Source: Vicugna vicugna (lineage: Eukaryota). From it: a DNA stretch of 27,799 bases. Below, in pieces: positions 1 through 27,799 of this stretch; the first letter of the stretch is position 1; each line of letters starts with the position of its first letter. The position numbers and the translations under genes are program-made. The stretch spans positions 713,502 to 741,300 of the forward strand of contig MU057700.1 of assembly GCA_013265495.1 (NCBI GenBank), read 5' to 3'. Under the pieces are notes generated by a model. The model had not been told where the DNA came from. It made no database searches and saw only the letters and a list, made by a program, of their open reading frames with translations.

Positions 1-300
1 CTGGATCCATCCATGTTGCTACACATGGCATTATGTTCTCATTTTTGTGGCTGAGTAGTATTCCATTGTATAAATATACCACTACTTCTTTATCCAGTCA
101 TTCATTGTGGTTTTGATTTGCATTTTCTAATAACTAGTGATGTTGAGCATCTTTTCATGTGCTTATTTGCCATTGTGTATATTCTTTGGAGAATTGTCTA
201 TTAAAATTCTTTGCCCATTTTTAAAATGGTTTTTTTTGTCTTTTTATTGAGTTGTCAGAGTTCTTTATATATTCTGAATATAAATCCCATTCCAGATATG
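1..300 (-). mobile_element. L1 3'-region fragments (ORF2 end/3'UTR), antisense; truncated by the window start
   Basis: Hallmark antisense L1 strings 'atccatccatgttgct...ggctgagtagtattccattgtat' (1-100) and 'cattgtggttttgatttgcatttt...gatgttgagcatcttttcatgtgc' (103-300). Probably two pieces of different age. Confidence 0.85.
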
Positions 301-559
301 ATTTCTTTTCTAACATTTTTGACCTGAATCATATATCTTTCTAGCTAGTTATCATTTTCAACATTACATTACTGTTATTTTTTTCTTCCATTTCCATTAC
401 TAAATGGTTGTTGCCAAAATATAATTGAAAATTTGCATCTAATTAACTAGTGATTTTCATCCTGTGTCCCAGATTAATTTATTGATATAATGGCTTATAT
501 TGATTAAATTTCCTATTGTTGAACTGGCTTTATATTTTTGGAATAGACCTGACCTGGAC

Positions 560-800
560 TTTCATTTATTTAAAAAAACTTATTGAAGGAGGGTATAGCT
601 CAAGTGGTAGAGTGCATGCTTGGCACACACAAGGTCTTGGGTTCAATCCCCTGTATGTCCTCTAAGAACAAATAATAAACCTAATTACCTCCCCTCAAAA
701 ACCCCAAAAATTTATTGAGCACTTCCTATGTTTTAGATGGAAAGTCCATTATGAATAACAGAAAGCCACTGCTTTTGTAGACAGCACATTCCAGTGGGTC
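560..800 (-). mobile_element. L2 3'-end fragment hosting the SINE at 587
   Basis: 'ttcatttatt...tttattgagcacttcctatgttttag' resembles the antisense L2 terminus (cattcattcaacaaatatttattgagcacctactatgtg). Confidence 0.4.
587..705 (+). mobile_element. Camelid tRNA-derived SINE (Vic-1 type), long-tail form
   Basis: A box 'tagctcaagtggtag', B box 'ggttcaatcc', tail 'aataaacctaattacctcccc'. TSD aaaaacttattga (574-586) / aaaaatttattga (706-718). Confidence 0.9.
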
Positions 801-2116
801 ATGATATATTATTTTTATAATATACTCTTGAACTAATATATTAGTAGGTACACTTCCATCAAAACTGTAAGAGAAGTTTTCCTATGATTTTTTGTTAATG
901 ATTTGTGGAGCTCTCCATATTTCGTGGAAAGTGTGTGACATCATGACTAATCTGCTCCTGGAAGGCTGGCTAGAATTCAGGGCAGAGATTCCCAGTCCTG
1001 TTGGCTTTTATATCATCAATGGGTTTACAAATATCATCTTCAGTTATTGGTCTAATAACCTTTTTTTAAGGATCAATTTGTTAAAATTTTACTAGTAAGC
1101 AATGTTTCCTTCTCTATATTCGGAAAATTTACTGCTGTGAAATGCTACATACGATTCTTATAATTTTACTATTCTTGCATCTTTGTGGATATATGTGTTT
1201 CCTCAGCTCTGTTGTATATTTTTGTTTTCTCACTTTCCCCCCAAATTTTGCCCATTTTATGTGACATATTTAAAAAATGCTTTTGGTTTAATTTAGTCTT
1301 TCTCGTTTATTTTGGCTTTATTTTAATTTTCTTTATTTTAGATTTTGTCCTTTTGTTTTCATGCTTTCTTGGTTTGTTATTTTTCATATTTATTTTAGCT
1401 AAATATAAATTTCATAATTATTTTTAGTCTTTAAAAATAAGTTAAAGACAAATTTTCTCTGGAACAGCTTTAGTTGTAGGTCTTAAGTTTTCATGTAATG
1501 AACTTCCCCATTGTTTCTTCCCAGGAAAGTAGTAATTTGGATGTTGGTTACTTTTCTTTGATCTAAAGCTTTTAAGTTAGAGAATGTCTCATTTTATGAG
1601 TTAGTGACTTTTTATTGAGTTTTTTTAAATTTTGGTTTTATAGGTCATAATCAGACAAAGTAGCTTGTAAAACCTCTGATTTGTAGAATTTAGTAACATT
1701 TTCTCTGAAAGCACAGCATAACATAATAATTATAAGTAGCACTTTATTTTCAGATGGTTCCAGTTTAGGGGAACCTGTTAAATGGGGAAAATAGTATCTA
1801 TGTTATATGTTTATCCCCAGTATAAGATAATATATATTTAAAATATTCCATGAAAGACATTCTTCAGAGTAAATGCCTAGTGAAATTAGCTGTCATTAGT
1901 TACCTGAACATGAGAGTTCGGTGAACTCTGCTTGGTAGTCCTTTCTTGTTGACAGAGATATATTGTCTCTTAGTAATTATGATTTGTTCTCTTTAATCAA
2001 ATTATCTTGTCATTGTAACAGTTTTTCTGTTATCTATTTGGATACATACAGATGTGACCTGAGCCTTGGTTGATGTTATCATTGATCATTACATGGTACC
2101 TGCCTTTTCCCTGTTG

Positions 2117-2128
2117 AAAGTTTAAGGC
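2117..2128 (+). repeat. Left target-site duplication of the MESD retrocopy (aaagtttaaggc)
   Basis: Identical 12-mer at 4080-4091. Preceded by 'ttg', resembling an L1 endonuclease TT/AAAA-type site. Confidence 0.9.
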
Positions 2129-4079
2129 AGCAGCGTCTGGCGGCCGGTGCTACGCGGCCAAGGTGGCGGCCTCCGGCTGGACAGGTGCCGCCGTGGTCCT
2201 TCTCTGTGTGTCTGATCTGCTGCTGCCAGCTCGGGTCTTGGCCGCCGACGGCCTCCCGAAACGCCCAGCGAGGCTACCCCGCCTCCCTGGAAGAAGAAGG
2301 ACATTCGCGACTACAGTGATGCGGACACGGACGGCTCGTCTTCTGGAACAGCGGGAGAGAGATGACGGCATAGAAGGACTCCTCCCCGAGCAGGAGACCC
2401 TCCGCACCTGTTGCCTTCTCACAGAGAGACCCCGGCAAGCCTGAGAGCATGCTGAAAATGACGAAAAAGAGCAAGATTCTCATGATGTTTGTCACTGTGT
2501 CGGGAAGCCCCACCAAGAAGGAGACAGAGAAAGTCACGAGCCTCTGTCAGGACAGTCTTTTCAACGCCACCTACGACGTCCAGAGGCTCCTCGTGGGGTC
2601 AGACCGCCCCATCGTCATGCTTCGTGATGGAAGCCGCGCCTGGGAGAGCAAGGGCTTTTTGGTCAGTCAAGACAGGTGCGCTGATGTAACTCTGGAGGGA
2701 CAGGTGTATCCTGGCAAAGGAGGAGGAAGCAGAGAAAAATAAAACCAAGCAAGAGAACGCAAAAAGAAGAAGGAGGGAGAGCCAAAGTCCCCAGCTTCAG
2801 AGGAAGACAACAGAGCTGTGAGTGAAAGAGAAGAGCTGTGAGGGGGTTGCGCTGCTCTGCGGGGGAGCGTGCGCGCGGAGATGGGGGCGGGCGTGGGGAA
2901 CCGCACACGAATGGAATTCCAGTTTCTTCTAGGAAAGGTCTGCCACGTGACCAGTTTGTGGTCAGCATAAGAATTACAGTGTAAAAGTCTTCCAGTAAGA
3001 AGACAGAGGTTTTGTAATTAACATGGGACCCTGACACATTGACGTCTACTATCAGATCACTTTAGATGGAGAGCTGACGGTGTTGCTTTTTTCCATTTAA
3101 ATGTGCGTGGGGAGGCCGCCAGTCGGACTGTGGCACGGCTCCCCTCAGTGCACCTCAGACCCAGCAGCTTGCTGCGTCCAGGTGTTCCATTTTCCCTTAA
3201 CTGAAAGGATACCAGGTTCTAATCAAACTTTAAAACTATTGATTTAATTGAATCAAGCTTTTCATGCCGCAGACATCACTACCATTACTGTGGGAGCGCC
3301 GGCATCTCAGTACACAATCAGGGTGTGTAAATCACAGATCTATGCAGAAAATGCAGAGAGCGGAAGACTACCTAACTTGGAAATCCTGAATATTCACTTT
3401 GAGTTTCTTGGACTTGAATTCGTCTCATCAGTTACAGAGAGCTCTTGGTGTTTGTCAGGTTTTATGGGGTCTGTCTGTTTAAGGGGGTCTGTCAGAAGAG
3501 GACTTTATTTAGGAAAGAGTCATGCTGGTGTTGAGAGCTGTGTGTTCCATTAAAATGTGATCATTTTAAAGGGTGTAAATCAGGCATCAGCAGAGACCCT
3601 TGCGGGGGGGGGGGTAGCAGAGGACTGGTAACCTCATTCATTTCTAAACTTTTTTTTTTTTTTGATAACGTGCCTAAATTTGTGGTGTTTTTCGTATGGT
3701 ACTATCATGATGTACTGCGTGTCTAATTTTGCTGTTCTATGTCAGAGCCCGCTCTGAGTAAGAGCTGCAGAATTTATACACAGGTGTCATTTTTAAGAAC
3801 TAAAATTACTTGTTAAAAAAACTTCCATTGTGATTTTAACAAATTAAAAATAGCACATGGTTAGGAAACATCAACACTGAAGAATAGGACAAAGCAAAAT
3901 GTCTTCACCTCCCCATTGCCACTGCCTTGCCCCAGTGGAAGCTACTGTTCATTTGTTTTAAAAAAAGTACACTTACTGGTTTATAGTGATGTGTATTTGT
4001 TTGGGCCTCATAGCACCTATTTCCGCCCTCCCCTTTTTTTAAGAGAAAATACAGTATGAGTACTTTATTTAAAAAAAAT
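2129..4079 (+). pseudogene. MESD: Processed pseudogene of MESD (LRP chaperone MESDC2): 5'UTR remnant, disrupted CDS 2163-2841, about 1.2 kb 3'UTR, short A-tail
   Basis: Stitched frames give AASGW..AVVLLCVSDLLL / PPPWKKKDIRDYSDAD / ARLLEQRERDDGIE / PSAPVAFSQRDPGKPESMLKMTKKSKILMMFVTVSGSPTKKETEKVTSLCQDSLFNATYDVQRLLVGSDRPIVMLRDGSRAWESKGFLVSQDRCADVTLEGQVYPGKGGGS / KKKKEGEPKSPASEEDNRAVSEREEL*. This matches MESD, including the C-terminal REEL ER-retention signal. It is intronless, the start codon is ATG>GTG, there are several frameshifts, and it has an A-tract (4071-4078) and a 12-bp TSD. Confidence 0.96.
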
Positions 4080-4091
4080 AAAGTTTAAGGC
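4080..4091 (+). repeat. Right target-site duplication of the MESD retrocopy (aaagtttaaggc)
   Basis: Identical to 2117-2128 and directly follows the A-tract. Confidence 0.9.
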
Positions 4092-5230
4092 TACAAATTT
4101 TTCTTAATCTGATATAAATAAGACCATGCTTACTTCCCTTTATTTGCAATTTTTGTAATATTTTGTGCATTGCATTCCTTCTTTTATAACCATTCTTTAT
4201 TGCTTTGTTTTAGATTTATTTTTTGTAAACAACAAATGGCAACATCTTGTTTTTTTAGACCAAAATGACATTCTGTATTGGATAAGAAATATATCCATTC
4301 ACATTATATATGATAATTCATGTATTTGGTTTTACATATCTGTCTTAGTTTCCTAAATACTGTGTTTGAATACACATAATACAATATGTAACATAATTTT
4401 TTTTTTTTTGGTGCCGAAACCCAGGAATGAACCTATCATAGCTTATACTACTAATTATACTTTTTCAGAATCTTTACCTTTTCTGGCATATGCATATTTT
4501 TCATTATTTCATCTTTCTTCTCTGTTAATTTGATAGTTTAGTGATTTTCAATTCTCAGAGCTACCAACCACACCTAAATATTACAACTGAACTTACATCT
4601 CCTAACATATCGGGATGACTTCACTGCTCGTCTGCTGCTCCTCTTCCCCGGCCCCTCTTGGATGACCTTAGTAAGTTTTAAGTTGTCCGTCTACCCCACT
4701 CCACACCCAGACTCCATTGTGCTAACTTGTCAGTGTATTACTGGCTCTTCTCTTACAGAAAGTCTTTTCTCTTTCAGGAAGTCTTCTCGAACATTATGTT
4801 ATACATTTCAAATCATGTTAATATCATCCATCTAGTTGTAAACATACGTCAATAACAAGATCTGTTGTTTCTCACTCTTTCCTGTCCTTTTCGCCTTCCC
4901 CTTGCTTGAGACTTGTTTGGCAGCTTGTTAGCACCTCCTTAGTGTTTTCTCTGCAGAGATTACATGGTGATTTATTGCCTGAGGCCCTGCTTATTTGAAC
5001 ACGTCTGATTTGGGGGCCTTCCATATGAAAGACAGTTTTTTTTTAATGTATAATATTCCTGGATTGAAATTCTTCTCTTGTAATCCCACGGTCTTTTTGC
5101 TTTTGCCACTGCAGAGGGGAAATCCAAAACTAGGGTACTTCTTTTTACTTTATGAGTCAGCTGTTCTTTCATCAGGAAGCTTGTAAGAGTTTACCCTTGT
5201 CATTCAGAATTATATAAACGTATGACTCAG
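4092..5230 (-). mobile_element. Old L1ME-type element, antisense (continuation after the MESD insertion)
   Basis: 'tttttcttaatctgatataaataagaccatgcttacttccctttatttgc', and 'gaaagacagtttt...gtataatattcctggattgaaattcttctc' typical of L1ME antisense. Confidence 0.5.
4397..4433 (-). pseudogene. Retroposed 3' fragment of mature tRNA-Phe(GAA): positions 52-76 with CCA, plus a 12-nt poly(A)
   Basis: Reverse complement of 4409-4433 is GGTTCATTCCTGGGTTTCGGCACCA, versus tRNA-Phe GGTTCGATCCCGGGTTTCGGCA+CCA (22/25). It is followed on the minus strand by A12 (T-run 4397-4408). Confidence 0.75.
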
Positions 5231-5239
5231 TGTGTCTTT

Positions 5240-6130
5240 TTCATTAATTCTGGGTTGGTGGTTTTCTTCTTTTATCACTTTGGATATTTCACTCCACTGT
5301 CTCCTTGCTTGAATAGATTCTGAGACTTTTATACTTGTTCCTTTGAAGGTAAGGATCACCCCCATCAACTACCCCACTCCTCCCCCGCCTTCTTAGCTTC
5401 TTTCAAGATCTTTTGTTTTGGGGTTTCTGCAATTTGATATGATATGACTAGATGTGGTTTTTGTGGGTATTTATCTAGCTTGATAGTCTCTGAGCTTCCT
5501 GGATTTGTCATTAGTTTTAGACTGTTTTTGGTTATGTACTTCAGATATTTCTTTGGCTCTGTTCCTTCTTCTTTTGGTATTCGAGTTATGCATATATTAT
5601 ACTTTTTGAGGTTGTCCCAGAATTCTTGAAAGTTCTGTTTTTTTCTTTCTTTTTCTCTTCACATTTCAGTTTGTGAAGCTCTTGTTGACCTGTTTTCAAG
5701 TTCACTGGTTCTTTCCTTGGCTCGTGTGTGACTTGTACATTTTGACTTCTAGCACTTACTTTTGATTTTTTCCTAGAATTTCTATTTCTCTACTTATATT
5801 ACTCATTTGTACTTGAATGTTGTCTAATGTTTTCATCAACACATTAGAGTTAGTTTAAACTCCTTGTCTGATAATTCCAACATTTGTGTTGTATCTGAGT
5901 CTGTTCTGATGATTTCTTCATCGTTTCTGAGTCTGTTTTTCTTGCTTTTTGGTTTGTCTTGCAGTCGTTTGTTATGAGCTGGACATGTATCTGGTAATAG
6001 AACTGAGGTAAATAAGTTTTTAGTGTGAGGATTTATGTTATTCTGGCTAGGAGTTAGGCTATATTTAATGTTGGTTGTAGCTGTAGGTGCCAGAGTCCTC
6101 ACATTCCTTTAGCATCCTTATTTTTGACTC
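5240..6130 (-). mobile_element. L1MC/L1MD-type 5' part (ORF1 region), antisense
   Basis: The minus-strand ORF 5836-6102 contains 'DSDTTQMLELSDKEFK', typical of old L1M ORF1. Flanking 'atatttcactccactgtctccttgcttg' motif. Confidence 0.75.
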
Positions 6131-6138
6131 CCCTAGAT

Positions 6139-6772
6139 CACTGGCTTTTAAACTTCAGTGTCTCATACCTGGAGGGCTTGTTAAAACACAATTCAATAAG
6201 TCCCACTCCCAGAATATCTGTATTAGTTATCTAATGCTGCACTAGAACGTACCCCGAGCTTCTTAAGACAGCAAGAAATACTTGTTATCTCATGCAGGGG
6301 CCTCATGAGGCTGTAGCCATCTGAAGCTTAACTGGGGCTGGAAGATTTGCTTCCGTGATGGCTCACTCACATGGCTGGCAAATTAGTACTGATGTTTGGA
6401 GGCCTCATTTCCTCCCCGGGTGGACTTCTCCATGGGGCTGCTGGAGTGTCCTAGTGACATAGCAGGTGGTTTTTCCTGGAGAAAGTGATCCATGAAGGGG
6501 CAGAGTGGAAGGAACAGTGTTCTTCTGTGACCTGGCCTCATTAGTCATACTCTGCTATTTCTGCAACATCCTGTTGGTCACAGAGGTCAGCCCTGTTTAG
6601 TGTGGGACAGGACTGCATGCAGTCATGAATCCTGAGAGGTGAGAATCGTTGGTGACCACCTTGGAAACTGGCTGTGATGTTAGGTGTGGAATGGGGCCTG
6701 AGGATTCTGCATTTCTGGCAGGTTCCCAGCCAACGCTGACGTTGACCTATGGACTGCACTTTGACAACACTG
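6139..6772. mobile_element. MER5A/B-type hAT-Charlie non-autonomous DNA transposon, split by an MLT1 LTR
   Basis: Left arm 'cactggcttttaaac...cctggagggcttgttaaaacaca' (6139-6218). Right arm 'ggggcctgaggattctgcatttct...cactttgacaacactg' (about 6680-6772). Confidence 0.8.
6219..6675 (-). mobile_element. MLT1F/G-type MaLR solo LTR
   Basis: Begins 'tgtattagttatctaatgctgc' (reverse complement of the MLT1 end) and contains 'ggggctggaagatttgcttcc..gatggctcactcacatggctggcaa' and 'ttggtcacagaggtcagccctg'. Confidence 0.85.
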
Positions 6773-7629
6773 TCCCAGGGACGCCCAAGAAAAGCTATTG
6801 GAATATGGGAAGGAATTATTAACATATCTATATACAGATATTTGAGTTTCAAAAATAAGAATGAAATTTCATGTATATATAAATACATAAATAGCTATGC
6901 TACGTGAGTGCTCCAATTTTAATTAGCGGGTAAGTGATCAAATATTTTGGAACCCTTAGGCTGTAGGATCATGTCCTCAATTACTTTTAATCTTGCTCTT
7001 GATTATGTCTTTGAGGCTTTATCTTAATACATCTCAAACCCTTTTCTCCTATCATGTAGTTCCAATAATTATCAAGTATTTTTTAATGCTTCCATGCCTT
7101 TTTTATGTAGTTCGCCCAGATTTATAAAGAGCACATGATTTTTGTGTTAAGACTTAGTGCTTTACCCCTCAGTAGAGCTCAACCTGATAATACAAAATAG
7201 AACTTAAACTTTTCTCCCCCCTTTGCAACTACCCATTTATGTTTCAGAGACTCTTAACATTGCTTCTATACAATTTTTTTGCAGATATTTATGTTTAAAT
7301 GTGTTTTTTGATCTGATTATAAACTCCTTGAGAGCAGGATTAAGGATTATTCTTTTATTGATCTTCATAGTCCCAGAAATTGGAAGAGTTCCTGGCACAC
7401 TGGCAGCACCTCATACACTTTTTGTGTGGATTAAGAAATTAATACACTGGCAGGTCCTTATACCAGGATTCCTCATTTTCCCACAACATATAATAGTGAC
7501 AGAAGGGATCCTATGTTGCATTTTCCCTTCAACTGTTAACTGTGAACATGGCAGGATGTTAGATCCCCAACACACTGCATGTTATCCAGTTCTGGTCACT
7601 CTGGATTGAACACAGATGTGCTGTTTCAG

Positions 7630-7755
7630 AGGCTAGTGTCATTCGAGTATGTGACTGTGGGCTTCACCCAGGAGAAGTGGCAGTACCTGGACCCTGCTTA
7701 GAGGGCCCTGTACAGGGACGTGATGCTGGAGAACTATAGCTACCTCCTCTCGTGG
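7630..7755 (+). pseudogene. KRAB-A exon, disabled
   Basis: Acceptor tttcag (ends 7629), donor gtaag (7756). Translates [42 protein letters not shown]. In-frame TAG at 7699-7701; 126 nt instead of the usual 127. Confidence 0.95.
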
Positions 7756-8032
7756 GTAAGGAATTGCATAATTTGTAACTTCAAGTAACATTTGTTTCCT
7801 TTTTAGCTGCTGATATAGGTGATTTATCTGTAGAGATTAATGATTTATAGATTTGAAATTCAGGGGTCAGAGGTGATGGATCCCTTTCAGGGACTACAGA
7901 GAACACTGTTTCCTCTTCCCCAGTGAAATGTTCAAGTGGACCTACCTTCATGCAGGCATAGCTTTGTTCTCCTTTAAGGGTCCTGAACTTCAGGCCACCT
8001 GTTCCAAGTCCTATGCAATTTCCCATTTACAG

Positions 8033-8128
8033 GGTATTGTGTTACCAAACCGGAGGTGATTTTCAAATTGGAGCAAAGAGAAGAGCCATGGGTATTAGAG
8101 GAAGAGTCCCAAAGCCAGAGCCGCCCAG
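8033..8128 (+). pseudogene. KRAB-B exon (96 nt), splice donor mutated
   Basis: Acceptor tttacag (ends 8032). Translates (G)YCVTKPEVIFKLEQREEPWVLEEESQSQSRP. The donor reads gggagt instead of gtgagt (8129-8134). Confidence 0.93.
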
Positions 8129-8794
8129 GGGAGTTAGTGAGCGCAGAGGTTACTGTAACCTGGGGAGGAACTGGATCCCAGAGAGTTAGTTCAGATGTTG
8201 GCATCTTTGAGATTTTTCAGGAATTTTTTTGTAGACTTAGTAGAACTTTGTAAGTGATTGAGTGAATAATTGGCTTTTATGCCTCAGATGCGTAATCACA
8301 CTGGCAGATAACAGCTAAACGACTTCTTGGGTTTTCTTCCAAAAATCCAATTCTTGCCTCTCTGTTTAAATATTTGATTATTATTTCCACATTAATTTCA
8401 GCTGTCTTTTTAAAATCTTATACTATGTATTCATTCAATAAGTATTAATTTGACATCTACTGTATGCCAGGTTTGTCATGTGTGCTGAGGATACACCTGC
8501 TAACAATATGATGCCTGCATTTTAGTGGCAAAAGAGAATGAAATGTGCTGTTTATGAAAGTGTGTTCAGGAAAGAGCCTCTTTGAGGTCAATACTATAAT
8601 TAACATAGATGTGAATGGAGTGAGACAGTAGATTTTGAATATTCCAGCCAGATGGCATGAACCTGAGGCCAGGAGTGTGTGTGCCAGGCTGGATAGAGGT
8701 CAGTGAGTAACGGCGAGTGTATTAGACATGGTGTCAGAGAGGTAGTTGGGGCCAGGTTGTGGCCTTGCTGGCTGTTGAAAGCTCCTTAATTCTA

Positions 8795-8934
8795 GTAAGG
8801 GTTGTTTTGTTTTGTTTTGTTTTGTTGTTGTTTTGTTGTTGTTTTTTTAATTTTTAATGGAGGTGGTGGGGATTGAAGACAGGACCTTGTGCATGCTAAG
8901 CATGCACTCTAAAACTGAGCTATTTTCCTCCCCC
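8795..8934 (-). mobile_element. Camelid tRNA-derived SINE, short form with (GTTTT)n/(GTT)n tail
   Basis: Antisense 'ggggattgaa..caggaccttgtgcatgctaagcatgcactct..actgagcta'. TSD aaagctccttaattcta (8778-8794) / aaaactccttaattcta (8935-8951). Confidence 0.92.
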
Positions 8935-8999
8935 AAAACTCCTTAATTCTAATTAACATGGAATCATTGGAAGGTTTTGAGCAAAGGGGCACATGTTCT

Positions 9000-9098
9000 T
9001 TTTTTTTTTTTTTTAAATGGGGGTACGGGGGATTGAATCCAGGCCCCACCTCGTGCATGCTAAGTGTGCCCTCTACTACTGAGCTATTCCCACCCCTC
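9000..9098 (-). mobile_element. Camelid tRNA-derived SINE, short form
   Basis: Poly-T followed by 'gggggattgaatccagg..cctcgtgcatgctaag..ctctactactgagcta'. TSD aaggggcacatgttct (8984-8999) / aaggagcacatattct (9099-9114). Confidence 0.92.
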
Positions 9099-9504
9099 AA
9101 GGAGCACATATTCTAATCAGATTCAGGTATATCTCTGGTTGCTGTACAGTAGAAACGCTGACAGAATTGTGGGGTGGAGGGAAGAATAAAGTCAGGAGGG
9201 CAGTTAGAAGTTCTCCATGTGAGAGATTGTGGTGCTTATACTGGCTTGAAAATAGTAAAAGTAAAGTGGCAAAGTTGGATTCTTGATACATTTTGAAGTT
9301 GTAGCCAAGACAGGATTTGCTGTTAGATTGGATTATGGGTACAGGAAAAAGAGAATAAAACTCAAAAATTTTTTCCCAGAGGCACTGGATACCTGGTAAT
9401 ACCTGTAACTCAGTTGGGGGAACTTGAGGGGAAGCAGTTTTGGAAGGAAATAAGTGAGGACATGGGTAATTTAAACAAATATTGTTTGTTTTAAACAATA
9501 TTTA

Positions 9505-9982
9505 CAGATGATCCCCAACTTACAATGATTCAACTCATGATTTTTCAACTTAATTGGTGTGAAGGCAATACGCATTCACTAGAAACCATACTTTGAATTT
9601 TGCTCTTTTCCCTGGGCCAGAGATCTGGTGTAGGATCCTCTCTGGTGCTGCTGGGCAGGGGCAGCTGCAGCCCCCAGTCAGCCACATGCCCACTGGGGTG
9701 GGCAGCCATTCTGGGCCCAGACAGCCGTTCTGCTTTTCACTTCAATACAGTATTCAATAAATGACATGAGATATTCAACACTTTATTGTAAAATAGGCTT
9801 TGCAGTAGATGATTTGCCCAACTGGAGGCTAATGTAAGTGTTCTGAGTACATTTGAGGTAGGTGAGGCTAGGCTATGATGTTCAGTAGGTTAGGTGTATT
9901 ATATGCACTTTCAGCTGGTGATATTTTCAACTTACAAAGGGTTTTGGGGGACATAACCACATTGTAAGTTGAGGAAGATCTG
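9505..9982. mobile_element. Tigger5/MER47-type TcMar non-autonomous DNA transposon, full length
   Basis: TIRs cagatgatccccaacttacaatg ... cattgtaagttgaggaagatctg, with TA duplicated at 9503-9504 and 9983-9984. Internal 'aggctaggctatgatgttcagtaggttaggtgtatt'. Confidence 0.92.
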
Positions 9983-10199
9983 TAGTAGTAATGTTTATTC
10001 TGTTGGGTAGAAAAACAAAAGTAAATTATTGAAAAATGATAGCATATAAATTATTTAACCAATTGATTAGACTCATGTTCTAATATCCTTGTATTGTTTA
10101 GAATAAGTGTTGTTCAGTTAAATGTGAAGTTCAGATTTAATGAGTAAATGTCAAAAGTAATGTGTAATTTCTAAACTTTTGAAGAGAATAAAATGGAAA

Positions 10200-10450
10200 A
10201 GAAAAAAATATCTTGGATCAGATTTAAAAAAGACAATGAAAGAAAGGGGGAAAACAAATAAAACTTAGAACAAGTGGAAACTGTAAGTGCAGTGGAGGAA
10301 ACCAACCTAGATATTTTAGTAATTACAATACATTCAAAAGGACTAAACCTTCTTGTTAAAAGGCAGATATTGTGAATACGGATTTTTCCAAATATAGGTA
10401 TACAGTGTTTGAAAAGTACATATGAAATATAAAAAGAAAGAATGGGCTAC
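10200..10450 (+). mobile_element. Old L1M fragment (start of ORF2/endonuclease region), sense
   Basis: 'agtaattacaatacattcaaaaggactaaaccttcttgttaaaaggcagatattg' resembles the IITLNVNGLN.P.KR.RL coding region. Confidence 0.55.
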
Positions 10451-10502
10451 ATTCCTTTACTGGAATATAAAAAGGAATAATGATATACTTCAAACATTAG
10501 GG

Positions 10503-10930
10503 TAATGTGTCAATTTGTGGTATACAGCACAATGCTTCAGTCATGCATGAACATACATATATTCGTTTTCATATTATTTTTCACCACAGGTTACTGCAAA
10601 GTATTGAATATAGTTCCCTGTGCTATAGAGTATGAACTTGTTGTCCATCTATTTTATATATATTAGTTAATATCTGTTAATCTCGAACTCCCAATTTATC
10701 CCTTCCCACCTCCTTCCCCCACCTGGTAGCCATAAGTTTGTTTTCTATGTCTGAGTCTGTTTCTGTTTTGTAGACAAATTCATTTGTCTTTTTTTTCTTT
10801 AGATTCCACATATAACTGATATCATATGGTATTTTTCTGGTTTGAAAATTTTCTTTTGTATTAGCTTGGTTTCTTTTTGGTTCTTGTGACTCTATTGTAT
10901 GCTTTTGATTTGTGGTTACCTTGTCATAAT
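10503..10930 (-). mobile_element. Young camelid L1 3'UTR fused to an L1 inter-ORF segment
   Basis: 10503-10835 is the antisense 3'UTR ('aatgtgtcaatttgtggtatacagcac', 'gattccacatataactgatatcatatggtatt'). 10836-10925 is inter-ORF-like ('ggtaaccacaaatcaaaagcatacaatagagtcacaagaacc' on the minus strand). Confidence 0.8.
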
Positions 10931-11312
10931 TTCTTATAATTAAAAAGTAAAATAAAAATTTCCCTTGGACAAACAAAGAGAATATTGATTTATATTTTTA
11001 AATTGAGTGAAACTAATTTTATCTTTCAGTTTCCACATGGGTGATTTGGTCTCATTTATAAATCTAAGAAACATGAGACTGTTGTGATCTTATTTTAATA
11101 TATTTTGAAATGTTTTGCTACTTTATCACCCTAGCAATTATTCCAACACTACTCATCACTTATGTTCAACAGTGCTAAAATACACTAAAATATAAGAAAA
11201 TAGAAGGATGATAGAATTTCTTAGAAGGACAATGAAAGTGAAGTAAATCTTCACCATTTATATCATCCTTCAGTTTTCTTAGTGGGTTCCTTGGAATACT
11301 GCATCAGTTGTG

Positions 11313-11358
11313 CACTTCTTTCATACCTTCATGACAAGGACAAGGTATGAAAGAAGTG
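11313..11358. repeat. Perfect 17-bp inverted repeat with a 12-nt spacer
   Basis: cacttctttcatacctt (11313-11329) is the exact reverse complement of aaggtatgaaagaagtg (11342-11358). Confidence 0.97.
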
Positions 11359-12074
11359 TGGAGACACCTTGTATGTTCTTTCTTTCTTTCTTTTTCTATC
11401 TTTTAGCTTTTATTGACTATGATTGAGTCTCAGAATTTTTATTTTCTGCCTTTAACTGCAAAGAGCAGAAAATTGGCATAAGAAGAATTTCACAATTATT
11501 AGACGAATCAGTTGAGTGTAAAGAGATAGGTAGAAGCACTCTGGACTCTAATGACGATGGATAATTGATTGTATAAGTGAAGTTCTGTAAGTTTTAGATG
11601 ATTATATGCTAGAGAAATAAAGATGTGCATCTGACGCTGTTATAAGAATAGCCTGAATATGTACTTCATTTTGACACTACTATTCATTGTGAATCCCAAT
11701 AAGAATGCAAATATAGCCTAGGTAATAGAGTTTTCCTTTTATCTGTGATGGAAGTGAGTGCTTTCTGGAATTTAATTTGGTGGTGTTATGTGGAATAGAA
11801 GAGAGAGGGATGAGGTTGTAGGCTTGTATGTTAGTGAGGCTCTTGCTTCAGGTGAATTTTCCAGATCTAATTGCTCCTTCATATCTCCTCTCACCATCAT
11901 TGTCTATTAATTTTCCTTGTGATTCTACTTACTATTTGTTGAGTTGTTGGGCTGATTCTGTTCCTGTGAGGTTCCCCATCCCAGGATTAAGCAGTCATTC
12001 AAACATTTTAAAAATTTATTTGTTGTGCTTATTTCAAATTCTCTGCTCTATCTACTTTTGAATGTCACATTTAA

Positions 12075-12172
12075 AAAAACTGAGATGTTAATTGACATAT
12101 AACATTTGAGTGTCAGGTATACAACGTAAGGTTCTGTATTGGCATATATTGCAAAATGCTGACCACAATAAA
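12075..12172 (-). mobile_element. Short L1MA-type 3' end
   Basis: 'tgagatgttaattgacatataacatt...tcaggtatacaac...atatattgcaaaatg..gaccacaataa'. Confidence 0.65.
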
Positions 12173-12376
12173 CATTTTTGAAGTGCCAGGTTATCATGTT
12201 TTGTTGCCAGATTCCCCATTTTCCAGTACTGCAAGTTATTTATTTATTTTTCAAACCTAGAGGAGCAAGGCAGCATGCCCTTGGGATTACTTTCACAGCA
12301 AAAGACTGGGCTAGAATAAGACATGAGGATGTCTTCTTTTCATAAGAAATATGTTAACATTTATAAACTATGGTAA

Positions 12377-12565
<189 letters not shown>

Positions 12566-12706
12566 TAATGAGTTTGAATTCTGATTTAGAATTAATTCTT
12601 AGTATTAGAAACTCCTTTGTAAGGACGCTTGACAAATTTAATGCACATGGGAGATTATTCCTCTGTACAAAGCACAAGAATTCTCATTCCAGAAAGAAAA
12701 ATTTTT

Positions 12707-12839
12707 AAATTTTTTAATTTTTTGGTGGGGACAGGTAATTAGGTTTGCTTGTTTATTTTTAGAGGAGGTACTGGGGATTGGACCCAGGACCTTGTGGATG
12801 CTAAGCATGTGCTCTACCAGTTGAGCTGTACCCTTTCTC
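12707..12839 (-). mobile_element. Camelid tRNA-derived SINE (long-tail form) inserted into the former coding exon
   Basis: 'ggtaattaggttt...agaggaggtactggggattggacccaggaccttgtggatgctaagcatgtgctctaccagttgagctgtaccc'. TSD ccagaaagaaaaattttt (12689-12706) / ccagagagaaatttttt (12840-12856). Confidence 0.93.
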
Positions 12840-12889
12840 CCAGAGAGAAATTTTTTGAGTGTGATAGAAATAGAAAAACCATCAGTTAA

Positions 12890-13195
<306 letters not shown>

Positions 13196-13230
13196 TGAGT
13201 GTGCTGACAGAACAGTCTCAGCAAGAAGTC

Positions 13231-13347
13231 ACTCTTTCAGCGATTTTGTAAAGGAGAGTCTATTGTATGTATTTACGTGCAATGTAATGTGTGTGTGCAG
13301 TCAAACTGTAATAATTCTACCTAATAAAACTGAAAAGGAAAAAAAAA
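13231..13347 (+). mobile_element. Short 5'-truncated polyadenylated retroposed fragment (L1 3' end or mRNA 3' end, source unidentified)
   Basis: Non-ZNF sequence ending in AATAAA (13323-13328) and an A-rich tail (13333-13347). Weak TSD aagaagtc (13223-13230) / aaaaagcc (13343-13350). Confidence 0.5.
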
Positions 13348-15180
13348 GCCTTCACCTTCTTGTTGGACTCATTGTGTAGCAGAACAGCCTGCTATGAGGT
13401 TGGGGGGCCCAGTAAATATGAGAAGTCTTTTGCCCAGAAGTGACATTTCACTGAATAGCAAAAAATTGATAATTTGATAACTTTATCAGTATTTTGAAGA
13501 TGTTACAAAGTCCAAAAGAATTTAAAAAGTGAAAAAAAAGAGGCCTTTTCTTTTGCAGAATATGTGTAAGTATGCTATATAAGAGAAACTGCATGATTTG
13601 TTTATTGGAAACCAACATTATAGTAGGAAGTATATATTTGCTTAATAACATAAAATTTTTATTTCATAATTTTAATATGAAATACATAAGGTGTCCCATG
13701 CTTAGTACCTATGTGATTTTTTTGGTTTTAATTGAAATTCTTATTGAGATAATTGTAAGTTGTAAGATGCAGTTGTAAGAAGTGATACAGAGAGACCCTG
13801 TATACCCAGTTTCCTCCAGTGGTAACATCTTACAGAACTGTAGTTCAGATATCAGCCGGGATAATGACATTATTGATAGAATCCACTGATAAGTACAGTT
13901 TCTCAATTTTATTTATACTCTTTTATGTGTATGTATATTTAGCTCTGTGCAATTTTATCTCATGGGCAGGTTCATGTATGCACCACTGACTGTGGTCTCC
14001 ACCGCCACAGTCAGGATGCGGAACAGTTCCCTCACCATAAGGATTCTGTGTGTGCTCTGTTATAACCACATCCACTGCCCTTCAGTATCTCCCTTACTCT
14101 TTCTGCCAACTGATAATGCGTTCTACATTTGTAAAATATTGTCATTAAAATGTTATATGAATGGAATTATATAATAGGTAACCTCTTCTAATTGATTTTT
14201 TTCACAGTATAATTTCCTGAAGAGTCATTCATCCACATTTTTGTGTTTATCAACAGTTTATTCTTTTTTATTGCTTTTTTAATGCTATTCCAAGGTGTGG
14301 ATGTACCAAAGTTAGTCCACCCATTCACCTGGGCTGTTTCCAGTTTTGGGCTAATGAATAAAACTACTATGAATGTTTGTGTAGAATTGTTGTTTTTGTT
14401 TGTTTGTTTGTTTGTTTTATGAATAGAAGTTTTTACTTCTTCGGGATAAATGCCAAAGAGGATAGTTGCTACGTGGTATGGTAGTTGCACGTTCAGTTTT
14501 TCATGAATCTGACAAACTGTTTCTTTCTAGAGTGCCTGTGTTATTTTATGTTCCCACTTGCAGTATATGAGTGACCCACTTTTTCTACATCCTCACCAGC
14601 AATTGGTTTGTCACTATTTAAAAACTTTTTTTTATTTTGGCCATTCTGATTGGTGTGCAGTGTAGGTCACTGTGGTTTTAACCTGCACCTCTCTGAGGAT
14701 AATGTTGAACATCTTTCCATGTGCATATTTGCCATCTATATATTGTCTTCAAAGAAATGTCTATTCCTGTCTTTTGCCCATTTTTAAGTTGGATTATATT
14801 CTGACTATTGAATTTTGCGTGTTCTTTATATTTTCTAGATTCTAGTCTTTTGTCAGACATGTGTCTGCAAATGCTGTTTCTTAGTCTGTAGCTTGTCTTT
14901 TCATTCTCTTTACATGGCCTTTCACAGAATGAACATTTTTAATTTTTATGGGGTCTGGTTTATTGATAGGAATTGTATTAAATCTGAGTATCAATCTGGG
15001 AAGAATTGATCTATTTTTTAATTATATTGGGTTTTCTAATCTATGAACATGGTGCATCTCTTTATTTATTTAGGTCTTTGATTTCTTTCATCAGTGTTTT
15101 ATAATTTTTGGCATGCATATCCTGTACATGTTTTATTAAGTGTATACCTAGGTATTTAATTTTCTTGGGAGTTATTGTAA

Positions 15181-15308
15181 TTTATTTATTTATTAAAAAA
15201 TTTAGGGGGGTAATTGGGTTTATTTGTTTATAATGGAAATACTGGGGACTGAACCCAGGACCTTATGCATGCTATGCAGGCACTCTTCCACTGAGCTATA
15301 CCCTCCTT
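15181..15308 (-). mobile_element. Camelid tRNA-derived SINE (long-tail form)
   Basis: 'atactggggactgaacccaggaccttatgcatgctatgcaggcactcttccactgagctataccctcc'. Degenerate TSD agttattgtaa (15170-15180) / agctattctaa (15311-15321). Confidence 0.9.
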
Positions 15309-15739
15309 ACAGCTATTCTAAATGGTATGTGTTTTAAGTTTTGGTTTCTGAATGTTTATTGTTGATTTATAGAAATGTGGTCGATTTTTCTTTGTTTTTC
15401 TTGTACTCTGATCTTGCTGAACTCACATTATTAATAGGAATTCTCTCTCACTCTCTCTCTCTTTTGGTAGATTTCTTTGGATTTTGTTTGCAGACTATCC
15501 TGTTATTTGCAAATGAGATAATTTTATTCCTTCCTTTCTACTCTGTAGGCTTTTTCCCCCATTTGCTCATTGTAGTGGCTAGAACTTCCAATACTATGCT
15601 GACTGAGAGTGGTGAGAGTAGACATCTTTGCTTGTTCCTGATCTTAGGGGAAAAGCATTCATTCTTTCCACATTAAGTATGCTTTTAGCTGTAGATTTTT
15701 AAAATAGATTCTCTTTATCAGGTTGGGGTAATTTCATTC

Positions 15740-15900
15740 TCTTTTGGGCATCCCCAAGACCTCCCCTAGGTTTGGTGACTGGCTTGGAGGACTAATAGGA
15801 CTCAGCAAATCCAGGTGCTACCAGCCCCAGTCCAGCCTTGCAAGCAGGCCTTCCTAAGGATATTAGTCTCAGGCTGGCTATGTTAACACTTTTCTGTACA
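15740..15900 (-). mobile_element. MER21B-like LTR with both termini and a large internal deletion
   Basis: One end 'tccccaagacctcccctaggtttggtgactggcttggaggacta'. Other end 'ccttgcaagcaggccttcctaaggatattagtctcaggctggctatgttaacacttttctgtaca' (reverse complement of TGTGCAGAAAAGAGTTAACATAGC...). Confidence 0.8.
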
Positions 15901-16839
15901 CTTTCTATTCCTGACTTGCCCAGTGTTTGCCCAGGTGTTGGATTTTGTTAAATGGTTTTCTGCATTTTATATGATCCTATGATTTTTCTTCATTACCCTA
16001 TTTATATGATGGATTGATTACATTATGAGCTTTGTAATGTTTAACCAACCTTACAATTTGGAATAAGTCCCTCTTGGTCATGGTGTATACTTTTTATACA
16101 TTGTTGGATTTGGCTCACTACTATCATGTTATAGATTTCTGTGTGTAAGTTCATGAGAGGTGCTGGTCTGTAGTTTTCTTTTTCTGCACTATATCAGGCT
16201 AATATTAATCTCACAGAATGAATTAAAGTGTTCTTCTTCTGTTTTTTGGCAGAGAATTCCAACTGGTGTTAATTATCCTGTCCTGTTCAGTCTGCGGGAA
16301 TGAATGAACCTACATGAACTTGCTTCTGTTGCTAGGTTGGGGGTGACAACACCGGGCCTGAATTACTATCTAATTTTGCACGTGGGGATATAAGACGCCG
16401 CGCCCTGTTGTTCTGTCAGTCCTATGGCCCAAACCAGTTTGCCTTCTTGCTACCTTTGAGAGTTTTCCTTTGGTTGTTTCTTGGAGTTTATAATTGTACT
16501 TAGAAATGAGTGTATGCCATCTTGCCTGGACTGTAAATAGTGTTTTTATAGTTTAAAAACACAATGTATACTTAAAATATTTCTGAGATTTAAATTACTG
16601 TATAAAAATATTTGTATTTGTACTCTTGGCATATACAAATAGGTATGACTGTTTTTTACTAAACTCTTCAATTTAAAAAAAATCAGTCTGTGTTTTTGTA
16701 AATATTCCAATTAATTTAGCATCAGTCTCATAGAATAATAAAGTGTGCAAAGGTTAGGTACAAAATTATTAATAGGAATTTGTCCTATTAATTTATCCTT
16801 TTGAAGGAATAAATCCTATGGACTTGTACTTCTGCCAGA

Positions 16840-18990
16840 AACTAGAAAACTGTAAGTATATGGAAGAAGCAGAAAACTAGCTGGCTGTGCATGTGAAGGT
16901 GAAGAGCCATGGAGCTGGGCGAGCAATACATGCTGAGAGAAGAACAATTTCTGAGAAGCTCTAAGCTGAAACATTTCCATAGTTTGGGAAGAGTTGGAAA
17001 GTCATTCCAGTTCTCACCAGCCAATGCTGAGAGATCTCTGAATACATGAATATTTAGTAGATACCACAAATAGATCATGCCTCTTTTATGGATTTCTAGA
17101 GCTGTGGAGGAAGGGCTGTCTAGATCACCTCTACAAAAGCTTAAACGCTGAAAGAATTAAACTATCTATAAATGATTGTTTAGAGGCCAAGTTAAAAAAA
17201 AGCATTAATAATAAACCCCAGCATTCAACAATATAATCACAATGACTGGCATGCAGTATGATATTACTGAGATTACAAGAAAACTGTGAACTAAACCACA
17301 AGAATAATCAGCCAATAGAAGCAGACTCATAACTGACAGAAAAGGACTTTAAAATAGTTATCAGTCACTTAAAATATATTCAAGTTTGTAATGAGGGTGA
17401 TTGAAGATATTAAAAAGATCCAGTGGAATTCCAGAGATGAAAAATACATTGGATGAGATTACACTGCAGAAAAGAGGTTCAATGAGCTTGAAGGCAGCAA
17501 TAGAAACTCCTAAAATAAAGCACTAAGAAGAAAGAAGTCAAGGGCTAAAACAGAGCTTTAGTGATCTGTGGGACAATAGAATGTGGTCTAACACACAGGT
17601 AAATGGAGTCCCAGGACAGGGATAGGGTGAGGGAGAAAAAATATTTTAAGAACTAATGGCCTCTCAACATCATTGGTTACTAGAGAAATGCAAATCAAAA
17701 CTACAATGAAGCATGGCCTCACACCAGTAAGAATGGCCATCATTAAAAAGTCTGCAAATAGTAAATGCTGGAGAGGGTGTGGAGAAAAAGGTACCCTCCT
17801 ACACTGTAGGTGGGAATGTTAATTGGTGCAGCCACTGTGGAGGACAGTATGGAGGTTCCTTAAAAACCTAAAAATAGACTTATAATCCATCAATCCCACT
17901 CCTGGGCATATATCTGGAGAAAACTATAATTCAAAAAGACACATGCACCCCAGTGTTCACCACAGCACTATTTACAACAGCCAAGACATGGAAACAACCT
18001 AAATATCCATTAACAGATGAATGGATAAACATGTGGTATATATTCAATGGAATATTACTCAGCCATAAAAAAGAATAAAGTGTCATTTGCAGCAACATGG
18101 ATGGATCTGTTGTCATTAAGTGAAGTAAGCCAGAAAGAGAAAGAAAAATACCTTCTGATATCACTTATTGGTGGAATCTTAAAAAAAAAGGAGACACAAA
18201 GGAACTTATTTATAAAACAGAAACAGACTCACAGACATATGGTTAGCAGGAGGGGAAGGGGGTGGGAAGGGACAAATTGGAGGCTTGAAATTTGCAGATA
18301 TTAACTACTGTATATAAAATAGATAAACAGCAAGTTTATACTGTATAGCACAGGGAAACACATTCAACATCTGGTAGTAACCTATAATGAAAAAGTATAT
18401 GAAAAGGAATATATGTATGTATATGTATGACTCAGGCATTATGCTGCACACCAGAAATTGACACAATATTGTAAATTGATTATACTTCAATTTTTAAAAA
18501 GTACAAAAAACAAAAAGCAATGGCCAAAAGCTTTCCAATTTTGATGAAAACTATACACCTGTAGATCTAAGTAGGTCAGTGATATCCTAAGCAGGATAAA
18601 CCAAAAGAAAACCTCCACAAGAGACAGCATGATCAAATTGCTGAAAACCAGTCATAAGGAATAAAAACTTAAAAGCAGTTTGAGAAAACAGACACAGAAC
18701 AAAGATAACAGACGTTCATCTTCAGCAAGCAGAAGACAATAATGCTGAAAGAAAAAAGGTCAACCTAGAATTCTCTACTCAGCAAAAACATCCTTGAAAA
18801 AATGAAGCTGACATGCTTTTTCACATAAACAAAATTTGAGGAAGATTGGAAACAGACCTGTATTATATGACATGTAAAAGGAAGTTTTTCAGAAATATGA
18901 TAAATGATACCAGATGGAAACTTGAATCTACACAACTATCAAATGCTGGAAAAGGTAAATAAATTGATAAATGTAATTTTTTAAAAAGTC
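16840..18990 (+). mobile_element. Old L1M 5'UTR/ORF1 region, sense, interrupted by a young L1
   Basis: A-rich ORF1 relics 'cagagctttagtgatctgtgggacaata', 'ttccaattttgatgaaaactata', 'tcaacctagaattctctactcagcaaaa'. Confidence 0.8.
17662..18511 (+). mobile_element. 5'-truncated young camelid L1 (ORF2 C-terminus, 3'UTR, A-tail)
   Basis: ORF2 end 'MEYYSAIKKN...FAATWMDL' (ORF 18047-18304), 3' end 'caccagaaattgacacaatattgtaaattgattatacttcaat'. TSD aagaactaatggcc (17648-17661) / aaaaagcaatggcc (18512-18525). Confidence 0.95.
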
Positions 18991-19554
18991 TTTCAAAAGT
19001 AATTTGTTCTCTATTTTTATAATTTCATCATTTCAAGAATGTTACATGATTGGAATCATACAATATGTAACATTTTGGGACTGACTTTTTTTTCATTCAG
19101 CATGATTCTCTGGTGAGTCATCAGGTTGCTGTGTGTCATTAGGTCAGTCTCTCCTGTCATTGCTGAGTAGTATCTGTGGTATGGATGTACTGCAGTTTAA
19201 CCCCTCAGCTGTTGAACAACATCTGTTTTTCTTCAGTCTTTGGTGACTGTGAATAAGGTTGCTATAAGCATTTGTATATAGATTTTTGTGTGAATATAAC
19301 TTTTAATTTCTCTGGGATAAATGCCCAGGAGTACAACGCCTTAGTTGTTTTGTAGTTGTATATTTAATTTTTAAAGAAACTGCCAGACTGTTTTCCAGAA
19401 TAACTATCATTTTACATTACCATCAGCAATGTAGGACTGACCTACTTTCTCTATATCCACACCAGCATAAAGCGTTGTCTCTGCTTTCTTTTTCTGGTTA
19501 AATTATTTTTAAACTTACTAGTGATACTGCATTCCTAATAGAAACTATTTCCTT

Positions 19555-20060
19555 TTTTTTAAATAATAAATTTTTTGAGATATAATTAATATATCATAAA
19601 GCTTACCACTTTAAAGTGTTCAGTTCAGTGGTTTTTAGTATATTCATGGGGTTATGCAATCATTACCACTATCTAATTTTAGAACGTTTTCATTGCTCTA
19701 AAAAGAAACTACTAAGTAGCACTCATTTCAGATTCCCTCCTTTGCCGTCACCTCTGGCAACCGCATCCACCTTCTGCCTCTGTAGATTTCCCTATTGTGG
19801 ACATTTCATACAAATGGAAATACACAACATGTGGCCTTTTGTGTCTGCCTTCTTTCACTAAGCATGTTTTCAAGGTTCATTTTGTAGCATGTGTCAGTAC
19901 TTCATTACTTTTTATAGCTGAATAATATTTCATCGTAAGGATGTACTACATCTTATTTATCAATTCATTGGTTTGTGGACATTTGGATTGTTTCCACTTT
20001 TATGGCTATTACCAGTAATTTTGCTGTGAATAACAGTGTACACGTTTTTGTGTGGACTTA
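19555..20060 (-). mobile_element. L1MB-type 3' end nested in the older L1
   Basis: 'ttttgagatataattaatatatcataaagcttaccactttaaagtgttcagttcagtggtttttagtatattca...cattaccactatctaattttagaac'. Confidence 0.85.
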
Positions 20061-20465
20061 GCATTTTTTATTTTAGCCATTATGATAGCTGTGATAGCAC
20101 ATCATTGTTTAGGTTTTCATTTCCCTAATGGCTAATGATGTTGAATATCTTTCCTTCTGCTTATTAGCTATCTATATCTCTTCTTTAGGGAAATCTCTTT
20201 TCATGCCTTCTGACAGTTTTCTAATTGGGTGTTTACTTTTTTATTGTTGACTTTTGAGAGTTCTTTATATAATAGTCTTTTATTAGATATGTGGTTTGCA
20301 AATATTTTCTCCCAGTAGCTTCCTTTTTATTCTAGCTTTATTGTGGCATAATTAACATACCGTACCATAAATACCATAAAATCCACTCTTTTAAAGTGAA
20401 CTTTTGTCTGTATCAGAATAAAATTTTTAATTTTGATGAAGTTCAGTGTATCAGTCTTTTCTATT

Positions 20466-20933
20466 TGTGAATAGAGTTTTCAGATGGAATAGTCACAGTT
20501 CAGGTATATAAAAATGGAGTTGGATGGCCATTGAGGATCTGGTCTCAGAAACATCTCTGTACCACTGAGAACTTGAACTTTCTTTGAACTGTACCACACT
20601 CAAGAACATCTGTATTTAGAACAACACCTGCCGGCTGCAAACTTATGGTCTTTATGTCTCTGCTTGTAACTAGGCAACCATATCTGACCCACCAATTTTT
20701 ACTTGACAAGCATCCTTACCTCTCAGCTCCAATTAATAATTCTTGATAAATAACTCATATAAATAACTGTAACCTTCTGATTTTTGTCTTTGTATGCCAC
20801 CCCCATTTTGCAGTCTGGAGGAACATATCAAGTGCTTCCTAAATCTGTGTCTCCTGGGCTGCAGTCCTAACAAAGCCCAAATAAACACCTTTTTATTTCA
20901 ATCAGATCTTGGCTTCTGAAATTTTGGTTAGCA
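20466..20933 (+). mobile_element. ERV1-class solo LTR (MER34/MER39-like group; family not identified)
   Basis: TG...CA termini. 'aatctgtgtctcctgggctgcagtcctaacaaagcccaaataaac' with a poly(A) signal near 20880 and end 'ttttggttagca', typical of this LTR group. No clear TSD. Confidence 0.75.
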
Positions 20934-23900
20934 GGTGAATTCTTCTTTCTTTAGCTCTTCTGTCTCTCCATATACATTTTAGATTAATCTTTCTATATAA
21001 ACAAAAATATCATGCTGGGATTTTTAAATAATATTTACATTAAACGTGTATATCAGTTCGGCGGAGAATTGTCTTTACTATAATAAATCTTCCAATCCAT
21101 GAACATATTGTCTCTCTCCATTTGTTTAGATCTTCTTTGATTTCTTTCATTAGCCTTTTGTAATTTTCTGCGTACAAGTCCTGTATATGTTTTGTTAGAT
21201 TTACACCTAAGCATTTAAATTTTTTGAGCATTGGTGTTGTAGTTTCAATTTTGATGTCTGTGTGTTTGTTGTTAGTATACAGAAATGCCATTGATATATT
21301 AGCATGTTTATCTTGTATCCTGCAACCTTTTAAAAAAAATAGATTCCATGAGATGTTCTATATAGACAATCATGTGGTCTGCAAATAGGGACAGTTTAGT
21401 GTCTTTTTGATTCGTATGCCTTTTTTTTTTTTTACTTGTCTATTGCACTGGCTAAAACTTCCAGCAGTATGTTGAATAAGAGTGATGAGAGTGACATTCT
21501 TGCCTTTTTCCTGATTTTAGAGGCAACCATTCAGTCTGTCACCAGTATAATGGTAACGTATAATGGTAGTTGGAGGGTTTTGTGTATGTTATTTATCATG
21601 TTGTTCCCCTCTACTCCTGCATTTCTGGGATTTTTTAATCTTGTGTAGTTGTTGAATTTTGTGATTTTTTTTCTTTTTGCGTCAACTGATATCATCATGT
21701 GATGTTTCTTCTTTAGCCTGTTAATATGGTGGATTCTATTGAATATTGAAACATTTCTTCCTGGAATAAATCCCATGATGTATTCAACCCTCTTTACGTA
21801 TTACTGAATTATATTTGCTTATATTTTGTCACGGAATTTTGTACTTATGTTCAGGAGAAATATTGGTCTGTAGTTTTCTTTTTTAGCAATGTCTTTGTGT
21901 GATTTTGATATCAGAGAAATACTATCCTCATCAAATAAATTGGGAAATGTTCCTTCCTCTTCTATTTTGTAAAAGATATTCTGTAGAATTGGTGTTAATT
22001 GTCCATTAAGTGTTTGGTAGATTTCTCCAGTAACAACACCTAGAAATTTCTCTTTTGGGGAGTTTTTAAAATTATGAATCCAACTTCCTTAATTGTTATA
22101 GGGCTATTCAAATTATCTATTTCCCATTTGGTGAGTTATGATGGGTTTTTTTTTTTTGAGGAATTAGTCCATTGGTTGTCACATTTACTTCCAACCTGCC
22201 TATATAATTTCTTTTAGACAGTATATAGCTGGGTCATTTTAAAAAGCCATGCTGCCAATCTTTGCATTTAGACCAGATAGATTTAGTGTGATTATTGATA
22301 TATAAGACTTCAGTCTGCCTTTTAGTTTATATTTGTTCATTTTATTTCTTGGTTTTTTTGTTTGTTTGTTTTTTATCACCTGCCTTTCTTGACATTCACT
22401 ATCCTTTCTTTTGTCCCCTTCATTCTTTCTCTTTTTTAAAGCCCATACACTTAATTTTTAATTTTGGTTATTTCATTTCTCATTTCTAAAATTTCCATTT
22501 GCTAGTTCTGTGTATCTCCTGGTGTTTTTTTTTTTCTGAGCTTCTTCAGCTTTTTATTTGGTCAAATGTGTTTGAAATTGCTTGTTGAAACATTTTCATC
22601 ATGGTTGCTGTGATGTCTTTGTCAGATAACCTTAATATTCTTTCTTCTAGTCTTCCACTGATTATCTTTTTTTTCCATTCAGCTTGAGAGCTTCCTTTTT
22701 CTTGTTATGTTTGATTTTTTAGTTTGAACTTGAATATTTCCATATTACCTTAAGAGACTGTGCATCTTATTTAAATCTTCTGTTTTAGCTGGCTTTCTCT
22801 CATACTGCTCCAGTGGGGGAGTTGGAGGGTATTGCTTTTTTATTAAAAGTTGGAGGTAAAATTCCATTATGTTTCCCACTGGCTCTTCTTTGAAACCTGA
22901 GTTGGGCTCCTGAGGGAGGGTAGGAGTTCTGGTTCCCCAAATGCTCTCCACTGAATCATGGTAGGGATACCTTCATTACTACTGGATGAAGACAAATGTT
23001 CCAATTCCCTTCTTGGCCTGACACCACCTCATTGTGTTTGTGCATATGTGGTGGGGGGTTGGGGGGTAGGGGATTGAGGCACATCATTTAAGACTGGTGA
23101 GTGTGGAAATCGAGGCTTCCTGCTCAGTCTTTACTGGTGTGGGTGGGATTGGAGCCATAGTTCTTTCTGTGATATTTGTCTGGGGTATAGTGATTGTTGA
23201 CTAAAAGCTTTCCATCTTCCTAGGCTGCCCCTTTCCGGTTCTTTGGCTAGAGACAGCAGGCTTGTTTTGGGGCATTTGTTGTCTGTACCCCTTGGCATTT
23301 CCAGGTTATCATTTCCTTTAGCTCAAAATTTGGAACATAATGAAGCAAGAAGAACTGATCACTATTTTTCTCCTTGGTTCCAGGGGTCCCTAGCTGTTTA
23401 CCTTCTCTGCATCTGTCAGAGGCTTCTTTTATTTGTTTTATATATAATGTCCAAGGTTTCTAGCTGTATTTAGGAGGTGGAATAGAAGTACATCTACTCT
23501 TATCTTCTCAGATGTGGCAGTGTCCCTCCTTCTCATTTAAAAAAGAATAGTTCTTCTAGGTGCTTTAATTGATCTCATAATTTTGCTAGTGGGTACCTCC
23601 TCAAGCTTGCTCCTACGTGTATTTTACCCCATTGATCTGTGGGGGCTTCTTTATTCTCTAGTATCGTAAGTTTTTGTAATTTAATCTTATACTTTTCTTG
23701 GCCTGACTTACAATCAATCACTTTTCCAAAGATCACTGTCTACTTTCCATGGATGATTTCTGAGTATTAACTGTGCTCATTGCTACTGGGAGATTGTCTA
23801 CGCTGTTTGAGTGGCCAGAGCTAGGGAAAATACTGTTTAAAAAAACTGAGAAGAATATAATAACTTACATGTAAAATTTTAATCTTTATTTCATATTTAT

Positions 23901-24875
23901 TTCATATTTTTGAAATGCATTTATTGTAATTTGTGAACTGGTTTACAAAGTTTAATTTCAAGTGTCTATTTGTCCAATGTGATTAACTGAATACTCAATT
24001 ATTTCCTTGTTAAATAGTGTAATAAATTCTTAAATATTCTTTTCCTTTAGTGCCAATTCCAAACTAAAAAAAATTTTAATATATGCTAAGCATTACTGTT
24101 TTTTCCCCCAAAATTCTAATTTTTTGGAAATTGGAGTAAGGTTACAATGTCCTGTTGAGTAAGACAATAAAAAATTAAAAGGAAAAAGAAAAAGTCACAA
24201 AAAGTTGTTGAGATTCTGTTTGACATATTGTTATAGATTGAGTTTTCTTTCTGGGAAAGTAAAAGAAACCTGTGCCTATTCAAGATTTTTCAATGTCATA
24301 CTCCACAAAATGTCACTGTCTTTACAGGTTTTCATTTATTACTCGAAAATAAGTATTTTGTACAACTTTTGATACTATTAAGTGAAAGAACTTAATTATT
24401 ATTCTTATTGTTGGGGAAAAATAATTGGGGTTATATTTTACATGAAAATGTTTTCTGCAAGGTTAGTGACAAGACCTATCATATACGATCGCATTTCTGC
24501 AAACTATCAGAAGGTTGTACCTTTCATGGTTAAGCACACAAATCTCAGGGTGCAGATGTGAAGCTGTATTTATTGTTCCTTTCTTTTGATTTGTATTTTC
24601 AGGTTTTCCTGAAATCTTTGTATATTACTAATTCTTGGAAGCTTGTCTTGTAAAAAGTAGGATAATAAAATACAGTCATCATTATTTTCCGGTCCTGGGA
24701 GAAACCCTACTGTTCGGGTGTTTTTCATTTCCAGGGCTGGTCGCAGGTCTCCGCGTCCGGCGCTGAAGTCACCCCGCGCGTCTTCCCAAGCATCCACCGG
24801 GTCTCCTGGCGCGGGTACCGCTATGTGCTCAACCCTGCGCGCGGCCCCACCCGCCGCGGAGGAGCGTACACACCG

Positions 24876-24893
24876 CGCTGGGGCTGATGGGAA
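24876..24893 (-). promoter_or_regulatory. ZNF143/Staf binding motif
   Basis: Minus strand TTCCCATCAGCCCCAGCG matches 16 of 18 positions of the Staf consensus YWCCCRNMATSCMYYRCR. Confidence 0.6.
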
Positions 24894-24922
24894 GTTGCGC
24901 GCGGCCACGCCTCCCACCCCTG

Positions 24923-24934
24923 TGCGCATGTGTG
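24923..24934. promoter_or_regulatory. NRF1-like motif (imperfect)
   Basis: TGCGCATGTGTG versus consensus TGCGCATGCGCR; the second half looks CpG-decayed. Confidence 0.45.
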
Positions 24935-25189
24935 CTCCGCGGCGGGCGCCTGGCGCTTGGCGGCGTCCGTCGGTTGGTTGCAGTCTGTCCGGGGCCCTGC
25001 TTGGAACCGCGCGCCTGCCGGGGTGCATGGAGGTTGGAGCGCGGCCGACGCCAGCCCGTGCGGGATGGGCTTTGGGGAGGCTCGAGGGCCCCGCGCGAGG
25101 AAAGGCGGGCGGCTCGCGGCGAGAGCGCGGCGCCAGCGCGCAGACTCTGTGGCTGAGCCGCCGGCCGTCCGGAGGACTGCGGCCCTGGG

Positions 25190-25297
25190 CACGTGTCCTG
25201 GGCCTCCCAAAGCGGCCCAGCTCCGCTCCCAGCCGCGCGCCCCGAGGAAGAGCGGCCTCTTCAGCCCGCTTCTCTGCGCTCCGAGTGACGACACGTG
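25190..25297. promoter_or_regulatory. Two canonical E-boxes (CACGTG)
   Basis: CACGTG at 25190-25195 and 25292-25297 inside the CpG island. Confidence 0.4.
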
Positions 25298-25359
25298 TGA
25301 AGCGTTGAGCCTAGGGGCTCGTGATGAATGATTAAGCAGCTGTTGCTGTTATTTGGCAT

Positions 25360-25520
25360 CTCTTGAATTTTCACCACCATCTGTTTCAGCAAATAAGAAA
25401 ACCAGCCTGGAGAGATGAATGATTTACCCAAGTTCACGTAGCTAGCAGGCGAGGGAGTTGGATCTGTCGTCTAAATCAGTTGCTGCGAATGGGAAGCCAG
25501 TGCTAGGTCCTTCACAGCTC
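25360..25520 (-). mobile_element. MIR SINE fragment
   Basis: 'catctgtttcagcaaataagaaaaccagcctggagagatgaatgatttacccaagttcacgtagctag' is a degenerate MIR core. Confidence 0.75.
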
Positions 25521-27799
25521 CAAAGTGGCACAGGTCCCTTCTTGCTACTCTCAGGCGTCCTAGGCTCAAAGTCCACGGTCCAGAGTATGGGCTTCTGAAC
25601 TTCCCAGCCTGTGTGCTCAGCTTATAGAAGGTGTAGCCTGGGGAGCAACCTTCTGGAGTCAGATTGGGGGCCCTGTCTTTTGAAGATTCCAACTAAATTT
25701 TGTCCTGTATACCCGAGTCCCATTTCTCTGGAAACAAAGCAATTCTGGAGCCATAGGAGGGTAGGAAGTTAATGAACCAGAAACCCACCTGAGAAGAAAG
25801 CACCCCTGAGAACCCCCTCAGACCTCTCGCCAGAGCTTCAGAGCGGAAATGGAAGAGACCCCCTTCCCCTCAAACAGATTCTAGATTGCCAAGGCCGGGA
25901 GCAATTGTTGATCTCCCTGCCCTAAGTGAGCATGCATTCAGAGGTCACAGCTTTGTCAAGTGGAAGGTCAGGACCAGGTTTCAGCAGACAGGTGTGCTGC
26001 ACTGAGTGGTGAGTGAGGGGCGGGCCGCACCGGAAACGTCCCTTCTCCGTGGGTGCTTAGCCTGGGGGAGGGGTCTCCAGAGCTGAGGAAGTTTTATTGA
26101 ACTTCCCAAACAGCCCACGTTTCTTTTGTTTCCACTTACTTTTTCCGGATTTTGAACTGATGTGTGATGTGTAGCCATGTATTTAGTATCTTGATCTTTT
26201 TATTCTCCTATTATTCTGAACTTAGATCACACAGTGGTAGTGCAGGGAGGGTATACAAGGTTAATCTCTCTCAGCCTCATTTATAAAATGTGTGGAGCCT
26301 GAGAGGGTGATTTAATAGTTACAGATCACCTCTTTGTTTCTGATTAAGACACAAGAGTTTCTTAGTTTCTTGGTTCCCAAGATGTCTCCTATGTACAGTT
26401 AAAACAAGTTTCTTATCAAAAGGTTATGAAATTGCAATCAGGTTAGGACAGATTAAAAAAAACCTTGTACATTAAAGCATTCATTCTCTTTTTCAGAGTT
26501 TCTGTGAATTTGTTCAACTTCAAAATTTCCAGTATTCATTAATAGAAAACATAAGCATTGCAGCCTCAGTAATTCCAACCACAACAGTTTAAAGAAAACA
26601 GATCCTGTTTTAGTGTCCTGTAATGTATAATAGGTTGTATTTTAAGATTTTTGTGTGCTTCATAGACATAAATTACTAATAAAATCAGTGTTTACTTTCA
26701 CCCACTGAAAAATTGCTTGATTAATTTCTGTATGATTTGGTCTTTGGTACAGGCTCTATGTGTGGTCACTGTCAATCACAGATTGTTTTGGGTTCTGGAA
26801 CAAATCAGGCTTTTGGGGTAGGAGAAGTCGAGGCTACTTTTAGGAGAAAACAATGCAAAGCTGGAAGAGATATGCAGTAGTCAGGAGACAGCCTGAGGGG
26901 GAAACATGTGGTGCTCATGGGCACCTGGGCAGGAGCTGGAAGAAGGGGGAAGACGGCCTGCATTTGGGGCGCAGGGAGGGAGAAGGCAGGGAAGAGGGCC
27001 CACCCCTGTGCAGGGGACAAGGTCCTGATACTGGGGGTGAGTGAGAAAGGTGAGGACCAAGAGCAGACAAGAAAGTGGACCTGGGGGGTCGAGGGTGGGG
27101 ATCCGCCCTGTGAGCAGGAACAAACCCAGGCTGGCGGCTTCCTCCCTCTCAGGAAGGGCTGCTGTGGCTTCTCTGTGCCCCACACTGACTGTCAGGGGAG
27201 ACGTGGGGCTGGCCCTCCAGCTGCTATTGAAGATCCCAGGAGGGAGCAGTGGGTAGGACCATGGACAGAGGCAGGATGGGGGCAGTGGGGGGCGGGGGGC
27301 CCTCGGTGGGTGCACGGGAGAGCAGTGCGGGGGTTTGAGGGGAGCAAAGCTGGGCAGAGATGGTGGGTTTTTTCTTCCTCACATGGACCACCCGGAGCCT
27401 TCTCCATCCCTGCCGTCTCTTGCCCCCGCCGGGCTGGGATCACAGTCACCAGGATGGGCTCAGCACCTCCCAGGGAAGGAAGTGTCCTCAGGCCCCCTCC
27501 TCCTTGAGGATCTGGTCACCCATCTCAGGGGCCACAAGGACAATGCAGTGAGCGCTCTCCCTCCCTCACTGAGCAGACTTCGGCTAGCACAGCAGGAGCT
27601 GGGGGCACTTCCGGGTTGCTTAATGGTGGTGAGATCATGGCTCAGAAATATTTGTTCCTGACCTGTGTGAGGTTGTTTGTAACTTAGTTTGTTTTCACTC
27701 ATCTGGTCATTGGCCAGTGAAACCCAAGCTACTGCGGCCAGCATCCAGAATCCTGGGCCCGGTCCAAGTGGAAGACCGTGGTGCTGGGACCCAAGTGAC

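Follow-up and report, generated by a model that had tools for sequence, protein, structure and literature searches.

A 25-nt retrocopy of a mature tRNA-Phe 3′ end in Vicugna vicugna, with a recurrent base change at position 58 that may be a scar of m1A58

Results

The window, by which we mean the whole analysed stretch of 27,799 nucleotides of Vicugna vicugna DNA, contains a short insertion that reads on the minus strand as the 3′ end of tRNA-Phe(GAA) followed by CCA and twelve adenines (Table 1). Specifically, the minus strand carries GGTTCATTCCTGGGTTTCGGCA-CCA, the whole 25-mer being GGTTCATTCCTGGGTTTCGGCACCA; viewed on the plus strand, the tail is a T13 run, the complement of A76 included. 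The 25-mer is single in the window with up to three mismatches permitted, and none of 100 dinucleotide shuffles of the window gave any 25-mer match. We compared the insert with the tRNA-Phe genes of the 2.03-Gb assembly that holds the window contig. Seven loci end in GGTTCGATCCCGGGTTTCGGCA, three intact loci of an isodecoder with A at position 57 end in GGTTCAATCCCGGGTTTCGGCA (which begins GGTTCAATCC), and CCA is missing after all 13 tRNA-Phe genes and pseudogenes. Because the 3′ ends of the genes match and the genes lack CCA, the window sequence represents processed tRNA-Phe, positions 52 to 76. With CCA counted, it is identical to the tRNA-Phe genes at 22 of 25 positions and to the A57 isodecoder at 23 of 25. 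Reading of the sequence and this comparison bear out the initial annotation, which had described the tRNA-Phe 3′ end, the CCA and the A12 tail, had placed the end of similarity at position 52 (upstream, the insert is preceded by tatgata where the tRNA has GGTCCCT) and had listed the three mismatches G57A, A58T and C62T. No tRNA gene was detected at the site by ARAGORN (0 genes) or with Rfam RF00005 (E up to 10), since the fragment is only 25 nt long. Three other assignments were rejected: a functional tRNA gene, as a complete cloverleaf with an anticodon arm is absent; a tRNA-derived SINE, as only positions 52 to 76 are present and sister copies share nothing beyond the tRNA part; and a tailless retropseudogene, whose anatomy is the opposite.

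The insert and its tail, together 37 bp, are enclosed by a target-site duplication (TSD) whose two copies in the window agree at 8 of 11 positions (aagctatgata and aaattatgtta, minus orientation). Set beside an endonuclease target of the TT/AAAA type, it starts with AA(G/A)TT, and the TSDs of sister copies mostly start with AA, AAA or AAAA, as judged from individual starts. The insert displays three features of a LINE-1 (L1) retrocopy made by target-primed reverse transcription: a tail after the RNA 3′ end, a TSD within the range of ~7-20 bp and a feature of processed RNA, the CCA. Together, CCA, poly(A), TSD and 5′ truncation mark it as a copy of the 3′ end of mature tRNA-Phe made by retroposition of the L1 type. 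Elsewhere in the window, sequence comparison makes a processed pseudogene of MESD probable: one open frame (2374-2742) covers profile positions 35-145 of 155 in the Pfam family Mesd (PF10185, E 3e-42), and window positions 2584-4070 match another contig (C10346) at 85%, with an A-run then at ~4066-4073.

Table 1. Features of the window discussed in the text
Feature	Window position	Strand	Basis or remark
MESD processed pseudogene (probable)	2118-4078	+	Pfam Mesd match
Inverted segmental duplication	2922-5915		pairs with 36175-39196 of the same contig (C677); 93.7% identical over the 3-kb locus fetched
TSD 3′ copy, aaattatgtta (minus orientation)	4389-4399	-	first three A merge with the tail; paralog: (t)aattatgata(ca)
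A12 tail, directly after CCA	4397-4408	-	sequence reading
tRNA-Phe(GAA) retrocopy, tRNA positions 52-76	4409-4433	-	comparison with the genome's own tRNA-Phe genes
Non-templated CCA	4409-4411	-	post-transcriptional, absent from genes
T-loop and 3′ T-stem strand, 3′ acceptor strand, discriminator A73	4412-4433	-	tRNA alignment
Base 62 = T, CpG transition younger than the segmental duplication	4423	-	paralog L002 has C62
Base 58 = T (gene: A), proposed m1A58 scar	4427	-	window copy and paralog; 22 of 29 Phe/Asn copies non-A
TSD 5′ copy, aagctatgata (minus orientation)	4434-4444	-	paralog: aagttatgata(ta)
Predicted target motif before duplication (TSD in single copy)			AA(G/A)TTATGATA
tRNA-Ala-like SINE	8844-8911, 9008-9075, 12749-12816, 15220-15305		Rfam tRNA match at 15234-15305 (-)
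Repeat of ~420 bp	10506-10924		at least 38 places in the genome, 83-89% identity

A paralog of the locus (L002) lies ~680 kb away on the same contig, in inverted orientation, and carries the same insertion, GGTTCATTCCCGGGTTTTGGCA-CCA, with an A-rich tail longer than that in the window. The two loci are 93.7% identical over 3,039 aligned columns, which is all of the locus fetched. In the paralog the TSD copies are AGTTATGATA and AATTATGATA, matching at 9 of 10 positions by eye, and a script delimited them as TTATGATATA and TTATGATACA, a 10-mer with one mismatch. The TSD had earlier been called weak, and that describes the 8 of 11 matches in the window; with the closer agreement in the paralog, however, the 11-bp duplication flanking the window insert is real. 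The two inserts disagree where the window alone has T62 and where the paralog alone has T69, both CpG sites, and T58 is present in both. Since both paralogs hold the same insertion, it is older than the segmental duplication, and since C62 is intact in the paralog, the change C62>T postdates the duplication. Judged from the two copies, the ancestral insert thus read GGTTCATTCCCGGGTTTCGGCA, which is the A57 isodecoder with the single change A58>T. With C62>T a later CpG change and A57 accounted for by an isodecoder of this genome, A58>T remains the sole change at or near insertion. The insertion is carried by the contigs of all four closely related organisms, with a T-run of 13, 12 or 11 (one or two T fewer in two of them), and among these contigs no empty site, that is, no joint skipping the insertion, was seen. 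The four carriers and the 6.3% divergence of the paralogs together indicate an old, fixed insertion. A DNA search with 12 kb, run for the extent of the duplication, returned mostly a high-copy 420-bp repeat, and the paralog was not among the matches listed. Taken by itself, the window locus shows no sign of function; it is an old, neutral insertion and an ordinary member of the known small-RNA retropseudogenes made by L1.

A genome scan for related fragments, with the bases at position 58 tabulated, had been proposed as the check on the reading of A58>T. We scanned the assembly for tRNA-Phe 3′ ends with two patterns that were blind to positions 52-58, using the reversed pattern as a control. 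Positions 63-76 followed by A7 gave 157 matches against 261 for the control at three mismatches, 11 of them at no more than one mismatch and 26 at no more than two; because the matches are at or below the control, the three-mismatch level is noise. Positions 59-76 followed by AAA, a pattern taken from a natural copy, gave 50 matches against 33 for the control, 21 of them at no more than two mismatches. Flanks were read for all 50 matches of this search and for the best 30 of the 157 of the other. Many of the Phe copies inserted independently, in sequence contexts unrelated to one another, and more than 20 sister copies have TSDs of their own; in many copies these measure 8-17 bp and have an A-rich start, a LINE-1 signature. 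A script found A-initial TSDs of 10-17 bp in L013, L034, L036, L044, L052, L058, L088, L092 and L102. Where there is microhomology, the automatic finder runs on into the tRNA sequence (for example in L049 and L055), so that boundaries near positions 57-60 were read by eye; those of L037, L040, L055, L072 and L096 are ambiguous in that region. The tails are plain A-runs or microsatellites of the tail type, and no L1 or SINE 3′ sequence stands between CCA and tail in the copies examined. Some copies have a few additional bases between their 5′ TSD and the tRNA sequence (an A-rich 12-mer in L037, CACA in L088), which resemble filler or the product of a second template switch.

To call base 58, we applied an objective rule that demands 7 or more A among the 10 nt that follow CCA, together with a tRNA-like base at no fewer than three of the four positions 54-57, and that tolerates CpG transitions and either isodecoder. 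With the paralog dropped, 21 of 53 distinct anchor matches passed, and of these 11 have T at position 58, four have G, one has C and five have A; one of the G58 calls, that of L044, stems from a register shift caused by a 1-nt deletion, the base being T by eye, and this copy was omitted from the pooled count. All four G58 calls of the objective Phe set have G at aligned position 57. A G58 next to G57 would fit a dislocation-type error, the numbers being small. The full-length tRNA-Phe genes and pseudogenes that we found have A58 without exception. A further change, C56>A beside G57, recurs in the Phe retrocopies L034 and L044 of the objective set and also in L040, L046 and L106, which read TTAGG or TTAGT at this place; it is a non-CpG change, and to our knowledge position 56 is not a known modified tRNA position.

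The same search design applied to tRNA-Asn gave 49 matches against 20 for the control. We fetched 9 of the 10 at no more than two mismatches and 8 of the 39 at three mismatches, the latter picked by eye on positions 59-76 only; under the objective rule 9 of these 17 passed, six with T at position 58, one with G and two with A. When Phe and Asn are pooled (L044 omitted), position 58 is non-A, mostly T, in 22 of 29 copies. Non-CpG sites within positions 59-76 are changed in 26 of 424 cases (Fisher p 2e-18 for position 58 against them), a background rate that is held down by the mismatch limit of the search, and T54 and T55 together in 8 of 58 (Fisher p 1.6e-8). At other A sites a change was seen once in 76. 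Position 58 is altered more often even than the CpG sites, where 40-55% of copies show a change. A58 is retained in 7 of 30 copies. Position 58 shows the excess of changes expected of the reverse-transcription signature of m1A58, and the scan thereby gave the outcome that the initial annotation had expected, far above other non-CpG positions. T58 occurs together with G57 and with A57, with varied 5′ ends and flanks and in two tRNAs, which excludes descent of the copies from one master. The copy numbers are uneven, at least 21 for Phe and ~10 for Asn, with 0-2 convincing poly(A) copies each for Lys-TTT, Glu-CTC, Asp-GTC and Thr-AGT; for Thr, 1 of 11 fetched regions (L135) looked real. The reading of T58 as a modification scar makes no prediction of such Phe and Asn dominance.

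A generic motif of T-arm, CCA and A8, aimed at all tRNAs, gave 97 matches against 31 for its control. Most of these were a tRNA-Ala-like SINE that swamped the search, so that the motif served as a control only. In ~70 copies of this SINE, which share the same TTCAATCC context, A58 is kept in 69 (counted by eye). All eight SINE copies that were fetched have full-length tRNA-like heads, CCA or TCCA, a poly(A) or SINE tail, and TSDs. Because these copies keep A58, neither decay of the DNA nor copying by L1 as such yields T58. The absence of the scar from SINE copies, whose T-arm is intact, counts against the m1A58 reading unless one assumes that the SINE RNA was unmodified or that modified templates were left unfinished.

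The 5′ ends of the Phe copies cluster at positions 52-57 and 59-64, whatever base stands at 58. The longest copy, L018, reaches position 44, and none extends to the anticodon arm. In at least four Phe copies the TSD abuts position 59 (L049, L081 and L086 by script, L069 by eye), as would be expected of arrest at m1A58; an 18-nt fragment serving as the template would give the same outcome. In the initial annotation the enzyme misread m1A58 and stopped 6 nt later. Copies with A58 stop at the same places, so that the misreading does not explain the 5′ stop. An abort of reverse transcription in the T-arm may account for it, as may a template already shortened to a fragment of the tRF-3 type.

Discussion

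Based on these results, we consider it likely that a mature, CCA-tailed tRNA-Phe was copied by LINE-1 through target-primed reverse transcription and that T58 arose from m1A58. The template would have been a mature cytosolic tRNA-Phe with its CCA tail, probably the A57 isodecoder, copied in ancestral germ cells. LINE-1, through its ORF2p, is the enzyme to which the TSD and the tail point, and we infer m1A to be the cause of T58. Priming would have occurred on an A-tract that continued from the CCA, either oligo(A) on the tRNA or its fragment or the poly(A) of another RNA combined with a template switch; as to the origin of the A-tract, a template switch fits as well as the oligoadenylated decay intermediate named in the initial annotation. 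Positions 76 to 59 would have been copied faithfully, after which dA would have been put opposite the Watson-Crick-blocked m1A58, yielding T in the sense strand, and synthesis or joining would have ended at position 52. The 37-bp product, flanked by its 11-bp TSD, would then have been fixed, and after a later segmental duplication of the insert and its surroundings each copy would have gained one CpG transition. The direction of the change at position 58 fits the known behaviour of m1A. According to Hauenschild et al. (2015, PMC4787781), m1A followed by U leads to efficient dATP misincorporation, and the OTTR report (PMC12140624) describes a non-LTR retroelement reverse transcriptase that misincorporates at tRNA positions 9, 26 and 58 and is impeded by m1A.

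Among the alternatives, the one that fares best keeps the scar and disputes the template. It holds that the LINE-1 enzyme switched from the poly(A) of an L1, SINE or messenger RNA to the CCA end of the tRNA, producing a chimera of the U6/L1 type with poly(A) as its only 3′ part, or that the template was already a tRF-3-like fragment that set the 5′ end. We regard this as a serious possibility, if somewhat short of an even one. The plain A-runs and tail-type microsatellites behind the copies are what any L1 event leaves, the clustering of 5′ ends is indifferent to base 58, and L1 chimeras with small RNAs, tRNA pieces among them, are documented in a recent preprint (bioRxiv 10.1101/2025.02.02.635956). 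Set against this, the copies examined lack any L1 or SINE 3′ sequence ahead of the tail, and the published tRNA/L1 chimeras have another anatomy, being mostly antisense 5′ halves (positions 1-37). Fragments of the classes tRF-3a and tRF-3b measure 18 and 22 nt. The window insert, in contrast, is 25 nt long, and starts across the genome fall at positions 52-57 and 59-64.

A second alternative accepts the retrocopy and takes A58>T to be an ordinary mutation after insertion, or a base inherited from a T58 source gene or master copy. One locus alone cannot tell these readings apart, the copies are old enough for 40-55% of CpG sites to have changed, and A58>T predates the duplication of the window locus. 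Across copies, however, this account is very unlikely. A change at 1 of 76 other A sites stands against 22 of 29 at A58, and ~70 SINE copies with the same local context have A in 69. A source gene with T58 is at odds with the A58 of every full-length tRNA-Phe gene and pseudogene found, and a master copy with the occurrence of T58 beside either base at 57, at varied 5′ ends and in two tRNAs; a 25-nt fragment, moreover, has no promoter with which to act as one.

The weakest alternative, a primer-binding site (PBS) of an endogenous retrovirus using tRNA-Phe and lying just downstream of a 5′ LTR, had been raised in the initial annotation; the plus strand does read TGG and then the complement of the tRNA-Phe 3′ end, but a T13 run and no LTR end lies directly upstream, window positions 1-20000 hold no LTR-like pair of direct repeats and only SINE and L1 pieces, the match is 25 nt and not 18, the TSD encloses the 37-bp unit only, more than 20 sister copies have unrelated flanks and their own TSDs, and the sites that do read as PBS in this genome differ and have no A-tail, so that this reading can be set aside with near certainty. 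The sites in question are tRNA-Lys3 3′ ends followed by CCA and CTT (16 matches) and tRNA-Glu 3′ ends followed by CCA and GAT (6 matches), without A-tails, and they are most likely the PBS of two families of endogenous retroviruses. The classical limit of the PBS to 18 nt is itself set by m1A58. The insert resembles a retroviral PBS in being the complement of a tRNA 3′ end with CCA, and departs from it in its match beyond 18 nt, the missing LTR and its poly(A) and TSD architecture.

Retropseudogenes of small RNAs made by L1 are known, among them the classic retropseudogenes of tRNAs in which CCA is encoded; one from mouse, a CCA-bearing pseudo-tRNA-Phe gene, was reportedly described in Nature in 1982. 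With these the copies described here share the conversion of processed RNA to DNA, the CCA, the A-rich tail, the flanking direct repeats and the 5′ truncation. Unlike them, the copies here are 18-25 nt long, have 5′ ends that cluster in the T-arm, carry a recurrent change at position 58, the site of m1A, and are, in this genome, strongly biased to Phe and Asn. Tailless retropseudogenes, said to have been described by Schmitz in 2004, are also derived from tRNA. According to Noll et al. (2015, PMC5322556), they are 5′-complete, 3′-truncated in loops and devoid of an oligo(A) tail. On that description they are likewise L1-dependent and flanked by TSDs, and the class here, which is 3′-complete with CCA and an A-tail and truncated at the 5′ side, is their mirror image. 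The tRNA/LINE-1 chimeras of the preprint (bioRxiv 10.1101/2025.02.02.635956) contain roughly one half of a tRNA (positions 1-37), which in most cases runs antisense to the attached L1 segment; there too the L1 reverse transcriptase copies tRNA pieces in one insertion with a TSD, whereas here the sense 3′ end with CCA is found with only poly(A) attached. The m1A signature of RNA sequencing, as described in PMC4787781 and PMC12140624, likewise consists of arrest beside m1A and misincorporation at it, with dATP favoured when U follows, as it does in tRNA-Phe. The difference is that the signature in those reports comes from cDNA libraries made in vitro, while here it would have been fixed in the germline by an endogenous retrotransposon enzyme. 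What is new here is the recurrent base-58 scar together with the tight 5′ ends. A full-text literature search, with older subscription literature outside its reach, found no paper on a modification scar or a base-58 scar in genomic tRNA retrocopies.

More tentatively, and with the case not quite evenly balanced in its favour, we suggest that these copies may form a distinct, undescribed class: ultra-short LINE-1 retrocopies of mature tRNA 3′ ends (approximately positions 52-76 with CCA and oligo(A)) that would act as a natural record of mutational profiling. In such a class, base 58 (T more often than G, G more often than C, and A in ~1/4) and the 5′ ends at positions 52-59 would report the m1A58 status that germline tRNAs had millions of years ago and the lesion bypass of ORF2p in vivo, and the Phe and Asn bias would reflect selective entry of oligoadenylated tRNA fragments into L1 particles. 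The copies flag an RNA species that reaches the L1 machinery, namely CCA-tailed tRNA 3′ ends joined to A-tracts, here mainly those of Phe and Asn. A simple comparative test is available across mammals, in which base 58 is read in tRNA fragments that carry CCA and poly(A). For past populations, neither the status of m1A58 nor the errors made by the LINE-1 reverse transcriptase are open to direct measurement. If the scar is true, ordinary genome sequence would keep a readout of m1A58 in ancestral germ cells and would preserve the spectrum of errors that the LINE-1 enzyme makes in vivo when it copies a modified template.
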